Origin: a virus | Lineage: Duplodnaviria; Caudoviricetes | IMG/VR virus record: IMGVR_UViG_3300028048_000001 | Location: 210,242 to 274,241 of that record | Direction: 5' to 3' (one strand) | Length of the DNA stretch: 64,000 bases | Part shown: positions 1 through 64,000 of the stretch, in pieces | Position numbering within the stretch: position 1 is the stretch's first letter | Layout: the number at the start of each line of letters is the position of its first letter | Made by a program: the position numbers and the translations under genes | Notes under the pieces: generated by a model | The model's database searches: none | What the model saw: the letters and a program-made list of their open reading frames with translations, nothing else | What the model was told of the DNA's origin: nothing

Positions 1-900
1 CACATCAGGATTAAATAAATCTATAGATGGTACATTTTTCATATATAATTTATATATTTTATTTTCTGTACTATCAGATCTTGATGGCGTTGCTGTAACA
101 TAATATGTTCTCCATACATCTCTAGCAGCAAAATCTATTAAACTCATATTAAGAAAATTTTGATGAGCTTCATCAAATACTTTAATTCCTATTTTAAGAG
201 TTTTAAATAATTTGCCAATAGATTCCCATCCATGTGTATTAGCATAACTTTGTAAAGTAGAATGGGTACAGAGATATAATGATTTATTCAATATTGTACT
301 TTTATTTTCCAATATTCTTGAAATCATTGGACCACCTTCTATCTTTACAATTTCAGAATCATCTATTGTTGTATATTCTTTTATTCTTTCTATCCATTGA
401 TCTAAAATACCTGTTTGTGCAGTAATTACTATAGTTCTTATTCCTAAGTAACTTATAGCAGCAGATATTACAAATGTCTTACCCTTTCCAGTAAATAAAT
501 TTAAAGCAAATTGTGATTTACCAGAATTTTTATAATATTTATCTTTACATAATACAAAATTTAAGGCTTCTATTTGTATATTATCTCTTGGAGGAATTTT
601 TAATTTAATAGGTTTTTTATTGTAAGAATATTCATAATTATGAATTATAGTAGAAGAAAATTCTTCTATATCCATATTAGAAGAAATTTTTCTTTTTACA
701 TAATCAACATCTATTCCTCTTGGTAAATATAATTTTCTATTATTTTTATCATAATAAATTCCAACATAATCTTTCTTAAATCTTAAAGGATCCCAGTTAG
801 AAAATTTATTTGTTAAAGTTGGATAATCTTCCCAGTTACAATCATTAATAACTATTGCAGAATTATGCAATACCATTTTATAGTCATCTATAGTTTTCAT
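1..900 (-). CDS. SF2 (DEAH) helicase, UvsW-like; runs off the window start
   Basis: Manual translation from ATG at 900 (MKTIDDYK...) gives Walker A LFTGKGKT, motif II VFDEAH and motif III TATP. Not in the ORF track because it is truncated. Confidence 0.88.
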   Translation of the reverse strand, partial: MKTIDDYKMVLHNSAIVINDCNWEDYPTLTNKFSNWDPLRFKKDYVGIYYDKNNRKLYLPRGIDVDYVKRKISSNMDIEEFSSTIIHNYEYSYNKKPIKLKIPPRDNIQIEALNFVLCKDKYYKNSGKSQFALNLFTGKGKTFVISAAISYLGIRTIVITAQTGILDQWIERIKEYTTIDDSEIVKIEGGPMISRILENKSTILNKSLYLCTHSTLQSYANTHGWESIGKLFKTLKIGIKVFDEAHQNFLNMSLIDFAARDVWRTYYVTATPSRSDSTENKIYKLYMKNVPSIDLFNPDV

Positions 901-920
901 AATTAATCCTTTAATAAAAA

Positions 921-950
921 TATAAGGGAAGTATTATAACTTCCCTTATA
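921..950. terminator. Intrinsic terminator hairpin
   Basis: TATAAGGGAAGT...ACTTCCCTTATA inverted repeat flanked by A/T tracts. Confidence 0.7.
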
Positions 951-966
951 TTAATTTTTATTTATT

Positions 967-3078
967 TTAATTATCACAATCATTAGGTTCTTCATTATCT
1001 ATAAAATATATAGCATCTCTCATTTTATTAACTTCATTATCTTCAATCATATTATATTTATCTGAAATCATATCATTATTTTCTAAATAATTTTGAGGTT
1101 TTTCCATAAAATATAAATCAAATACTGACGGTTTTCTTTTTCTTGTAGATAATGGACTAATAAGAGTTTTACCTATTCTCTGATATTCAAGATTTACAGT
1201 AATAGAAGGACTATTATTTAATGCTGAACCTAATGTAAGAATTTTATATGGAGCATTTTTAATTGACCAATTTGGCATAGATAATATATCTTCTGGATCT
1301 CTCATTTGATTAGATACAATAGTTTCAAGATGAATAGCAGAAATATCAATACCACCATCCATATTAGCAGTAATAAATTCTTTAACTATTTCATCTTTTG
1401 TATAACTACTAGTATCTTTTTCTCTATTAATAATATTTTTTGATCTTTCTAGAGTTCTTTGTAATTCTTTATTTTGAATTTTTACAGTAAATACAACAGG
1501 AATATTTTTTAATTGGTCTAATGGTATAATATAAATACCATCATCATTTTCTTTTGTTTTCTTTGATCTTAATAATTTATTTAAATCTTCTGTAAGATAA
1601 ATATTGTCTTCTTCAGATGTATGGAAAGTAATAATATTTCCATTTGGATATCTAATATCAAACGATGGAGTATATTCTTCATACTGAATAGTAGAGTCTT
1701 CTGAATCATCTTCATCATCTGACGTAAATTTATTTGAATCTAATATCATATAATATCCATCTAATTCTACATCTTCTTGTATAGATATCATATTAAGATT
1801 TAATTCAAAAATATCAAAAAATTCAGAATTCCATTTCATTTCAATTACAGAAGATTCTAGTAAATGCTTTGCTGATAAAAGCATCTGTGTATATTTTGAA
1901 GATAATAATTCTGCTGCTATTTTACCAGGGTTAATATCTCTATTTACATAATAAAGATCGCCATAGCATTTCTTGCAAATTCCATTTCCATGAGCATAAG
2001 ATGCACATGTAATTGGAGATCTAAAATATAATGTCTGACCAATTAAATGATAATCTCTGTCTTTATCTAATAAATAATCAATACCTTCTGGATTAAATTT
2101 ATAATATCTTTTATCATATTTAGATAACCAATTAGAATCTTTAATAAATACTTTAATAAAATTTTTTGTATCACAAGAATATTCTGAATCTGGATTAAAG
2201 AATGTATCAAGATTATTAGTTTCAAGTAATCTTGCAAAAGCTCCAGATGTACCAACATTCATTTTTTGTAATATCTGTGCTGTTCTTCCAACAGATGAAT
2301 CTATAACATAAGATTCTGGATTAGATACACCACCATTCATAAATGAATTATTAATAATATATGGAAATATACCACCATGCCCATCTGGTTTAGTACCAAT
2401 ATTTACAGATACTTCTTTAAACTGCTTTGGAGATATTGCTTCTTGTGATATAAATGAATCTCTTAAACAATGATCATTATTTTTAATATAATTAATTTGA
2501 GTTTGAGTATATTTCATTCCAATATCTTTTACATCTTCAATCGGAACGTTAGATAAATCTGCATGTATAGATTGATTAAATTCTGGATATTTTTCCATTA
2601 AATCTAATGTATCTTTAAAATTTACTGTATTTGATAAATACATAGCAAATTCATCTATATATTTAAATTTATAAATAGTTTCATCAATAAGATTGTTTAA
2701 TGTAATAAAATCTACATCTTTTGAATGTAATTTTATTAACATATTAAAATATTCTTTTATAGTACGTTTAGTTATTTGTCTTGTATCTATTAAATGAATT
2801 ACTGTAATAGGATCTTTTATATAAATAGGAAAAGTCCAAAAGATTAATTGAAAATAAAATTCTGGAATTGTTAATCTCAAATAATTTCCATCATCTAAAT
2901 GAATTCCTATTTTAAGAGATTGTACTTCTGGATCTTCTATACCATCTCTCATAATATTAAGTAATCCATTAAAATAATCAACATAATTTTTAGGAGTTAT
3001 ATCTTTTGTATATAAATCCATATATTTGTTTTGAATAAGTGTAACAAATGGTCCATAATTTTCAAAGTATTCTACCAT
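967..3078 (-). CDS. Phage multisubunit RNA polymerase beta' C-terminal subunit (phiKZ gp74-like, probably non-virion)
   Basis: Zn site RSPITC...GICKKCYG, trigger-loop-like TQMLLSAKH, IHLETIV motif. Lies next to an SF2 helicase, as in phiKZ-like phages. Confidence 0.85.
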   Translation of the reverse strand: MVEYFENYGPFVTLIQNKYMDLYTKDITPKNYVDYFNGLLNIMRDGIEDPEVQSLKIGIHLDDGNYLRLTIPEFYFQLIFWTFPIYIKDPITVIHLIDTRQITKRTIKEYFNMLIKLHSKDVDFITLNNLIDETIYKFKYIDEFAMYLSNTVNFKDTLDLMEKYPEFNQSIHADLSNVPIEDVKDIGMKYTQTQINYIKNNDHCLRDSFISQEAISPKQFKEVSVNIGTKPDGHGGIFPYIINNSFMNGGVSNPESYVIDSSVGRTAQILQKMNVGTSGAFARLLETNNLDTFFNPDSEYSCDTKNFIKVFIKDSNWLSKYDKRYYKFNPEGIDYLLDKDRDYHLIGQTLYFRSPITCASYAHGNGICKKCYGDLYYVNRDINPGKIAAELLSSKYTQMLLSAKHLLESSVIEMKWNSEFFDIFELNLNMISIQEDVELDGYYMILDSNKFTSDDEDDSEDSTIQYEEYTPSFDIRYPNGNIITFHTSEEDNIYLTEDLNKLLRSKKTKENDDGIYIIPLDQLKNIPVVFTVKIQNKELQRTLERSKNIINREKDTSSYTKDEIVKEFITANMDGGIDISAIHLETIVSNQMRDPEDILSMPNWSIKNAPYKILTLGSALNNSPSITVNLEYQRIGKTLISPLSTRKRKPSVFDLYFMEKPQNYLENNDMISDKYNMIEDNEVNKMRDAIYFIDNEEPNDCDN

Positions 3079-3207
3079 TTTATTTCTCCTTTTCTGTATA
3101 AGGTGCCAATACCTTATATATTTAAGTTTTTCAATTTATAAATTTCAAATTTAAATATTTACTACATATCAAAATTATAATATATTTATAAAAAATAATT
3201 TATAAAT

Positions 3208-3239
3208 ATAGAAGAAGGAGATTTTTCTCCTTCTTCTAT
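3208..3239. terminator. Intrinsic terminator hairpin
   Basis: ATAGAAGAAGGAGA-tttt-TCTCCTTCTTCTAT. Confidence 0.75.
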
Positions 3240-3251
3240 TATAAGTATTAA

Positions 3252-3479
3252 TCAAAACCATTCTACTTTGTCTGGTTGTTGTTCATGAATAAATCCGCAA
3301 TCTTTTCCTGTATCAATATCAACAATTCTAATTCCTGTTGTTGGTAATCCTAATCTTTTAGCATTAAAATATTCTTGAGATTTATATATTATATCTCCTC
3401 CAATTGGATAATAATCTGCGTTTTCATGACAAAGTTCTCTTAATTTTTCAATCAGATTCTGTTTAGTTTCTAAAAACAT
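3252..3479 (-). CDS. Hypothetical protein
   Basis: 75-aa ORF with AGGAG SD. Confidence 0.7.
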   Translation of the reverse strand: MFLETKQNLIEKLRELCHENADYYPIGGDIIYKSQEYFNAKRLGLPTTGIRIVDIDTGKDCGFIHEQQPDKVEWF

Positions 3480-3500
3480 TTTTATTTTCTCCTTTTAATA

Positions 3501-4331
3501 TTATTTATCAATATATATTCCTGATAAAGAATCTTTTAATACTTTAACAAATGCTTTATAATTTTTACTATTGCTATCTGGAATAGCAAATATAATATTT
3601 GTAAAATTATATTTTTCTGATAATAAATATTCTTTAAATAAATGTGCTACTTCTTCAGGATTTTGTCTAAATACTCCACATCCAAAAGCTCCTAAAATAA
3701 GAGTTTTTAAATTTTCTGTTTCTGCAATATCTAGTACAAATTTAATTCTGTTAGATAATGCAACAGTATTAAATTTTTCTAATATAATTGCATCAGCATT
3801 TCTAATATTAGGTGCAGCTACAGTAATAACTGCTACATTTATAATATTTTTATTTTCTCTTAGAAACATTATATTTGGACTATAAATTCCTCTATCTAAA
3901 TAGATAAAATTTATAGTTGGATTCATTTTACATTCATATCTATTTGCTAAATAATAAGTATTACTAAAGGATTTTAAAGTTTCATATAAATTGCTTTCAT
4001 GACATAATGCTTCTTCTTGTGCAGAAGAACCTTTTAAAAACATTCCACCTGGATATTTAAAAGAAGCAAAATTTAATATTCCAATGTTACTGTAAAAATT
4101 GTTAATCATATATAATGCAGATACTGTATCTGTATCTAAAATCTGAATAATAGGTTTGATTCCTGTTTCAGATCTTTTACACATTTCTGGTGTATATATT
4201 TTAGAATTAGCAATAGATATATTTGTTATATCTTGATAATTTTCTTTTATCATTTTATGATGATTTTTAGCTTTTTCTGCTAATTCTAATTTGTATAGAT
4301 CACTATTTTTTGTTCTAAAAACAAAATTCAT
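3501..4331 (-). CDS. TIGR02452/DUF2263-family microbial poly(ADP-ribose) glycohydrolase (macrodomain)
   Basis: LNFAS..PGGMFLKGSSAQEEALC and ILGAFGCGVF signatures. Confidence 0.9.
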   Translation of the reverse strand: MNFVFRTKNSDLYKLELAEKAKNHHKMIKENYQDITNISIANSKIYTPEMCKRSETGIKPIIQILDTDTVSALYMINNFYSNIGILNFASFKYPGGMFLKGSSAQEEALCHESNLYETLKSFSNTYYLANRYECKMNPTINFIYLDRGIYSPNIMFLRENKNIINVAVITVAAPNIRNADAIILEKFNTVALSNRIKFVLDIAETENLKTLILGAFGCGVFRQNPEEVAHLFKEYLLSEKYNFTNIIFAIPDSNSKNYKAFVKVLKDSLSGIYIDK

Positions 4332-4592
4332 ATTATTTCTCCTTTTTTTGATAATAAAAATAATTTTATTTAGAAAATAGTATATAATGAATATATTATT
4401 TTGAATTTTTACAATATTCTCCTTTCTTATATTATATAATATTGAATCAGTATTATAATATCTTTTTAAAAATAAAAATAGTTATATGGTTTTTAAAAAT
4501 ATTTTTTATTTTTTCTTCAGAAAAAATGAAAATACCCCATTGGGTTATTATTCCATATGACGTTTATTAACTATTCATTATTAATATACATC

Positions 4593-4830
4593 ATACTATT
4601 ATTATTAATATTATTTTTATTATTACATTTAGACTAACAAATACTATTATTATTAATATTATTTTTATTATTACATTTAGACTAACAAATACTATTATTA
4701 TTAATATTATTTTTATTATTACATTTAGACTAACAAATACTATTATTATTAATATTATTTTTATTATTACATTTAGACTAACTAATACTATTATTATTAA
4801 TATTATTTTTATTATTATATTTAGACTAAT
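4593..4830. repeat. Tandem repeat, ~5 x 48 bp, in an extremely AT-rich intergenic region
   Basis: Unit ATACTATTATTATTAATATTATTTTTATTATTACATTTAGACTAACAA starts at 4593, 4641, 4689, 4737 and 4785; there are no spacers. Confidence 0.95.
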
Positions 4831-4927
4831 AATAATATTAAATTTAATATTATTATTATATTATATCATGGATATAATAACTAATTGAAAAATTTTTTAC
4901 TACCCCTATTTTTAGGATTTTATATAA

Positions 4928-4959
4928 AATAGGAGAGGACAAATAAGTCCTCTCCTATT
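4928..4959. terminator. Intrinsic terminator hairpin
   Basis: AATAGGAGAGGAC...GTCCTCTCCTATT just downstream of the 846-aa gene. Confidence 0.75.
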
Positions 4960-4969
4960 GAATATTATA

Positions 4970-7510
4970 TCAATTACCATCATCAGCATGATAGAAAAGT
5001 TCACCATCAAGTACATTTTCTGGTCTTGCAATATTTTCAGTAGTAGGAATATAGTCCAATAATTTATCATGATCCGGAAAGATTGTAATAAGCTTGATAA
5101 TATCTTCATTATCAAGATCTTCATTACCACTATATCTACTATAAGGATCCCATTCTGCTCTTTCAAAGTCATAAACAAATGCTTCTCCAGTAGCTGCTTC
5201 ATTTCTTACAAGATAATAATCTATAACAATATCATAGAGAATACTTCTAAGTCCACCAAAATATGTTTTATAATTGATTTCAATATCTTGATCTTCTATA
5301 GCAAAATATCTACCATAAATACATGATAATCCATCTTCTATATTAGTTCTTTGAAGATTCTCTATATAAGTTCTCCAAGAATCATAATTACCATCTTCTA
5401 AATAAGTTGGTAATTCTTCATCTCCTTCTATATATTCCATAACAGTTATATTGTTGATAGATGGAATATTATATTTAACAGTTTCCCAATATCCATAATT
5501 ATTGATTTTATTACCATATTCATCTCTTACATATTTATCTACAAAGATGAGCATTTGATTCATATCAATATCTTTAATTTCTAATGGATTTACTTTATAC
5601 CCGTTTATAAATATCATTGTTGTATATTTAGAAAATGGATATTTTGTTGGATATTCTTCTGTTAATTGTAATAATCCATCTTTTTCGATAGTGTCTAATC
5701 TATAACTCTCTTTAAGAATCATAGGGATATAAAATATATCTACATAATCTCCTTCATCTAATATTGTAGAGAGATATAAAATTAATTTATCGAAAGGTCT
5801 ATGTTTATTCATAATAGTAACAGTATATTCTGTTCTATCTATTTTTTTACCATTAATAAATATTAGATATCTATTTGGATCATGGCAGTAATTAAATTGT
5901 GTAGGAAGTATAATCTTAAATTGTCCATCTTTTTGTTTAAATCTATAATGTTTAAATTGTCTCTTTGGAACTATTTTAAGATTTTTTCCATAATAATATT
6001 CATTATCAAAAAATATTTTATAATATCCTTCTTTATTTTCTATTTTCTCAAAAGTATAATCTGGAATATATTGTTTTCTATGTTCTATACTATCTGGAAC
6101 ACTATAATCAGGATCAGCACAAGTTTCTGACATAATATACGCATCATCTAAATTATATTCTGGATGAATATATATTTCTTCATCAGATGAATTTACTTTA
6201 AGATCTAATACAAGATTATTACATTTTGTAAATAATATAAGCTCTACATGATCATCATCCATTATTCCAAATATTGGAATATTAATAATATTATTTGTAT
6301 AACTTATATCAATAGAATATTCATATAATTTACTATTCACAAAAACCATTGCTACATCTTGTATTGGATAATCATGTCTTCTTGATAAATGAATATATCC
6401 TTTATCATCAGACATATTTTTGTATTCTGATCCTTTATAAGTATATATTTTTATTGGCTCATCATTAAAAAACGATGTTCTCCAAAGTCTATAATCATAT
6501 TTACTTATATAATTAGCAGCATTAAATATATTTATATCATAATTGATTCCAAATTCATGATCAAAATCAAATTTTTCTATTAATCTTGCTACTTTGTTAT
6601 TCCAATCTTCAGAACCATATTCTACTGAATCTAATAATTCATGTATTTTATTTTCATCTAAATCTTCCATCCTATCATATAACGATGCTAATGATTTAGT
6701 ATGTGAAGTATTATATAATAAAATACATACACCTACTGAATCATTATTAATAACTTTAAATTTACCAAAATTACCATTGTATATATCACTAAAATATTCT
6801 GATGCATCATTATGTATAAATTTTCCATCTATATCAAATAATAAAATATTATCTAAAGATGGAATAAATCCTTTTGGAAGATCTGTAAATTCTATATTAC
6901 TAGAAAGATAATTTGATAAATCTATTTCTTTATAATATATATCATCATCAAGAATTTCTAATCTTACAATTATTTCTGCAAAATCAGCATCTACAAGTCT
7001 AGTTCTATCTTTTCCAAAATAAAAACCTTTTCTATCAGATACTCCAGCTAATATATCATCATCTTCGCCATATCTAATATGTTTAGATCCTATAGGAAAT
7101 ACTATCATATCTGTATAAAAAGAATAATCTGGACCATAATTATCTATTCTCATATAAGAATAATCATAATCATGAATAATAGTAATATCTGACCAAGGTA
7201 TTACTTCTCCATTAATAAATAATAAAAATGGCCATACTTTATCTTCATCAACAAGATCTTTAAGATTTCCTTGAAATACTGTATTTTTTATATCATTATC
7301 ATAACAGTATGGAATTTCTTTAACAGCATAGATATGTGTATTATCTTCCCAAAGATTATATTTATATCCATCATACCAATATTCAAATTGATAATTCATA
7401 TAAATATTTTTATTAATCATTGGACATAAATTTTTTTGTAATGCTTGAATTCTAGAGTAAGTATGATGTCTTAAAGTTTCTATTCTGTCAATAAACTTTT
7501 GTTCCATCAT
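4970..7510 (-). CDS. Large putative virion (baseplate/tail) structural protein
   Basis: 846 aa, acidic and beta-rich, with repeated 'FING/FVNS' motifs; lies in a late-type operon. Confidence 0.55.
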   Translation of the reverse strand: MMEQKFIDRIETLRHHTYSRIQALQKNLCPMINKNIYMNYQFEYWYDGYKYNLWEDNTHIYAVKEIPYCYDNDIKNTVFQGNLKDLVDEDKVWPFLLFINGEVIPWSDITIIHDYDYSYMRIDNYGPDYSFYTDMIVFPIGSKHIRYGEDDDILAGVSDRKGFYFGKDRTRLVDADFAEIIVRLEILDDDIYYKEIDLSNYLSSNIEFTDLPKGFIPSLDNILLFDIDGKFIHNDASEYFSDIYNGNFGKFKVINNDSVGVCILLYNTSHTKSLASLYDRMEDLDENKIHELLDSVEYGSEDWNNKVARLIEKFDFDHEFGINYDINIFNAANYISKYDYRLWRTSFFNDEPIKIYTYKGSEYKNMSDDKGYIHLSRRHDYPIQDVAMVFVNSKLYEYSIDISYTNNIINIPIFGIMDDDHVELILFTKCNNLVLDLKVNSSDEEIYIHPEYNLDDAYIMSETCADPDYSVPDSIEHRKQYIPDYTFEKIENKEGYYKIFFDNEYYYGKNLKIVPKRQFKHYRFKQKDGQFKIILPTQFNYCHDPNRYLIFINGKKIDRTEYTVTIMNKHRPFDKLILYLSTILDEGDYVDIFYIPMILKESYRLDTIEKDGLLQLTEEYPTKYPFSKYTTMIFINGYKVNPLEIKDIDMNQMLIFVDKYVRDEYGNKINNYGYWETVKYNIPSINNITVMEYIEGDEELPTYLEDGNYDSWRTYIENLQRTNIEDGLSCIYGRYFAIEDQDIEINYKTYFGGLRSILYDIVIDYYLVRNEAATGEAFVYDFERAEWDPYSRYSGNEDLDNEDIIKLITIFPDHDKLLDYIPTTENIARPENVLDGELFYHADDGN

Positions 7511-8478
7511 GCATTTTCACTCCCTACTCTCAATAATTCATTAGTGAATATTGTAAAATTCTTTCCTACAATTTTTTCAATAGTATTTTGTTGATTTAAA
7601 TATGCACCAACATAAGTATCAGTAAGCATCTCAGCAAATGGAACAAAACAATCTAAAGCAAAGAAAGTATTTGGACCATAAGAATACATCCAGCGTTGAA
7701 CAAATGATTCTGTAGTTAATTTTGCTCTATTTTTAGGACTTATTTGTGTATTGTCTTGATCTAAAAATACTTCTGCAAATTTACTAAGAAATTTATCAAA
7801 TGTAGTTTCTTTACTGATACAAGAATTAAAAAGAATATGAAGATGATCGCATATTCTTTTCTCTTTTATTCCAGATACATTTTTTGATAAATTGTATGTG
7901 GTTTCTCCATTATCTTTTCCTATTACACATATTTGATAATATTCAGCTAAAGCAAAACTCATCCTTTCTTTATTATCATTATATGTAACAGGTACTTTTA
8001 AATATCCTAATACATAAAGCATTAGGTCTACAAAAGCTTCAGTAGAGGATTTCATTAAAGTATTATTTGACATAATAACTTTTGGTATATTATAATATAC
8101 AACATAAGTCATAGCTGTAATTAAATATGATATTAAGGTACCGATTTTTTTAATTTTATATTCATTATTTTCATATGTAATTACACCTGTACAATCAATA
8201 AATACTTTCTTTTTACTATTTTTTCCTTCTTTAGGATCTATAGAATAAATTACTTTAAAAGCTCTTGATACTCCTTTTTGATCAATCATTAATACTACTT
8301 TATTACTTAATAGAACTTTTACTAATATTGGAGAAACAGCTTGTCTTTTTACATCATATATAATATCTGTAAAAGTTTCATTTTCTTTATTTACTCTATG
8401 TGCACCAATTAGATAAGCTGTTAATGGCTTATCATAATCTATTTTATCATAAAAGCAGGAATCAGAAAGAACTTTCAT
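7507..8478 (-). CDS. Hypothetical protein (possibly virion-associated)
   Basis: 323-aa ORF with GGAGG SD, coupled to the downstream gene by an ATGA overlap. Confidence 0.6.
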   Translation of the reverse strand: MKVLSDSCFYDKIDYDKPLTAYLIGAHRVNKENETFTDIIYDVKRQAVSPILVKVLLSNKVVLMIDQKGVSRAFKVIYSIDPKEGKNSKKKVFIDCTGVITYENNEYKIKKIGTLISYLITAMTYVVYYNIPKVIMSNNTLMKSSTEAFVDLMLYVLGYLKVPVTYNDNKERMSFALAEYYQICVIGKDNGETTYNLSKNVSGIKEKRICDHLHILFNSCISKETTFDKFLSKFAEVFLDQDNTQISPKNRAKLTTESFVQRWMYSYGPNTFFALDCFVPFAEMLTDTYVGAYLNQQNTIEKIVGKNFTIFTNELLRVGSENA

Positions 8479-8509
8479 TTTAATGAATCCTCCATCAAAA
8501 TCAGAATAT

Positions 8510-8521
8510 TATATTAATGTT
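8510..8521 (-). promoter_or_regulatory. Late-type phage promoter AACA-N6-TA
   Basis: AACATTAATATA upstream of the 323-aa gene; matches the AR9 late consensus and recurs through the window. Confidence 0.55.
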
Positions 8522-8575
8522 TTTTATAACAACAAAAAGCCACTACTGATAATATCAGTAGTGGCTAATTTAAAA

Positions 8576-9166
8576 TTACATAGGTTGTATATCAGTAGAA
8601 GGAATACTTGGCATTGCTTTAGCAATTGCAACTTGATCAAAATAAAGTGTAGAATTATTATTAGCAAGAGCTATAATTTTAATTTTAAAACAAGCAGAAG
8701 ATTTATAAATACCATAAAAATCAGATATAAAAGAATATTCTACATATTTATTTATATCACCAATATTTATTCCTGTAATTGTTTTTGTTTCAAGTAAATC
8801 TCCTTCTATTTCATCAAGTGAATCATAATAATAAATTTCTATTTTTGCAAGTTCAATATTATCTATATTATTTGATTTCATCCTAATATTTACAGAAACA
8901 TTTCCAAAAGGAATTCCAGCAACAGATGTCTGAAATAAAATCTTATTTGTAGAAGGAGATGATATCATAATAGCAGAACCGTTATTTGCATATTCATCAA
9001 TAGTTTTAGTACCTTCTGTAATAGTAACAGATCCGCTGGTAATATCAGTAGTAGCATCTTCTGCATCTATAATTCTACCAGCTAAAGAAGATCCAGACTG
9101 AGTTTCGGGATAATATATATTTCCTTCCCAATCTTCTATTCTAATATTTCTTCTTTCAATAGCCAT
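8576..9166 (-). CDS. Putative virion accessory protein with a beta-sandwich/carbohydrate-binding-like domain
   Basis: 196-aa ORF downstream of the repeat fibre gene. Confidence 0.45.
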   Translation of the reverse strand: MAIERRNIRIEDWEGNIYYPETQSGSSLAGRIIDAEDATTDITSGSVTITEGTKTIDEYANNGSAIMISSPSTNKILFQTSVAGIPFGNVSVNIRMKSNNIDNIELAKIEIYYYDSLDEIEGDLLETKTITGINIGDINKYVEYSFISDFYGIYKSSACFKIKIIALANNNSTLYFDQVAIAKAMPSIPSTDIQPM

Positions 9167-9198
9167 GTTTTATTTATCTCCATAATATATTTTATTAA

Positions 9199-12100
9199 TT
9201 AATAAGCAACTTCATTACCATCAATTATAACACCAGTAATTTTTTCTCCTTTGACCCAAGCAGTCTTATCAATAACAATATCACTAGGCACAGCAGTACT
9301 ATCTGTCTGAGATTCAAGAGTAGCTGCTTTAATTACAAACCCATTTGGATAATATCCGGCTTGAACAGTAACACTATCTCCTGCATTAATTGTAACATTA
9401 CTTCCAGTTCTTATAGGTATTGTACCAATTAATTTAACACCATTAGCCCAAGCTATTTTATTTTCTAATATATCATTTACAGTAGCATCTCCAGGAGTTT
9501 GAGTATCCGTTCCAGCTGCTATAACCGTTCCAGTACCATCATGATATCCTTTTGGAATAATATATGAATCTCCTCCATTAAGAGAAATATCAACAGTTCC
9601 AATATTAGGCATTGTACCAGTTATTTTAGTACCATTAACCCAAGCAGTTTTATTAATAAGAATATTATCAGATATAGCATCACCAGGAGTCTGAGATGCT
9701 AAAGTAGCAGCAATTATTTTACCAGTACCATCATGATATCCTTCTGATATAGTATGAATAGAACCACAATTAATAGTATCATTTTCTGATCCTATATCTG
9801 GCATTGTACCAGTTATTTTAGTACCATTAACCCAGGCGGTTTTATTAATAAGAATATTATTAATTACAGCATTGCCAGGAGTTTGAGATGCTAAAGTAGC
9901 AGTTGTTATAACTCCAGTACCATCATGATATCCTGCTGATATAGTATGAGTAGAGCCAGCAAGTAACTCTTCCGATTCAGAACCTATATTAGGTATAGTA
10001 CCAGTTAATTTAATACCATTAGCCCAAGCAGTTTTATTTATTAAAATATCAGAACTTTCTGCAGTAGCTGATGTTTGAGATGCTAAAGTAGCAGCAATTA
10101 TTTTACCAGTACCATCATGATATCCTTCTGATATAGTATGAATAGAACCACAATTAATAGTATCATTTTCTGATCCTATATTAGGTATAGTACCTGTAAT
10201 TTTTTCACCATTAACCCAAGCGGTTTTATTTATTAAAATATCAGAACTTTCTGCAGTAGCTGATGTTTGATCTGATAAATTTGTAGCTACTATAACTCCA
10301 TTACCATTATGATATCCTTCTGATATTGTAAAACTTTCTCCGGCGAGTAATTCTTCATATATTGTATCTATAATTGGTATCGTACCAGTTAATTTAATAC
10401 CATCAACCCAAGCAGTTTTATCTTTAATAATATCATCTGCTGTAGCAGTACCAGGAGTTTGAGTATCTGTTCCAGCCGCTATAACCGTTCCAGTACCATC
10501 ATGATATCCTTTTGGAATAGTATATGAATCTCCTCCATTAAGAGAAATATCAACAGTTCCAATATTAGGCATTGTACCAATAAGTTCAATACCATTAACC
10601 CAAGCAGTAGATCCTTCTATTATATTATCTTCAGTAGCAGTACCAATGGTTTGTTCATTTAAAGATTCTGAAGTTATAACTTCAGAACCATCATGATATC
10701 CTACCGGAATAGTATATGACTCTCCTGCAGATATTGTTTGACTTTCTGGTTCTACTATTGGAATCGTACCTACAACTTTTTCACCATTAACCCAAGCAGT
10801 TGATCCTTCAAGCATATCTGTTGCTGTAGCTGTACCAGATGTTTGATCTGATAAATCTGCAGAAGATATTGTAACTTGAGTATCATGATATCCAGTACGA
10901 AGAATAAATGATTCATTAGCATACAATACAGTATCTGAATCTGTAATTGTAGGCATCGTACCAGTCTGTTTACTTTTAGCATTTGTATTATAAAAAGTTT
11001 TTCCAGATACTACATGTTCTGGATATGCATTTCCTGTTAATTCTAATGTACCAGTAAGTTTTTGACCATCAACCCAAGCTGTTTTTGGAGATAATATATC
11101 TGAAACAGTAGCAGTACCTTCTGTTACAGATTCTATAGAAGGAGCTGTTATTTTACCAGAACCATTATGATATCCAGCTGGAATAGTATAAACTTCACCA
11201 GAGTCTAATCTCTTTGTAATTGCTCCTCTGTTTACCATTGTTCCAGTTTCTTTAAAATCTGGATAAGTTGTATAAAAAGTTTCCCCTTCTAATACATGTG
11301 CTGTTTTAGCATTACCAGTTAATTCTAATGTACCTTCTAATTTTGTAAAAGGATCATCAGAATAAAATTTATATCCTCTTAGCACTTTATCTGCAGTAGC
11401 ATCTCCAGTAAGTTCAAGCTCACCAGTAATTTGTTGATGTACATTATTATTGTAAAAAGTTTTTCCTTTTAATACTTGTACAGAAATTGCAGTACCTGTT
11501 AATTCTATATTACCAGTTAATTTAACTCCATCAACCCAGGCAGTTTTATCTTTAATAATATCATCTGCTGTAGCAGTACCAGGAGTTTGAGCATCCGTTC
11601 CAGTTGCTGTAATTATTCCAGTACCATCATGATATCCTTTTGGAATAGTATATGACTCTCCTCCATCAAGAGAAATATCTTGATGATTTATAACAGGTAT
11701 AGTACCTGCTATTTCTGTACCATTAACCCAGGCAGTTGATCCTTCAAGTAGATCATTTGCTGTAGCAGTACCAATAGTTTGTTCTTCTATAGATTTTGTC
11801 CAAATACGATCATTACCAGTATGATATCCACTTAAAACACTATAAGATTCTCCTGGCTGAAGTAATATTTCTACAGTTTGACGCAATGGCATTGTACCAG
11901 TTAATTTGACTCCATTAACCCAAGCAGTTTTTCCTTCAAAAATATCAATAGATTTTGCATCAGCCACAGTTTGAGAAGCTAAATCTTTACCTTTAACAAT
12001 ACCATTTCCAGAATGATAACCTTCTGGAATATTATATATTTCATCACAAGCTACTATTTCATTTAAATTTTCAATTTTTGGCATAGTACCTGTAATTTTT

Positions 12101-13041
12101 TCGCCATTAACCCAAGCAGTTTTTCCTTCTATTAGATCGTTTGGTTCCATATTAGCAATTGTAACATTAGCAATACCTGTTACTTGTATTGCTGTAAGGC
12201 CATTATAATATCCTGCTGGGATATAAAATATATCATCATTTGTTAATATTCTGGTTTCTTCTCCAGAATGATCTATCATGGTACCTTCAACTACTGTATT
12301 ATAAAGAGTAGAATAGAATTTTTTCCCTTCCAATACATATTCTTTTTGAGTTGTAGCTTCAGATAACCATTCTCTAACAGCATCTTCTGTCTTAAAAGTT
12401 CCAACTATTTTCTCACCATTAACCCAAACAGTTTTACCTAAAGCTATATCTTTAGCTTCTGCATCACCTACAGTTTGAGATGAGAGATCTGCAGCAGTTA
12501 TAACAGATTCTCCAGAAGATAATCCATATGGAATAATATACTCTTCTCCTGGTAATAATATTTTATCTATACGATATAAATATGGAATAGTACCAATTAT
12601 TTTTTCTCTTCTAACCCATGCAGATTTACCAGACATTATATCATCTGCAGTAGCATTAGCATCCTGTTCATTAGAATCTACATCTAAAGTTCCAACTATT
12701 TTTTCACCATTAACCCATGCTACTTTGCCAGCAGCTATATCTTCTGCTTTAGCTGTACCATAAGTATATTCAGATATACTAGGAGCTATTACTATTCCAG
12801 TACCATCATGATGCCCTTCTGGAATTATATAATAAGATTCTCTTCCATCTTCACTTGGTTCAAGAACTATATGAACAGATCCATTTTCTGGCATTGTACC
12901 AACTAATGGTTCTCTAGTAATAGCATCTTGAAATATATATCCTGACATTACACTATTAGATGAAGCAATAGTTCCATTTCTATTAATCTCGGTAGACCTA
13001 TTTGCTGCATCATTATCATAGTATAAAATATTATCAGCCAT
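9199..13041 (-). CDS. Repetitive fibre-like virion protein (GYHDGTG / KTAWVNG repeats)
   Basis: 1280 aa built from many ~65-aa repeats. Confidence 0.7.
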   Translation of the reverse strand: MADNILYYDNDAANRSTEINRNGTIASSNSVMSGYIFQDAITREPLVGTMPENGSVHIVLEPSEDGRESYYIIPEGHHDGTGIVIAPSISEYTYGTAKAEDIAAGKVAWVNGEKIVGTLDVDSNEQDANATADDIMSGKSAWVRREKIIGTIPYLYRIDKILLPGEEYIIPYGLSSGESVITAADLSSQTVGDAEAKDIALGKTVWVNGEKIVGTFKTEDAVREWLSEATTQKEYVLEGKKFYSTLYNTVVEGTMIDHSGEETRILTNDDIFYIPAGYYNGLTAIQVTGIANVTIANMEPNDLIEGKTAWVNGEKITGTMPKIENLNEIVACDEIYNIPEGYHSGNGIVKGKDLASQTVADAKSIDIFEGKTAWVNGVKLTGTMPLRQTVEILLQPGESYSVLSGYHTGNDRIWTKSIEEQTIGTATANDLLEGSTAWVNGTEIAGTIPVINHQDISLDGGESYTIPKGYHDGTGIITATGTDAQTPGTATADDIIKDKTAWVDGVKLTGNIELTGTAISVQVLKGKTFYNNNVHQQITGELELTGDATADKVLRGYKFYSDDPFTKLEGTLELTGNAKTAHVLEGETFYTTYPDFKETGTMVNRGAITKRLDSGEVYTIPAGYHNGSGKITAPSIESVTEGTATVSDILSPKTAWVDGQKLTGTLELTGNAYPEHVVSGKTFYNTNAKSKQTGTMPTITDSDTVLYANESFILRTGYHDTQVTISSADLSDQTSGTATATDMLEGSTAWVNGEKVVGTIPIVEPESQTISAGESYTIPVGYHDGSEVITSESLNEQTIGTATEDNIIEGSTAWVNGIELIGTMPNIGTVDISLNGGDSYTIPKGYHDGTGTVIAAGTDTQTPGTATADDIIKDKTAWVDGIKLTGTIPIIDTIYEELLAGESFTISEGYHNGNGVIVATNLSDQTSATAESSDILINKTAWVNGEKITGTIPNIGSENDTINCGSIHTISEGYHDGTGKIIAATLASQTSATAESSDILINKTAWANGIKLTGTIPNIGSESEELLAGSTHTISAGYHDGTGVITTATLASQTPGNAVINNILINKTAWVNGTKITGTMPDIGSENDTINCGSIHTISEGYHDGTGKIIAATLASQTPGDAISDNILINKTAWVNGTKITGTMPNIGTVDISLNGGDSYIIPKGYHDGTGTVIAAGTDTQTPGDATVNDILENKIAWANGVKLIGTIPIRTGSNVTINAGDSVTVQAGYYPNGFVIKAATLESQTDSTAVPSDIVIDKTAWVKGEKITGVIIDGNEVAY

Positions 13042-13143
13042 TTGGGATTTTAGACTCCTTTAAGCAATATTAATATAATGTGCTCAAAGCCTAAGATTCA
13101 ACTCCATAGTAATATTATGGCTATTCTATATAGGAGGAATATT

Positions 13144-14460
13144 ATGCCATTTACAGATTCTATTAAAATGGTTGATGTTGTTATATCAGATAAAGAATTA
13201 ATTACAGCATCTCCTATTGATGTTGCTAATGGAAAAGTATATATTGGAACCACATCACAATTAGAAACTGGTATTATGCCTGTTGCAGCATATTCTGGTG
13301 ATATTAGTTTGCTTTCTGGAGAATCACACGTTGTACCTTTTGGAAAGATTCCACAATCTTATACGGTTACAGCTGCAGCTTTATCAAATCAAACTCCTGG
13401 AAATGCTATATCTGATAATATTCTTATTAATAAAACTGCCTGGGTTAATGGTGAAAAAATAACCGGTACAATGCCAAGCATTGATTCTGAATCAATAGAA
13501 TTACAATCTGGTGAAAGCTATACTATACCAGAAGGATATCATGATGGTACTGGAGTTATAACAACTAGAGGAGTATCAGATCAGACTCCAGGAGATGCTG
13601 TAGCTTCTAATATTTTAAATGGAAAGATTGCATGGGTAAATGGAAGATCTATAACTGGTACAATGCCTAATATTGGAACTGTTGATGTTTCTCTTAATGG
13701 AGGAGATTCATATACTATTCCAAAAGGATATCATGATGGTACTGGTAAAATAATTGCTGCTACTTTAGCATCTCAGACTTCTGCAACAGCAGTATCAGGA
13801 GATATAGTATCTGGGAAAACTGCTTGGGTTAATGGGGTTAAAATAACTGGTAATATTACAAAAATTACTGCTTCTACAGAAATACTTCCATTAAATGGAA
13901 CATATATTATTCCAAGAGGATATCATGCTGGAACTGGAAAAATTACACAGAATATTGAAATTTTAGAAGGACAAACTGTTGCTTCAGCATTTGAACCTCA
14001 AATTATTCAAACTGCTGGAAAATTTATGAGTGGAGATATCACTGTAACAGGTATTAATGCTCTTAATTATAAGAGAACTATAGAAGCTGTTAAAGATAGC
14101 AGAAATATAGAAATATCTAATTATCAGATGGATGTAACAAATAATAGTTATACTATTCATCTTAATGTAGATAACTGGCATGATAATGCTACAATGAATG
14201 TTTATCATTTTATATTTACAGATCTTATCGATTCTGTTAATAATAGTGTAGATCTTGATACTATTATCGTATTAGATTGGGGTAATAGTAATACTATAAA
14301 TTATATTTATAAATTTGGAAATGTATCCATTACAGCTTTTCTTGAAGAAGGAACTAATGCTCATAGTTTTACTATTAATGGTATTAGTAGTGGAAAAATT
14401 TCTATAATTGAATTATTCGCATCAAGACAATTTGGAGATAGTCATGATACAAATGACTAA
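13144..14460 (+). CDS. Paralogous repetitive fibre-like protein with a unique C-terminal domain
   Basis: Same repeats as 9199-13041. Start moved to ATG 13144, which follows an AGGAGG SD. Confidence 0.7.
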   Translation: MPFTDSIKMVDVVISDKELITASPIDVANGKVYIGTTSQLETGIMPVAAYSGDISLLSGESHVVPFGKIPQSYTVTAAALSNQTPGNAISDNILINKTAWVNGEKITGTMPSIDSESIELQSGESYTIPEGYHDGTGVITTRGVSDQTPGDAVASNILNGKIAWVNGRSITGTMPNIGTVDVSLNGGDSYTIPKGYHDGTGKIIAATLASQTSATAVSGDIVSGKTAWVNGVKITGNITKITASTEILPLNGTYIIPRGYHAGTGKITQNIEILEGQTVASAFEPQIIQTAGKFMSGDITVTGINALNYKRTIEAVKDSRNIEISNYQMDVTNNSYTIHLNVDNWHDNATMNVYHFIFTDLIDSVNNSVDLDTIIVLDWGNSNTINYIYKFGNVSITAFLEEGTNAHSFTINGISSGKISIIELFASRQFGDSHDTND

Positions 14461-14482
14461 AAATTGATAGGAGGAAATAATT

Positions 14483-15493
14483 ATGATAAGACCTCAGTAC
14501 AATTATACTAGTCTTAGTCAATTTTTTAATTTTCTTAAGACATCTGATGGGTATCTTGAAAAAGCTAATGGAACAAATTTAGGAGATTTTACACCATCTG
14601 GTAAAGTTGTAAATGCAGGAAGTGCAAATTATACTGTTTATTGGAAATGGTATAAAGAACTTGGATATGGAAATATGCAAGGTTCTGCTTATTGTGCTTG
14701 TGGAGTTTCTACAATGTTAGTATCTGCTTTTGGATTAGCAAAAGCTAAAAAACTTCTTTGTGGAGACCTTTTTGTATATTGCCCAACTGGGTATAATCAA
14801 TTTAAAAATTCTAAAAGAATTTATACCAATCCTAAACCAGGAGATGTAGTATTTTTCTACAGTGATAATATGGGAAGATATAGCCATACTGGTTGGGTTG
14901 TTGGAGTCGATTCTAATGGTAAAGGATATACTACCTGGGAAGCTAATACCTCTTCTGGAAATGATATTGTTATTAGAAATGGTGGTGCAACTTGTTATAA
15001 GCATTATACTTTAGGACAGAGAAAAGTAGCTTTTGGTCGTCCTGATTGGGAAGGAAATGGAATTTCTTATGAAACTTCTAAAGAAATCGAATCTGTAGAA
15101 ATCGGAACAGATAGTAATAAGATTTCTTGCACTACAGAAGTTCTTAATGTTAGAGATTATCCTTCTAATGGAAATGTAATTGATTCTATTAAAAAAGGTG
15201 AAAAAATAACTCCAACAAAGAAAACTTTTGTTGATGGTAAAGCTTGGTATTATATTGAAGAGAAAAAAGGTTGGGCTTCTGCATCTTATTTTACTGGATG
15301 GATTCTTGAAAAGTCTAATAATAGATGGTGGTATTTATTAGAAGGATATAAATATTACGTTGATAAGATTGTTAATATTGGTGGTAAGAGATATTTCTTC
15401 GACTCTAATGGATATATGTTTATAGGAACATTTCTTATTCAAACAGATTCTTCTGGAGCAATTATAGAGTATAGGAATTCTATGGAAGAATAA
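14483..15493 (+). CDS. Cell-wall hydrolase/endolysin: CHAP domain + SH3b + cell-wall-binding repeats
   Basis: AYCACGVS (catalytic Cys), PKPGDVVFF...SHTGWV...EANT, LNVRDYPS, then WWYL..YFFDSNGYM repeats. Confidence 0.85.
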   Translation: MIRPQYNYTSLSQFFNFLKTSDGYLEKANGTNLGDFTPSGKVVNAGSANYTVYWKWYKELGYGNMQGSAYCACGVSTMLVSAFGLAKAKKLLCGDLFVYCPTGYNQFKNSKRIYTNPKPGDVVFFYSDNMGRYSHTGWVVGVDSNGKGYTTWEANTSSGNDIVIRNGGATCYKHYTLGQRKVAFGRPDWEGNGISYETSKEIESVEIGTDSNKISCTTEVLNVRDYPSNGNVIDSIKKGEKITPTKKTFVDGKAWYYIEEKKGWASASYFTGWILEKSNNRWWYLLEGYKYYVDKIVNIGGKRYFFDSNGYMFIGTFLIQTDSSGAIIEYRNSMEE

Positions 15494-15506
15494 TAAAAAT
15501 AATAAA

Positions 15507-15534
15507 CCCAAGAGAGTTTATTAGCTCTCTTGGG
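15507..15534. terminator. Bidirectional terminator between convergent genes
   Basis: CCCAAGAGAG...CTCTCTTGGG. Confidence 0.65.
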
Positions 15535-15928
15535 ATTTATATTTTCTAAGTGTAGATATTAATTCTGATATTTCATATACAATATCTTTACTCATTTTAT
15601 CCCGAGGAACATGTTTTACCGATTTATAATATATAGAATACCTAGCTTTAAAAAGTCTATCGATTAATTTATCAATATTGTTTTTATTTTTATCAAAATC
15701 ATTATAAAATTCAATGATTACATTATCTATCAAATTTTCCGGTCTCCTAAATTTAACAATTTTTAAAAAATCTCTGGTTTTTGCATAAGTGTCAATACTA
15801 ATATCTGTTATAGAATTAGTATAAAATTCTTTTTCAAATATTTTAAAAGTATCATTTGATGTATTTATATACATTCCATATCCTGTAAAGTATAAAAGAT
15901 AATCATCTTTATTATAATAAATATTCAT
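15521..15928 (-). CDS. Hypothetical protein
   Basis: 135-aa ORF with AAGGTGA SD. Confidence 0.65.
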   Translation of the reverse strand: MNIYYNKDDYLLYFTGYGMYINTSNDTFKIFEKEFYTNSITDISIDTYAKTRDFLKIVKFRRPENLIDNVIIEFYNDFDKNKNNIDKLIDRLFKARYSIYYKSVKHVPRDKMSKDIVYEISELISTLRKYKSQES

Positions 15929-15939
15929 ATTATCACCTT

Positions 15940-16082
15940 TACTTTTGATATAAATATAAACAAGTCAAGAAGTATAAAATGTATGATAAGAAGGATTTTT
16001 TTGTTTATATCAAAAGTATTTATATATTCGGAGGTTTATAAATTTAAAAATTCCTCGGTGACTTATATACTTCTTGACTTTT
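15940..16082 (-). promoter_or_regulatory. Structured 5' leader or ncRNA candidate with two interleaved 15-bp inverted repeats
   Basis: 15940-15954 pairs with 16004-16018 and 15962-15976 pairs with 16066-16080; late-type promoter AACATTTGAATA at 16093-16082. Confidence 0.55.
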
Positions 16083-16136
16083 ATTCAAATGTTTTAACCA
16101 AAACTTATTTATAATATATAAGGAGATTTAATATCA

Positions 16137-17333
16137 ATGCCAAAATCACCTAAAAAATATTTAATACAAGATTCTACTATAGTAGATGAAATATATCCTC
16201 TTATAGAACAATCTGCAAAAAATGGAAGAATAACTAATGTAAAATCATGTATTCAAAAATTTATACAAACAAGACATAAAGAATTATACGATTATGCTCC
16301 TGTAGATAGAATATATTTTAGAAAACAAGATGTAAACGATTTCTTTAAAGCTGTTAATATTAAAGAAAATGATATTACAGATACTATAAAGAAATTATAT
16401 TATTATAATAAAGATGAATTACAAGCTTGTAAAGATGAATTTTCTTTATCATGTTTAATGCTATTAAGATATTTATTAAAAAATAAAGAAAATGATAAAA
16501 CAATCATAGAATTAGTGTATATGTATCTATCGTTTTCTGGTAAATTTTATGCATCTTGTCATGCTGCATGGTTTAGACATTACATACCAAAAAGAGAAGT
16601 TATGGATTATGTAGTAAATTATATGCTTTCTCAAAAATTTGATCTTGCAAAAACGGGTTCAGTATGGGGAGCAATAAAAGAATTAACTTTTACATGGGTA
16701 GAAAGTTATAAAGAAGAGTTGTGTTCAGATATTACTGATGAAAGAATAGTTTATTTAATTCATCAATTACATAATAGAATATATGCTTTTCTTAGAAATA
16801 TTGCTAAATTATATTATGAAGCTTATGAGAAGAAATTATATCTAAATACTGAAAGTGATAATTACAGTGAAGAAAAGTATAGAATAGCTCATAATAATTC
16901 TACTATAATAAGTGGTATAACAGAAAAAACAATAATATATTTTACTACAACACAAGTTAACGTTTCTATTTGTTATAGTTGTGCTGGTAGTGGAGTGGAT
17001 CCTTATGAATTAAAAGCTATATTTGAAAATATCCTTAATAGTAATGATTCAATTAATGATTTAAGATCTGTAATTGTAATATTATTGTCTGATTTTATTA
17101 GAAGATATCCAGAAGAAAAAGAGATTACTGGAACTAAATTTATTGCCCATAGTATCAGTATGAAACCTAATACTAAAGATAAAGATATATTACAATTAAA
17201 GAATATTATTTTAAATTGGTTAAATAATAGTGCTAGATATAGAAGTATTAAAACTCAAGCAACAAAAAATAATTATTATAAAGGAATATTAAGCTATATT
17301 GCAATCATTATAAATAAAGCTAATAAAGAATAA
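16137..17333 (+). CDS. Hypothetical phage protein
   Basis: 398-aa ORF with AAGGAG SD, preceded by AACT-N6-TA at 16102-16113. Confidence 0.7.
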   Translation: MPKSPKKYLIQDSTIVDEIYPLIEQSAKNGRITNVKSCIQKFIQTRHKELYDYAPVDRIYFRKQDVNDFFKAVNIKENDITDTIKKLYYYNKDELQACKDEFSLSCLMLLRYLLKNKENDKTIIELVYMYLSFSGKFYASCHAAWFRHYIPKREVMDYVVNYMLSQKFDLAKTGSVWGAIKELTFTWVESYKEELCSDITDERIVYLIHQLHNRIYAFLRNIAKLYYEAYEKKLYLNTESDNYSEEKYRIAHNNSTIISGITEKTIIYFTTTQVNVSICYSCAGSGVDPYELKAIFENILNSNDSINDLRSVIVILLSDFIRRYPEEKEITGTKFIAHSISMKPNTKDKDILQLKNIILNWLNNSARYRSIKTQATKNNYYKGILSYIAIIINKANKE

Positions 17334-17338
17334 AAAAT

Positions 17339-17368
17339 AAAGAGGTAGAGATTTTCTCTACCTCTTTT
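17339..17368. terminator. Bidirectional terminator
   Basis: AAAGAGGTAGAGA...TCTCTACCTCTTT between convergent genes. Confidence 0.75.
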
Positions 17369-17376
17369 ATAACTCA

Positions 17377-17946
17377 TTAATCTTTAAACTTTTCTATTCC
17401 ATATATTGATTTATATTTATATAGAATATTTCTTAATTTTACTCCAGTATAATTATTTTGTATTATTTCATTACATAATACATGTTTTATTGCATTTTCA
17501 CATGATGCATAATTATATAACCATTCTGTAATATAATTTATATCACAAATATTATAAAAATTATCAAATGCTTTCTTTACATTATTTGAAATTTTAAGAT
17601 CATTTTTAACTAAATAATTGTTACTATTTTCATTAATAGCTTTTTTCATTCCATCATTATAGCATTTATCAATATATGATTTAGCAACTTCTATTCTATT
17701 AGTTGTTATATTATCCGAATTTTCTGATGATAATGCTTGCTTTATTAATTCAGACATATTAACAATAGTAGCTACCCAACTACTAGTTTGACATATATCT
17801 TGATTATAATTAACATGCCTCCATTTAAGAGTATGCCAATAAAAAATTGTTAAAGGTCTTTTTATTTCTTTTACATCACTTTTTACTCCTTCTAATAAAG
17901 ATTCTATATATTTAATATTAAAAATAGGCATTAAAATATCCTCCAT
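17377..17946 (-). CDS. Divergent DUF29-like protein
   Basis: IFYWHTLKWRH...SSWVATI resembles the DUF29 HLLKW..Q....SW..SI motif. Confidence 0.5.
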   Translation of the reverse strand: MEDILMPIFNIKYIESLLEGVKSDVKEIKRPLTIFYWHTLKWRHVNYNQDICQTSSWVATIVNMSELIKQALSSENSDNITTNRIEVAKSYIDKCYNDGMKKAINENSNNYLVKNDLKISNNVKKAFDNFYNICDINYITEWLYNYASCENAIKHVLCNEIIQNNYTGVKLRNILYKYKSIYGIEKFKD

Positions 17947-18473
17947 ATATTATTATTTATAAATTCTTTGGTATTATCTGAAACTTTTCTTATTTTAAAG
18001 CATTCTTTTATCATATTTATATAATATTCAATATTTGTAAGATTTTCTTTATTGAAATCATTATTGTCAATAGTGCAATTTAAATATTTTATACATTTAT
18101 CGTAAGCTATTAAATATGCTTTAGACATATCATAAAAATCAAACCTGCTATCATTTTTTAATAATATTATATTAGATAATAAATCCTGAATATTATAATC
18201 ATCGATATATTCATTTTTATCATATTTATATTTTATACATATAATATCATTAAATATTGAAAATATTTTTCCTTCATAATATTTTATCATATTATTATAT
18301 TCACTAATTATTATTGCACATGCTTGAGATGCAGTATCTTCTGATATTATACCAGAATCTATTTCATTTTTATTAGCACTTACAAACTCATCAAGTTCTA
18401 ATATATTATTTTCATCAATATTTATTAATTTCATTGTATTTATTTCTCCTTTTAAATTTATATATACCCCCAT
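17931..18473 (-). CDS. Hypothetical protein, paralog of 19000-19566
   Basis: N-terminal halves align (ELDEFV..N.I.SG.I / DFEEFI..N.NGEI; ICIKY / FSIKY). Confidence 0.6.
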   Translation of the reverse strand: MGVYINLKGEINTMKLINIDENNILELDEFVSANKNEIDSGIISEDTASQACAIIISEYNNMIKYYEGKIFSIFNDIICIKYKYDKNEYIDDYNIQDLLSNIILLKNDSRFDFYDMSKAYLIAYDKCIKYLNCTIDNNDFNKENLTNIEYYINMIKECFKIRKVSDNTKEFINNNIWRIF

Positions 18474-19007
18474 TTATTTATTAAATAAATATATAAAATC
18501 TCCAGTATAATTTTTCTTTATAAAATCATTATTAATTATATACTTTATCTTAGAATTATCAGACCTTCTGATTATATAATCTATTAATTTATTAAATATT
18601 AAAAGTCTATCTATATCTATAAAATTATAATATACAGAATCATACTCATCAATATCTGAAATATAAATTTTATTATTAATATCATCATTTATCTCTTCTG
18701 CAAGACGAGTTTCTTTTATTGCTATTCTTTTTCCAAATTCATATGCTTCATTATTTCTTACTTTTATATTATTATATACAGATCTTATTAAATCTTGTTC
18801 TCTCATCTTTTTATTTTTATATATTAAATCTACAATATGCATGTAACTAGAAGAAATACTTCTAACCCAAGATACAGACTGTTTAGAAGGTTGATATTTC
18901 CATTTTAATAAATGACAAAATATAACCGATATATAGGATATTAAATTTTCTGTAATATCTTTTATTGATTCTTCAGTTAAATAATCTTCATTTAAATATT
19001 TAATCAT
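18474..19007 (-). CDS. DUF29 family protein
   Basis: HLLKWKYQPSKQSVSWVRSI ... AIKETRL. Confidence 0.75.
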   Translation of the reverse strand: MIKYLNEDYLTEESIKDITENLISYISVIFCHLLKWKYQPSKQSVSWVRSISSSYMHIVDLIYKNKKMREQDLIRSVYNNIKVRNNEAYEFGKRIAIKETRLAEEINDDINNKIYISDIDEYDSVYYNFIDIDRLLIFNKLIDYIIRRSDNSKIKYIINNDFIKKNYTGDFIYLFNK

Positions 19008-19545
19008 ATAAAAATTCCTCCATATAAATATTTAATTTATCTAAAAAGTACTTATCTCTATTAGTATCAGTGCAACAATTTTTAAATTCATTCAATCTTA
19101 TATTTATTTTTAAGAATTTATCAATATCTGATAAGTCATTTATAATTTCTTCTGTAAAATCATTATTATTCCATGGACTATTTTTTAATTTTTCTACTAT
19201 ATCTACGATTTTCTTCTTTTTAAAATCTATAGATGAAAGACTAAATTTAATATCATTCTTTAAATATGATATATTTCTTATATAGGTATTCAATGCACCA
19301 ATATCTGGTCCTATATCTTTGCTCAAATATTTAATACTAAATATTGATGTTAAAATCTGCATTATATAAAAATCATATTGTTTATTTATAGAATCATATA
19401 AAGCTAAGCAAGATGAGACTAAAGGTCCAATCTCATCTTTATTTATTTCTCCATTATTTAAACTATTAAAATGATTTTTAATAAATTCTTCAAAATCTAT
19501 TATTAATTCGACATCATTTTCAACTTTAAATTTTATCTTTTCCAT
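19000..19545 (-). CDS. Hypothetical protein, paralog of 17931-18473
   Basis: Probable start MEKIKF after a GGAGG SD. Confidence 0.6.
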   Translation of the reverse strand: MEKIKFKVENDVELIIDFEEFIKNHFNSLNNGEINKDEIGPLVSSCLALYDSINKQYDFYIMQILTSIFSIKYLSKDIGPDIGALNTYIRNISYLKNDIKFSLSSIDFKKKKIVDIVEKLKNSPWNNNDFTEEIINDLSDIDKFLKINIRLNEFKNCCTDTNRDKYFLDKLNIYMEEFLYD

Positions 19546-19622
19546 CTTATATAACCTCCATTTCAAAATTATGATATCTATTTGATTCCACTTTTATATA
19601 ATCAATTAATATAGGAGCTAGT

Positions 19623-20562
19623 ATGGCTATATTTTCAATTAATAATATTCAAAAGATAATTCCTACTTCTATTTCTTCTAATCAAAGATCTGTAGTATAT
19701 TTTTACTAGAGATATTTCTCCATTAGGACTTATTAAAATTTATCAAGCTCTTAATATAGATCTTAAACCTAATGTAGCAGTAAAAATTTCTACAGGAGAA
19801 GCAGGAAATCCTCATTATCTTCAACCTTCTCTTATTGGTCCTTTGATTCATTATCTTGATGGAACTATTGTAGAATGTTCTACAGCTTATCCAGGATCAA
19901 AAAGAATGAAAATATCTGATTATCTTCAAACCATTAAAGATCATGGGTTTTTTGAAATTTCTAGTGTAGATCTTATGGATGATCCAGATGAAATAGAAAT
20001 TCCTGTAAAAAATGGATATCATTTAAAAGAAAATATTATTGGCGCAGATTTAAAACGATATAATTCTTTACTTATTCTTTCTCATTCTAAAATGCATAAA
20101 ATGGCTGGATTTGGATCTGCTATGAAAAATATGGCAATAGGAATTGCATCTAGAAGAGGAAAAATTCAAATTCATACAGCAGGAAAAGGAACAGAATGGG
20201 GTGATTTTGAACATACTGAGCAAGATCATTTTATAGAATCTATGGTTGATGTATGTAGTTCAGTAATAGATTTTATGGGAAAAGATAATATTACATATAT
20301 TTCTGTAGCAAATAATATTTCTATAGATTGTGATTGTGATTCAAAACCACATAAACCAGAAGTTCCAGATATTGGTATATTTGCTTCTAGAGATATTGTA
20401 GCAGTTGATCAAGCATTTATTGATGCTCTTTATAAACTTCCAGATAGTGGTGGTAAAGAAAGATTACTTGCTAGACTTAAAGAAAGAAATGGTGAGCATA
20501 TTTTAGATGCTGCTAAAGAAAAAGGATTGGGAAATAGAGATTATGATCTCAAAATAATTTAA
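19623..20562 (+). pseudogene. DUF362-family (Fe-S-associated) protein with a +1 frameshift
   Basis: The ATG 19623 frame stops at TAG 19707. Removing one T from the T5 run at 19700-19704 restores VYFTRDISP...VAVKISTGE in frame with the 19843 ORF (ECSTAY, DCDC). Confidence 0.75.
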
Positions 20563-20575
20563 ATAGGTGAAATAT

Positions 20576-20845
20576 ATGATTCATAATAAACAATATGAAA
20601 TTACTTTAGAAGAAGCTAAATTATTAAACATAGATTATAAACTTCCATTAGATTTTTCTTCTACTATTACTAATCCGATTAAAGATGGTAATAGTTTATG
20701 GATTGGAGCTTTAAGAGATAAGAGTTTTGATATTAATAAATTTAATAAATATATTGAAGCGCTTTCTGTGATAATTAAAAATAAAGGTATATTAAGCAAT
20801 ACTATTGCTGTAGATAAAGCTTTCAATATATGGTTTAGTATATAA
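20576..20845 (+). CDS. Hypothetical protein
   Basis: ~90-aa ORF after an AGGTGA SD. Confidence 0.55.
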   Translation: MIHNKQYEITLEEAKLLNIDYKLPLDFSSTITNPIKDGNSLWIGALRDKSFDINKFNKYIEALSVIIKNKGILSNTIAVDKAFNIWFSI

Positions 20846-20858
20846 ATGCAGAAAAGAG

Positions 20859-21341
20859 ATGGCAATATTTACAATGGACTTCATAAATGAATATACTAAA
20901 TTAAAATCTTCTGATAAGCAAAAGATTATATTATATAGATTACATCATGAAAATCAAGATGGTAAATTAGCAATTCCTAAAGTACCAGATAATTACTTTA
21001 CTAAAAATGGATATGAAGAAAATAAAACTCCTAGAGTATGTTTTGGTCCTAGTATAGGAAAATGCTTGATGGCATTAAGTAGAAACTGTACTAACGAAGA
21101 GTATTATGTTTATATTCCAGAGCCAGGAAGTAATTTTGATGTATATAAACCAACTTTAAATGAAGTACCAGATTCTGGCATTACTGGAGAATTGTGGGTT
21201 TTAAATAAAGTAAAACAAAAATATATTGGTAAAATTAAAGTAATTAGTGATGACGGAAAACCTGGTCATAAATTCAATTATGGAGATGGAAAATCTGCAG
21301 AATTATATGGCTGGAAATATAAATGGATAGAGAGATATTAA
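20859..21341 (+). CDS. Hypothetical phage protein (PRVCF...GELW motif) with MAIF N-terminus
   Basis: 160-aa ORF. Confidence 0.65.
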   Translation: MAIFTMDFINEYTKLKSSDKQKIILYRLHHENQDGKLAIPKVPDNYFTKNGYEENKTPRVCFGPSIGKCLMALSRNCTNEEYYVYIPEPGSNFDVYKPTLNEVPDSGITGELWVLNKVKQKYIGKIKVISDDGKPGHKFNYGDGKSAELYGWKYKWIERY

Positions 21342-21345
21342 TTAA

Positions 21346-21786
21346 ATGGCTATATTTTATTTAAGTGATTCTTCTATTAATAATTATCGAAAAATAAAAT
21401 CTTTAAATGAATCTAAAGATAATAAAAATAGAAAATTTAATATTTATGGTAGAGCAAATGGAGAAAATCCAAAACTTAAATTAGATACATCTAATTTAAG
21501 TAATATGAAAAAAGATCTTATTAAAATTGCTAATAAAAATAAATTTACCGATTATGATTATGAAATTTGGTGTCCATCAGATTATACAAAAGATCAAATA
21601 GATGATAAAAAATCTTTATTAATTGGATATTGTTATGTAGATGAAGGAGATAATTATATAGTATATTCAAATAAAAATGATAAATTTTATTTATGTGGTG
21701 ATGGTGGAGATTTAAATGATTTAGTTGAATATTCACTTAAACATATTAAAGAGATTATTGATGAATTTCAAAGTAGATATTTTTAA
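21346..21786 (+). CDS. Hypothetical protein with MAIF N-terminus
   Basis: 146-aa ORF. Confidence 0.6.
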   Translation: MAIFYLSDSSINNYRKIKSLNESKDNKNRKFNIYGRANGENPKLKLDTSNLSNMKKDLIKIANKNKFTDYDYEIWCPSDYTKDQIDDKKSLLIGYCYVDEGDNYIVYSNKNDKFYLCGDGGDLNDLVEYSLKHIKEIIDEFQSRYF

Positions 21787-21820
21787 TATTATTTAATTTA
21801 AATAATAAAGGAGATTAATT

Positions 21821-22558
21821 ATGCCAACAATTTCTCCAGAAAAAAGAAAACAATGTGAAGAGCTTATCTATAAAACTTTTGATGCTATAGATCCTACTGG
21901 AGCTAATACAGAATACTATCAAACTCTTCTTTCTAATATGACAGATGATCAATTTACTAAACTTATTTCTGGTAGATTACCTTTTAGATATCATGTATCT
22001 CCTTTTAATAATGAACCAAAAATGCCAGATATTATTAATGCATTTAAAGTTTTAAATAAACCTCTTATAGAAAAAGTAAAATTGCCATATTTAGCACAAG
22101 ATAAAAATGGAAGACCAATTGAATCTAAAGAATGTTTAGTTGGTTATATGAATATTAAAAGACTTAAACAGATGCTTACTAAAAAGAATAATACTGCTAT
22201 CGAAATATCTAATAGAGATATGAAAACTGGCAGATTATTAAGAAATGATAAAGGTGGTACAGAATCTAATAAAGAATTTGAAGGAGCTTTAGCATTAGGT
22301 CTTGAAAGAACTACAGAAGAATATGCTAGAATCAAAGCTGCTGCTATGAAAGCTAAAGCCGAAGCTTATAATACAATTAATGTAAAAGGAGAAGTAAGTT
22401 TTAAAGATATAGATACGGATAGAGTAGATAGTATAGCTAAAAGTACAATGAATATATATTTAATCGGAGCAGGATTACATAGTAATCTAATAGATGAAGA
22501 TTATTTTACTCCACATAGTTTAGAAAGAAAGAAAAAGAGATTTGAAAGAGAATATTAA
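21821..22558 (+). CDS. Protein resembling the C-terminal part of RNAP beta (possible small virion RNAP subunit)
   Basis: CLVGYMNIKRLKQMLTKK...RDMKTGRLLRNDKGG...EFEGALALG parallels beta VGYMY.LKL.H...TQQP..G...GG..GEME..AL. Confidence 0.5.
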   Translation: MPTISPEKRKQCEELIYKTFDAIDPTGANTEYYQTLLSNMTDDQFTKLISGRLPFRYHVSPFNNEPKMPDIINAFKVLNKPLIEKVKLPYLAQDKNGRPIESKECLVGYMNIKRLKQMLTKKNNTAIEISNRDMKTGRLLRNDKGGTESNKEFEGALALGLERTTEEYARIKAAAMKAKAEAYNTINVKGEVSFKDIDTDRVDSIAKSTMNIYLIGAGLHSNLIDEDYFTPHSLERKKKRFEREY

Positions 22559-22567
22559 ATAAAAAAA

Positions 22568-22594
22568 TAAAGAGGGATTTATTATCCCTCTTTG
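22568..22594 (+). terminator. Intrinsic terminator
   Basis: AAAGAGGGAT...ATCCCTCTTT followed by a T tract. Confidence 0.7.
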
Positions 22595-22880
22595 TTTTTT
22601 TATTTAAATTTTTATTCTTCTTTTCTCTAATTCATATATAAAATTCTGATTTGTTATTTTACTAAATATTATATATTTTAAAAATAAATGCTAGGCTCAT
22701 ATAGAGCCTAGCTGGGAGAAAATAAAAATGAATCAAAAGTATGTCATTAAAAAACAGGTAATAGACATACAAGGGCCCACCTCAGCACCATAAGCGAGCA
22801 CTTTATATATCTGTTAAATCAAAATCTCACATTATATAGTTATTAAAATTAATTTTAATAATATATAATTAATATTAATT

Positions 22881-23849
22881 TTATTCATTAAATATATTTT
22901 TAAAATTAGCTTTAACTTTACCAGTATTCACATTACAATAAATCATTGTTGTGTCTAATTTAGAGTGACCTAAAAGTTCTTTAATTTGTTCAATTGGCAT
23001 ACCTTTATCCATAGCATGAGTTGCCATAGTTCGTCTAAATCTGTGAGGATGAACATTATCAACTCCGCTTTTTAAACCTAATTCTTTTAGGATAAGTTGT
23101 GCTGCTCTTATTGTTAATTTCTTTTTTGGTTTATCTAGATGACTAAATAGTGGTTCTTCTGGTTGAGCGTTTCTCTCATTTAAATAAATTTTTAACCATT
23201 TTATACATATATTAGATAAGTAAACTATTCGTTCTTTATGACCTTTACCAAAAACTACAACTTCTCCTTCTGAGAAGTCTATATCTTGAACATATAAACT
23301 TAAAGCTTCTGATATTCTACATCCAGTAGAATAAAGAAATTCTAGAAATGCTCTATCTCTGCTATTATTACATACTGATCTTAATAAAGTTATATCTTCT
23401 TCAGTAAAAGCTTTTTTAACTTTCTTTTCAACTATTATTTTCTCTATTCTATGACATGGATTTCTTTCTATGAATTCTTCATTTACTAGAAAATCATAGA
23501 AAGCTGATATAAATCGTATCATAGTTTGAGTTGTACTTGCTTGTAAATTATGTTCTTGTACATAATATGATAAATAATTTTTAATATCAGATGTAGTTAA
23601 TTCGGTTAAATTTCTGTTTGGATAAAATTTTCCTAATTTTCTTGCTTCTGATGTATAATGTAATATAGAAGATTGAGATAAACCAACCAGTTTTTTATTT
23701 TGTATGAATCTGTCTATCAATTCTTCATTTGGTAGAGAGTTTCTTGTAGTTTTGAGAATGATTTCTAATACATTTTTGAGTTTAGCCAGTTGATATTCGT
23801 TTAAATCTGGCTCCATTAATTTTAGAATCATTTCTACATTACTTACCAT
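22881..23849 (-). CDS. Tyrosine recombinase (XerC/D-like, N-terminal SAM-like domain)
   Basis: Intact catalytic set: STGCRISE, GKGHKER, HPHRFRRT, LLGHSKLDTTMIY. Confidence 0.95.
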   Translation of the reverse strand: MVSNVEMILKLMEPDLNEYQLAKLKNVLEIILKTTRNSLPNEELIDRFIQNKKLVGLSQSSILHYTSEARKLGKFYPNRNLTELTTSDIKNYLSYYVQEHNLQASTTQTMIRFISAFYDFLVNEEFIERNPCHRIEKIIVEKKVKKAFTEEDITLLRSVCNNSRDRAFLEFLYSTGCRISEALSLYVQDIDFSEGEVVVFGKGHKERIVYLSNICIKWLKIYLNERNAQPEEPLFSHLDKPKKKLTIRAAQLILKELGLKSGVDNVHPHRFRRTMATHAMDKGMPIEQIKELLGHSKLDTTMIYCNVNTGKVKANFKNIFNE

Positions 23850-23911
23850 ATTTATAAAAAATATCCTTTCTAAAAAATCATGTTTTTAAATTATTTAAGG
23901 AGGACATAATT

Positions 23912-24337
23912 ATGTCGAAAGTCATTTTATCTACTGGATATGAGTTTACCCTTGCTGATAATGGTTATGGAGCATCTGATAATAGTGTTAATTTCACCAT
24001 TATTTGTAATGATAAAACTCTTGAAGAAATTGAAACTGCTTTTACTGGTGTTGAAGAGTTTAAAGTTGCTCTTGGAAATGATGGAGAAGATCCAAATTTC
24101 ATTGCTAAATATTATGGATTCACTGCAATTAGTGAAATTGCAAAATATCCAAGATTTAGTAATGGAATAGATCCAGAAACCGGAGAAGAAATATTCAATA
24201 CTGCTGTTACTGTTGTATGTATTAAGAAAGCTGTTGAAGACAGACTTAATGATATTGAAGAGTCTGTTGATGATATAGTTTCTATGATTCTCGGTGGAGA
24301 TGATCTTTTCCCTGCTGATGAAGAAGGTGAAGTGTAA
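23912..24337 (+). CDS. Acidic hypothetical protein (XkdW-like position; tail-fibre-associated?)
   Basis: 141 aa, AGGAGG SD, C-terminal coiled coil; followed by an XkdX-like gene. Confidence 0.55.
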   Translation: MSKVILSTGYEFTLADNGYGASDNSVNFTIICNDKTLEEIETAFTGVEEFKVALGNDGEDPNFIAKYYGFTAISEIAKYPRFSNGIDPETGEEIFNTAVTVVCIKKAVEDRLNDIEESVDDIVSMILGGDDLFPADEEGEV

Positions 24338-24425
24338 GCCTATCAAAAAATTTCACTAGAATAATAAAAAATAATATATCCTAATAAATATATTGATCTT
24401 ATATATAATAAGGAGGATTTTTAAT

Positions 24426-24554
24426 ATGTATACTACTCTTCTTAGAATGCGTAGAAAAGGAAAACTTACCGATCAACAGGTAGATCAAGCTGTTGCAAAG
24501 GGTTGGATCACCAGTGCTCAAGGAGAATATATTAAATCTATTCCTAATGGCTAA
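24426..24554 (+). CDS. XkdX-like small phage protein
   Basis: Manual translation MYTTLLRMRRKGKLTDQQVDQAVAKGWITSAQGEYIKSIPNG after an AGGAGG SD; has the V.KGWIT motif. Confidence 0.7.
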   Translation: MYTTLLRMRRKGKLTDQQVDQAVAKGWITSAQGEYIKSIPNG

Positions 24555-24571
24555 TTATATAAAAAGAATAT

Positions 24572-24603
24572 AAAAGGGTAAGAGGATTTTCCTCTTACCC
24601 TTT
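24572..24603. terminator. Bidirectional terminator
   Basis: AAAGGGTAAGAGGA...TCCTCTTACCCTTT. Confidence 0.75.
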
Positions 24604-24608
24604 GTTTA

Positions 24609-26981
24609 TTATTTAAGAATTTCTGCTTTTAAAATAATATCAGATTTTGTATTAATTATCTTTTCACCTTTACTTATAGATGAAGCTAAATTAATATCTT
24701 TTACTTTTATTTGTAAATTATTACTTGTTGTAGTAATACTTAAAACATCATTATCTGTTACACCAAATACTTTATATATTCTATCGTTTTTTCCTAAATC
24801 TATTACTTTACTTCCAGCTTTATTTCTTTGAGATCTTTCAAATCCACTAGTAAGGAATTTATTTACTTTACCAGATTCGGTTACTACTAATATATATTTA
24901 GTAGGATTATTTTTATCTGTGTAAATAATACTCATTCCCTCCATTGGACCATGTTTTCCTCCCATACCTAAAGTTCCAATAGTATTTCTTTTTAATAAAG
25001 ATACATCTTTGGTAGATATTCTTAATGCTTTATCTACACTATAAAGAATAAGATCCATATTATCAGAAATTATTTGAGTACTTACAATATCATCATCTGG
25101 AATTATTTTAGAATATATAATTCCACTAGGAGGTACATTAAGAAAATCTTGAATATCGAGCTTCTTTAAAGTATTATTTTTAGATAATATAGCAATATAT
25201 ATTTTTTGTTTAAGCTTAGATAATGTAATTAATTGTGGTTCATATATAACAGAAATAATGTCTGCTGTAAGTCCTTTTAAAACTCCTTTAATATCAATAC
25301 CTGGATCCGATTTAGATATTATTGGAATCTTATGAATAGGTAATTTAAAAACTCTTCCTTTATTATCAAATAAAATAAGATTTTCTATATTACTAACATT
25401 TACAACAAACTTTGGTCTATCTCCTTTTATAATATTTACCGGATCATTTTCCATTAGTTTTCTAATATAGTTATTTTCAGTAATAACCATTTTAAAATTA
25501 CCATCTGGAATATTTCCCAAATTACTTACTTTAATTACTTTACATATTCTATTTCTTCCATATTTTTTCTTAATTGCAATTAATTCATTTCTTACATCAT
25601 CTAAAATTAGTGAATCATTTGATAATCTATCTTCAAGCCATTTCTCTTCATTAGATAATTTATCAAATTCTTCTTTATATTTAGCAAAATATCCTCTGGA
25701 TAATTGTTTAATTTGTGCATTAATAATATAAGAAGCTTGAATATTTGTTAATCCATATTTTTTGATTAATAATTCAATTAATTCATTATCTGTAGATTCT
25801 TTTCTTTTCTTAATAAGATCAATAATTTTATCAATATCTTTAGAACCTACAACTTTAATAAATGCATCTAATCTATGTAATCTTGTTGATACAACATAAT
25901 TTCTTGCTGCATATTCTTTAATTTTATTATTAATAGCAAATTGAATAAATAGATTAATATATTCTTTATAAGATAATCTTACAAGTTCTGTTCCTAAAAC
26001 AACTTCAAAATTTACTCTAAAAGATTGTTCACATGGAGTATATTTGTAAAGAGCTTCTTTAACAAAATTTACATCAGTACCTTTCTTGAGTTTAATTACT
26101 ATTCTTACTCCATATTCATTTTTAGATTCATCATTAATATCTATAATTTGAGGGAATTTTCCATTATCAATTCCTTCTTCAATTTTAGATACTACATTTG
26201 AAGTGCCATAAGATGGTAATGATGTTATAGTAATATATGGATAATCATTTTTATCATAAGTGACTTCCATAGTAGCTCTAGCTCTATAATTACCTTGCCC
26301 TTTATTACAAATATTTTGCCAATCTGTATCTATAATATCACAAGGTAAGCAATGATCAGGAATTAAAATAACAGGACTTTTAGGATTATCAATTACTCTT
26401 AAAGTAGCATCTATTACTTCATTTATACAATGTGATGGAAGATCGGCTTTAACACCAGTACCTATTCCTCCCAAAATTCCATTAATAAGAAGCAATGGAA
26501 CTTTTACAGGCAAGTACTGAGGTTCATATCTTTCATTTGTATAAGTAGGGTTCCAATCTACTACTTCTTTGTTATTTGCTAAAGATCCACATACACATTC
26601 GAGTCCAAATGGATTTAATCCACATTCGGTATATCTTGCTGCAGATTGTGGATCACCAGCTACAGATCCCCATCCACCTTGACCATTTACTATAGGCATT
26701 TTAATCTCAAAATAATTAATTAAAGTTTTAAATGATGGATATGAACTACCATGAGGATGATAGTTTCCCATAACAACACCATCGACTTTTTGAGATTTAA
26801 CTGTTTTTGGATATAATGCTTTTTCATCATTTAATAATGTATAAATAATTCTTCTCGTAACAGGTTTTAATCCATCTCTAGCATCTGGTAATGCTCTTAC
26901 CAAATTAACAGCTAACGTATATAATGCTAAATCAGATATATATTGATCATGGGCTATATGTTTGAGTATCCGTTCTGCCAT
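24609..26981 (-). CDS. gyrA: Type II topoisomerase / DNA gyrase subunit A
   Basis: RALPDARDGLKPVTRRI, GNYHPHG, AARYTE; beta-pinwheel-like C-terminus. Confidence 0.92.
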   Translation of the reverse strand: MAERILKHIAHDQYISDLALYTLAVNLVRALPDARDGLKPVTRRIIYTLLNDEKALYPKTVKSQKVDGVVMGNYHPHGSSYPSFKTLINYFEIKMPIVNGQGGWGSVAGDPQSAARYTECGLNPFGLECVCGSLANNKEVVDWNPTYTNERYEPQYLPVKVPLLLINGILGGIGTGVKADLPSHCINEVIDATLRVIDNPKSPVILIPDHCLPCDIIDTDWQNICNKGQGNYRARATMEVTYDKNDYPYITITSLPSYGTSNVVSKIEEGIDNGKFPQIIDINDESKNEYGVRIVIKLKKGTDVNFVKEALYKYTPCEQSFRVNFEVVLGTELVRLSYKEYINLFIQFAINNKIKEYAARNYVVSTRLHRLDAFIKVVGSKDIDKIIDLIKKRKESTDNELIELLIKKYGLTNIQASYIINAQIKQLSRGYFAKYKEEFDKLSNEEKWLEDRLSNDSLILDDVRNELIAIKKKYGRNRICKVIKVSNLGNIPDGNFKMVITENNYIRKLMENDPVNIIKGDRPKFVVNVSNIENLILFDNKGRVFKLPIHKIPIISKSDPGIDIKGVLKGLTADIISVIYEPQLITLSKLKQKIYIAILSKNNTLKKLDIQDFLNVPPSGIIYSKIIPDDDIVSTQIISDNMDLILYSVDKALRISTKDVSLLKRNTIGTLGMGGKHGPMEGMSIIYTDKNNPTKYILVVTESGKVNKFLTSGFERSQRNKAGSKVIDLGKNDRIYKVFGVTDNDVLSITTTSNNLQIKVKDINLASSISKGEKIINTKSDIILKAEILK

Positions 26982-26997
26982 TATAAAATACTCTCCT

Positions 26998-27330
26998 TTA
27001 AGATATAAAAGGTTTATTAAAAATTAATCTATTTCTTAAAAAACGTTCAATAATACAATCGATACTATCAAAATCAATTAATTGATAATATGGAACATTA
27101 TCTGATCTAAACATCGGAATTAATAAACCTTTTTCAACAAGAGTAGGTTTAAATTCTATTACTGTACCGTCTTCTTTTGATATTTTAAAAGATTCTGATA
27201 CTAATATACCTTCAAAAAGTCCACCTTTTGAAAATTTAACAGATATATTTTCAAAATTTATATTATTAGAAGAATCATTTTCTTTGTTATTTATATCATT
27301 TTCTTTACTATTTATATTATTTTCTCCCAT
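26998..27330 (-). CDS. Hypothetical protein
   Basis: ~110 aa. Shares EKGLLIP with the KEGLLIP of 42772-42981. Confidence 0.6.
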   Translation of the reverse strand: MGENNINSKENDINNKENDSSNNINFENISVKFSKGGLFEGILVSESFKISKEDGTVIEFKPTLVEKGLLIPMFRSDNVPYYQLIDFDSIDCIIERFLRNRLIFNKPFIS

Positions 27331-27345
27331 TTTATACACCTCTAA

Positions 27346-27834
27346 TTATTTTAATCTGTTTATGAGTTTTCCTTCTTCTTGTGTACCAATATTATTAAGA
27401 ATAAAATTTTTATCAGAGTAATCATCTATATATATACAAATATCAGAATTACCATAAGATTTAGTAGGAATATTATTAAAAATTATATTCCAAAAATCAG
27501 CTTTATATAAATGCTCTTTTTCAATTCTGATACCTTCTAAACCATCTTTAATAGATCCATAAGCTTCTGGAACTAATGATAAAGCCCCAGCTTGTGTAAA
27601 TAATAAAGTTTGTTTATCATATTCTTTTTCAATATATTCTTTTAACACATCTTCAATATTAAAATTTTGTTTAGTGATTATTTTATGAATCCAAATAACA
27701 TTACCTTTATAATCACTATAATTACTTATATCATAAATTATAGGTCTTACTCTTTCATTTTCTATTTTTTCTGATATTTTATATTTAAAGAACTTAATAG
27801 TTCCTGAATTAAGATTAATATTTTCTGCTTTCAT
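27346..27834 (-). CDS. Hypothetical protein
   Basis: 162-aa ORF. Confidence 0.6.
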   Translation of the reverse strand: MKAENINLNSGTIKFFKYKISEKIENERVRPIIYDISNYSDYKGNVIWIHKIITKQNFNIEDVLKEYIEKEYDKQTLLFTQAGALSLVPEAYGSIKDGLEGIRIEKEHLYKADFWNIIFNNIPTKSYGNSDICIYIDDYSDKNFILNNIGTQEEGKLINRLK

Positions 27835-27839
27835 TACTA

Positions 27840-28358
27840 TTAATTCTCCTTTAATTTCTTTTTAAGATTATTAATAACACTAATTTTAGCATTATCATCA
27901 TTAAATTTTAATAATCCATCATTAATAGATACACCATTAATATCTAAAGAATAACTATTTGGTTTATTTAAATTTATACAAATAGGTTCTTGATATTCAT
28001 TTGTAGTAACTACAGTAGTTTCATATAAATACCATTCTATTAAATTACCAAATTCATCAATCTGTATCTTTCCGCGATATGTTTTGCTATTTTTATCTAT
28101 ATTACAAAATTCAAATTCAAAATTAAATGATTTTGAAAACGCTTTTGTAATATCACAATCATATCTGTTTATGCTTTTTTCTTTTATATATAAAGCTCTT
28201 GTATATGAAATATTAATAATATATTCCTTTGGCTCTTCATTTACAAATAAAATTCTTTTTATGAACATATTTGCATTTTTAATTGCTGATTGAATATCAG
28301 TATCATAATCAGTAATAATAAGCTTTCCATAATCTTTTAATTTAATTTCATTTAACAT
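27840..28358 (-). CDS. Hypothetical protein
   Basis: 172-aa ORF with AAGGAG SD. Confidence 0.65.
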   Translation of the reverse strand: MLNEIKLKDYGKLIITDYDTDIQSAIKNANMFIKRILFVNEEPKEYIINISYTRALYIKEKSINRYDCDITKAFSKSFNFEFEFCNIDKNSKTYRGKIQIDEFGNLIEWYLYETTVVTTNEYQEPICINLNKPNSYSLDINGVSINDGLLKFNDDNAKISVINNLKKKLKEN

Positions 28359-28448
28359 TTTTACTTTCTCCTTAAAAAATTAAAAGGGACTATATTTCAA
28401 GTCCCATTATTAATCATATCAATTTTATAATATCTATTTGATAAATAT

Positions 28449-30839
28449 TTATAAACCTATTAAATCTCCTCTATCAACAGTACCGATTCTTTGTAAAATC
28501 ATTTTCTTATTAGAATCGTATTGTCTAATAATTTTCATTGTCTCATTAATATCATCAATACTATATTGAATTAATGTTCTAGTATTTGGATTCATAGTAG
28601 ATTCTCTTAATTGCCAATCATTCATTTCACCAAGACCTTTATATCTATTAACAGATCCTAATGAAGCCATTGCTGTTGACACTAATTCATAGAGACCAAC
28701 TTTTTTACCATTTACTTTGAATAGCATATGATTTTGAGACATTGCTTTTCTAATAGGTTCAATAAGTGGTTCACAATCCTTTATAAATCTGTCATTATAA
28801 AATAAAGTTTCAATTCTATCGTTTATTAATCCTTTAATAAAAATTGTAGATCCTCTTTTTTCTATATTTTTATTTTCCATAAATCTAAATTCTGAAGTTA
28901 TTCTTTTCTTAAGAGTATCTAATCTTTCTTTTGCTATATAAGAAGTAAGAACAATTTCCAAAAGCATTGGATTAAGTTTATATCTTTCAGAAATCGTTGT
29001 AAAATCATACATATAATCAGAATTTTCTATAAGTAATCTTGAAAACGTTGCAGAATCGATAGGCTTACCTTTAATATCTGTAACAGTATTCTTCTTATAA
29101 TATTCCTTTTGCATATATCTTACAAAATCTATTCTTTCTGAAAAATACTGCATTTTATTTTTTACAGGAATACCATAAAGAGGTGGTACTGCTTTATATA
29201 CTCTACCAGATTCTACTAAACCAGGAAACATTTTTAAAAATACTAATAAAAGAAGATCTGCGATATGGGAACCATCAAAATCTCCATCGGTCATAAAAAT
29301 AATTTTTCCCACTTTCATTTTATTTATATCGAAATTTTTCCCATATCCTGCTCCTAAAATTTGTATAATAGAAGCTATTTCTACATTAGATGCTATTCTT
29401 TGTGGAGTAGCTTGAAATACATTAAGTATCTTTCCTCTAATTGGAAATATACCTTGTGTTTTTTCATCTCTTGCATTTCTTGCTGTACCTAACGCAGAAT
29501 CTCCTTCTACAATAAACAATTCTATTTCTTTTGAATTTTTGCTAGTTGGTCTTACATATTTACTTGGTAATCCACTTGTAGAAGACGTTTCATATTTTGC
29601 TGTTACTTTTATTTTTTCTGAATCTGTTTTAATTCTTACATTAGCTATATCTTTAATAAATTTACAGCATTTTAATAAATCTTGAGGTTTAGATTTTGCC
29701 CATTCATCAAGAGCATTCATAACCACAGATTTTGCATAAGGTTTAAACTCTACATTAGAAAATATTTCTTTTGCTTGTCCTGTAAATATTGGTTCTAATG
29801 CCCATGCTGAAATCATTAATTTAAGTCCAGTTTTTACATCTACTGGCATAATTCTAATTTTTAACTTTTCTTTATCTGTAAGAAATGTCTTATTTATATA
29901 ATTACAGAACCATGTGCAAATTCCATCTAATACTCCACCAACATGAGTATTTCTGTTAGCTTCTGTACTTGTTGGACACATGTTAGCATAAGCTGTAATA
30001 TCTTCTCCTCCAAGATCTTGCTGATCAAATGTAAAAGACATTTCTAATTTCATTTCCCCAGTATCATTATAAATATTAATAGGACTAATCAGCATAGCTG
30101 AACTTTTACCTATAATATTTGTCATGATACCATCTTCATTTACCATTAATTCATGATAAACTTTTCCTTTTTTATTTATACTTGTATAATCAATTTTAGT
30201 ACCAATAGGTAATAGAGAAAGAGTATCTCTTACTAATAGATATACTCTACCTGGATCTAATGGTGTTTCTCCTAATATTGTATGATCAGGTTCACATTCT
30301 ACTCTAGTACCTTGGAAAAAATCTTTATTTGGTAATAATTCTTTTTTCTTAAGAATTCCTTTTTCAAATCTTACATGCATTGCTGTACCATCATATCTAT
30401 AAGATATTACATCGAAATATGAAGAAACAGCATTAGTTACCTTAGCTCCAATGCCATTAGTTCCAGCAGTATAATCACCTTTTTTATTTTTAGTAAGATT
30501 TCTACCAGTATGACCTTCTGTATAAATTTGAACAATCATATCAAATGGTATGCCCATACCATTATCTTGTATAACAAATTTATAAGTTCTTTCATCATAT
30601 AATACTGATACAAAATTACAAGGAGATTCTGGATTGATAACTTGGTCTATCGAATTCTGAAATATTTCTCTAAAACCATTTAACCAACCTTGATCATGTT
30701 TACTTCCCAAATACATTCCTATCTTTGCTCTTACTGCATTGATAGTTCCTTCTATGTGCTTAATTTCATTTTTATAATTATCAATTACTTTTATTTGCTC
30801 ATCTGATAATCCATGTGTATTATTTATCTTTTTAGTCAT
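28449..30839 (-). CDS. gyrB: Type II topoisomerase / DNA gyrase subunit B
   Basis: GHKL motifs EIFQNSID, DNGMGIP, GTNGIG; Toprim VEGDSA, PIRGKILN, MTDGDFDG; RYKGLGEM. Start MTKK follows a GAGG SD. Confidence 0.93.
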   Translation of the reverse strand: MTKKINNTHGLSDEQIKVIDNYKNEIKHIEGTINAVRAKIGMYLGSKHDQGWLNGFREIFQNSIDQVINPESPCNFVSVLYDERTYKFVIQDNGMGIPFDMIVQIYTEGHTGRNLTKNKKGDYTAGTNGIGAKVTNAVSSYFDVISYRYDGTAMHVRFEKGILKKKELLPNKDFFQGTRVECEPDHTILGETPLDPGRVYLLVRDTLSLLPIGTKIDYTSINKKGKVYHELMVNEDGIMTNIIGKSSAMLISPINIYNDTGEMKLEMSFTFDQQDLGGEDITAYANMCPTSTEANRNTHVGGVLDGICTWFCNYINKTFLTDKEKLKIRIMPVDVKTGLKLMISAWALEPIFTGQAKEIFSNVEFKPYAKSVVMNALDEWAKSKPQDLLKCCKFIKDIANVRIKTDSEKIKVTAKYETSSTSGLPSKYVRPTSKNSKEIELFIVEGDSALGTARNARDEKTQGIFPIRGKILNVFQATPQRIASNVEIASIIQILGAGYGKNFDINKMKVGKIIFMTDGDFDGSHIADLLLLVFLKMFPGLVESGRVYKAVPPLYGIPVKNKMQYFSERIDFVRYMQKEYYKKNTVTDIKGKPIDSATFSRLLIENSDYMYDFTTISERYKLNPMLLEIVLTSYIAKERLDTLKKRITSEFRFMENKNIEKRGSTIFIKGLINDRIETLFYNDRFIKDCEPLIEPIRKAMSQNHMLFKVNGKKVGLYELVSTAMASLGSVNRYKGLGEMNDWQLRESTMNPNTRTLIQYSIDDINETMKIIRQYDSNKKMILQRIGTVDRGDLIGL

Positions 30840-31076
30840 TATTTTTATAATTCCTCTCTTAGATAAAAATATCTTCATTTATTTGTTATTACACAGGAAT
30901 TTTTTAGTAGTTCTTCATTTAAAAAATATGCCTCCTCAGAATATCATTTTGTGATTAATTAGAGGTTATTATTTATGTAAAAATATATATTATAATAAAA
31001 TCTATATATTTTTAAATTAAAAATAAAAGGTGGAGGAAATTTTCCTCCACCTTAATAAATAATTAATGCCAATTAC

Positions 31077-31976
31077 TTACTTATTCTCAGTAGTCCCAGA
31101 AGCTGCAGTATTTCCCTGCTGAGGAGCTGCTGCCTGACCAGTAGGATTCATTGCATTAGGCATATTAGTATTCATAAATCCCTGCTGAGGAGCTGCTGCT
31201 CCAACAGGATTCATACTAAATCCCTGAGTCTGAGGCTGATATCCACCAGCGAAGATAGGATTAAACTGAGGATTCTGCTGAGCAAATCCAGCATTCATAT
31301 TAGGATTAAACCCATACATCTGCTGATTAGGCATCTGAGCTGCCTGAGGCTGCTGAGGAGCCATATTAGGCTGCTGCATAGCACCATTCTGAGGATATCC
31401 ATATCCATACATCTGCTGCTGAGGAGGAACCATTCCCCAACCAGGCTGAGTCATCATAGCATAAATGTTAAACGGATTAACATTATATCCATTAGAACCA
31501 GGCACGAAACTATCAATACCTTCATATCTCTTGAAATCCTGAACAGCAATATTATACAGATCAGGAATTTTCTCAATAAACGGAATAATCTGGAAATATT
31601 CAAGAGCAGCATTAGGATCAAGAGACAGATACATAATCTTAATAGTATTTAAAATATCAAGAATATTTTCTGTAGCATTTTTAATTTCTTCTGCACTAAA
31701 ATCCTTAGTATAGAAATGTGTTCCACAAAGACCACAGGTGCAACCACCAGAACCATCAGCATCTGGAATAAGGGTTGAACTTCCAGTTGCAGAATCATAG
31801 TGATTGCACTGTCCTTTTGCAAGTTCCTCTTTGGTTACAGACAATTTAAACTGAGAAAGTCCTTTCTGAAGAAGTGCAAGATCTTCAGCAGGAAGCCAGT
31901 TGATTGTCTTTTTCTGCTGATACTGATTGGGTACCATACCAGGTGCTGGCATAAAACCATTAGTGTACATGTTCAT
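31077..31976 (-). CDS. Hypothetical protein with a putative Zn-binding motif and a Q/P/N/M-rich low-complexity C-terminus
   Basis: CNH...CTCGLC; C-terminal ~130 aa low complexity; strong SD and own terminator (31026-31053). Confidence 0.75.
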   Translation of the reverse strand: MNMYTNGFMPAPGMVPNQYQQKKTINWLPAEDLALLQKGLSQFKLSVTKEELAKGQCNHYDSATGSSTLIPDADGSGGCTCGLCGTHFYTKDFSAEEIKNATENILDILNTIKIMYLSLDPNAALEYFQIIPFIEKIPDLYNIAVQDFKRYEGIDSFVPGSNGYNVNPFNIYAMMTQPGWGMVPPQQQMYGYGYPQNGAMQQPNMAPQQPQAAQMPNQQMYGFNPNMNAGFAQQNPQFNPIFAGGYQPQTQGFSMNPVGAAAPQQGFMNTNMPNAMNPTGQAAAPQQGNTAASGTTENK

Positions 31977-32173
31977 TTTTTATTTCCTCCTTTAGAATAA
32001 TAAAATATGTACTTTTTGAATCTTAGGTGAAATGTGAGATTTTAACCGTTTGATTCATTATTATAATACATTCTTAAAATCATTTTTACAAATTGATTTT
32101 TCGAATGAATTATTCAATTCCTTCGTATTATTTAGTTAGGTGCTATTTAAAGTTTAATTGAAAAATATAGTAC

Positions 32174-32677
32174 TCAATCTTTATTAACTAAATCATCATA
32201 ATATTTTGATAAACCATTAATATCAGTACTAATAGCAGATCCTTTAAATGTTCCATAAGAAGATCCAGGTGCCACATTATCAACATTTTGGAAACTTCTA
32301 GGAGACAGAGCTTTATGAATAGTATCACCTTGAAGTTCTTTTAAAATATCATCAGAAGATTTTGTGGTTGCAAGAGGAGATAAAGATCCAATGTCCTTAT
32401 TAATTTCTCCACTTCCAGGACCAATATATGATTTTACGAAAGAAATATCATCGTAATAAATATATGTTATTACAAAAGGTTTTTCTCTTTGTGTAAGAGA
32501 AGGAATTTCGTAAGAAGAATTTGATACATTTTTCTCTACATGAACAATACAATCTCCACCATCAAAGAGCCAATGTCCTTCAATATTACCATATATAGAT
32601 TTAACATCAATAAGACCCAATTCAACGGGTCTATCTTTAAATTGTTCTAATTTTGCTAAAACAACATTTTTAATCAT
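32174..32677 (-). CDS. Hypothetical protein
   Basis: 167-aa ORF with SD. Confidence 0.7.
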   Translation of the reverse strand: MIKNVVLAKLEQFKDRPVELGLIDVKSIYGNIEGHWLFDGGDCIVHVEKNVSNSSYEIPSLTQREKPFVITYIYYDDISFVKSYIGPGSGEINKDIGSLSPLATTKSSDDILKELQGDTIHKALSPRSFQNVDNVAPGSSYGTFKGSAISTDINGLSKYYDDLVNKD

Positions 32678-32692
32678 AATAAAATTTCTCCT

Positions 32693-33751
32693 TTAATATC
32701 TTTTTTTCATTTGTTTCTTATAAGAATTTAATTCATTAATAAGACTATACAAATTACTAGCATTCTTTGTAGCATTTACATAAGAAAGTCTATTAAAGAG
32801 TATACTATAAATAGCAATATCCTGATTTACAATAGCAATAGATTGAGTAATATCTCTTATCAAAGAATCATCAATTCTAATTAAAATATTATATCTCTCA
32901 GGATCATCTATTAAATTTGCTCTTTCAATATAATCATTATAAGTATAGCCTAATGAAAATTGTAAAGCTTTATTAATTGCAAGTTTATTAGAACAATAAT
33001 TTATCAAAGTATCAATAATTACAGGCATAATTATATATTGACCAAATTTATCATAATCAACTCTGCCAGCAATCATATCATCAATTATTCTTTCTGCATT
33101 TTTACTAACTTCTTCAGTAGTAAGTTTTCCAGACGTAAAATAATTTTCTCCTCGTTGTTCTATCATTCTGATAAACCAGTTACTAATTTTTCTTCCATTA
33201 GGTTTATCATTATTATTGATATGTAAATCTTCTTTAGTAGTAGGTTTTGGAAGCATACTTCTATCCATATTGATAGGTATAGGTTGTACTCCAAATTTAT
33301 TATCATAATTAGGAACAAAATCTGATACAAGTTTATCAAAATTCATCTGTGCATTTTCTTGATTTTCATTATTTTTATTATTGTTTTTAATCAATTTATT
33401 TAAATCTAATCCTACTGAAATTGTATTTTTTACCTCTTCTGTAACTAATTTATCTACAGAAATATTATCTACAGTTTCTTCTTTAGGGTTATTAATAACT
33501 TGATCAACAACAGCATTAAATCCACTAAATACTTTATCTTTTACTAGACTCTCACTTATATTACCATTAAAATTCATAGCAGAAGATTCTGCACTTTGAG
33601 TAGTATCTTTTTCAATAAGACTATTAAATTTTGGTCTAGTCATCATAGCCATTCTTCCAGGAATTTGTCTATGATTACCCGAAATATTACTTTGATTATT
33701 ATTGGATATCATATTAGAATAATCTTCCATATTAATATCAAATTCGTTCAT
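32693..33751 (-). CDS. Hypothetical protein
   Basis: 352-aa ORF with SD. Confidence 0.7.
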   Translation of the reverse strand: MNEFDINMEDYSNMISNNNQSNISGNHRQIPGRMAMMTRPKFNSLIEKDTTQSAESSAMNFNGNISESLVKDKVFSGFNAVVDQVINNPKEETVDNISVDKLVTEEVKNTISVGLDLNKLIKNNNKNNENQENAQMNFDKLVSDFVPNYDNKFGVQPIPINMDRSMLPKPTTKEDLHINNNDKPNGRKISNWFIRMIEQRGENYFTSGKLTTEEVSKNAERIIDDMIAGRVDYDKFGQYIIMPVIIDTLINYCSNKLAINKALQFSLGYTYNDYIERANLIDDPERYNILIRIDDSLIRDITQSIAIVNQDIAIYSILFNRLSYVNATKNASNLYSLINELNSYKKQMKKRY

Positions 33752-33768
33752 TTTTATTTTTCTCCTTA

Positions 33769-34296
33769 TTAAACTTCAAATATAGTTTTATCTCCGACAT
33801 TATTTATATCGAAGTCATTCACATTAAACATATCATCACCATCTAATATTTTTTTATTTTCTCTCATTACTTTCAAGAATCTAAAAACTGTTATAGGTGA
33901 TACATCATTAAAATGAATATTATTTTTTTCATTAGTTACATTATCAGACACTACATCTGAATTTATAACACTACCACCAATAATAAATGAAGTGTTAGGA
34001 TCTATAGCTTCATATTTAACTAATTCTTTAAGATAGTCATATGTAGCTTGTCTACCTATTTTGATTTCCCATTGTCTTATTATATCATCTTTAGCATCTT
34101 CAGATGTATCATATATAGATAATAATACTAAATAAGCTTTTTTATCTGGATCTTCTTCCTCAAAAGTTATTGCAGGAATTACAGCTCCTAAATTAACACC
34201 CTCTTCTTCTTCAACATCTCTAATTATTTTATTTAATTCATCATTATCTGTTATAATTCTTCCATTTTGATTGAATATTTGTAAATTATTATCCAT
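33769..34296 (-). CDS. Hypothetical protein
   Basis: 175-aa ORF. Confidence 0.7.
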   Translation of the reverse strand: MDNNLQIFNQNGRIITDNDELNKIIRDVEEEEGVNLGAVIPAITFEEEDPDKKAYLVLLSIYDTSEDAKDDIIRQWEIKIGRQATYDYLKELVKYEAIDPNTSFIIGGSVINSDVVSDNVTNEKNNIHFNDVSPITVFRFLKVMRENKKILDGDDMFNVNDFDINNVGDKTIFEV

Positions 34297-34298
34297 TT

Positions 34299-34640
34299 TT
34301 ATACTCCATCATTAATAAGATTTCCTAATTCATCGCATTTAGCAAATCTGAATATCTGTTTAATTTCGGGATATTTATTTTTATCTACATCAGATAAGAA
34401 TTCGATCATATCTCTGGCATATACAATCCCAGTTAAAATATTTTTATAAATAACAAATTTATCTACATTTTTTACATTATCGCTTGCATTATTTGCAACA
34501 GATATAATTTTATATAAATATTTTGTAATAGGATAAGGCTTATTATTATCATCTTTTATATTCATTTCATATTTAAAATGAATGTAAAAATCTCCAGGTT
34601 TAATATCTCTGACAATTGCTATCGGTTTACTGTATTTCAT
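34299..34640 (-). CDS. DUF1653 family protein
   Basis: PGDFYIHFK...YKII.VA...VIYK...YAR...FLSDVD..KYP..KQ.FRF. Confidence 0.85.
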   Translation of the reverse strand: MKYSKPIAIVRDIKPGDFYIHFKYEMNIKDDNNKPYPITKYLYKIISVANNASDNVKNVDKFVIYKNILTGIVYARDMIEFLSDVDKNKYPEIKQIFRFAKCDELGNLINDGV

Positions 34641-34704
34641 TTTTATTTCCTCCTTTTAAATAAGTTTTGTTATTCATTATTATAATATCTTTTAGTATTT
34701 AATT

Positions 34705-35922
34705 TTACCAATATTTAGGTTTATGCTTTACATATATTAATTTATTTTTAAATCTAGTAATTGCTGTATAATTTAAAGCATTTTGATACCATCCAGGATT
34801 ACCTAAATATTCTTCAAAATAAATACCGTAATTATACTCAGAACCTTGAGCCAAATGTACTGTAGATGAATAAGCATATTCAAACAATTCACCTTTAAGA
34901 TATGGATCATTTCTAATATTTTCTCTATCGTTTTTATTCTTTGCATTTATATAATTTTTATTTATAGCAAGATCTATAAATACGTTATAAGATAAATCTG
35001 GCAAAAAATCTATTTTTATTGTTTTTCCATCATATTTTCCAACATTAGGTTGAGAAATTACATTTCCTGTAAGTCCATTTACTAATGGAATTCCATCAAT
35101 CATAATTCCCCAATTATTTTTCCTACATATTACTCTTTCTCCATAATTTGGTGTATCATTGTAATAATGTAATATATCTTCTCTTATTTTTTTATTTAAA
35201 AAATCCCTTGTATTATTTTTTCCACACAATATAACATCTGCTTTAGATAAAATATTATTATCTAATTCATCATCAAATATTACAAGAACATCATTACCAT
35301 ATAATCCATAATCTATTGGATATCCATATCTTGCTTTATGTGCTATATATACTAAAGCAGAATCTTTTTCTTGTCTCATAATTTCTGTTAAATAATAAAT
35401 ATTTCCATCTATAAAATATCCAGGTTCGTCTGCTATTGGTGGTAATTGCCCTGGATCTCCAGTAGCTATAACTTTAATATTTGTATCATCTATAAATTTT
35501 CTAAATTTTTTTGGTATCATCCAAGCTTCATCAAGTATAATTAATTTTATATTAGAATTTGTAAAATCTTTTGGAACAAATTCCCATTTATATGTAACTG
35601 TATTATATCTTGTATCTATAATATAATTTCCTTTTTCATCTATTGCTTTAACTTGAACAGGATAAAATAATCCAGAATGACAAGTACAAGCATTTTTTAA
35701 TCCATGCAATCTCATTACCATAGCTGCTTGTCCAGTATAAGCCATTGGTAATATTTGATCATCTCTTAATCCTAATCCTTTTACTATTTCTCCAATTAAA
35801 ACACTTTTACCACATCCTGCTTCAGATGCTATTTGAAATAATCTACTAGATGAATTATAAAACCAGTCTATAGCAGCATTATAAATTATTTGTTGGCCAT
35901 TGTTTAGTATAATATCATTCAT
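34705..35922 (-). CDS. SF1B Dda/RecD-like DNA helicase
   Basis: EAGCGKS, AYTGQAA, ILDEA, GDPGQLPP, LTEIMRQ, TVHLAQGSEY, YTAITR. Confidence 0.9.
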   Translation of the reverse strand: MNDIILNNGQQIIYNAAIDWFYNSSSRLFQIASEAGCGKSVLIGEIVKGLGLRDDQILPMAYTGQAAMVMRLHGLKNACTCHSGLFYPVQVKAIDEKGNYIIDTRYNTVTYKWEFVPKDFTNSNIKLIILDEAWMIPKKFRKFIDDTNIKVIATGDPGQLPPIADEPGYFIDGNIYYLTEIMRQEKDSALVYIAHKARYGYPIDYGLYGNDVLVIFDDELDNNILSKADVILCGKNNTRDFLNKKIREDILHYYNDTPNYGERVICRKNNWGIMIDGIPLVNGLTGNVISQPNVGKYDGKTIKIDFLPDLSYNVFIDLAINKNYINAKNKNDRENIRNDPYLKGELFEYAYSSTVHLAQGSEYNYGIYFEEYLGNPGWYQNALNYTAITRFKNKLIYVKHKPKYW

Positions 35923-36406
35923 CAATTTCCCACTCGCTTTGATTTATATCATACTGATGAAGATCTGTATCTGCAAATGTACCATCTAAATTAAATATAG
36001 CTTCTATAAAGCATATTATTTTATTAATATACCAATTTCCTTCAAAATTAGTACCATCTTCAAATCTTATATTAAGTTTATATTTACCATCATCTTTATT
36101 TTTATCAAAGAAATATGTAGAACACACTGGAAGATTTTCTTCTTCTACAGCATCGTCTAAATATCTTGCAAAGAATCTTTCCATTAATTTTGTACATTTA
36201 GGATCAACCGGATTAAATCTTACATCATCTTTATTTATAAACAATGCTGTGTCATTATCTATATTAGCTTTTACAGGATGATCTTCAAAAAATATAGGAC
36301 TTTTAGAATTTTGATAAAATAAAATATTACTACCTTTTTGTACTTCAATTCCAAGGGATATTAAAATATTCCTGGTAATCTCTGTAATATTGTTGATATT
36401 AATCAT
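35915..36406 (-). CDS. Hypothetical protein
   Basis: 163-aa ORF with GGAGG SD. Confidence 0.7.
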   Translation of the reverse strand: MININNITEITRNILISLGIEVQKGSNILFYQNSKSPIFFEDHPVKANIDNDTALFINKDDVRFNPVDPKCTKLMERFFARYLDDAVEEENLPVCSTYFFDKNKDDGKYKLNIRFEDGTNFEGNWYINKIICFIEAIFNLDGTFADTDLHQYDINQSEWEIDE

Positions 36407-36468
36407 TTATTTATCTTTATCCTCCATTTTTATTTCATTATTATAAAAATTATAATCATATTTTTTAA

Positions 36469-36648
36469 TTAATTATTAACCTCATCAATGCTCTGGATAA
36501 TTACAAAAAAAGCTTTTAATTTCTTTCTAAAATACTTATCTGCCATAATTGCAGCTTTCTTTTCAGTATGAGCTTCTACGATACATGTAGCAAAATTAGA
36601 AGCATCATGATTTAATTCTGCGGTTATTTTCCATTTTTTAAGTGCCAT
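36469..36648 (-). CDS. Small hypothetical protein (59 aa)
   Basis: Manual translation MALKKWKITAELNHDASNFATCIVEAHTEKKAAIMADKYFRKK...; AAGGAGG SD and early-type promoter. Confidence 0.7.
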   Translation of the reverse strand: MALKKWKITAELNHDASNFATCIVEAHTEKKAAIMADKYFRKKLKAFFVIIQSIDEVNN

Positions 36649-36757
36649 TTTTCCTCCTTTTTATAATAATAATTTGATATATCATTATTATAATATCTCA
36701 ATATATCTATTTTTAACATTCTGAAACTTCTATATAATTATTAATAGGAGAATAATT

Positions 36758-37204
36758 ATGGATAGTTCTATAATGAAAAATAATTATATAAATAGCAAAT
36801 CAAATACTCTTGGTATTCACTATGTAGAATTAATTAGTGAAAAAGTTACATATGATAATAATATTGGTAAATTTGTTATGTCATATTTAACACCAAATCT
36901 TTCTAAAAATGAATATGATACTCAACTTCCAAGACAAAGTGCTAGTAATGTTATAAATAGAGATCAACTAAGTCTTGGTGTCTCTAATATCACTACATCA
37001 AATTATGTAGAATTATCCATTCCTAAGCATTTATTTTATATTACTTCTATATCTGTTTCTGTTTATCATCCTGGAGGAGATAGTTCATCTACAAATCAGG
37101 CTAATGTTACAATACATAGAATGGAATATACAAAAGGACAAAAATTTTTAGTCTCTAATTTAGCAGGAAATTATGATAATCCTGTAATTATAGGAGTGAT
37201 TTAA
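36758..37204 (+). CDS. Putative baseplate/tail-associated protein
   Basis: 148 aa ending in NPVIIGVI; late-type promoter at 36725-36736. Confidence 0.45.
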   Translation: MDSSIMKNNYINSKSNTLGIHYVELISEKVTYDNNIGKFVMSYLTPNLSKNEYDTQLPRQSASNVINRDQLSLGVSNITTSNYVELSIPKHLFYITSISVSVYHPGGDSSSTNQANVTIHRMEYTKGQKFLVSNLAGNYDNPVIIGVI

Positions 37205-37206
37205 TA

Positions 37207-37677
37207 ATGGCTACATATTCAACAATGAAATCTGATCAAACGATAACTGTTCAAGATTTTATAGCTATGAAAAATTCTGATGAGATTACTTACTATAATT
37301 TTTCTATAGTTGAATATTTAAATGGATATGATATGTTTATTACAAACATATTATATGATTATGAAGATGAATTAAAAGATTTATGTGTATATATCAAATT
37401 ATCAGATGTTGAAAGACTTAAATATAGATATAAACCATATTTATTTGTATATGATTTATATGGTAGCAGAGAAATGGCATTTATAATAATGATGCTTAAC
37501 GGCATTATTGATCCAAAAGAATTTGATTATAATAAACTCAAAGTAATTAAATACTCAAGTCTTGCAACAGTAATAAACAGAATAGGTGCTATTAATGAAA
37601 ATTTTATGAATAAAAATAAAGCTAAATTGAAAAAAGATTTTAAAAATAATGAAGGAAATAATATTTGGATAGAATAA
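37207..37677 (+). CDS. Putative baseplate wedge protein (T4 gp53/LysM-like)
   Basis: YKPYLFVYDLYGSREMAFIIMMLNGIIDP motif. Confidence 0.6.
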   Translation: MATYSTMKSDQTITVQDFIAMKNSDEITYYNFSIVEYLNGYDMFITNILYDYEDELKDLCVYIKLSDVERLKYRYKPYLFVYDLYGSREMAFIIMMLNGIIDPKEFDYNKLKVIKYSSLATVINRIGAINENFMNKNKAKLKKDFKNNEGNNIWIE

Positions 37678-37684
37678 TATATAA

Positions 37685-37718
37685 TATAGTGGTAGGAATA
37701 GTGTTCCTACCACTATAT
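37685..37718. terminator. Bidirectional terminator
   Basis: ATATAGTGGTAGGAA...TTCCTACCACTATAT. Confidence 0.75.
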
Positions 37719-37726
37719 TTTAATTA

Positions 37727-39631
37727 TTAATTTTCATTACTTATAGGAAACATTTCTACACTATCACCTATAGAAATATCTCCTTTTCCTAATATAGTAA
37801 ATGCTATTTTAGCAGAACTACTATATTTCATACTTATTAATTCTTTTTCCCAACTTGACATTTCTTCTGTTGGGGGTTGTAATGGTACAAGTTCGATAAT
37901 TGGTTGTTGAATATCATAATTATCATATACGGGAATAGATGGTGCTCCAATTACATTAATATTTGGATTCATTATTTCATTTATGGATACTTCTCCTGTA
38001 GATACGGTTTCATTTACTGTTGATATATTACTTTGACTAAACATATCTTCATCATCATCAACTCTTTTATTAGAAATTTTAACATAGTCATTATTGCTCA
38101 TTCTTAAAGGACCAGCTTCTTTATCAATAAGGGTCCATTTATATGCTGGATAATCACTATTTACATCTTCTATTAATTTGAGTCCATGATTTTCCATAAA
38201 TGGTTGAAAGAAAATTTCAACATCACATTTAGTTCTAGATTTTATAGAACTTATTCCCATATAATAATTACCTTTTGAATCTGTTTCTTTATTTAAAATT
38301 ATACCATTATCACAATTATCAATCATCAATAAAGAATCAGATACATTATTAACTCCCAATGACCTAATGATATCTTTTTTATTTTTATTTTCACCAATAT
38401 TTTTAGCAGCTTCTCTATTTAAATGGGATATAGTTATTACAGGTATATCTTGTATATTTGCAAATGCTTTAAATTCATTAACAATATTTCCCAAATCTAA
38501 TCTCATATCTTTTGACGGATCAATAGACCTTATTCTTTTTATATGATCAACTATAATACAAATTGGTTCTTTATTTTGAGATTTTATTTTATCTACTAAA
38601 GCATATAAATAATTAGTCGATTGAGATAAATTTGGTTGATATTCCATATATAAGTCTATATCTTCATGCCCAGAATATGCTTTAAGTGCATCTCTAAATA
38701 ATGATTTTGCAACATCATACTGAGTATACTCAGACATAACTTTACCTGTAATCATATTAAAAATTCTTGTAACATTCTCTTGTACAGAATTTTCCATAGT
38801 TAAGAATACTATACAAGGTTTCTTTGTTGGATCTTTTGTTTTATATTCATAATTATATTTAGATATTTGTAAAGCAACATCCAATGCAAAGAATGATTTA
38901 CCGGTTGCAGCTGTCCCGAAAAATATATATACTCTTCCAGATTGAAATCCACCATTGAGCATTCTATTAAGTCCTATTAATCCTGTTTTTAATACTCTTG
39001 ATGGACTTGTTTCTTTAGAAAATATATCTCTAAAAGTACTATCAAATGTATCATCATATAAACTAAATTCTGGTTCTATATTTTTACCACTTTCAATTTT
39101 ATTAAAAGCAGAATTTAATTTTTGTACTAAATCTCTAATTTCATTTATCGTTAGAGTTCTATTAATTCCTGTATTACTGTGAAGATCTGTAGCTAATTTA
39201 GCTATATTATTAAAATTACTATCAACAAAATATGATTCTGATAATGAACAAGATTGTTCATTTATATAAGCTAATTCATCATCAGATATTTCATCATACA
39301 TTGAAATATCTAATAATTCTTCGTTACCAATACCACCATTTATATATTGTATTATTAAATCTTTATCTTTTAAATGTTTATTTACTTTAGCTTCTAAGCC
39401 TTTTTTGATAAAATTAATTCGTTTTACTCTTTCGATATCATTACCATAATCTGATATCATTACTTTATCAAATAAGTTTTGTACTAATATTAAACTTGAA
39501 GTTTTAATGTTTGAATTTGTAGATATAATATATCTACAATATAGATCTAATGTTTTTATATCAAATAATTGAGTTATTTTTTCTTTTTTCTTTTCTAAAT
39601 TATTATAATTAGCTGCTCGTCTAATGTTCAT
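37727..39631 (-). CDS. dnaB: DnaB-like replicative helicase
   Basis: TGLIGLNRMLNGGF, Walker A GTAATGKS, FLTMEN, IIVDH, ISHLNR. Confidence 0.88.
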   Translation of the reverse strand: MNIRRAANYNNLEKKKEKITQLFDIKTLDLYCRYIISTNSNIKTSSLILVQNLFDKVMISDYGNDIERVKRINFIKKGLEAKVNKHLKDKDLIIQYINGGIGNEELLDISMYDEISDDELAYINEQSCSLSESYFVDSNFNNIAKLATDLHSNTGINRTLTINEIRDLVQKLNSAFNKIESGKNIEPEFSLYDDTFDSTFRDIFSKETSPSRVLKTGLIGLNRMLNGGFQSGRVYIFFGTAATGKSFFALDVALQISKYNYEYKTKDPTKKPCIVFLTMENSVQENVTRIFNMITGKVMSEYTQYDVAKSLFRDALKAYSGHEDIDLYMEYQPNLSQSTNYLYALVDKIKSQNKEPICIIVDHIKRIRSIDPSKDMRLDLGNIVNEFKAFANIQDIPVITISHLNREAAKNIGENKNKKDIIRSLGVNNVSDSLLMIDNCDNGIILNKETDSKGNYYMGISSIKSRTKCDVEIFFQPFMENHGLKLIEDVNSDYPAYKWTLIDKEAGPLRMSNNDYVKISNKRVDDDEDMFSQSNISTVNETVSTGEVSINEIMNPNINVIGAPSIPVYDNYDIQQPIIELVPLQPPTEEMSSWEKELISMKYSSSAKIAFTILGKGDISIGDSVEMFPISNEN

Positions 39632-39697
39632 TTTTACGATACCATCTCTTTTAATGATAAAAAGTATAAGATAGTTATAGTAAAAGTATATTTCTAT

Positions 39698-40042
39698 TTA
39701 TCTTTCTTTTGGCACAAAATCAGGACACATTGGGTCCATTTTAGACCAAGCTCTTCTTATAGCTTCAGAACATTGACTAAAATAATATTTATTTGATCTT
39801 AGAGCTAAATTAAAATCATCTTCCATATTGGTATATCCAAGAGGAGCTTTTCCCATTGTATCTTCGTTTAAATGAATATTTAAAGGATATATTTTAATAT
39901 CACCTATTACTTTCTTTTTATCTTTTAAATATTTCCTATATCCATCTGACCAATTTGTAGGCATATTATTGGGTATTCTTAAATACCCTCTTACATTGTT
40001 ATTATTTGTACCGTCTTTATATTCTATAGCAACAAATCTCAT
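39698..40042 (-). CDS. Hypothetical protein
   Basis: 114-aa ORF. Confidence 0.6.
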   Translation of the reverse strand: MRFVAIEYKDGTNNNNVRGYLRIPNNMPTNWSDGYRKYLKDKKKVIGDIKIYPLNIHLNEDTMGKAPLGYTNMEDDFNLALRSNKYYFSQCSEAIRRAWSKMDPMCPDFVPKER

Positions 40043-40057
40043 AGATTTATTTTTCCT

Positions 40058-40549
40058 TTATTTAATAATAAATAAAATAATGATTAATACTAAAATTAAT
40101 CCAGCAATTCCAATTCCAAGTTTAGTAAGTAATTTGGAATAAATTTGAGTTGCTTTAATAGCAGAATTTATTTCATTAATATTATGATCTGTAATTTTAA
40201 TCAATTTTTCTATCTTTTTATTAATAATATCAACATCATCGGTTAAATTTTCAAATAATTTTTTATATGTTTCAAAAAGTTCAATATAATTTTGATTTGG
40301 ATTTATAAATTCAATTTCATTTTTATTAATATTATCATCTACAAATTCAGATTCTCCATTAGAACCATCAGAAAATCCTGGTGATGGTGGAACATCTTCT
40401 GTATCATCGCCAATTTTTTTGCCACGTTCATCTGTAATAATATTTTCTTCGGTTGGGGATTCAATATTTAATGCTCCATCTTTAAATGAAACATTTTGAA
40501 ACATTTCTTTAATATCAATATCATTTTCGTTAGTACTATTTTCACCCAT
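40058..40549 (-). CDS. Coiled-coil protein with a C-terminal transmembrane anchor
   Basis: Acidic N-terminus, heptad region, terminal LGIGIAGLILVLIIILFII. Confidence 0.7.
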   Translation of the reverse strand: MGENSTNENDIDIKEMFQNVSFKDGALNIESPTEENIITDERGKKIGDDTEDVPPSPGFSDGSNGESEFVDDNINKNEIEFINPNQNYIELFETYKKLFENLTDDVDIINKKIEKLIKITDHNINEINSAIKATQIYSKLLTKLGIGIAGLILVLIIILFIIK

Positions 40550-40581
40550 TTTTATTTCCTCCGTATTAATAAATTTATTAA

Positions 40582-41001
40582 TTATCCATGACTAATATTT
40601 AAATTTAAAAATGTAAGTAAAACTAAATTTATAAAATTCGTAACAAATATAAGAATAGCAACTTTGACAAGAGTATCATAAGCTTTTCTATAGTTATTGG
40701 TAGATGCTTTAATCTCTTCATCTGATGTTATTTTTATAAGTTCTGCTATACTAGATAATCTATTTCCCATAAACTCACAATTATTATGAAGATCTATCAT
40801 TATATCTTCTATATTTGCATTTATAGCATCATTTCTTTTTTTCATTTGATCTATTTGTTTATTAATTATAGATCTTGAGATTCCACATTCACTACCATCT
40901 TTATTAATTATATTGATCTTTTCAATGATATCATCATTATTATTATCACTATCGTTATCAAAAGTATCAAATAAATCTTCTTTATATTCTTCATTATTCA
41001 T
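40582..41001 (-). CDS. Coiled-coil protein with a C-terminal transmembrane anchor
   Basis: Terminal VAILIFVTNFINLVLLTFL. Confidence 0.65.
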   Translation of the reverse strand: MNNEEYKEDLFDTFDNDSDNNNDDIIEKINIINKDGSECGISRSIINKQIDQMKKRNDAINANIEDIMIDLHNNCEFMGNRLSSIAELIKITSDEEIKASTNNYRKAYDTLVKVAILIFVTNFINLVLLTFLNLNISHG

Positions 41002-41025
41002 ATATAATATACCACCTTTTTAATT

Positions 41026-41553
41026 TTAACCACCTAATATATGTATCATAAAATAGTAGATAATAAAAAATATTTGTATAATATTTATAATAATTAGCCA
41101 ATATATAGCATTTTTTAATTCTTTTATTTTTTCTTCGATAGATGAACGTGCATCGGTTTCTAATCTGTTTACAATTTCAAGAATAGTACCAGTTTTAATA
41201 TTATTATCAATAATTTTTCTATTATTCTTATCTAATAATTTATAAGTATCTTCATAAGCTATAGTAATTTTTTTAGTAAGTCTATCATAATTATATTTTG
41301 TTTGCTTATTTAATTTAATTTGTTGTTCTGCAAAATCTTGATATTCTTTTCTAACTTCATTTGTTTTATCAATAACATAATCTTGTACATTATTCTTTAA
41401 TTCATAATTAGCAGTATCAATTGTAGCAGTTGCAATTTTAGTATCTTTATTATAATCTACCATATTATCACCATTTTCTATAAAATATTTATTTGTATTT
41501 AGTGTCGTTTTCATCATTTTTAAAAACTTAGAATTTGGAGTAAATATAGCCAT
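41026..41553 (-). CDS. Coiled-coil protein with a C-terminal transmembrane anchor
   Basis: Terminal AIYWLIIINIIQIFFIIYYFMIHIL. Confidence 0.65.
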   Translation of the reverse strand: MAIFTPNSKFLKMMKTTLNTNKYFIENGDNMVDYNKDTKIATATIDTANYELKNNVQDYVIDKTNEVRKEYQDFAEQQIKLNKQTKYNYDRLTKKITIAYEDTYKLLDKNNRKIIDNNIKTGTILEIVNRLETDARSSIEEKIKELKNAIYWLIIINIIQIFFIIYYFMIHILGG

Positions 41554-41558
41554 ATGAA

Positions 41559-42716
41559 TTACCCATCTTTAAGAATATTTTCCAATTCTTCTACAGTTAA
41601 ATATTGTTCATCATTTTTTAAATAATTAACCCACATAACAAATTTTTGTTCATCTGTTAATTTTGGGTCTAATAAAAATGAAAATTTTTCATTATCTTGT
41701 TTAATTTTTTCTTCTGCTTGTCTTGCAATTTCTCTTTCTGGAGAGAAAAATTCTAAGGTAACAGTATCATCTGTTCTAAAACTATTATTAATTGCCATTC
41801 TATTGGCTGGTTCTAAAGGAATATCAAATTTTACTCTAATATAATCTATCCCTTGATTATTTTTAAGATTTCTAATATAATTTATGGTTTCCAAAGGATC
41901 ATTACCAATTAATTTAGATAATGTAATTGTTTTATAATTATCTGATATAATCTCTTCATAATCAAGATAATATAATCTTGTCATTGTATTGTATGACATT
42001 AATATGAATCCTTTAAAACAATCGTCATCAAATCTCCATCTATAAGGAGAACCACAGTAATAAAAATGATTATAAAAAGTATCAGCTTTATGTATATGAC
42101 CAGATATAATAGGTCCTTTACAGTTAAGAAAGTCATCAATTGTAAATAACCTTCCTTGACCTACATTATCACCATATACAGCACCTTTAATTGTACCATG
42201 CATTATACAGATATCATAGAAATCTGAATGAAATAAGATTTTTTGATAATATTCTTCATCTACTCCATATAATTCTGGAATACAAAGAATTCTTACTCCT
42301 TTTACAATTTCAAATCTGATGTTAGTGACTATTCTAACATCTACATCTGTTCTCTGCATATAATGATAATAAATTTTTAATTGGTTAGCATCATGAGAAA
42401 TAGTACCTTGTAAAATAATCAAAGTAGCATTCTTTAATTTTGCTATTTCAACTAATCTTGCTACAAACATTGAAGCATATAATGTAGCATCGGATGCTGT
42501 CATTACTTTATGATCATATAGATCACCATTAACACATATAAGATCCAATCTTGGCATAGATTCTATCTTTTTCAAAAATTGATCTTCTAAAATAGAATAT
42601 TGCTTATATGGATCCATTACAGGAAAATGTAAATCGGATATATGAGCAGATATTATTGTTGTATTATTAAATAAATAATTATTATAAGTCAATTCTTGAT
42701 TTGTGTTATTCATCAT
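41559..42716 (-). CDS. SbcD/Mre11-like metallophosphoesterase nuclease
   Basis: HISDLH, NGDLYD, GTISHD, MHG, SGHIH, YCGS. Confidence 0.88.
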   Translation of the reverse strand: MMNNTNQELTYNNYLFNNTTIISAHISDLHFPVMDPYKQYSILEDQFLKKIESMPRLDLICVNGDLYDHKVMTASDATLYASMFVARLVEIAKLKNATLIILQGTISHDANQLKIYYHYMQRTDVDVRIVTNIRFEIVKGVRILCIPELYGVDEEYYQKILFHSDFYDICIMHGTIKGAVYGDNVGQGRLFTIDDFLNCKGPIISGHIHKADTFYNHFYYCGSPYRWRFDDDCFKGFILMSYNTMTRLYYLDYEEIISDNYKTITLSKLIGNDPLETINYIRNLKNNQGIDYIRVKFDIPLEPANRMAINNSFRTDDTVTLEFFSPEREIARQAEEKIKQDNEKFSFLLDPKLTDEQKFVMWVNYLKNDEQYLTVEELENILKDG

Positions 42717-42771
42717 AATCCTTTGTTAGTTTTACTTTATTATTAAAAGTTATTATAAATTAATATATTAA

Positions 42772-42981
42772 TTAATCTATTAAATCTAATGATTGTTTAA
42801 TTGTATCTTTGCTGATTAGCATATATGAAATAATTCTATCATGAACAAATGGAATCAATAATCCTTCTTTAACAGCAATAGGTTCGTATACTTTATCATT
42901 AAGATAAATACGTCTAACAACATTATTACTTAATTCTTTTATTTCTTTATAACTGCATAATTCTTTAGTTGTAGTAGTCAT
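42772..42981 (-). CDS. Small hypothetical protein
   Basis: 69 aa; GGAGG SD inside the upstream gene. Confidence 0.55.
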   Translation of the reverse strand: MTTTTKELCSYKEIKELSNNVVRRIYLNDKVYEPIAVKEGLLIPFVHDRIISYMLISKDTIKQSLDLID

Positions 42982-43421
42982 AATTTTACCTCCATATTAT
43001 TGATTCCATTTTCTAATAGATTTAAATATCCATCTATATCATCTATTTTATATAATCTTTGCACTTCTTGTAGATAAATAGCGCTTTCTATAGTTCTTTC
43101 TTTATAAAAATTATCTATAGCTTTTTTTAATGCAAAATCCCAATCGATTTTTATATCTTGATTTTTCCAAAATTTTGTATTACACGAATCGTCTTTATTT
43201 ATTTTCTTTGAAATTTCTAATGTATGATTAATTAATCTCTTTTTTATTTTTGGATATTTAACTTTAGTATTGATTAAATTGCTTAAACTTTTATTAGATA
43301 CTATCCATTTTCTACCATTTTTATATGCATATAAAGAACCATTATTTATTAGATTATTAATAGTTTTATAACTGCATTCTAATTTTTTCATAGCTTCAGA
43401 CATAGTGATACTGTCTAGCAT
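42978..43421 (-). CDS. Excisionase/MerR-like helix-turn-helix DNA-binding protein
   Basis: TMSEAMKKLECSYKTINNLINNGSL.AYK.GRKWIV (HTH_17 pattern). Confidence 0.8.
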   Translation of the reverse strand: MLDSITMSEAMKKLECSYKTINNLINNGSLYAYKNGRKWIVSNKSLSNLINTKVKYPKIKKRLINHTLEISKKINKDDSCNTKFWKNQDIKIDWDFALKKAIDNFYKERTIESAIYLQEVQRLYKIDDIDGYLNLLENGINNMEVKL

Positions 43422-43512
43422 TTTATTTTCTCCTTTTTAAAAATTAAAAATTTTTATATAAGTATTATCAATGTGATTGATAATACTTAAGGTATTCACT
43501 CTAAGTAATACC

Positions 43513-44079
43513 TTAGATTTGAATATCTTGCTTAACTTTTTTTATAAAATTTTTATTAATATTACTATTAGAAATATCGTCTAAATAATTTTTAAGAATA
43601 TTTATTATTTTTTTCTTGCATTGTAATTCAACCTTTCTTTGAGAATCATTAGTGACACCATCTCCAGAAGAGATTTCTAGCACCCTTCCAGATTTAGTAT
43701 GTATAATTGAAAAAATTATTACATTACCTGGCTTAATATCTAATATATACATTTTATTTTCTTCAATATCAGAAAAATATATTGGAATAAATTTATTTAA
43801 TGATTGTGTATATGTAATATCTTTAGTGATAGAAATATCTTCAGAGTATTTTTCTAATCTATCCCAATATAAAATAAATATTTTTTCTAAATTAAATAAA
43901 TATTCTACAGTCCAAGTATCTTTAATAAGATTATCTATCATATTGATTACTTGATTTTTTAATTTTTTATATTCTCTTTTTTCTTTTATTTTCAACCATC
44001 CAAAAGGTTTATTGAATTCATTATTTAAATCTCTTATCAAATCACAGCATTGAAAAATAGACAATAATGGATTTATCAT
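43513..44079 (-). CDS. Hypothetical protein
   Basis: 188-aa ORF with SD. Confidence 0.65.
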   Translation of the reverse strand: MINPLLSIFQCCDLIRDLNNEFNKPFGWLKIKEKREYKKLKNQVINMIDNLIKDTWTVEYLFNLEKIFILYWDRLEKYSEDISITKDITYTQSLNKFIPIYFSDIEENKMYILDIKPGNVIIFSIIHTKSGRVLEISSGDGVTNDSQRKVELQCKKKIINILKNYLDDISNSNINKNFIKKVKQDIQI

Positions 44080-44161
44080 AAAATAACTCCTATTGATTAT
44101 GATATATACTTTGTTTTATATGAAGGTTTTTTTGATAATAAAAAGCAAAACTACAGGAGAA

Positions 44162-44944
44162 TTATTCCCCTGTAGTAGATATATCTTTTAATAATGATTC
44201 ATATTGATATTTAGTATTCATTCTCATTATAAAAGCTGCATTTAATAGCATAAAAGTTTGTAAGCAATCATCAAAGAATTTTATATGACTGATATTATTC
44301 TTTAAATCATATTCATATGTATAATATGTATAATTTGATTTATCTAATCTAAGTATTAAAGCTCTAGAAATTTCGATATTTTTTAATTCTTTGAGCAAAT
44401 ATTTATATGCTGCTAATTGTAGGGCATAATTATAATTCATATGATTAGATGTTTTAAAATCAATAAGCCAATAATTATCATCTACTTTAAGAAGACAATC
44501 ACAAGTACCAGCAAAATACTTATGGATTAATGTTTCTTCAAGATATATAACTTCTATTTTTTTATAATTATTATGAATTAAATTCCACCATTTATAAAAC
44601 CCAGTCATAACAGAACATACTGTTTGCTTAATTCTATCATTTGGAATTTCTACCATAGAATCTAAATCTAAATATCCTTGTTTTAAATATCGTTCAATTG
44701 CTAAATGTGAATATGTACCTTTATCAGCAGATTCTCTCATAAAAGCAGTGTATGAAATATGTTTAAATCCAAGATTATTAGCCCATTTCATAAGAAAATC
44801 TTCATGAAGCATAGCAGAAATAACTTCTGTTACTCTAGGTACTCTTTTACCATCATATTCATATTTAGATTTAGTAGATACAGATAATTCTATTTCACTC
44901 ATTCTATCCATTATTTTTTGTAAATCTTTTTCTTTAATAATCAT
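44162..44944 (-). CDS. PD-(D/E)xK exonuclease (Cas4/RecB-like)
   Basis: PRVTEVI, GTYSH..IE, AGTCD, IDFKTS, LQLAAY. Confidence 0.85.
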   Translation of the reverse strand: MIIKEKDLQKIMDRMSEIELSVSTKSKYEYDGKRVPRVTEVISAMLHEDFLMKWANNLGFKHISYTAFMRESADKGTYSHLAIERYLKQGYLDLDSMVEIPNDRIKQTVCSVMTGFYKWWNLIHNNYKKIEVIYLEETLIHKYFAGTCDCLLKVDDNYWLIDFKTSNHMNYNYALQLAAYKYLLKELKNIEISRALILRLDKSNYTYYTYEYDLKNNISHIKFFDDCLQTFMLLNAAFIMRMNTKYQYESLLKDISTTGE

Positions 44945-45037
44945 TTTAATAATTCCTTATATATTGATTTTATAATAAAGTATAAAAAATAATAAAATAA
45001 AATGCGAGTAGAGAAAGAAATCTCTACTCGCATATAA

Positions 45038-46201
45038 TTAATTCTCGTCTAATTTATCTAGAGATTCATAATCAACAAATATACCATATGCAGATTTCTT
45101 TTTATAATTTGAATTTTTAACAAGTTTATCTCTAATATCCATATATTGGATTTTAAGATTAATCCATTTTTCTAATTCTCTTTCACTAGTACCAGCTTCT
45201 CTTTCTTCTCTAATAAAATCATCTAATATAGCTAAACGAGCATTTATTTGTTTCAATGCATAAAATACATCGTCTTCAGTTTCTGCATTTTTAACACGGA
45301 TTACATATTCATAGAAATCATTTTCTATATCTTTAAGTCCAGCATATTTTAAAGCTGTAAAAAATCCTCTTCTTTTGGATTCTGTAATATACATTTGAGC
45401 AGATTCTGTATATAAGCTAGTATCAATTCTATTTAATGCATTAATAACAGAATTAATTCTATTGATATATAATACAGAAGCAGTTAATTTTTTAACTTTA
45501 TCCAGTAAATGCAGAGCAGGAACTCTTTCTTTATCTACATTACTATATAATCTCAGGCACCAATCAAGCATAGTTAATTTTGGTTGTCTTTTTATTTCAT
45601 TCTCGCATCCAGGAATTTCTCTGTAAAGTTTCTGTAATGCAGATTCAAAATTAGTAAATCCTAAAGATTCTACAAATGTATCATTAACAATATCATCTGG
45701 TAAATATAAGCATGATGTAAGTTGATTAATTGCATCATATAATCCAAATGCTAATATAGCTTGGAATTGAATAGAATCTTTGATAATAATATTAGATCCT
45801 CTATTTGCCAACCAAGCATCAATCATTTCTCTTACTCTAATTGCAGGAGTAAAATCACATATTAAATGATAAATATTATAAAGCATAATAACAGCTACAT
45901 CTTCATTAGTAAGACCATAATCAAACATCTTACTATCGATTTCTACTTCATATGTATCAAATCTAATATTATCGCCAACAACCATAAGATTATTAATAGT
46001 ATTGGAAGCCATTTTTGGCATAACTATACAACCAAATGGAATTTTATCTGTATTAATAGTATAAATAAAATTCTCACATTTAGCATCTTTTCCAAATATT
46101 GAATTAAGAGCATATTTTACGCTAATTAGATCTTCTTGATTATGAGAGAAGTTACGTAAATTATCAATAGCTCTTATCAAATTTTCAACTCTATTATCCA
46201 T
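45038..46201 (-). CDS. Putative virion (head) structural protein
   Basis: 387 aa with YTES/ITES candidate protease sites. Confidence 0.5.
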   Translation of the reverse strand: MDNRVENLIRAIDNLRNFSHNQEDLISVKYALNSIFGKDAKCENFIYTINTDKIPFGCIVMPKMASNTINNLMVVGDNIRFDTYEVEIDSKMFDYGLTNEDVAVIMLYNIYHLICDFTPAIRVREMIDAWLANRGSNIIIKDSIQFQAILAFGLYDAINQLTSCLYLPDDIVNDTFVESLGFTNFESALQKLYREIPGCENEIKRQPKLTMLDWCLRLYSNVDKERVPALHLLDKVKKLTASVLYINRINSVINALNRIDTSLYTESAQMYITESKRRGFFTALKYAGLKDIENDFYEYVIRVKNAETEDDVFYALKQINARLAILDDFIREEREAGTSERELEKWINLKIQYMDIRDKLVKNSNYKKKSAYGIFVDYESLDKLDEN

Positions 46202-46229
46202 AATATTTTTTATTCAACCTCTCTTATTA

Positions 46230-47378
46230 TTATTCAGAAGCATAATTAGCAATAAATAGTACATTACCATAATCACCAGCTTCAATTCTTTCTGGATTCC
46301 ATTTTATAAAAACATATCCAGATTTAATTGCTGCAGGTGGTGTATATGCTCCATCTTCTATAGTATAAGATGTCTTAGCTGATGCAGGCATAGTACCACC
46401 ATCAGTATTGTATGTTATAGAATAATTTACTGGTATATAAGTAAAAGTATATTCTAAATCTTTACTTGTAATAACAACACTATCTATATCTTTATTATAT
46501 GCAGTAATATTTTTAGCATACAAAGTCTGTCCAGGTATACAATCAATGTTTGTTGTTTCTATTTCTATTCCAGTAGATGATATATAATGTACTTTTACAT
46601 TCCATATATACCAACTAGGAATTCTACCAGCTTCCAATGCTGTTGTATTAGTAAAAGCATCAGTAAAATCAGAAAACTGTCCATTTGCCCAATTTTCAAC
46701 AGCAGACACATCACCTAATAATCTACAATCTTTAAATAAATTAGTAATTTTCATTCCTGAATTAGTTTCTAATTTATTTAAATCACTAATATTTCTAAGT
46801 AAACTAAACCCTTCAAATGCAGAACTCATATCATTATTACAATGAATTCTTACTGTACTGTATAAAAATAATGTTCCATTAGAACACCATGCTTGAATAG
46901 GTGTACTTGTATTTGAAAGATTAATAGTGTTACTAGTATCTGGTTTTGTAGAAGATATTTGAATAGACATTATTGTCGTTTTATCAAATTTATTATTAAC
47001 CAAAGAATTAAAATTACTTCCATTTACTAATATAGCATTATCTGACCAATTTGCTGTAATAGTAATATCTCCTGTATGTCCTTTTGTAATAGAATTAGGA
47101 TTCCATCCTATAAAAGTATATCCTTCTTTAGAAGGAACAGGAGGTATATATTCTGTTTCTACAGTATATTTATATAATGGATTTAAAGATTCATCGAAAT
47201 ATCCACCATTTAAATTATAATCAATATTATATTCTATTGGAGAATATTTAAAAATAAAATGCTGTCCATCTTCTGTAAGAATTTGAGGATCTGGAGTAAC
47301 ATATCCTTTAATATCTTTAGGATAGACATAGGTATTTCTTTTTGCTACTGAACAATATTTACCAATTACAGTACCCAT
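46230..47378 (-). CDS. InlB B-repeat (Flg_new) and BspA/DUF285-like surface protein
   Basis: YNLNGG...P.KEGYTFIGW repeat (two copies); DMSSAFEG..L / ITNLFKDC LRR-like units. Confidence 0.7.
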   Translation of the reverse strand: MGTVIGKYCSVAKRNTYVYPKDIKGYVTPDPQILTEDGQHFIFKYSPIEYNIDYNLNGGYFDESLNPLYKYTVETEYIPPVPSKEGYTFIGWNPNSITKGHTGDITITANWSDNAILVNGSNFNSLVNNKFDKTTIMSIQISSTKPDTSNTINLSNTSTPIQAWCSNGTLFLYSTVRIHCNNDMSSAFEGFSLLRNISDLNKLETNSGMKITNLFKDCRLLGDVSAVENWANGQFSDFTDAFTNTTALEAGRIPSWYIWNVKVHYISSTGIEIETTNIDCIPGQTLYAKNITAYNKDIDSVVITSKDLEYTFTYIPVNYSITYNTDGGTMPASAKTSYTIEDGAYTPPAAIKSGYVFIKWNPERIEAGDYGNVLFIANYASE

Positions 47379-47393
47379 ATTCTATCCTCCATA

Positions 47394-48365
47394 TTAAGCC
47401 CCATAATCATCGTTTTCATCGTTATTATTTCCACTATTATCATCTCCTGTAGTAGATTCATATGTAGAATAATATGATAACAATGATGGATCTGATTCAT
47501 ATGTATAAAAGGCATACAGTGTTATATTTGATTCTGGAACGTAAGATTCGTCTATAATTATAGGAGATATTTTATTAGTAGACCATCCATTGAATATATA
47601 TCTAGCATCGGTTTTATCTGGTTCTTCTGGTAATAACTCTCCTAATGCCATACCAATTCTAATTTTAATATCATCCGGTAATACTAACCCTGATACTGAT
47701 ATATTAGTATCGAAATGAATATTATAATAATCTGATCCAGCAAGATCAACCGTTATATTATAATCACCTTCGTCTGTTAGTCTAAGAATATATACATCAT
47801 ATGATACATATGAGCCATTAATATTATTTATAGCATATAATCTATCTTCAACATCAGCATCGATAACGACACCAGTATCTTCATTTACAAAAGTCGGTGT
47901 CATATTAATTGGAACATAAAATGCTATTACATAATCTTCTCTTAATGTAACTTTTACAGTACTACTGTCTTCGATCATATTTTGAGCAACAAGAATATAT
48001 TGATATAATCTATCTTTAGCAGTAGTATCTATTAAACCATAATAAACATAATTTTCTAAGCCTACAGCTCCAGATTTAGAAGTTTCTGAACTTGTTATAA
48101 CATAATACCAATGGTTAGTTTTTCTATCTTTAATAGCAGGTAAAGTACTTTCTGTTACTATATGAACAACTACAGAACCATCTTGTATTTTTTTAATATC
48201 TTCTTTTATTTGACCTGTAATGGAAACATAACCATCACCCTCTTTAACATAAATATCATTTTCATTGAAATCCATTACAATTTCATGATTTTTATGTTCA
48301 TCTTTATTCTCAAAATCATCTGGAATAATGGGTACTCTGGCCATGTATTTTTTATTATCAGCCAT
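47394..48365 (-). CDS. Virion-associated protein with a C-terminal InlB B-repeat
   Basis: LPEEP...YIFNGWST...NITLYA. Confidence 0.55.
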   Translation of the reverse strand: MADNKKYMARVPIIPDDFENKDEHKNHEIVMDFNENDIYVKEGDGYVSITGQIKEDIKKIQDGSVVVHIVTESTLPAIKDRKTNHWYYVITSSETSKSGAVGLENYVYYGLIDTTAKDRLYQYILVAQNMIEDSSTVKVTLREDYVIAFYVPINMTPTFVNEDTGVVIDADVEDRLYAINNINGSYVSYDVYILRLTDEGDYNITVDLAGSDYYNIHFDTNISVSGLVLPDDIKIRIGMALGELLPEEPDKTDARYIFNGWSTNKISPIIIDESYVPESNITLYAFYTYESDPSLLSYYSTYESTTGDDNSGNNNDENDDYGA

Positions 48366-48537
48366 TGTAGAATATCCTCCACAAATATATTGGGTTATTA
48401 ATATAAAGTTTTGAATAAAGATGATTATAAAAATAAAAAATATATATGATAAATCTTTTGTTTTATATATTGATCTTATTATAATTATATAAAATTAAAA
48501 TTAATTACCCAGCAAGAAAAATCTTGCTGGGTAATTG

Positions 48538-48705
48538 TTATTTATTTCTTTCTTTATTTTCTTTTTCTTTATTACGTCTCATGACTTCTTGATCAGATTC
48601 ATTAAGAATATTAAAACCTAATCCAAGATCACCTTGCTCAGTGATTGCTCCATATTCTAATTTCTTTTTATTACTACTAAGCATTGATAAATCGTTAGCG
48701 TCCAT
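48538..48705 (-). CDS. Small hypothetical protein (55 aa)
   Basis: Manual translation MDANDLSMLSSNKKKLEYGAITEQGDLGLGFNILNES...; AGGAG SD; terminator at 48503-48536. Confidence 0.6.
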   Translation of the reverse strand: MDANDLSMLSSNKKKLEYGAITEQGDLGLGFNILNESDQEVMRRNKEKENKERNK

Positions 48706-48728
48706 AATTTTTTCTCCTATTATTTATT

Positions 48729-49709
48729 TTAAGATTTAATAATATCATAAATTTTATGTAATTCATCAGAATAATATTTAATCATATCATTATAAATTAC
48801 CATGGATTTTGTATTAAAATCCATAGAAGCTGTTGCATTTTTAATTAAATATTTAAATAATCTATCTATAGCATCTCTTCCTTCTTTATCTTTTCCATAA
48901 TCAGAAAGCATTTTCTTATATGCTGTATCCAATAATTGTAGATATGCTAACTGAGCAGAAATATTTTTATTATATATATCAATAACATAATATATATTTT
49001 CAATATATTCTTTATATACCATTAAAACTTCTTCTAATCTTTGATTAGTATAATTTTCAATTTTCATAAATGGATCACAACTATAGATATATCCATTATT
49101 TTGAGCAATATATTTTTCTTCATTAGCAATAAGAGAATCTATCATTGTATTAATAGCTTCTATTCTATCATTATCATTTTTCTTAGAAGAAGCATATCTC
49201 ATGATATCTTGAACTTGTTTAATATAATAATCTGGATTATATGCAAGATTATCAAGATAAAGTTTATATACTTTAGTAGGATCTTTCTTATCAATCATAA
49301 CAGCATAATGAACTTCAGCATCTATACGATCATCACGATGTTTAAATCTTGCCATTTTGTCATGAGCAAGAAGATATTCTACTTTAGTATATATATCATT
49401 TAATTCTTTAGATTGAGTAAGAAGTTTTTTAACTGTAAGCGTATATTTAGATTTAATCCAATAAATAAGTTTAGCAATAATAGCTCCTATAGCAATAACA
49501 CCAAAAGCTACCAAACCAAAATCTTCTTTAAGAAGAATCTTATCATAATCTTCTTTAAAATTTTCTTTATAAGATGATTTCCAATCTTCAGATTCTATAA
49601 CAGTTTTAATTTTCGTATATTCATTATCTAATTCTAATGTGGTAAAATTAGTAGTTTCTTCTACCATAATATCAGAATTAGGTTGAACTATTTTAATTAA
49701 TTCAGCCAT
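48729..49709 (-). CDS. Putative virion/head protein
   Basis: 326 aa with one hydrophobic segment, in the head gene cluster. Confidence 0.5.
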   Translation of the reverse strand: MAELIKIVQPNSDIMVEETTNFTTLELDNEYTKIKTVIESEDWKSSYKENFKEDYDKILLKEDFGLVAFGVIAIGAIIAKLIYWIKSKYTLTVKKLLTQSKELNDIYTKVEYLLAHDKMARFKHRDDRIDAEVHYAVMIDKKDPTKVYKLYLDNLAYNPDYYIKQVQDIMRYASSKKNDNDRIEAINTMIDSLIANEEKYIAQNNGYIYSCDPFMKIENYTNQRLEEVLMVYKEYIENIYYVIDIYNKNISAQLAYLQLLDTAYKKMLSDYGKDKEGRDAIDRLFKYLIKNATASMDFNTKSMVIYNDMIKYYSDELHKIYDIIKS

Positions 49710-49728
49710 ATTTAATATACCTCTTTAT

Positions 49729-50505
49729 TTATACTGTCATTATTAATGGAATAGCTTTATTATTTGCAGATACATAATTACTTTCAAGATAGTCTATAAT
49801 TCCATCTCTTTTTCCATATTCACTTTCAAGATTACTCATCTTTAAATCAATAGTAGAGAATACAGTTTCAAAACCATCCCAATATTTTAAATTATTTACC
49901 AAAAAACCAGCAACATCAGCTTGTGCTAATTGTTCAAATTTTTCCATTGCTGTTGGAGGTATACTAGTAAGAGAATCTAAATGTTTTAAATATAATATTA
50001 TATTAAATTCTCCAATATTAACATCATAATTTCCAGCAGCAACTAATCTTATTTTATTAGGAGCTTCAAACTCAGGAATTATTTGATTTGAAAACATAGA
50101 AGCATAATCTGCTCTTTGTTTCATTCCCATTATATCATCTATAGTAAAATTAGCTGCCAATCCAGCATCTATAGTACCATATCCAAAAGTTTGAGCAAGT
50201 CCTATAGATCTATTTCCGAATTTAGTCCAATCAATATCACCAACTCCTAATATAGATTGAGAACCAATATAATCTTCATCTATATAATACCATCCATTTT
50301 TCTTAGGAGCTGTTTGAGCTGTAACTTTAAATGAAAATTTTCTTGGACAATATCTTGAATATGTAAGAAGACTATCTTCTTTTATGATAGTAGCCCAAGC
50401 ATTTTTACCAAATTCATCTGGTAAATGCTTTGTAAGTGGAATCAATCCTAATCTCCACTCTATTTTATCTATTAATTTAGATATATTATTTTGATATCCA
50501 GCCAT
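49729..50505 (-). CDS. Putative neck/head-completion protein
   Basis: IEWRLG...SLLTYSRYCP N-terminus reminiscent of T4 gp13-like neck proteins; head cluster context. Confidence 0.5.
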   Translation of the reverse strand: MAGYQNNISKLIDKIEWRLGLIPLTKHLPDEFGKNAWATIIKEDSLLTYSRYCPRKFSFKVTAQTAPKKNGWYYIDEDYIGSQSILGVGDIDWTKFGNRSIGLAQTFGYGTIDAGLAANFTIDDIMGMKQRADYASMFSNQIIPEFEAPNKIRLVAAGNYDVNIGEFNIILYLKHLDSLTSIPPTAMEKFEQLAQADVAGFLVNNLKYWDGFETVFSTIDLKMSNLESEYGKRDGIIDYLESNYVSANNKAIPLIMTV

Positions 50506-50526
50506 AATATATTATACCAACCTTTC

Positions 50527-51084
50527 TTATTGATTGGTTGTTTCTTTAATATTTATTTTTCTAATAATGATTTTACCATTATATGTTTCAATATCTAAAT
50601 TATTAATATTATTATTTAATAAAGCATCTTTAAAATCTCTAAATATGCATTCTCTTACAAATAATTCTATACTATTATTATATATATCAGACTGAGTTGG
50701 TCTTACTAATAAAATAGTAGAATCAAATAAAGTAGTAATAAAACATCTCATAAGTTTTATATCAGTATTTGGTGAATAATAATAAAACACATCACGTTTT
50801 TCGTAATTATATGATCTTATTATTGGTTTTAAAATACTTCTAATATTTGAAATTTCTTCTGTAGAAAAAATAAAACTAACAACATTATCTTCTTTTTCTT
50901 TAATTATTTCATTATTATATATTTTTTCTTCTTCTTTATTATCATCTTCAGAACAGTTAAGAAAAGATTCAGATATATCAGAGGTGTTAGTATTTTCATT
51001 AGATATATTTTCCTCCTTAGAAATATTAGAATCTTCTTTCTTTTTAAAATTAAATAAAGATTTTAAAAAATTAATAATAGACAT
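50527..51084 (-). CDS. Hypothetical protein
   Basis: 185-aa ORF with AGGAGG-like SD. Confidence 0.6.
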   Translation of the reverse strand: MSIINFLKSLFNFKKKEDSNISKEENISNENTNTSDISESFLNCSEDDNKEEEKIYNNEIIKEKEDNVVSFIFSTEEISNIRSILKPIIRSYNYEKRDVFYYYSPNTDIKLMRCFITTLFDSTILLVRPTQSDIYNNSIELFVRECIFRDFKDALLNNNINNLDIETYNGKIIIRKINIKETTNQ

Positions 51085-51115
51085 AAATTATCCTCCTATA
51101 GGAGTCTCTATTATA

Positions 51116-51991
51116 TTAACTATAATTTTGAATTTCTTTAGCAATATAATCTTCAATATTCATAACTATAGTAGCATTTCCAGATTCTGTAAGTGCAATT
51201 TTATTTGGAGATATTAAATCAACCATATCTATTTTTGTCATATCAAAAGCTTCTTTTAACATATGATAATTAAAAGATTTATCTTTAATATAATCAAAAG
51301 CCATTGCTGATTCGTTAGAATGTTGAGATTTCATTGCAGAAATTACATCATTATTGGTAAATGGATAAATAGAAGATTTAGTTGCATCATTATTATTATT
51401 AAATTTAAAATTAGAAACTTTTGAAGGAATAATATCTGCAGATTCTGATATTATTCCATGAGTATATGCAGTAACATGAGATGGAAAAATTACTTGATCC
51501 CACGTAATAACTTTAAGATTTTCAACTATAGCACCTTCGGGCGTAGATCTAATAGTTCCAAGTGCTCTAAGAGAAAATGCTGGAAGAACACCAATTCTTA
51601 AATCTTTATCAAAAGCCTCACCAAGATCATTATTGGTACCCTCAAATGTTGATACTACATCATCACCTTTCATATCTAATGTGAGGAATCTAACACAACA
51701 AAGTTTTGGATCTATTGTTTGCTGAACAACAAGATCAGAAGAAAGAGGATGTCCTGCATGACCACATAATGTATGGGTTCTTAATAATTCTTGTTGTCTT
51801 GGAGCATGAATTTCTCTCTCTAAATCTTCAGTTTTATAAATTCTTCCATTTCTATTTTTAACATTACCTGTTTGTAATACACCATATCCTTTTACTCTAT
51901 CAGGATTTCCTTTATACTCTCTAATATCAAGAGATTCTATTTGATATCCAGATTCATTTATAATATAACCAATTTTATTAGAATTAGACAT
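51116..51991 (-). CDS. Prohead core protease (T4 gp21-like)
   Basis: NRNGRIY, GHAGHP, FSLRALG, ITWDQVIFPSH. Confidence 0.88.
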   Translation of the reverse strand: MSNSNKIGYIINESGYQIESLDIREYKGNPDRVKGYGVLQTGNVKNRNGRIYKTEDLEREIHAPRQQELLRTHTLCGHAGHPLSSDLVVQQTIDPKLCCVRFLTLDMKGDDVVSTFEGTNNDLGEAFDKDLRIGVLPAFSLRALGTIRSTPEGAIVENLKVITWDQVIFPSHVTAYTHGIISESADIIPSKVSNFKFNNNNDATKSSIYPFTNNDVISAMKSQHSNESAMAFDYIKDKSFNYHMLKEAFDMTKIDMVDLISPNKIALTESGNATIVMNIEDYIAKEIQNYS

Positions 51992-52077
51992 TTATTTATT
52001 CCTCCAATATTTGGATATTGCTTAATTAATAAAAAGTTAAAATAGATAAATATATATAAAAATAAAATAGAAGAGGA

Positions 52078-52485
52078 TTAATCCTCTTCTATTAACTTTA
52101 ATTTTTTAAAAGTATTTTCTAATAATTCTATGGTTATTGGTTTCATTATTACTTCATCAACACCAAATTCTATAGCTTTATTTTTTTCATTATGCCCATC
52201 TAATGAAGTTACAACTATTATTATACTTTTTTTCTTTATATCTAAATTTTTTCTTTCATATTTTCTTATATTTTCTAAAGCATGAAATCCACTACTTATT
52301 GGCATAATTACATCTAATAATATTACATCGTAAGGATCTTTTTCTATATAAGCCTTAATTGCCAAATTACTGGCTTCTAATCCGTTTTTTGCAAGATCTA
52401 TTTTATTAATTTCTTTAAATTTTGATAATATATTTTTAGTAACCATTCTTTGAATATCTGAATCTTCTACTAATAATACTTTCAT
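52078..52485 (-). CDS. Stand-alone response regulator receiver (CheY-like)
   Basis: MKVLLVEDS, ILLDVIMP..SG, VVTS, IMKP; start reassigned to 52485. Confidence 0.9.
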   Translation of the reverse strand: MKVLLVEDSDIQRMVTKNILSKFKEINKIDLAKNGLEASNLAIKAYIEKDPYDVILLDVIMPISSGFHALENIRKYERKNLDIKKKSIIIVVTSLDGHNEKNKAIEFGVDEVIMKPITIELLENTFKKLKLIEED

Positions 52486-52585
52486 ATATACTTCTTTCTT
52501 AATTAAATATTTTATATTAATATCAAGTTTTAAAAAATAAAAAAAGAAACCCATGTGGGTTTCTTTTAAAATACAAACCATATGA

Positions 52586-53593
52586 TTATTCAATATAATC
52601 AGCAAAAATCTCTTTAAGCAGATTATATCGATAAGATACTACATCTTTTGTCGTAGTACCTCTCTTATATTTGTTAAACGTTTCTTCTATTTCTTTTGCA
52701 TTTTTCTTACTAAAATAATTATTAACAGCTTCGCAGAAACCGGTCATATTTTTTTCAGAAACCAGTAATGAAATAGCAAGAACATAGCAAAAATTCTTGC
52801 CCACATCGCTAGTGTCGTTTATCTTTTTTGTTTTACTAATTCTACGGATCAAGGTCTTGATGTTGTTAAGATCTTTTTCCGTTATATTGACCACCTCCCT
52901 GTTAATTGTCGGTGTTGTAATGTCAATAACCCCATTATTTTTAATAATAAGAATCGCTCTTATTATCTGAATAATGTCGTTATTATACTTATTAATCATT
53001 GGTTCACTCATGAATGTTCTGAAAAATTCAGAATACTCATCACAGATCGATGTTAACAAGTCTAAACAACGAGGATTATACTTGAAGAAAATAATCCTCG
53101 TACTGTCAATTGCAACCATTGCAGTTCCGTTGTTAAGTCGATTGAACAGTTCGCACATACCTGTATCATCAAGATCTTCATACCTCACATAGAATACACT
53201 GTTTGTGAGGAGATTCTTTTTTAACTCTTCAGGAAGATCTTTGAAGTATTTATTCTTCAGAGGAAATCTTCTTGACTGCTTTTTGTTATCAATAAAGGTT
53301 ACCTCAAGATCATAAGTGATCTTGAATTCATTATTGATAAATGCGATTATAGTACTTAACCTTTGCTTTCCATCAATGACATAGTCTATGCCATTCATGG
53401 ATACGATCATAATCATATATGGCACAAACTGTATTAACAGTGAATGGATAAACAAGCATTTCTGCTTTGTTGTCCACACTGTTCTTCTCTGCATGGGGAT
53501 ATCAAGAGAAAGTTCTTCATTTTCCACATCCTCCACCAGGTCACGTACATTCTTACTCACATCTTTGTCATAGTAACTCTTTCTTTTTTTCAT
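52586..53593 (-). CDS. DUF262 (ParB-like/GmrS-type) domain protein
   Basis: MQR..VW, FIHSLL, VIDGKQRL, LFNRLNNG. Confidence 0.85.
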   Translation of the reverse strand: MKKRKSYYDKDVSKNVRDLVEDVENEELSLDIPMQRRTVWTTKQKCLFIHSLLIQFVPYMIMIVSMNGIDYVIDGKQRLSTIIAFINNEFKITYDLEVTFIDNKKQSRRFPLKNKYFKDLPEELKKNLLTNSVFYVRYEDLDDTGMCELFNRLNNGTAMVAIDSTRIIFFKYNPRCLDLLTSICDEYSEFFRTFMSEPMINKYNNDIIQIIRAILIIKNNGVIDITTPTINREVVNITEKDLNNIKTLIRRISKTKKINDTSDVGKNFCYVLAISLLVSEKNMTGFCEAVNNYFSKKNAKEIEETFNKYKRGTTTKDVVSYRYNLLKEIFADYIE

Positions 53594-53823
53594 TATTTTT
53601 CTCCTTTTTTTAAAATAATATGTAACACTAATGATATAAAAATAGAATCCAATATTCTATTTCATATCATTAATATAATATGTAATTAAAATATTAATAA
53701 ATAAAATAAAAATGGAGAGTGAATGCTCACTCTCCAAATATTTTTAATACATCAATATAGTAATACATTAATGTATATATTAAAAAACCTGTAGCAAAAA
53801 ATCTAAATATTTTTTGTTTCATA

Positions 53824-55056
53824 TCATACTCCCAATATAGAATCTATAATATTATTATAAGAAGAATTATTATTTTCTGTAATTTCAACAGGTTTAGCCA
53901 ATAAAGTTTCTAATTCTTCTTTAGCTACAGTCATGAAAGCTTGAGCAAAATCATTATCTGATAATAATTTATCTTTAAATCCTTTCTGAGTAAATCTCAT
54001 ATCAGGATATCCTCTAAGATTACAATAAGCTCCTTTCATTTCTATAGCACCGTTTGATTTAAGATACATAAATAAAGATAATATTTCATCAAACCCACTA
54101 TTATAACTAAATACCATAGGAACAGATCTTCCAGATGCATTTGTTCTTGATTTAATATAAGTAAAATCTACAATTTTGCCATATATACCTAAATCTTTCT
54201 CAGGTTTAAGTACAGTACCATCATCTACTCTTATCATATTATTAGCTAAGTATAATGCTGCTTTTCCACCAGGTAATGATTCATTCTGTTTAAGAAATCC
54301 TACCTGTGATTTTGTATGTACAAAAGCATTAATTTCAATTTTATCTGTAATATGATTAATTACAAATAAAATAATATTAGCTGCTTTAAGCTTAGGGACA
54401 ATACGTTTAAAAACAGCAGTATTGGTTTTAGCCATTGCTGTTGCAGTCATTTGTCCACCAAGTTCTCCACCAACATCATCTACAACTTTTTCTGGTGTTA
54501 ACATAGCTAATGAATCAAGAATATATACAGTAGGAATAAGTTTATATATCTCATTTCCTCTAGAATCTAAAAGTCCAGTATTATATTCATAATCATCTCT
54601 ATGAGATAATTTTTCATTATAAATATAATCTATTCTTTCAAAGAAATTTTCTGCAGATACACTTTGATTTCTATATATTAATTTAGAATCGATATCTTCT
54701 GGACCAAATTTAGTAAGAATTTCTCTTCTGGCAGCATTAGATCCACCTTCAATATCATCATAAAATATAGCAGCTTGAGGAAATCTTCTAACAATATTTG
54801 CTGCTATTTGAAGAGCTATTGTTGTTTTACCACTCGACGGCCTTCCTACAAAAGTTGTACTAGATCCATCTGTAATTCCAACGGCATTGTACCAAAATTC
54901 TTCTTCATTTGGTTTTTTAACATGAACTTTATATCCATTTAAATAATCAAGAGGAAGAAATCCTGTAGAATACATAACATCAGCAACAGCTTCATTCATT
55001 CTTGGGTCTTTATTTTTTGCCATTTGTGCTCTAAATCTATCAGCTAATAAACTCAT
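53824..55056 (-). CDS. recA: RecA/UvsX-like recombinase
   Basis: STGFLPLD, GRPSSGKTT, DIEG, ILDSLA, INHI, PGGKA; start MSLL after an AAGGAGG SD. Confidence 0.88.
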   Translation of the reverse strand: MSLLADRFRAQMAKNKDPRMNEAVADVMYSTGFLPLDYLNGYKVHVKKPNEEEFWYNAVGITDGSSTTFVGRPSSGKTTIALQIAANIVRRFPQAAIFYDDIEGGSNAARREILTKFGPEDIDSKLIYRNQSVSAENFFERIDYIYNEKLSHRDDYEYNTGLLDSRGNEIYKLIPTVYILDSLAMLTPEKVVDDVGGELGGQMTATAMAKTNTAVFKRIVPKLKAANIILFVINHITDKIEINAFVHTKSQVGFLKQNESLPGGKAALYLANNMIRVDDGTVLKPEKDLGIYGKIVDFTYIKSRTNASGRSVPMVFSYNSGFDEILSLFMYLKSNGAIEMKGAYCNLRGYPDMRFTQKGFKDKLLSDNDFAQAFMTVAKEELETLLAKPVEITENNNSSYNNIIDSILGV

Positions 55057-55195
55057 ATAAACCTCCTTAATTATTATATATTTTATCAAAATTATAATAT
55101 ATTAATATTTTTAAATTTGGTATTTATATGTTTTTCAAAAAATAAAAATAGAAAAACAGGATAGAGAGACAATCTCTCTATCCTTTAATATTTTA

Positions 55196-55660
55196 TTATC
55201 CAACAGCGATAGAATTATCGTCTTGTTTATCATCATTTGGTATTTCTACTTGTTCAAAATCATTATCAATAGATTCGACATTATTAATTTCTTCTTTTTT
55301 TATTTTTGATAAAGGATCAATATTATCTTTATCTTCTTTGCCTTCTTTATTAAGTCCTAATAACCCCATAGCATTCCTAATTAATTTAGCACTATATACA
55401 AGAATACCAGAAGTTATTGCTGTTTGTGGTTGAAACCCTAAACTACTTAAATCAATAATAGTACAAACATAAGCTACAATTATTAAACTTAAACATGCTG
55501 TTAAAGTTTTACATATGCCTTTAATAAGAATAGAAAATTCAAATTTTTCTCCATTGACTAAACAATTATTAGCAATACTAGTTAAAATATATCCTATAAT
55601 AACTGCAGCTAGTACTGCTATTAATTTTGTAATTTCTACAAATTGAGGATTAATATTCAT
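55196..55660 (-). CDS. Membrane protein, holin-like
   Basis: Two to three TM segments and a charged C-terminal tail. Confidence 0.5.
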   Translation of the reverse strand: MNINPQFVEITKLIAVLAAVIIGYILTSIANNCLVNGEKFEFSILIKGICKTLTACLSLIIVAYVCTIIDLSSLGFQPQTAITSGILVYSAKLIRNAMGLLGLNKEGKEDKDNIDPLSKIKKEEINNVESIDNDFEQVEIPNDDKQDDNSIAVG

Positions 55661-55689
55661 ATTACATTATCTCCTTTCATATTGTTTTA

Positions 55690-56493
55690 TTAAGTTTTAT
55701 TGCTTACGATTCCAAAATTTATAGAATCGTCTTCAAATTTAACAACAAATTCAGCAGGAATATTTAATGATTTAAATCTTTCATCAACTTCTTCTTTTAA
55801 ATCGTTTATATCATCACGATATTCTTCGGATCCTTCTTCTTTAAAATCAGGATATCCAGAATAAACGTCACCATCTACTAATCTTAAATAAGAACTTCCT
55901 TTTTTAGATTGATATCTACTTAAGGCAGATGACCTTTTTCCATCGTCATCAAATTCTTCTGTGTCATACAAATCTATATAATCACAACATTTTTTAATTT
56001 TAGGAAATTTATTGATACAAGATTTAATAATATCCCTACATCTACGTATTTCACTATTATTTAAATGCTTAATAAATTTATTGGTTTTTTCTGTTTCTTC
56101 TTCATCATCAAAAGATTCTGATAAAATATATTTATTAGCACTATTAAAAAATGTAATAGTAGAATAAATATTACTGTCTGTCTGATTATATAAAGTAACT
56201 CTACAATCTCTTGTAATATCGTTTATAGTATATCTTGCATCTGTAATTATTTTTCTTATATCATCCGCATAATCTTTATTTGATGAAGTTTTTCCAATCA
56301 TATAAAAAGCACATATATCTTTATCATTTTTACGAAAAGTAATTTTATCTTTTCTAATTGGATACAAAGTAAATAGATAATTATTTGAATTTTTTAAAAT
56401 ATTTTGTAATTTATTAAATACATTATATGCTCTATCTATTATTTTAGAATCGTATTTTGTTTTAGATTCAATTATAAAATTAAATATAGTCAT
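55690..56493 (-). CDS. Hypothetical protein with MTIF...IIES N-terminus (possible internal head protein)
   Basis: 267-aa ORF. Confidence 0.6.
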   Translation of the reverse strand: MTIFNFIIESKTKYDSKIIDRAYNVFNKLQNILKNSNNYLFTLYPIRKDKITFRKNDKDICAFYMIGKTSSNKDYADDIRKIITDARYTINDITRDCRVTLYNQTDSNIYSTITFFNSANKYILSESFDDEEETEKTNKFIKHLNNSEIRRCRDIIKSCINKFPKIKKCCDYIDLYDTEEFDDDGKRSSALSRYQSKKGSSYLRLVDGDVYSGYPDFKEEGSEEYRDDINDLKEEVDERFKSLNIPAEFVVKFEDDSINFGIVSNKT

Positions 56494-56630
56494 ATTTTAC
56501 TCCAATATTGAATTGTGGGTTTTTATTTTATATTATATATTCTTTACTAAATATAGTCATAATATATTTTTCTTTTTATAAAAAATAATAAAAAATAAAG
56601 CTCCTTACTATTGACTTACAGTTACCCTTA

Positions 56631-56760
56631 AATAATAGATGGATGTCAAGATGTGTACCGTTATCTACCATAGTAGCAGTGGGCCTAACAACGGATGCTG
56701 CAACCACTCTCATCTTGAAACGAATATTCACTTACGTTCATATCCATCCATCTATTATTC
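56631..56760 (-). ncRNA. Candidate structured non-coding RNA (~130 nt)
   Basis: GC-enriched island closed by a perfect 15-bp stem (56631-56645/56745-56759) and an inner 8-bp stem (56646-56653/56711-56718); early-type promoter directly upstream. Confidence 0.65.
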
Positions 56761-56794
56761 AATATGATAATATATAATTGAAATCTTAAAGTTT

Positions 56795-58282
56795 TTAAGA
56801 TTTATTTACAATAAATTTTGCTTTTTTCTTTTTTATATTACCATTTGGAAATTTTTCTTTTTCTATTATATGATCACTATTATAATATTTTTGTACTTTC
56901 TTTTCTAATATTTCATCACTATGTCTTCTGCTAATCATAATTCTATTATAATTAGCATCTGTAATTTCTACAATCTTATCATTTACATATTTTCTATCTA
57001 CATAAATAGCTAAATAAAAATATGAATCTGGTATCCCATCTGGTAATATTATTCTTCTTTTTTCCCAATCCATTACAATTGGAATTCTTCCTGACCCATT
57101 TATTAATAAATCATTTGTATAAACAGCAATCTCTATAAATAAATCTGGATTTATAAAATTATTTAAACTCTCTTGTATTAAATCATCTAAAGATGTATCT
57201 ACTTTAATATCAACAGGAGCAACAAATAGTTCTTTAATATCTATATATTTAACAACTTTTTCTTCTTTATCTGCCATATAATTTGAATGACCATATAATG
57301 GCCATCCTTTATAATTTTCCTCAGGAATATCAAAAAGTTTCATTGAATATACAGTAATACCTTTATTAGGTTCTGTATGAATTTCATGTTTCCAATTTCC
57401 TTCATTATAAAAAGCAAAAGTTCTAGGAGCAGGAAACCTTACAACAATCTGAAACTCAATACCAAAATCTGCAGATTTCATTCCAATTTGTTGCCCATCA
57501 TCAACATCTAAAGGATTTTGAAAATCCATATGAACTGGTAAATTTCTCATTCTTAAAAACCATTCGTAGTGTTGATTAACTAATCTAAGTTTATATAATA
57601 TTGGCATTTGAGAATGAGCATTTAAAAATCTAGTAAAATTCCAAGGATCAAGTACTTGTCCATCAGTATCTACAGCGAATCCAGCTTCTTCTGCAACTTT
57701 GGTCATTAATTTTCTATCTAAATGAAAATCACAATCTATATCATTAGTTTCTGTACAACCTAATCTGAATACTTTACGTAATCTATTATATAAATCTAAT
57801 TGTTCTGCTCTTGTGTTTACTCTAAATTTAAAATTATAATTTATAAGCATAGCTTCAAGATCCATTCCAATATAAAGTCCTCTTTTTGGACATTTAAAAA
57901 ATGATCTTTGCCAAGCAGAAACTCTAAGATATTTGTTAGTAGATAACCAATTCCAATCTAAATTATTATCGTTGAAATCATATTGTAAAGTGTAAGATAA
58001 AGCTATAGCTGGATTTTCTCTAATAGGATATTCTCCTTTGTTAAATCTACGAAAATCATCTAAAACTTCTTTTCCAGATACATGTATAGATTCAAAGAAA
58101 TCTTTTGGAAATTTACTTAATACATAAGAATATACAAATTCTGTAGCAACAGATAGAGATTGTATATATGATGGTATAAATAAATCACATTTTAATGTTG
58201 GTCTAAATCTATCTATATTAATGAGATCTAATACTTGATTATTGGATAATATTTGCTTATTATTTAAAGGAATATTTTTCAC
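56795..58282 (-). CDS. Putative virion structural (tail/neck) protein
   Basis: 495 aa, GTG start after AGGAGG, late-type promoter AACATCTCAGTA at 58315-58304. Confidence 0.55.
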   Translation of the reverse strand: MKNIPLNNKQILSNNQVLDLINIDRFRPTLKCDLFIPSYIQSLSVATEFVYSYVLSKFPKDFFESIHVSGKEVLDDFRRFNKGEYPIRENPAIALSYTLQYDFNDNNLDWNWLSTNKYLRVSAWQRSFFKCPKRGLYIGMDLEAMLINYNFKFRVNTRAEQLDLYNRLRKVFRLGCTETNDIDCDFHLDRKLMTKVAEEAGFAVDTDGQVLDPWNFTRFLNAHSQMPILYKLRLVNQHYEWFLRMRNLPVHMDFQNPLDVDDGQQIGMKSADFGIEFQIVVRFPAPRTFAFYNEGNWKHEIHTEPNKGITVYSMKLFDIPEENYKGWPLYGHSNYMADKEEKVVKYIDIKELFVAPVDIKVDTSLDDLIQESLNNFINPDLFIEIAVYTNDLLINGSGRIPIVMDWEKRRIILPDGIPDSYFYLAIYVDRKYVNDKIVEITDANYNRIMISRRHSDEILEKKVQKYYNSDHIIEKEKFPNGNIKKKKAKFIVNKS

Positions 58283-58366
58283 AATAATTCCTCCTATATT
58301 AATTACTGAGATGTTTTAGAAAAAGAGTCAGTAGAGAATAGTTCTCTACTGACTTTATTAAAATAT

Positions 58367-59401
58367 TTATACACTTAATGTTAAAGTACCATTAGAATAT
58401 GATGCTTTAATACCACCTAACGCATTAGAAGAAGCAGCAGGTAAAGTATAGGTATATTTATTAGCAGATGCTTGAATACTATTTAATTTAATTTTATCTG
58501 CAGCCGACATTAATCCATTAGTAGAAGTAGTAACAGCAGCATAAGTAGTATTGTTATCGACATTATACTTAGTACCAGCAGCCCATCCAGCACCAGTAAG
58601 AACGTATGCAGTAGTTGCATAGTTAGTATTACCAGATTTAGCAGCAGGAGCCAGTCCAGCAGCAGCAGATGTAAAGTTAGCATAAGTAGTATTAGTATCA
58701 GTATTATACTTATCTCCAGCTTTCCATCCAGCACCAGTTAATACATAAGCAGAACTTAAATAACTAGTACTACCATTCTTTGCAGCAGGAGCTAATCCAG
58801 CAGCAGATGATGTAAATGTACTATATGTACCACCAGCAGCTCCCCAAGATCCGTCACCTAATAAGCATTTAGTACTATCTCCATTTAAACTAGGCATAAA
58901 TCCAGCAGATGTTCTTGTTGCTACATTATGAGTATGATTTATATCTGCTTTATCATTAACAGCTGTAACTAAATTAGTTAATGTATCATTCATCTGCTTA
59001 ACTAACAAAGAACTAGGAACATGAGTACTATCTGATATTTGGGTATTAGATATAAGATCTGTACCATCTGAAGCTTTTAATGTGGATGTATCATGTGTAT
59101 GATCTTTATCAGATTTATTATCTTTTAAATCACTAATAGCTTCTCCTATTGAACTATATCCAACAGAACCTATATCTAAATCACCTATTATTTTATATAA
59201 ATATCTTATATTCTTAAACATAGAAGATATTTTAGTAAATATAGAACCATTGGTCTCAGAAGAAGCTAATTTAGTAACATTTGTCCAATTACTAGCAGAA
59301 GAATCATCCGTATCATTAGATATTCCAGTAAATATAGCATCTTCAGATTGGAGAATATCATATGTAGTTGTTCCAATTTGTATTTTATCAACTTGTGCCA
59401 T
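58367..59401 (-). CDS. Tail fibre protein
   Basis: HTH metal-binding fibre motifs, AAGL.PA, NTTY repeats, GLMSAADKIKL, LGGIK. Confidence 0.8.
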   Translation of the reverse strand: MAQVDKIQIGTTTYDILQSEDAIFTGISNDTDDSSASNWTNVTKLASSETNGSIFTKISSMFKNIRYLYKIIGDLDIGSVGYSSIGEAISDLKDNKSDKDHTHDTSTLKASDGTDLISNTQISDSTHVPSSLLVKQMNDTLTNLVTAVNDKADINHTHNVATRTSAGFMPSLNGDSTKCLLGDGSWGAAGGTYSTFTSSAAGLAPAAKNGSTSYLSSAYVLTGAGWKAGDKYNTDTNTTYANFTSAAAGLAPAAKSGNTNYATTAYVLTGAGWAAGTKYNVDNNTTYAAVTTSTNGLMSAADKIKLNSIQASANKYTYTLPAASSNALGGIKASYSNGTLTLSV

Positions 59402-59424
59402 ATACTATATATCCTCCTTTCTAT

Positions 59425-60432
59425 TTAAACTCTAACTGATAAAGGATTAAGAGTTAAAGTACCATTAGAATATACTGCTTTAACTCCAGAAGTATTAAGA
59501 GCATAAGTAGTATTAGTATCGACATTATACTTAGTACCAGCAGCCCATCCAGCACCAGTAAGAACGTATGCAGTAGTTGCACAGTTAGTATTACCAGATT
59601 TAGCAACAGGAACAAGACCATTAGCTGCAGATGTAAAGTTAGCATAAGTAGTATTAGCAGGTACTGACCATGTTTTATCTCCACGAAGGTAAGCACCTTG
59701 TTTACCAGCAGCAGGAGCAGGAACTAATCCATTAGTGCCAGCAGCTGAAGCTGTAGCAGCTCCCATTACACCATAAGTAGTATTAGTATCAGTATTATAC
59801 TTAGTACCAGCAGCCCATCCAGCACCAGTAAGAACGTATGCAGTAGTAGCATAGTTAGTAGTACCATTCTTTGCAGCTGGAGTTAATCCAGCAGCAGCAG
59901 ATGTAAAGTTAGCATAAGTAGTATTGTTATCAGGAGGTGTAGTCCAGCTACCATTACCATTCAAATACTGTGTAGCTGTACCTGATAAAGTTGGGGCTAA
60001 TCCTGGAGCAGCTGTAGAAACAGTAGCATAAGTAGATCCGGCTGTCCCCCATGTTCCATCACCTAATAAACATTTATCAGAAGATCCATCTAATGCAGGA
60101 AGAAATCCTGCAGCAGAAGATGTTGCTATAGGGTGTGTATGATCACTATTAGATTTTCCACTAGAAAGAGCAGAAATTGCTGCAGTAATAGTATTACCTA
60201 CTCCAGATATATCTGTAGTACCTAATTTACTATATAAATATCTTATATTCTTAAACATATTAGATATTTTAGTAAATATAGAACCATTAGTTTCTCCTGT
60301 AGCTAATACAGCTACATCTGTCCATGAACTAGGAGAAGCAGAATCTTCACTAGTACCATCAAATGTTCCTGTAGAAGAAGGAGTTATATCATATGTAGTT
60401 TCTCCAGCTTGTATTTTATTTATATTAGACAT
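59425..60432 (-). CDS. Tail fibre protein (paralog of 58367-59401)
   Basis: Shared ETNGSIFTKIS.MFKNIRYLY and AYVLTGAGWAAGTKYN blocks; GLVPAPAAGKQ..LRGD.TW. Confidence 0.8.
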   Translation of the reverse strand: MSNINKIQAGETTYDITPSSTGTFDGTSEDSASPSSWTDVAVLATGETNGSIFTKISNMFKNIRYLYSKLGTTDISGVGNTITAAISALSSGKSNSDHTHPIATSSAAGFLPALDGSSDKCLLGDGTWGTAGSTYATVSTAAPGLAPTLSGTATQYLNGNGSWTTPPDNNTTYANFTSAAAGLTPAAKNGTTNYATTAYVLTGAGWAAGTKYNTDTNTTYGVMGAATASAAGTNGLVPAPAAGKQGAYLRGDKTWSVPANTTYANFTSAANGLVPVAKSGNTNCATTAYVLTGAGWAAGTKYNVDTNTTYALNTSGVKAVYSNGTLTLNPLSVRV

Positions 60433-60482
60433 ATTAAGATATCTCCTTAATATTAAATTATTAAATTATAAAAAATTAAAAA

Positions 60483-61184
60483 TTAGTAACTTGTAATTTT
60501 TGTTATTGTGCTTGGTTTTCCTTGACCATAATTATCATATTCTTCACCACCAGATTCACTAGTGTATGTTGTAGCTACTGCAAGATAGCAATTAGCATTT
60601 CTATTTGCTGTAGGTATTGTAATACTTCTAGTAGAATTACCTCTTAATGCAGCCCAGGCTATTACACACCATACTGCTCCATTACCTGTAAGAGAACTAA
60701 CTCCAGCTACATATAAAGGAACAGATCCATATGTTTCATATGTTTGTGTAGTTATAGTAATTTCAATAGTAGTTTTATTTGTAAGATTTACTTTATTATT
60801 AGTCATAAATTTTACATATCCTACAGAACATATAGGACTACCATCATCACTATCCCATGTAACGGTTCTCCAGCAGTCTGCAGATAATCCATTAGTAAGA
60901 CTAAAACTAGATTTCCTACCAGGATTAGTAGTACTCCAAGTTGGAGAACCTTTTATAAATTTATCAGCAGTATAGCATGCCCATCCATAATTTGAAGAAG
61001 AACCACCCCATCCTCCCATACCAGACGAATGTGTTCTTCCTGTAAAAGTAGAACTTGCATTTCCACCATTAAATATAACAAGTAAATCTGGAAATACTTG
61101 TGTACTTCCCCAAAGTACTTTAGTAATATTAGTACTACCCCATTTAACTGCTGTTACATTACTACTACCCCATTTAATAGCCAT
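60483..61184 (-). CDS. Putative fibre-tip adhesin/receptor-binding protein, cassette A1
   Basis: Start MAIKWG; triple (K/L)WG N-terminal repeat followed by a variable G/S/T/aromatic-rich domain. Confidence 0.65.
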   Translation of the reverse strand: MAIKWGSSNVTAVKWGSTNITKVLWGSTQVFPDLLVIFNGGNASSTFTGRTHSSGMGGWGGSSSNYGWACYTADKFIKGSPTWSTTNPGRKSSFSLTNGLSADCWRTVTWDSDDGSPICSVGYVKFMTNNKVNLTNKTTIEITITTQTYETYGSVPLYVAGVSSLTGNGAVWCVIAWAALRGNSTRSITIPTANRNANCYLAVATTYTSESGGEEYDNYGQGKPSTITKITSY

Positions 61185-61224
61185 ATAAAAAATATCTTCT
61201 TTACATAGCACATACTAGCGTCAT
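61182..61224 (-). repeat. Conserved cassette leader with core AGCGTCAT (copy 1, hybrid site)
   Basis: CATATAAAAAATATCTTCTTTACATAGCACATACTAGCGTCAT, repeated at 62661-62703 and 63411-63452. Confidence 0.9.
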
Positions 61225-61516
61225 TTAACGAAGTCAATGCATTATTCATCTATTTAACCAATAAAAAACTAGAAATATGGTCATTATAGCTTACTTGACT
61301 CGTTATAATGAGGCTATTACCATTGCCATCTTTCAAATCGGAATCTGTATGAATATGCTTAGTAGTAGCTTTTCCAGAATCTAATTTAGCTACTGTAGTT
61401 CAGGAAATAGCACTACCATCTGCTACATAACTAGATATAAAATTATTAGTGATATTAGCAAATGCAGTAATATCATAAGTGATCTAACCGACTTGAATTT
61501 TGTCAATTTGAGCTAT
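61217..61516 (-). pseudogene. Degenerate N-terminal fragment of a third tail fibre paralog
   Basis: (ATA)AQIDKIQVG*ITYDI...AIS*TTVAKL...SSFLLVK*MNNALTSLNDA aligns with 58367-59401; start codon lost, three stops, internal deletion; AAGGAGG SD retained. Confidence 0.85.
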
Positions 61517-61887
61517 ATAAAGAATCTTTCCTCCTTATATTTTTCTTAGATTATTGCTTAATTAAAAATATTATTCTCAGATTATTAAAATAGTATATTT
61601 GAGGATAACCAGACAACCTTTTATACTATAACTTATTTTCAATATACACTATTTAACAATTTAATATGCTAGGCTGAATTACTTTTAATGTTTAATATAT
61701 TCAGCCTAACACATTAAATTTAAATTAATAAGGAGACCAACAAAAATGGTTAAATAGGATATATTAACAAATAAGCAATAATCTGTAAATATATTGCGTT
61801 TAGTTTGGATAACCAATTTTAGAGTTTAAATATAGAATATATTAAACATAAAAAAGTAATATCCTTTATTTATAGCACAATATACTT

Positions 61888-61899
61888 TACTAAAAAGTT
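61888..61899 (-). promoter_or_regulatory. Late-type promoter candidate AACT-N6-TA
   Basis: AACTTTTTAGTA pointing toward cassette A1 and the fibre genes. Confidence 0.4.
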
Positions 61900-62001
61900 A
61901 TATTTTTATATATCTAAAATTTAAAATTAAATTTATCAATAACTTTTATTATTTATTTTTATGAATAAAAAATAAATAATAAATAAAAAATGATAAAAAT
62001 A

Positions 62002-62041
62002 ACTATCCTCAGATATATAAAAATAAGCATCTGAGGATAGT
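62002..62041 (-). terminator. Terminator-like hairpin downstream of the cassette array
   Basis: ACTATCCTCAGAT...ATCTGAGGATAGT (13-bp stem) followed by T-rich sequence on the minus strand. Confidence 0.7.
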
Positions 62042-62056
62042 ATTGAATATTTCTCA

Positions 62057-62084
62057 GACTTTTTCGTAAAAGCGTCATATAAAA
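62057..62084. repeat. Terminal hybrid site with core AGCGTCAT (62071-62078)
   Basis: GACTTTTTCGTAAA-AGCGTCAT-ATAAAA: right flank as in array junctions, left flank unique. Confidence 0.8.
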
Positions 62085-62663
62085 TTAAGAAAAATTTATA
62101 AAATTTATTTTTAAATGTGATGTAAACCAGAACCACGATCCCGCTCCTGAAGCTTTTGTTGTATTATAAGCAAAAAAAAACTTAAATTTTCCATCAGTAT
62201 TAGCATTTAAAACTTTTGATGTTAAAGTAAAAGATCCATTTTTTGGAATATCAAAATTAGTATAACCAGCTGTACCCCAATACCCACCAGTATTATAGGA
62301 AAAGTGTATTTCTATTTTTGGGTCTATTTTATTAATATCTCCTTTATCCCAATCTGTCATATTATGATATCCAGAAATTGTTATATATGAATATTTAGTA
62401 AAATCTCTTTCAGCATTATTAACTGGTACACCACTACTATATACAACATATCCAAGGTTATCTGGTGGAACACGTTCTGCATCTGAATATTCTGTGCTAA
62501 ATGGAGCACTATTAAAACAATTATATCCATTCAAAGGTGCAGTAGCAGTACTTCCATTATACCCATCAGGAAATACTATAGTTGAACCCCATTTAACACA
62601 TGTACAAGTATTAGTACCCCATTTAACTACTGTTACATTACTACTACCCCATTTAATTGCCAT
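62085..62663 (-). CDS. Putative adhesin cassette B1
   Basis: MAIKWG start, triple KWG repeat, type-B C-terminal domain. Confidence 0.7.
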   Translation of the reverse strand: MAIKWGSSNVTVVKWGTNTCTCVKWGSTIVFPDGYNGSTATAPLNGYNCFNSAPFSTEYSDAERVPPDNLGYVVYSSGVPVNNAERDFTKYSYITISGYHNMTDWDKGDINKIDPKIEIHFSYNTGGYWGTAGYTNFDIPKNGSFTLTSKVLNANTDGKFKFFFAYNTTKASGAGSWFWFTSHLKINFINFS

Positions 62664-62708
62664 ATAAAAAATATCTTCTTTACATAGCACATACTAGCGT
62701 CATATAAA

Positions 62709-63413
62709 TTAGTAATATGTAATTTTAGTTATTGTATTAGTACCATAAACATAATCAGCATTATCTGTTGAATTTCCTAATAATATTATAGCAAAATAAC
62801 AATTGGCATTTCTATTTGCTGTAGGTATTGTAAAAGATGCTGTAGATGTAGTATTTTTTGTTATACTAGATCTGACACACCAAGTAAATTTATTTGAACC
62901 TGTACTTGCCGTAGTTGTTATTCCTCCAACATATATTGGAGTATATCCATCATGTGCATTAGTTGATGATGTTAGTGTAATTTGAATAGTAGATCTATTT
63001 GTAAAGTCTATTTTATTATTTTTATACACAAATTTTGTTCTGCCACAATTATAACTCATATAGTCTCCACTAGAACTACCTTGATATAGATATCCTTCAC
63101 ATTTAGAATATATTCCGTTTGTAAGAGAAAAAGTTGCAAGATTTCCATGTTTTGATGTATATGGATTTGGTTCGTCCCAATATTTATAATTTGATACAAA
63201 GTAAGATGCTTCATAACAAAACCATTCATTAAGAGTTGGTCCAGAATCAAATATTTCTCCATTCATTCCAGTAAAATTAGATGAAGCATTACCTCCGTTA
63301 AATAAAGTTACTAAGTCTGGAAATACTTGTGTACTTCCCCAAAGTACTTTAGTAATATTAGTACTACCCCATTTAACCGCTGTTACATTACTATTACCCC
63401 ATTTAATAGCCAT
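62709..63413 (-). CDS. Putative adhesin cassette A2
   Basis: First 34 aa nearly identical to A1; the rest is diverged except blocks such as TIPTANRNANCY and TITKIT. Confidence 0.7.
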   Translation of the reverse strand: MAIKWGNSNVTAVKWGSTNITKVLWGSTQVFPDLVTLFNGGNASSNFTGMNGEIFDSGPTLNEWFCYEASYFVSNYKYWDEPNPYTSKHGNLATFSLTNGIYSKCEGYLYQGSSSGDYMSYNCGRTKFVYKNNKIDFTNRSTIQITLTSSTNAHDGYTPIYVGGITTTASTGSNKFTWCVRSSITKNTTSTASFTIPTANRNANCYFAIILLGNSTDNADYVYGTNTITKITYY

Positions 63414-63458
63414 ATAAAAATATCTTCTTTACATAGCACTTACTAGCGTCATATAAAA

Positions 63459-64000
63459 TTAAGAAAAATTCATAAAATTTATTTTTAAATGTGATGTAAA
63501 TCTGAACCATCCTGCATTGGCTGAAGCTTTTGATGTATTATAAGCAAAATAAAACTGAAATTTTCCATTAGTATCAGCATTTAAAACTTTTGATGTTAAA
63601 GTAAAAGATCCATTTTTTGGAATATCAAAATTAGTATAACCAGCTGTACCATGATAACCATTAACACTATATGTAAAGTCTATTTCTATTTTTGGGTCTA
63701 TTTTATTAATATCTCCATGATCCCAATCTGTCATATTATGATATCCAGAAATTGTTATATATGAATATTTAGTAAAATCTCTTTCAGCATTATTAACTAG
63801 TATACTATTACTATATACAACAAATCCAAGGTGATCTGGTTTAACATGTTCTGCATCTGAATATTCTGTGCTAAATGGAGCACTATTAAAACAATTATAT
63901 CCATTCAAAGGTGCAGTAGCAGTACTTCCATTATACCCATCAGGAAATACTATAGTTGAACCCCATTTAACACATGTACAAGTATTAGTACCCCATTTAA
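63459..64000 (-). CDS. Putative adhesin cassette B2 (5' end beyond the window)
   Basis: Near-copy of B1 with clustered substitutions; the frame stays open to the window edge through KWGTNTCTCVKWG. Confidence 0.75.
   Translation of the reverse strand, partial: KWGTNTCTCVKWGSTIVFPDGYNGSTATAPLNGYNCFNSAPFSTEYSDAEHVKPDHLGFVVYSNSILVNNAERDFTKYSYITISGYHNMTDWDHGDINKIDPKIEIDFTYSVNGYHGTAGYTNFDIPKNGSFTLTSKVLNADTNGKFQFYFAYNTSKASANAGWFRFTSHLKINFMNFS

Follow-up and report, generated by a model that had tools for sequence, protein, structure and literature searches.

A GC-rich, structured element of about 131 nt lies on the minus strand of a jumbo phage genome, extending from position 56760 to about 56630 of the window (the whole 64,000-nt stretch analyzed here), immediately behind an early-type promoter. 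The reading that we favor, and to which we give about an even chance of being right, is that the element is a stand-alone, strain-specific and recently acquired gene for an early small non-coding RNA, carried as a promoter-plus-RNA module in a hypervariable slot. As it stands, the element is an unclassified phage-encoded small RNA candidate and is not demonstrably a new class.

The window makes up the final 64 kb of a virus record of 274,241 bp (~274 kb; 26.6% G+C) with direct terminal repeats, and the element sits about 7 kb from the right genome end. It occupies a gap of 301 nt between genes encoding proteins of 495 and 267 amino acids (Table 1), on the strand that is also the coding strand of every neighboring gene. 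No Pfam or PHROG family could be assigned to either flanking gene. The 495-aa gene has its stop codon 13 nt 5' of the upstream promoter element, and the 267-aa gene is followed by a weak holin-like 154-aa gene and then by a UvsX-like recombinase. Profile matches indicate that the phage encodes multisubunit RNA-polymerase beta and beta'-like proteins (Rpb2_6 at 62.7 bits, with a weaker second copy; Rpb1_2 weak, E = 6.6e-5).

Table 1. Features of the RNA element and its surroundings, in window coordinates.
Feature	Position	Strand	Remarks
495-aa gene, upstream	56795..58282	-	No family; conserved in related jumbo phages
Weak 7-bp A-U-only hairpin across the stop codon of the 495-aa gene	56784..56800	-	Fold prediction
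Upstream promoter element TTCAATTA	56775..56782	-	Directly 5' of the early box
Early-type promoter core TATATTAT-N6-G	56760..56774	-	Predicted transcription start G56760
P1, 5' arm (perfect 15-bp closing stem)	56745..56759	-	Pair probability 0.70-1.0
P2 region, A/U-rich 26-nt arm bulging on the 5' side	56719..56744	-	Two mutually exclusive pairings, poorly defined
GC-rich 73-nt core closed by perfect 8-bp stem P3	56646..56718	-	P3 probability 0.84-0.999
Inner 57 nt	56654..56710	-	Candidate stems 56708-56704 / 56682-56678 and 56676-56673 / 56668-56665; none above chance
Candidate pseudoknot	56694-56688 / 56664-56658	-	None above chance
P1, 3' arm	56631..56645	-	Final 8 nt U-rich
Weak A-U/G-U hairpin plus U-run	56579..56612	-	Not a canonical terminator; z = -0.30
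10-codon remnant ORF MTIFSKEYII	56528..56560	-	Resembles the start of the G001 175-aa slot gene
267-aa gene, downstream	55690..56493	-	No family; starts 267 nt after the predicted +1

The folding signal of the element stems from P1, with a contribution from P3, and both helices are above chance. The original prediction had proposed a 15-bp perfect terminal stem, and this stem is present (56759-56745 / 56645-56631) and is lengthened to 17 bp by a G-U and an A-U pair; G56760 itself is able to form a G-U pair with a U beyond the 3' arm of P1. The window contains 6 perfect inverted repeats of 15 bp or more whose arms are separated by 20-200 nt, versus 0.11 expected, and only the one in the RNA element encloses a GC-rich spacer. 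Other perfect inverted repeats of 15-16 bp, at 15940-16080 (two nested pairs) and 42847-43011, have spacers of 49-135 nt and A/T-rich interiors. The predicted 8-bp stem is likewise found, as P3 (56718-56711 / 56653-56646), which adjoins P1 on the 3' side with zero unpaired bases between the two; a perfect 8-bp helix at the end of the spacer and abutting the terminal stem has P = 0.0028. Since no unpaired base separates them, P1 and P3 could form one stacked rod some 25 bp long. On the minus strand the complete element reaches a folding energy of -45 kcal/mol (z = -4.35), which is 11 kcal/mol better than the plus strand (-34.2 kcal/mol, z = -3.7) because of G-U pairs. The claim that the region is richer in GC than its surroundings also stood, with 38.8% G+C in the element, and up to 48% per 80 nt, versus 17.8% in the 400-nt flanks. 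The A/U-rich P2 region, compared with its shuffles, has a fold z of only -0.52.

The closing rod is solid, but the architecture of the head lacks statistical support. The 73-nt core reaches only z = -0.86, and the 57 nt within it (z = +0.64) fold no better than shuffled sequence. Shuffling the inner region gives a helix of at least 7 bp in 73% of cases, so the pseudoknot core that had been called likely is at chance level. The crossing complementarities on which it was built (56708-56704 with 56682-56678, and 56694-56688 with 56664-56658) do occur in the sequence, and the pseudoknot is sterically possible; however, neither pairing exceeds chance, and the pseudoknot competes with a nested hairpin. 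The smaller hairpins of the original model fared similarly. The AACG/CGUU side hairpin can be drawn in the sequence, but its pairing probability is about 0.03, versus 0.76-0.94 for a rival pairing, and the CUAC-UAUG-GUAG hairpin sits at 56676-56665 but is also no more than chance would give.

The element lies behind a promoter that, judged by its sequence, is a true member of the phage's early promoter class. The motif of this class (G/T, ATATTAT, A/C, A, three A/T positions and TG) occurs at 28 sites in the genome, where second-order Markov genomes have 0.9. When a weight matrix was derived from 30 strict sites and applied with a cut-off of 18 bits, it gave 44 sites, most of which lie 13-117 nt 5' of a start codon; the site at 56774-56760 scores 19.7 bits and ranks 39 among the 44. 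At one conserved position (56766) it carries a C where the local consensus has an A. The site matches the early consensus of phage AR9, AAATATATATTAT-(6N)-G+1, a consensus that rests on differential RNA sequencing (dRNA-seq) and primer extension and is attributed to the virion RNA polymerase; in AR9, one predicted promoter was silenced by a single deviation from the consensus (PMC5312081). The 12-mer at 56775-56764 that had originally been singled out as early-type is present, and the full 15-nt motif that contains it is enriched, but the 12-mer by itself is not over-represented. Given the match to the early class, transcription would start at G56760, one base ahead of P1, in agreement with the original proposal that a transcript would begin at the structure.

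Directly 5' of the early box is the exact octamer TTCAATTA, which is found at only 4 promoters in the genome (1426, 43618, 46417 and that of the RNA element), all on the minus strand. All four precede non-coding RNA regions, namely a tRNA cluster (1426), two sRNA cassettes (43618 and 46417) and the RNA element. The association of the octamer with RNA regions has a Fisher P of 1.1e-4, for classes that were defined post hoc. The octamer plus early box may be a promoter subtype of RNA genes, or else a promoter module that was duplicated. The related genome G003 has one promoter of this combined type, which lies ahead of a protein gene.

Other features also set the stretch behind this promoter apart. 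A gene-free stretch of more than 150 nt follows only about six of the 44 early promoters; these comprise the left-end tRNA/RNA region, the sRNA cassettes at 43618 and 46417, two other sites and the RNA element. The 267-nt leader of the RNA element is the GC-richest among the early leaders and is 2-20 times longer than the others. ORFs inside the element have no ribosome-binding site ahead of them and no protein, PHROG or Pfam match. At a criterion of at least 40% G+C in 80 nt with little ORF cover, the genome has about a dozen non-coding GC islands, among them the element and the tRNA cluster. Further islands on G000:C1 (11623-11795, 126053-126166, 133395-133504, 140182-140307, 184911-185041 and 234668-234794, the last being window 24427-24553) could be additional structured RNA candidates. 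Downstream of promoter 1426, a tRNA-Met is flanked by two GC-rich, non-coding stretches that are each about 280 nt long and apparently paralogous (G000:C1 ~600-884 and 960-1290, minus strand); they contain no ORFs and have no Rfam match at E up to 0.01. The minus-strand early promoters at 155904, 153001 and 197916 stand 531, 155 and 153 nt, respectively, before the first gene with a ribosome-binding site, and the intervening stretches may be leaders, RNA genes or genes missed by the simple caller.

The slot between the 495-aa and 267-aa genes is a hypervariable accessory slot. Orthologues of the 495-aa protein were found at 88%, 64% and about 30% identity. In G001, the source of the 88% orthologue, a 175-aa ORF that overlaps the stop of the 495-aa gene fills the slot, intact at L006:6755-7282, and is followed by the 267-aa orthologue. 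In G003, at 64% identity, an unrelated 169-aa ORF lies there. Neither genome has the early promoter or the RNA in its slot, and the 267-aa gene is thus found in relatives that do not carry the RNA element. Elsewhere in G001 (L006:8618-10028), two extra genes, of 286 and 97 aa, are inserted between a 152-aa membrane-protein gene and the UvsX-like gene; at that position the present phage has only a promoter, which marks another variable slot.

In the searches made, the RNA element is a strain-specific orphan. A covariance model made from this one sequence finds the RNA in the phage's genome at E = 1.6e-43, and in 77 related records (the complete G001 and G003 genomes and 75 further records) it yielded no credible homologue, its output there consisting of short palindromes only, plus one in-gene match with z = 0.09. 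The conserved or covarying structure looked for in related jumbo phages was accordingly not recovered. Searches of GenBank phages and plasmids by blastn and tblastn returned nothing, as did five exact or purine/pyrimidine-degenerate patterns run against IMG/VR and two run against GTDB genomes. The only other copy comes from the same strain in one metagenome and is identical across 55007-58807. Within the phage genome there is no paralogue of the element and no antisense target above chance. With no homologue to compare, neither covariation nor selection is in evidence, and conservation gives the RNA reading no support.

No intrinsic terminator, in the sense of a short GC hairpin with a small loop and a U-run, is found in 56300-57000, and read-through into the 267-aa gene is therefore likely. 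The weak hairpin at 56612-56579 holds an orphan Shine-Dalgarno-like AAGGAG (56606-56601). Because the last 8 nt of the P1 3' arm are U-rich, closure of the stem could double as a release or termination signal; release by P1 closing onto P3 beside this arm would be non-canonical. Farther downstream, the first 13 nt of the remnant ORF, ATGACTATATTTA (56560-56548), recur 67 nt away at the start of the 267-aa gene (56493-56481). This duplication suggests slot-gene loss or exchange via recombination at shared MAIF/MTIF gene starts.

Comparison with catalogued RNAs placed the element in no family, and the original prediction had likewise assigned it to none. In Rfam 15 no family reached its gathering score, and relaxing the threshold to E up to 10 brought up a single hit, a chance snoRNA match to SNORD21 whose 25.7 bits lie below the cut-off of 63. 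No ribozyme model appeared, a ribozyme being one of the functions originally suggested, beside a decoy and a polymerase-binding RNA. Covariance models for hammerhead, twister, pistol, hatchet and HDV ribozymes, riboswitches, pRNA and YrlA gave no match. The element is not a tRNA or tmRNA, again in line with the original prediction: ARAGORN reported none, with just poor, junk-level tRNA fits at 60-80% thresholds, and there was no match to the Rfam tRNA model (RF00005). A type III antitoxin (ToxI-like) mimic would be built of tandem units of about 36 nt, and the element contains no tandem repeat. For Y RNA and Ro, the TROVE domain (PF05731) is absent from the phage genome, while control genomes match; a host may still encode such a protein.

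With no canonical terminator before the next gene, and no further early promoter until window 55101, where the UvsX-like gene follows, the 267-aa and 154-aa genes might instead share an early mRNA of which the element is the 5' leader or a processing element. Its helix, starting at +1/+2, would then protect the message from 5' decay, or the 25-bp rod would offer an RNase III site, and any small RNA would be a by-product of premature termination. A helix at the extreme 5' end of a transcript is a classic mRNA stabilizer. However, this reading is weakened because relatives have these downstream genes although their slot holds neither promoter nor leader. Moreover, a short hairpin is enough for a stabilizer, which leaves the 99-nt GC-rich insert unneeded; the leader exceeds the others in length by the 2- to 20-fold noted above; and a decayed gene start and the orphan ribosome-binding-like site intervene before the gene. 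Precedent speaks for it, in that 5'UTR-derived sRNAs, generated by premature termination, are the commonest class among the 11 sRNAs of the jumbo phage 201phi2-1 (PMC11512511). On balance we hold a leader function, the main rival to our reading, to be somewhat unlikely. A different account, which we consider unlikely, is that the element is recent debris with no function: a foreign GC-rich fragment that cassette shuffling caught between inverted repeats and that came by chance to lie behind a transplanted promoter. Its strain specificity, the perfect, undecayed repeats that suggest a young age, a head that folds no better than random, and the recombination scars in the slot (the duplicated 13-nt gene start and the 10-codon remnant) would all fit such an origin. 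What it leaves unexplained is the register of +1, P1 and P3, the +1 base falling exactly at the foot of the helix. Against it also stand the second perfect helix stacked on the first (P = 0.0028), the promoter subclass shared with other RNA genes, and the failure to find a donor sequence in plasmids, phages, IMG/VR or GTDB genomes.

The inverted repeat could also act as DNA, as a cruciform or hairpin for replication (an R-loop origin), recombination or packaging, or as a miniature inverted-repeat transposable element. It does fold as DNA, the plus strand reaching z = -3.7, and it lies some 7 kb from the right genome end; a promoter followed by an A/T-rich tract recalls oriF and oriG of T4. Yet the element is missing in all relatives examined, which would need the same machinery, and the minus-strand RNA fold is the better one by 11 kcal/mol through its G-U pairs. 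As for a transposable element, the inverted repeats are present, but the element is single-copy with no visible target-site duplication, and neither the 77 relatives nor the scans of plasmids, GTDB and IMG/VR yielded it. We regard a DNA-level role as very unlikely. Lower still, close to negligible, do we set the probability of a diverged member of a known RNA class, whether tRNA-like, a self-cleaving ribozyme, a riboswitch, a Y RNA or a phi29-type pRNA. The closing helix, three-way junction and complementary loops superficially recall pRNA and Y RNA, but no Rfam family is matched at gathering score, the lone snoRNA match at E up to 10 is a chance one, tRNA fits arise only at junk thresholds of ARAGORN, and the genome has no Ro/TROVE gene.

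On the preferred reading of a stand-alone early RNA gene, the element would have arrived as a promoter-plus-RNA module in the accessory slot; that G001 and G003 have the downstream gene without promoter and RNA argues for the autonomy of this module. The RNA would be made immediately after infection. As the long stem closes beside the U-rich 3' arm, the transcript might be released or marked for processing, and with both of its ends buried in duplex it would be long-lived. The GC-rich head would then be the working part, most plausibly titrating a host or phage protein or RNA as a decoy or sponge in host takeover or counter-defense, a role to which the early timing and the place among accessory cargo point. 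A bolder version, which we think distinctly improbable, makes the element a new immediate-early effector, a virion-polymerase transcript in which pairing of the first and last bases gives a blunt, exonuclease-proof 25-bp rod; this rod would carry a head that titrates a host defense or RNA-binding protein or self-associates by way of its two complementary loops in the manner of pRNA, the whole being a mobile cassette that replaces protein accessory genes.

If expressed, the RNA would add to the accessory cargo that is specific to this jumbo phage strain, at a position where relatives hold small proteins. Expression would also suggest that RNA genes are shuffled as promoter-bearing cassettes, like protein 'morons'. 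The register between promoter and stem offers a clean test of start-site rules for virion RNA polymerases in uncultured jumbo phages, and the octamer plus early box would be a promoter subtype that marks only RNA genes in this genome. At present the element is a candidate, chiefly of use as a locus to which metatranscriptome reads can be mapped.

Several known systems provide points of comparison. The promoter resembles AR9/phiKZ-type early promoters (PMC5312081) in its box TATATTAT, 6-nt spacer, G start and A/T-rich upstream region; it differs in the A to C change at one position, and its recognition by this phage's own polymerase is presumed. The closest counterparts within the genome are the sRNA cassettes at 43618 and 46417, which have the octamer and early box, the same orientation and small, GC-richer non-coding inserts. 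In contrast to the RNA element, those cassettes end in GC hairpin and U-run terminators and expose an anti-ribosome-binding-site stretch, and they do not have its long end-to-end closing helix. Jumbo-phage sRNAs, including those of 201phi2-1 and the phiKZ sRNA upstream of gp182, are similarly short, non-coding and intergenic or 5'UTR-derived, and come from giant phages with multisubunit RNA polymerases (PMC11512511, PMC8244752). Those sRNAs are observed transcripts, one of them conserved between genera, whereas the RNA element is a predicted orphan of unrelated sequence.

Among structured RNAs, phi29 pRNA (RF00044) shares with the element a functional length of about 120 nt, an early promoter near a genome end, ends paired in a long helix, a three-way junction and two mutually complementary loops. 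However, pRNA belongs to small terminal-protein podoviruses, while the element comes from a 274-kb phage with terminal repeats, has no Rfam match and shows loop complementarity at chance level. Y RNAs (YrlA, with Ro/Rsr) are alike in their length of about 110-130 nt, in the long stem formed from both ends and in the folded head; the head of the RNA element, in contrast, is not tRNA-like, has no Rfam match and comes from a phage without a TROVE-domain gene. Lastly, T7-type RNase III sites and 5'-terminal stabilizer hairpins present a comparable intergenic duplex of about 25 bp, or a helix at the extreme 5' end. Unlike the RNA element, for which cleavage is putative, they are about 60 nt long, conserved and without a promoter of their own.

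Follow-up and report, generated by a model that had tools for sequence, protein, structure and literature searches.

A variable tandem array of probable fibre-tip genes with Shine-Dalgarno-less leaders in an uncultured rumen jumbo phage

The 274,241-bp record of an uncultured jumbo phage from cattle rumen ends in a series of small genes that begin alike and finish differently, each headed by the same short DNA word, and the locus raises the question of what these genes encode and by which route their repertoire changes. The window analysed here, 64,000 nucleotides in length, is the end of that record. The cassette genes are arranged in the order B2-A2-B1-segment X-A1 and are followed by two fibre genes, all on the minus strand. 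Cassette A1 (60483-61184, type b, 233 aa), with N-terminal KWG repeats and a jelly-roll C-terminal domain, has a leader of 40 nt (61185-61224) whose core, ATGACGCT, occupies positions 61217-61224; the mosaic cassette B1 (62085-62663, type a, 192 aa) and its leader (62664-62703, core 62696-62703) come before it, preceded by A2 (62709-63413, type d, 234 aa) with its leader (63414-63452, core 63445-63452) and by the 3' part of B2 (63459-64000 and beyond, type a, 192 aa). The head of B2, the fourth leader, an upstream terminator, and a tRNA cluster lie within bases 1-1525 of the record, and thus the four genes of one orientation described in the initial annotation, including the extension of the array past the window, were all found. 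All cassette ORFs are intact, and the whole genome holds only these four family members. The stop codons lie 5-6 nt ahead of the next core, as had been stated, but the unit does not consist of core, leader, and ORF alone, since the 846-bp X (61225-62070), which is not a cassette and was omitted from the earlier description, lies between B1 and A1 together with a solitary core with no leader behind it (62071-62078). The 127-bp "terminal repeat" (DTR) of the record recurs in exact copy inside B1, and therefore circular closure of the record rests instead on an independent contig, L023, in which a terminator, a B2-like, an A2-like, and an a-type cassette are contiguous. An Rfam search of the region returned tRNAs only.

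Directly downstream of A1 lies fibre gene 1 (59425-60432, minus strand, 335 aa), which has a strong Shine-Dalgarno (SD) sequence, followed by fibre gene 2 (58367-59401, minus strand, 344 aa), the last gene of the operon, with a terminator at 58326-58354. The two neighbours are fibre-like, as proposed initially, whereas their designation as tail fibres is tentative, the product of fibre gene 2 matching PF11133, Phage_head_fibr (E 1.5e-6 in Pfam). The synteny of cassettes and fibre genes is kept in all relatives and lineages.

The cassette proteins, of 190-235 aa, have a common N-terminus, MAIKWG..(V/C)T.(V/I)KWG..(K/L)WGST.VFPD, and divergent C-termini, a combination already recognised in the initial annotation and seen in all four genes. 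The 33-residue N-terminal module comprises three KWGSTxVTxV beta-repeats, and the 45 clusters obtained at 50% identity have only the N-terminus in common. In the AlphaFold2 model of A1 (pLDDT 80.6) the C-terminal part forms a jelly-roll, whose weak matches (TM 0.3-0.45) include CBMs, gingipain adhesin domains, and phage fibre ends; the model of B1 was poor (pLDDT 58) and was set aside. Pfam and PHROGs searches gave nothing for the cassettes, and no relative was found in cultured phages, in GTDB genomes, or in IMG/VR, the last searched both by protein and by the leader and X patterns. The cassettes are probably fibre-tip, receptor-binding genes, in whose products the N-terminal module would dock the tip to the fibres encoded just downstream, while the fast-evolving C-terminal domain, modelled as a CBM-like jelly-roll, would bind the receptor. 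The conserved 33-aa module joined to variable, jelly-roll, CBM-like C-termini thus agrees with the proposed library of whole-gene fibre-tip adhesins.

B1 and B2 differ with a dN/dS of 1.57, a value above 1 that fits the tip-gene reading. The changes fall in patches and are mostly non-synonymous, and such clustering would speak for diversification by a DGR or by DNA inversion of the Gin/Cin/Rci type. However, no reverse transcriptase is encoded in the genome (PF00078 absent), and the B1/B2 substitutions are not adenine-specific; moreover, all cores are direct, the genes are whole, and a search for a serine recombinase in the genome gave none. Both mechanisms, set apart from this locus in the initial annotation as well, are highly improbable here.

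Each cassette is preceded by a leader of 39-46 nt starting with (T)ATGACGCTA, identical or near-identical ahead of all four genes. The leaders of the four genes here, of 39-43 nt, show 86-100% identity, whereas the genes themselves reach 70-97% in the N-terminal 99 nt and 51-92% in the C-terminal part, so that the non-coding leader is indeed better conserved than the coding sequence, and together with the N-terminal coding sequence it forms ca. 140 bp of near-identical DNA repeated head to tail. ATGACGCT occurs in four copies (0.25 expected) and ATGACGCTAGTA in three (0.17 expected), all on the minus strand. The leader was considered as a genome-wide promoter motif and rejected in this role, since nhmmer finds in the 274 kb only four copies, those at the cassette starts. 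Despite divergence of the remainder of the leader, (T)ATGACGCTA heads every unit, distant lineages included; this GC-rich word of 9-10 nt is invariant across lineages, and of the parts of the leader the core alone is so in all of them. A TATGTA box at the fixed position +17 of the leader is kept, like the core, where the remaining leader has diverged.

The cassette leaders contain no SD sequence, while other genes of the genome use AAGGAGG. The leader of A1 holds a uORF, MTLVCAM-stop, and a hairpin pairing the start codon, and the short leader uORF begins at the ATG of the core. The pairing probability of the AUG is ca. 1.00 in the cassettes, which places them among the highest 1-2% of 251 genes. 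Between -14 and +3 the median structure is 0.67 in the cassettes versus 0.47 in other genes (p = 3e-8; p = 2e-5 for the same comparison in non-own lineages). Lacking an SD and folded over the start codon, the leaders look like expression modules. The leader hairpin would bury the start codon or SD, and, judging from the missing SD, the uORF, and the buried start, translation of the cassettes is probably coupled to upstream translation. Because the terminator abuts the first leader of the array, the leader probably also holds a promoter; a sigma-70 promoter scan gave results below the shuffled expectation and no sigma-70 consensus. Two further readings of the leader were dismissed: a likeness to the late promoters of SPO1 (CGTTAGA...GATATT), whose -10-like part is not conserved here in other lineages, and a dif-like site with a TATGTAAA arm, in which the crossover would fall outside the 8-mer.

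How the array varies was followed in about 30 rumen metagenome contigs, in which it comprises from one to six or more cassettes of six C-terminal types. Genomes 95-99.8% identical in the flanks differ by whole units, and the same variants were found again in independent samples (L005/L006, L010-L013). These strong differences between close relatives uphold the view that the cassette content is variable, but not the proposed rearrangement of cassettes by excision and reintegration: their order is largely collinear across the relatives, (a,d), b, e, f, c, and not shuffled, and wherever a change in copy number can be resolved, it is an unequal homologous crossover within an ORF, in the shared N-terminal coding region and not at the core. 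One clean chimera, a 262-aa gene of L036, joins the 5' part of the 267-aa gene of L035 to the 3' part of the 262-aa gene of that contig by a single switch, located 145-215 nt into the unit, with two cassettes removed compared with L035. Similarly, codons 7-13 of B1 are b/d-like and the remainder a-like, and cassette a191 of L009 has a head from another cassette type. The T-rich tails that precede the core differ by indels. As for the core being the boundary of exchange, it is an exact one for X, whereas the resolvable cassette breakpoints lie inside ORFs. Most of the joints listed in Logan unitigs, which are short, have AT-rich sides only 21-23 nt long and were disregarded; the one usable joint, from 62070 to 62696, has an 87-nt side. 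It is also to be kept in mind that so repeat-rich a locus may collapse in short-read assemblies, and contig L007 has an N gap.

The collinear order would also suit static tandem paralogues, all expressed as multivalent tips, with slow divergence and assembly artefacts accounting for the differences between contigs. Such an array would have intact cassette ORFs and leaders conserved purely for expression, the assemblies are fragile (the N gap of L007, the false "DTR"), and contigs from RNA libraries include cassettes from either side of X, which, these being assembled contigs only, is a weak indication. Nevertheless, this explanation is made unlikely by the whole-unit differences between genomes nearly identical in the flanks, by the recurrence of identical variants in independent samples, by the clean chimeras, and by junctions with 8-15 bp in common, which cannot come from k-mer mis-assembly.

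The explanation that we favour, with a probability of roughly 0.55, is that of a hypervariable tandem array of paralogous fibre-tip genes with SD-less leader modules, re-sorted by homologous recombination in a manner like that of the PeSL cassettes discussed below. The repeated leader and N-terminal sequence would serve as the substrate for the homologous recombination of the phage, and unequal crossovers together with gene conversion would expand, contract, and re-sort the array. The candidate engine of these exchanges is a RecA/UvsX-like recombinase of 421 aa encoded at 53824-55089 on the minus strand.

Segment X contains a terminator hairpin (62002-62041), a late-promoter-like box, AACT-N6-TA (about 61888-61899), a long 5'UTR, a hairpin (61672-61706), an SD (61530-61537), and a short fibre2-like gene (61225-61518), decayed here and intact in a distant lineage. 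Within X this AR9-type late box (AACT/AACA-N6-TA) is conserved, and genome-wide it has 13 matches, seven of them intergenic; as a possible late promoter it is a lead only. Two copies of ATGACGCT in direct orientation (61217-61224 and 62071-62078) mark the exact ends of X, and directly inside them lie terminal inverted repeats, TTTACGAA and TTCGTTAA, matching at 7/8 positions, a value reached by 39 of 20,000 random pairs (p about 0.002). In L042, of a distant lineage, the ends of X, TTAACGAAG...CTTCGTTAA, match at 9/9 positions, again inside direct ATGACGCT copies. Among the non-coding parts of X, conservation across lineages is highest in the solitary core with the 35 nt that follow it. Terminal inverted repeats beside direct 8-mers, along with a conserved solitary core, form the pattern expected of a recombinase site. 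Between L028 and L025, 99.8% identical, X is present or absent with a precise empty site; arrays without X exist, and where it occurs, at least five different sequences abut its left side, each of them meeting it at the core: terminator T, T', two a-type tails, and d. For homologous exchange the events around X pose a difficulty, since they would require crossovers within a mere 8-15 bp of common sequence and are yet recurrent.

These features could point to an integron-like site-specific system, in which a Xer-type or other enzyme recombines the units at ATGACGCT, and X, possibly also the cassettes, circularise and reintegrate. Besides the identical direct 8-mers with adjoining inverted arms, the precise empty site, and the joints at the core, this is suggested by the circle junction of the L042 X, which would read CTTCGTTAA-ATGACGCT-TTAACGAAG, a 9-8-9 layout like that of lox, FRT, and dif, by conservation of the solitary core with the left arm across lineages in the absence of a coding or leader role, and by the invariance of the core alone within the leader. 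The genome also encodes one intact Xer-type tyrosine recombinase (22881-23849, minus strand, 322 aa), the sole site-specific recombinase gene found in it. This gene, however, is 37 kb away from the array. Its product may do no more than resolve genome dimers and scores below the cut-offs for integron integrases (106.8 bits against TIGR02249, cut-off 265; 72.6 bits against PRK15417, cut-off 435) and for XerC/XerD, its best match being the Xer-type model NF040815 (218 bits, cut-off 220). The leader sites have no convincing inverted arms, and no inverse core was found in or near any array unit, the leader hairpin excluding the core. The right arm of X encodes LTSL, in a stretch homologous to fibre2, and hence the inverted repeat may be partly due to chance. 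Furthermore, X is single-copy in the genome, and the layout cassette, core, X, core with leader, cassette is common to distant lineages, which means that the position of X is ancient and not the result of a new insertion. Add to this the collinear cassettes, the resolvable indels that are homologous crossovers within ORFs, and the indels in the T-rich tails ahead of the core, and an integron-like system with site-specific exchange at the core becomes a possible but less likely reading.

Were such a system at work, the choice of the tip gene expressed along with the fibres would depend on the position of X, since X supplies a terminator, a promoter, and the array's only SD. The full scenario of a lytic jumbo phage with Xer-run, integron-like tip cassettes exchanged at ATGACGCT, and with X as a moving expression driver that selects a translationally locked gene, is rather improbable. 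For the homologous re-sorting that we prefer, X would be an old module with a gene that formerly ran on through the next leader, and the short core repeats flanking it would allow its precise loss and re-placement together with neighbouring cassettes.

The locus can be regarded as a compact modular library of probable receptor-binding tips, and, as its content changes between nearly identical genomes, it lends itself readily as a marker of host switching at the strain level, of which it is probably also a determinant. The SD-less leaders with buried starts make a clean system for coupled translation in a phage of the Gram-positive type. The array also raises the questions of the role of the invariant 10-mer (T)ATGACGCTA and of a Xer-like recombinase acting on the lox-like site of an excised X.

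Several known systems resemble the array in part. In phages with multiple receptor-binding proteins, such as Klebsiella phage PhiK64-1, CBA120 with its tailspikes TSP1-4, and G7C with gp63.1/gp66, side-by-side receptor-binding proteins likewise combine a conserved N-terminal module for attachment with C-terminal domains that can be swapped, whereas the array proteins are of ca. 200 aa and identical layout, share an SD-less leader, and are encoded by genes whose number changes between near-identical genomes. The start-associated sequences (SAS), which Pope et al. are said to have described in 2011 in Cluster K mycobacteriophages, are similarly short, conserved, placed at a fixed distance upstream of start codons, and presumed to control translation; unlike the array leader, confined to one array and marking the boundaries of units, they are reportedly dispersed in the genome and include the ribosome-binding region. 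X is reminiscent of MITEs, which are non-autonomous elements with target duplications, and of IMEX, small integrative elements that use Xer recombinases, in that an 8-bp direct repeat encloses its terminal inverted repeats and that its empty site is precise. However, it is single-copy, has no counterpart in the viral (IMG/VR) or genome (GTDB) collections, sits always at the same 8-mer and in a similar position in distant lineages, and contains a promoter-like box as well as a fibre-like gene, the frame of which extends into the flank; searches covering PF00589, PF00239, and PF00078 revealed no transposase for it. With integrons the array shares head-to-tail single-gene units of one orientation, a short word at each boundary, variable content, and one unit, X, that is precisely present or absent. 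It differs from them in having no adjacent IntI-type integrase, attI, or attC palindrome with an inverse core, and in that its cassettes share an N-terminal coding module, keep a collinear order, and change, as far as observed, by homologous crossover.

The closest parallel is provided by the PeSL (promoter-early stem-loop) elements of T4-type phages, mobile regulatory cassettes (Arbiol et al. 2010, PMC2839356; Comeau et al. 2014, PMC4122927) in which short promoter/terminator repeats mediate indels and mini-circles without a dedicated recombinase; their authors liken the system to integrons and ascribe the exchange to general recombination (PMC2839356, PMC4122927). In both systems each small gene is preceded by a short conserved sequence that has a stem-loop and is, in the array, putatively regulatory, and in both the indels or replacements between close relatives are bounded by these repeats; among the array phages, 95-99.8% identical, chimeras have their crossovers in the shared leader/N-terminal region. 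PeSL cassettes, though, carry unrelated ORFans in hyperplastic regions, while the array is a single paralogous fibre-tip family beside fibre genes; its leader has no recognisable sigma-70 promoter or SD and hides the start codon, its GC-rich word of 9-10 nt is invariant across lineages, and it is carried by a Gram-positive-type rumen jumbo phage. The array thereby extends exchange points formed by short regulatory repeats, known in T4-type phages, to another group of phages and to structural genes.

The cassette genes and the two fibre genes that follow them lie on the minus strand and are transcribed in the order B2, A2, B1, a solitary core, X, A1, fibre gene 1, and fibre gene 2, with a terminator after the last. 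B2 (63459 to beyond 64000) is followed by A2 (62709–63413) and B1 (62085–62663), the latter two each preceded by a leader, a short conserved non-coding stretch starting with the core, the 8-mer ATGACGCT. The solitary ATGACGCT (62071–62078) stands between B1 and X, an 846-bp non-cassette segment without an intact gene (61225–62070); then come ATGACGCT with the leader of A1 (61185–61224), A1 itself (60483–61184), fibre gene 1 (59425–60432), and fibre gene 2 (58367–59401). The start of the virus record (274,241 bp, 26.6% G+C, the window being its final 64 kb) holds the head of B2, the fourth leader, a terminator hairpin, and five tRNA genes. The latter (Leu, Lys, Gln, Met, and Pro) are located at record bases 362–1525 (L004), just upstream of the array, and two of the spacers between them, of ca. 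290 and 490 nt, are unusually GC-rich. The core occurs in four copies against 0.25 expected, on a single strand throughout, and the 12-mer ATGACGCTAGTA in three copies against 0.17, all on one strand. A whole-genome nhmmer search found the leader only at the four cassette starts, and the cassette protein family has only four members in the whole genome. Identity among the units amounts to 86–100% in the leader, 70–97% in the N-terminal 99 nt, and 51–92% in the remainder. The initial annotation, which had described co-oriented cassettes joined by a conserved core next to two fibre genes, is largely borne out, apart from X between B1 and A1, which it missed.

The record is marked as complete or circular on the basis of a 127-bp direct terminal repeat (record bases 1–127 and 274115–274241), an exact copy of which is also present inside B1 (272741–272867), so that it is common to B1 and B2 (window 62500–62626 and 63874–64000). 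The end repeat may represent an assembly break in a repeat instead of a true genome terminus. Since it also lies inside B1, the closure of the terminator to B2 rests on L023, an independent JGI contig of a relative with the same array start, a terminator followed by a B2-like cassette.

The cassettes have no match in Pfam or PHROGs. An exhaustive profile search placed the cassette proteins in 45 clusters at 50% identity, which have in common only the first ca. 33 residues, M(A/T)(I/L)KWGSTxVTAVKWGSTxCTAVYWGSTKVFPD, after which come unrelated domains of 100–200 aa rich in Ser, Thr, Asn, and Tyr. The AlphaFold2 model of A1 (pLDDT 80.6) shows short beta-strands at the N-terminus and a jelly-roll at the C-terminus; the best matches to the latter, all weak (TM 0.3–0.45), were carbohydrate-binding modules, the "cleaved adhesin" domains of gingipains, ligand-binding domains of ephrin receptors, and phage tail-fibre ends. 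Between B1 and B2 there are 50 differing positions, arranged in patches, and dN/dS is 1.57 over the C-terminal part. Given the shared N-terminus, the jelly-roll matches, and this dN/dS, it is reasonable to regard the cassette products as candidate fibre-tip adhesins. Fibre gene 2 matches the phi29 head-fibre family, so the fibres could belong to the tail or to the head. The fibre genes (window 58500–60140) carry internal repeats of ca. 141 nt (repeat families D1 and D5), also found in several more genes at 142–148 kb of the genome, which indicates a larger family of fibre paralogues in the phage. Elsewhere on the minus strand, the phage encodes a protein with a CheY-like receiver domain, recognized by the motif MKVLLVEDSD... 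(52078–52605), which overlaps the end of a GmrSD_N-domain protein (52586–53593; Pfam E = 1.7e-14).

The relatives all come from ruminant gut metagenomes, and none was found among the cultured phages, IMG/VR, and GTDB genomes searched. Ca. 30 contigs split at the core yielded six cassette types, distinguished by the C-terminal domain: a (the B genes), d (A2), b (A1), c, e, and f. With T and T' denoting two different upstream terminators, the array reads T-a-d-a-X-b-fibres in the present phage, T-X-a-a-d-b-b-c-fibres in L005/L006, T-a-X-b-e... in L009, T-X-b-c-fibres in L010–L013, T-a-e-f-c-fibres, without X, in L026, T-a-d-a-a... in L023, d-a-d-a-b in L030, T'-X-e... in L025, and T'-e... in L028, the flanks of these variants being 95–97% identical to the present genome. 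Cassette content is highly variable and the order largely collinear, (a,d) preceding b, e, f, and c. Such variability, along with a common N-terminus joined to unrelated C-terminal domains, supports the earlier notion of a library of interchangeable adhesins. The L025/L028 array is joined to a module from ca. 58–66 kb of the present genome (L025:1–9118 compared with genome 58337–66397), not to the tRNA cluster, and represents a second array locus or else a large rearrangement in that strain. The synteny of terminator, cassettes, and fibre genes recurs in four further lineages (L035/36, L037, L039/L042, and L044), with a tRNA gene as well as a terminator ahead of the cassettes in L039. L039/L042 is one 62.7-kb contig with two separate arrays, one comprising X and three cassettes and the other six cassettes. 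A separate pair of fibre genes follows each array, and a gene for an HNH endonuclease separates a tRNA gene from the second array.

How cassettes change can be seen in the more distant pair L035/L036. The 262-aa gene of L036 agrees with the 267-aa gene of L035 at every informative site, bar an isolated one, up to ca. 145–215 nt into the unit, and beyond this switch with the 262-aa gene of L035 at every site, an unequal crossover by which two cassettes were lost. In B1, an a-type body carries b/d-like codons 7–13, and the a-type gene of L009 has yet another head; leader variants do not strictly track cassette type. The resolvable cassette events are homologous, and a RecA/UvsX-like protein is encoded in the genome. 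As judged from the sequences, the array behaves like a tandem family that changes through gene conversion and unequal crossover within the ca. 140 bp of common leader and N-terminal coding sequence; for the locus as a whole, X included, we give homology-driven exchange as the mechanism a probability of about 0.55.

Leaders of 35–46 nt stand ahead of nearly every cassette in the four further lineages, where all but one start with (T)ATGACGCTA and most carry TATGTA at a constant position, +17; outside these elements the leaders have wholly diverged among these lineages. A Shine-Dalgarno (SD) sequence is absent from the leaders of the present clade, whereas upstream of the other genes of the phage the most strongly enriched words are AAGGAGG-type sites. 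In predicted foldings of the present-clade leaders the start codon is paired with a probability of ca. 1.00, in the top 1–2% of 251 genes, and across all lineages taken together the stretch from −14 to +3 is more structured at cassettes than at other genes (median 0.67 vs. 0.47; Mann-Whitney p = 3e-8, and 2e-5 without the present clade). In L037 and L044 the SD is paired with the nucleotides that immediately follow the core. A short ORF starts at the core's ATG; it reads MTLxxxM-stop in some lineages, overlaps the main start in L039, and is fused in frame in L035. A terminator lies directly ahead of the first leader in the present clade, L037, L039, and L042 (in L035/36 no more than a T-run can be seen), and for this reason the leader probably also contains a promoter. 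Owing to the missing SD, the paired start codon, the short ORF, and the preceding terminator, we read the leader as a putative expression module acting by translational coupling or as a translational lock; being repeated, it is also a substrate for recombination.

X is single-copy in the genome, and its five copies from the present clade have the same ends. The first ca. 590 nt, ca. 98% conserved, comprise a terminator hairpin, an AT-rich stretch, a second hairpin, and an SD, and the last ca. 250 nt are a decaying gene, in which four of the five copies start with ATA and four contain a TAG; one codon is TGA or TGG, and L009 has a frameshift. This gene is homologous, up to the last X codon, to the first 144 residues of the fibre gene 2 product (E = 1e-20). 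In the distant lineage L042 the layout is the same (cassette, core, X, core with leader, two cassettes, fibres), and the X gene is intact (124 aa), running through core and leader to an ATGA overlap with the start of the next cassette, which looks like classical coupling. Conserved between lineages are an AR9-type late-promoter-like box (AACT/AACA-N6-TA) and several 5'UTR blocks, conservation being most marked in the 35 nt directly following the solitary core. Ca. 370 nt separate this box from the SD of the X gene (window 61540–61900, minus strand; L042:4740–5110); the stretch has no match in Rfam, contains cross-lineage conserved blocks, e.g., AGATTATTGCTTATTT, CTCAGCCTAGC, and ATAATCTGAG, and three copies of the word ATCTGAG, and may function as a structured 5' leader RNA or provide a series of binding sites for proteins.

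Identical direct 8-mers border X on both sides, with inverted repeats immediately inside, TTTACGAA/TTCGTTAA in the present phage (7/8 matching, reached by 39 of 20,000 random pairs) and TTAACGAAG/CTTCGTTAA in L042 (9/9). L028, 99.8% identical to L025, is the precise empty site of its X, and at least five different sequences adjoin X on the left: T, T', two a-type tails, and a d cassette, the last in a contig from public run X2 that joins 62070 to 62696 (13 shared nt, 87-nt side). Because the site on an excised X would have a 9-8-9 layout, as in lox, FRT, or dif, enzyme-catalysed, site-specific exchange at the core is a live, if rather unlikely, possibility. The only site-specific recombinase in the genome is an intact Xer-type tyrosine recombinase (22881–23849), scoring 218 bits against a cut-off of 220 (NF040815) and far under the integron-integrase cut-offs; however, it is distant from the array and may only resolve genome dimers. 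Moreover, the leader sites have no convincing arms, the right arm of X is fibre coding sequence, and the layout of X is ancient. All variants are explicable by leader-homology duplications and by deletions between 8–15-bp direct repeats, as documented without a dedicated enzyme for the promoter-early stem-loop (PeSL) cassettes of T4-type phages (PMC2839356, PMC4122927). Excision and reintegration at the core, as first proposed, is unproven, and the cassette changes seen do not require it.

Among known systems, an integron was rejected, its integrase, attC, and attI having been looked for and not found. The genome has no serine recombinase and no reverse transcriptase; the array shows neither the inverted sites of a shufflon or Gin system nor the adenine bias of a DGR, in agreement with the initial annotation, which had set both apart. 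The closest known system is the PeSL "mobile regulatory cassette" of T4-type phages. Unlike it, the present array is dedicated to a single paralogous family of structural tip genes, its leaders are devoid of an SD and occlude the start codon, an invariant 10-mer punctuates every unit across lineages, and the X module is included.

Follow-up and report, generated by a model that had tools for sequence, protein, structure and literature searches.

In the surface-protein and adhesin families of mycoplasmas (M. agalactiae vpma/Xer1, M. bovis vsp and M. pulmonis vsa/HvsR), a short site for recombination lies in the conserved 5' region of the genes, a lone regulatory unit is placed before members that are otherwise silent, and an Xer-like tyrosine recombinase, encoded beside the locus, inverts DNA between inverted sites in the bacterial chromosome (PMC2268961). 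Integrons are one-directional arrays of mostly promoterless cassettes that are lost and gained exactly at a short conserved core through IntI, a tyrosine recombinase with an extra domain specific to integrons; their Pc promoter is fixed and the cassettes move, position relative to the promoter decides expression, and the attC sites that end the cassettes are imperfect palindromes (~60-140 bp), with an attI site beside the promoter. The dif modules of Acinetobacter and IMEX are non-autonomous units without a recombinase of their own that are shuffled between positions at short Xer-type sites; these dif/pdif sites, 28 bp long with 11-bp arms and a 6-bp spacer, flank each module in alternating orientation and are served by the host XerC/XerD (PMC13141974, PMC6449649, PMC7399989). 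Phages also encode recombinases that alter the receptor-binding part: in Mu G, P1 C, p15B Min and the Rin shufflon of Bifidobacterium prophages, coding segments invert and fibre C-termini are swapped by serine invertases or an Rci-like recombinase (PMC6109161). In the attP/attB/attL/attR system of lambda, recombination leaves reciprocal hybrid sites.

Here we describe an array of putative adhesin genes in a phage in which the unit that changes position is a non-coding segment, M. The system appears to work most like the single-expression-site switches of Mycoplasma, and also like integrons and Xer-dependent dif modules, and is a member of none of these. It shares with the mycoplasma loci the putative adhesin family, the conserved 5' region with its short site, the single regulatory unit and the Xer-like recombinase, the last two in a presumed role; it differs in that the phage sites are direct, which would restrict the reaction to excision/integration or deletion, in that a non-coding cassette of terminator and leader is what moves, and in that the recombinase gene lies 38 kb away. 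The one-directional, mostly promoterless array with precise loss and gain at the core recalls integrons, as would the proposed dependence of expression on position, whereas here the regulatory unit itself is a cassette, attC-like palindromes are absent from the junctions and the recombinase is not an IntI. In contrast to dif modules, which M resembles in lacking its own recombinase, in its short bounding sites and in its change of position, the spacer is 8 bp, arms are found only on the module-borne halves, every core is in direct orientation, and the candidate recombinase is encoded by the phage. Compared with the fibre inversion switches, with which a phage-encoded recombinase acting on receptor recognition would be the common element, the array shows no inversion, and its coding sequences are not fused. 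As in lambda, the inserted DNA lies between reciprocal hybrids, and binding arms are confined to one partner (the M joint), the target offering hardly more than the identical overlap; in place of a phage entering a host chromosome, a non-coding stretch of 0.6-0.85 kb from the phage genome itself moves among several targets of a single locus. No description of such a movable regulatory cassette system was found in the literature.

The window, the whole 64,000-nucleotide stretch that was analysed, comprises the final 64 kb of an IMG/VR virus record of 274,241 bp (this genome, G000) and has a G+C content of ~25%. The ends of the record share a 127-bp repeat, which indicates that the assembly is circular. 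Nearly all of the sequencing runs containing the stretch are bovine gut metagenomes, and the source is a virulent rumen jumbo phage of ~274 kb; among GenBank phages there was no close relative, only a weak N-terminal match to Roseburia phage Jekyll. The genes around the array lie on the minus strand. In the order of transcription, a tRNA cluster is followed by H, a terminator hairpin with a T-run at the array entry, and then by core-B2, core-A2, core-B1, core-M, core-A1 and two fibre genes (Table 1). The tRNA cluster upstream of H was confirmed in a relative (L058), where it comprises Pro, Met, Gln, Lys and Leu. The cassette proteins, of 192-234 aa, have a common N-terminus of three xKWGxxxxTxV repeats and variable bodies, and matched no family in Pfam or PHROG. 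A query of IMG/VR with the B1 protein returned no relatives and an exact look-up of B1 returned no record, and an AlphaFold model of A1 built from 13 sequences reached a pLDDT of 45, too low for a structure search. Shine-Dalgarno sequences are absent from the cassette genes and present in the neighbouring genes.

Table 1. Features of the array, of module M and of the candidate recombinase (positions in the window)
Feature	Position	Strand	Remarks
Xer-like tyrosine recombinase	22881..23849	-	only site-specific recombinase detected; candidate enzyme
Two fibre genes	58367..60432	-	335 and 344 aa; downstream of A1
Cassette A1	60483..61184	-	233 aa, KWG-repeat N-terminus; sole cassette between M and the fibre genes
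Downstream core copy	61217..61224	-	attR-like hybrid: M arm, then normal cassette leader
M right arm GACTTCGTTAA	61225..61235	-	formed by the final codons (LTSLN) of the decayed fibre reading frame; conserved island in G001 (GACTTCGTGAA)
Module M	61225..62070	-	846 bp, non-coding; single copy in this genome
Shine-Dalgarno and fibre pseudogene	61236..61536	-	AAGGAGG at 61530-61536, then decayed 5' ~105 codons
Structured domain, ~240 nt	61548..61784	-	folds far better than shuffles, z = -7.1
Intrinsic terminator T1	61985..62041	-	13-bp stem, 14-nt loop, U-run; faces upstream cassettes
M left end block TTTACGAAAAAGTCTGAGAAATATTCA	62044..62070	-	contains arm TTTACGAA; 26/27 identical in G001
Upstream core copy	62071..62078	-	attL-like hybrid: TTTTAT array flank, then M arm
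Cassette B1	62085..62663	-	192 aa; upstream of M
Normal array core, A2/B1 junction	62696..62703	-	
Cassette A2	62709..63413	-	234 aa
Normal array core, B2/A2 junction	63445..63452	-	
Cassette B2	63459..64000	-	192 aa; 5' part and first core at bases 1-207 of the circular record

Each junction of the array carries one copy of an 8-bp core, which reads ATGACGCT on the gene strand. Its plus-strand form, AGCGTCAT, occurs four times in the window (at 61217, 62071, 62696 and 63445) against 0.22 copies by chance, and four or more copies were seen in 0 of 100 shuffles of the window. A fifth copy lies at record base 200, just over the circular join, and all five array cores have the same orientation; elsewhere in the genome there is one more copy, which is within the chance expectation (~3). 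A normal junction spans ~50 nt and reads, on the gene strand, a stop codon, TTTTAT, ATGACGCT and AGTA(T/A)GTGCTATGTAAAG, and so on to the ATG. At 62071 the upstream array flank is kept and the core is followed by TTTACGAAAAAGTC; at 61217 the core is preceded by GACTTCGTTAA and retains the downstream array flank. Comparison with the normal junctions thus bears out the first-pass annotation, which had taken these two copies for reciprocal, attL/attR-like hybrids. The inverted symmetry that it had seen between the new flanks is likewise present, TTTACGAA and TTAACGAA matching at 7/8 positions and then sharing GTC. At the normal array junctions the core lacks inverted arms, in the manner of weak attB-type targets, and there is no palindrome; arms are found only at the M-linked sites, which are the only ones that look like full recombinase sites. 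Joining the two ends of M predicts, for an excised module, TTCGT(T/G)AA-ATGACGCT-T(T/G)TACGAA, with inverted arms T-N-N-A-C-G-A-A around the 8-bp spacer, both in this genome (7/8 match) and in the distant relative G001 (6/8). Inverted arms around a short spacer are the layout of tyrosine-recombinase sites.

Between its arms, M resembles a regulatory region. The terminator said to face the upstream cassettes proved real, with a perfect 13-bp stem (62002-62014 / 62029-62041), a U-run, a folding energy of -24.1 kcal/mol and z = -5.9, and its stem shows two compensatory changes between this genome and G001. A 13/14-bp inverted repeat (AGATTATTGCTTAT / ATAAGCAATAATCT) closes the structured domain, and both of its arms are identical in G001; this stem never varies, and covariation is therefore uninformative. 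Within the domain are a 22-bp hairpin (61658-61720) and a degenerate copy of T1. Rfam gave only sub-threshold matches to miRNA models for the hairpins of M. The possibility that the 13/14-bp repeat is an invertible switch was considered and ruled out, its orientation being the same in all assemblies. Downstream of the Shine-Dalgarno sequence lies the fibre pseudogene, which has three stops and has lost its start codon; it is a relative of the N-terminal part of the downstream fibre genes, clearly of fibre 2, as seen in the alignment of the decayed frame with that gene (SSLLVKQMNDTLTNL versus SSFLLVK*MNNALTSL). The earlier remark that one arm lies inside a decayed fibre reading frame (...LTSLNDA) holds for the right arm. 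This arm is a relic of coding sequence, and its symmetry with the left arm could have arisen by chance.

Close strains were reached through A1 homologues in ENA contigs, and Logan contigs of four runs (X1, X2, X4 and X5) were searched; all of the comparative evidence consists of metagenome assemblies, and some samples may overlap. In other array slots of related phages M is 92-96% identical; among the close strains it is full length, at 94-96% identity, and has the same ends and orientation. Its slot differs. With slashes separating the blocks, this genome, L056 and the Logan contigs of X1 and X5 read H / B A2 B / M / A1, the contigs L058, L059 and L060 from three samples read H / M / B b' A2 A1 A1 E / fibres, four assemblies (L062-L065) read H / M / A1 E / fibres, and L066 reads H / B / M / A1 E'. 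In the main strain of run X2 the order is A2 / M / A1 and B1 is missing exactly from core to core; the A2/M joint lies in a 654-nt Logan contig and has 13 nt in common. Most of the other joints listed from Logan were disregarded, their sides being 21-23 nt long in AT-rich DNA. The order of cassette types is collinear across strains (B..A2..A1..E) and the slot of M varies within it. At ~95.5% identity, M has diverged as much as the fibre genes beside it (95-96%), which indicates vertical inheritance of M with relocation inside lineages.

A third group of contigs has a different entry flank, H2, a hairpin that follows homologues of genes found at 57-64 kb in this genome. L075 reads H2 / M / 225-aa cassette, with M 93.6% identical, and L078 and L079 have the same flank with an empty site, H2 / core / cassette. 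A further contig (L076) is a complete array of the H2 group from which M is absent.

The most distant relative, G001 (287,868 bp), was found by a fibre-protein search, its fibres being 70% identical. It has at least ten KWG cassettes with ATGACGCT at every junction, though the flanks differ, and its layout is eight cassettes / M / two cassettes. The homologous M, of 621 bp, lies between cassettes c173 and c183 and reads ATGACGCT-TGTACGAAAAAGTCTGAGAAATATTCA ... GACTTCGTGAA-ATGACGCT. The left 27 nt are identical to those of this genome at all but one position, as against 60-75% for the rest of M, and the fibre pseudogene is essentially erased while the 11-nt right arm is retained; judged from this alignment, the ends of M are far better conserved than the module as a whole. 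In both lineages the pentamer ACGAA of the arms occurs in inverted form on either side of the core, at a distance of 3 nt. Contigs 100% identical to G001 show three forms at the array: c173 / core / c183 with no M (L071, L072 and L074, and also the start of the G001 contig), M / c183 (L070), and H / core / M / core / c183, in which the eight upstream cassettes are absent (L069). We rest the proof of the empty site on L071, L072 and L074 and did not use the ends of the G001 contig, which do not fit a simple bubble of one word size. L069 and L074 come from the same sample and have their first 141 nt in common; going by their junctions, the two forms are single-step core-by-core deletion products of the G001 arrangement. 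Exact-pattern scans of IMG/VR with the junction leader and the module end returned nothing or G001 only, and a metagenome scan with the right-hybrid pattern returned the G001 source contig and 21 unrelated chance matches. One repeated hairpin family of other organisms was seen among these 21.

Across these groups M has five kinds of upstream neighbour (H, B-type, A2, c173 and H2) and several downstream neighbours (B-type, A1-type, the 225-aa cassette and c183). The first-pass annotation had proposed a discrete relocatable unit and had suggested looking for the segment next to other cassettes; that search was positive, with the same M and the same ends in different slots of relatives and with matching empty sites. 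Occupied and empty sites pair as expected from att-type logic, c173 / M / c183 with c173 / c183 and H2 / M / cassette with H2 / cassette, with an identity of 8-9 bp. All cores, cassettes and copies of M have one orientation in every assembly, and arrays that contain M contain one; the fixed orientation of M is as expected for an asymmetric overlap region.

The reading that competes best with movement of M is that M is a static, conserved intergenic regulatory region, and that cassettes are gained and lost on either side of it by general or microhomology recombination (UvsX-type) with selection for intact junctions and no dedicated site-specific machinery. Some of our observations suit it. Downstream of each core the cassettes have ~150 nt in common (core, leader and KWG N-terminus), across which the right neighbour of M and the cassette copy number could change homologously, and a UvsX-like recombinase is encoded nearby (53824-55089). 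The circle joint predicted in the first-pass annotation did not appear, nor did tandem M, in IMG/VR or in the Logan contigs of the four runs, in which rare forms are lost, and no M-deletion joint was present among the joints listed from these Logan contigs. The left junctions argue the other way. Compared with their precursors, the new ones share TTTTAT and the core, at most 14 bp, which confines the crossovers to the core; this applies to H/M, B/M, A2/M, c173/M and H2/M, and for the M-less c173/c183 junction the crossover must fall within 8-9 bp. Events of this kind are seen repeatedly, in three lineages and also inside clonal, 100% identical DNA; the order of cassette types is preserved and only the slot of M varies, and the lineages keep the same 8-bp core even though the flanks of their junctions have diverged. 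We therefore regard a static M as unlikely.

Site-specific recombination of M at the core calls for an enzyme, and each complete genome (G000 and G001) encodes exactly one site-specific recombinase. Its gene is ~38 kb from the array, and its product is 89% identical between the two genomes, more conserved than the fibres (70%). It scores 218.1 bits with the XerA model (cut-off 220), 185 with XerC and 182 with XerD, has all of the catalytic residues (R, K, HxxR, H and Y), and has XerC-like 4a8e, XerD 1a0p and XerA 5hxy as its nearest solved structures. Integron-integrase models stayed below their cut-offs (TIGR02249, 106.8 versus 265 bits; PRK15417, 72.6 versus 435 bits). No resolvase, rve, DDE_Tnp_1 or IS110-type enzyme was found in either complete genome, which leaves this protein as the sole candidate for the movement of M. 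The missing transposases also bear on a second alternative, namely that M is a non-autonomous, MITE-like transposon with short terminal inverted repeats that targets ATGACGCT and makes an 8-bp target-site duplication. The imperfect terminal inverted repeats (7/8), the identical 8-bp direct repeats flanking M and the single-copy empty sites would all fit such an element. A transposon is, however, hard to reconcile with one copy per array in a fixed orientation, with a flanking repeat that is always the same 8 bp, and with a content of phage regulatory DNA and a fibre relic, and the precise empty sites with adjacent core-to-core cassette deletions suit conservative recombination better. We consider this explanation very improbable.

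Two last readings can be set aside almost entirely. An immobile one-off insertion scar, the caveat raised in the first-pass annotation, or an ancestral operon boundary would agree with a right arm lying in a frame homologous to fibre 2 and with a single M in this genome, and is contradicted by the same segment and ends in at least six junction contexts with empty-site counterparts and by the conservation of the ends, right arm included, in G001, where the pseudogene has vanished. Assembly artefacts at repeats are just as hard to credit as a source of the alternative positions: contigs do often break inside the array (the G001 ends, L004, which starts at a core, L056 and L074), and yet the exact repeats are at most 14 bp at the left junctions and <60 nt at the leaders, against assembly word sizes of 127-141, M with six cassettes behind H was assembled from three samples and M with two from four assemblies, and the G000 order is found in IMG/VR, in ENA and in two Logan runs.

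Together these data lead us to a model that we regard as probable, in which M is a cassette moved by site-specific recombination at the core, probably by the phage's own Xer-like recombinase, and in which its slot may set adhesin expression. The array would consist of units delimited by the asymmetric 8-bp crossover site ATGACGCT, one unit being not a gene but the regulatory cassette M (846 bp here, 621 bp in G001). Conservative site-specific recombination at the core would excise M and reinsert it without ever changing its orientation, presumably with excised circular M as an intermediate; an occupied slot would then present the attL-like and attR-like hybrids and an empty slot a single normal junction. 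The same reaction would delete cassette blocks adjoining M, and the enzyme would most likely be the single Xer-like tyrosine recombinase of the phage.

The consequences for expression are drawn from the layout. M contains a terminator and a leader bearing a Shine-Dalgarno sequence. Its origin as a 5' regulatory region of a fibre gene, this Shine-Dalgarno sequence and the terminators bracketing the upstream cassettes lead us to infer that M drives the downstream cassettes. Cassettes between H and the terminator of M would be cut off from the fibre operon, those downstream of M would be co-transcribed with the fibre genes, and the slot of M would set which tip/adhesin genes accompany the fibres. 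The candidate late promoter that had been proposed within the segment was not confirmed: a scan of M for sigma-70 sites found fewer than in shuffles, and of the recurrent motif atattaTAATAATGa and the further motif AAAACTTTATA, obtained by word enrichment over 148 upstream regions of the phage, neither occurs in M in conserved form. Arrays that lack M (L076, L071, L072 and L074) would mean either that M is dispensable in cis and that the fibres have another promoter, or that these arrays are excision products; given such arrays, M may be unneeded for fibre expression. A more elaborate version of the model, which we put forward tentatively and hold to be possible rather than probable, is that of an 'inside-out integron': a mobile regulatory cassette (terminator, structured leader and promoter) would be hopped at high frequency, among the identical 8-bp cores of an array of promoterless receptor-binding or tip cassettes, by the phage Xer-like recombinase, so that a single stock would continuously yield sub-populations with different adhesin subsets, bet-hedging on host range without coding change.

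If this picture is true, the phage moves its regulatory cassette through an archive of tip genes, and a function would be found for the Xer-like recombinase, whose strong conservation in a lytic jumbo phage is puzzling. The locus would also provide a compact, orientation-specific recombination system with an 8-bp core, in which both occupied and empty sites occur naturally. In viromics of the rumen and gut, the order of the fibre array would, if the mechanism holds, be a population variable and not a fixed feature of the genome, which would explain the assembly breaks at the fibre array. Should the mechanism hold, it would represent a third phage route to varied receptor recognition, besides inversion switches and diversity-generating retroelements.

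The non-coding 846-bp module M, which lies between two copies of the 8-bp core in the array of KWG-repeat cassettes, includes a domain of nested hairpins (z = -7.1 and -6.0), which is closed by a 13/14-bp inverted repeat. The arms of this repeat, spaced 190-205 bp apart, are 100% conserved across two lineages, that of the phage itself and that of its distant relative G001, despite divergence of the sequence between them. This domain may act as a structured RNA leader, as a DNA element that binds protein, or as an inversion switch seen each time in the same orientation. The strand opposite to the array carries a motif resembling a Shine-Dalgarno sequence, followed after 6-7 nt by ATGGTTAA; both lineages keep the pair, which opens mini-ORFs only (MVK*, MVNKVYK*).

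Features of module M and of the G001 array (L031, a stretch of that array)
Feature	Position	Strand	Sequence or basis
13/14-bp inverted repeat, arms AGATTATTGCTTAT / ATAAGCAATAATCT	window 61548-61784; L031 9344-9594	minus in window	sequence, two lineages
Shine-Dalgarno-like GGAGACC, then ATGGTTAA	window 61729-61755; L031 about 9344-9400	+ in window, reverse in L031	conserved
Degenerate cassette-leader copy in M	window 61840-61893	minus	TGTGCTATAAATAAAGGATATTACTTTTTTATG vs TGTGCTATGTAAAGAAGATATTTTTTATATG
Cassette pseudogene (third cassette)	L031 6127-6700		TGG to TGA in first KWG motif

A degenerate version of the cassette leader also lies in M, and the block directly upstream of it, AAAATATAACTTTTTAGTAAAGTATAT, is the internal part of M best conserved relative to G001. 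In window 60483-64000 and in all related arrays, cassette genes lack a Shine-Dalgarno sequence and share in its place an invariant leader of ~35 nt (AGTATGTGCTATGTAAAG...), which has no occurrence elsewhere in the genome; neighbouring genes carry a strong AAGGAGG. Two further motifs recur upstream of genes in the whole 274,241-bp record. The first, atattaTAATAATGa, is found 30-90 nt ahead of the start codon of about 12 genes (e.g. at 46,972; 86,019; 112,143; 244,540). It probably represents one class of the phage's promoters. The second, AAAACTTTATA, lies about 35 nt ahead of five large genes.

The metagenome scan with the pattern of M's right end also matched, by chance, an unrelated repeated element, which bears the hairpin GACTTCGTGAAATGACGCTGAAGTC within a conserved ~150-nt context, in JGI contigs (L035-L038, L040, L041, L044, L049, L052-L054) from organisms of about 40-46% G+C. 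The third cassette of G001, the pseudogene, is an upstream 'archive' cassette, and the identical contig L074 has the same change.

Assemblies of these phages are prone to break at or beside the core or leader (position 1 of L004; L031/L032, the ends of G001; the ends of L056 and L074), which is consistent with population heterogeneity at the junctions. In a third lineage (L075 1-7118; L078 1-6694) the locus of core, cassettes and fibres is preceded by homologues of the genes at 57,500-63,800 of the full record, where they are about 60 kb from the array. Identical copies of a 225-aa cassette, P0015, occur in this locus (L075) and in L076, a canonical array flanked by the entry hairpin H. These observations point to two loci or, alternatively, to exchange between cores that lie far apart.
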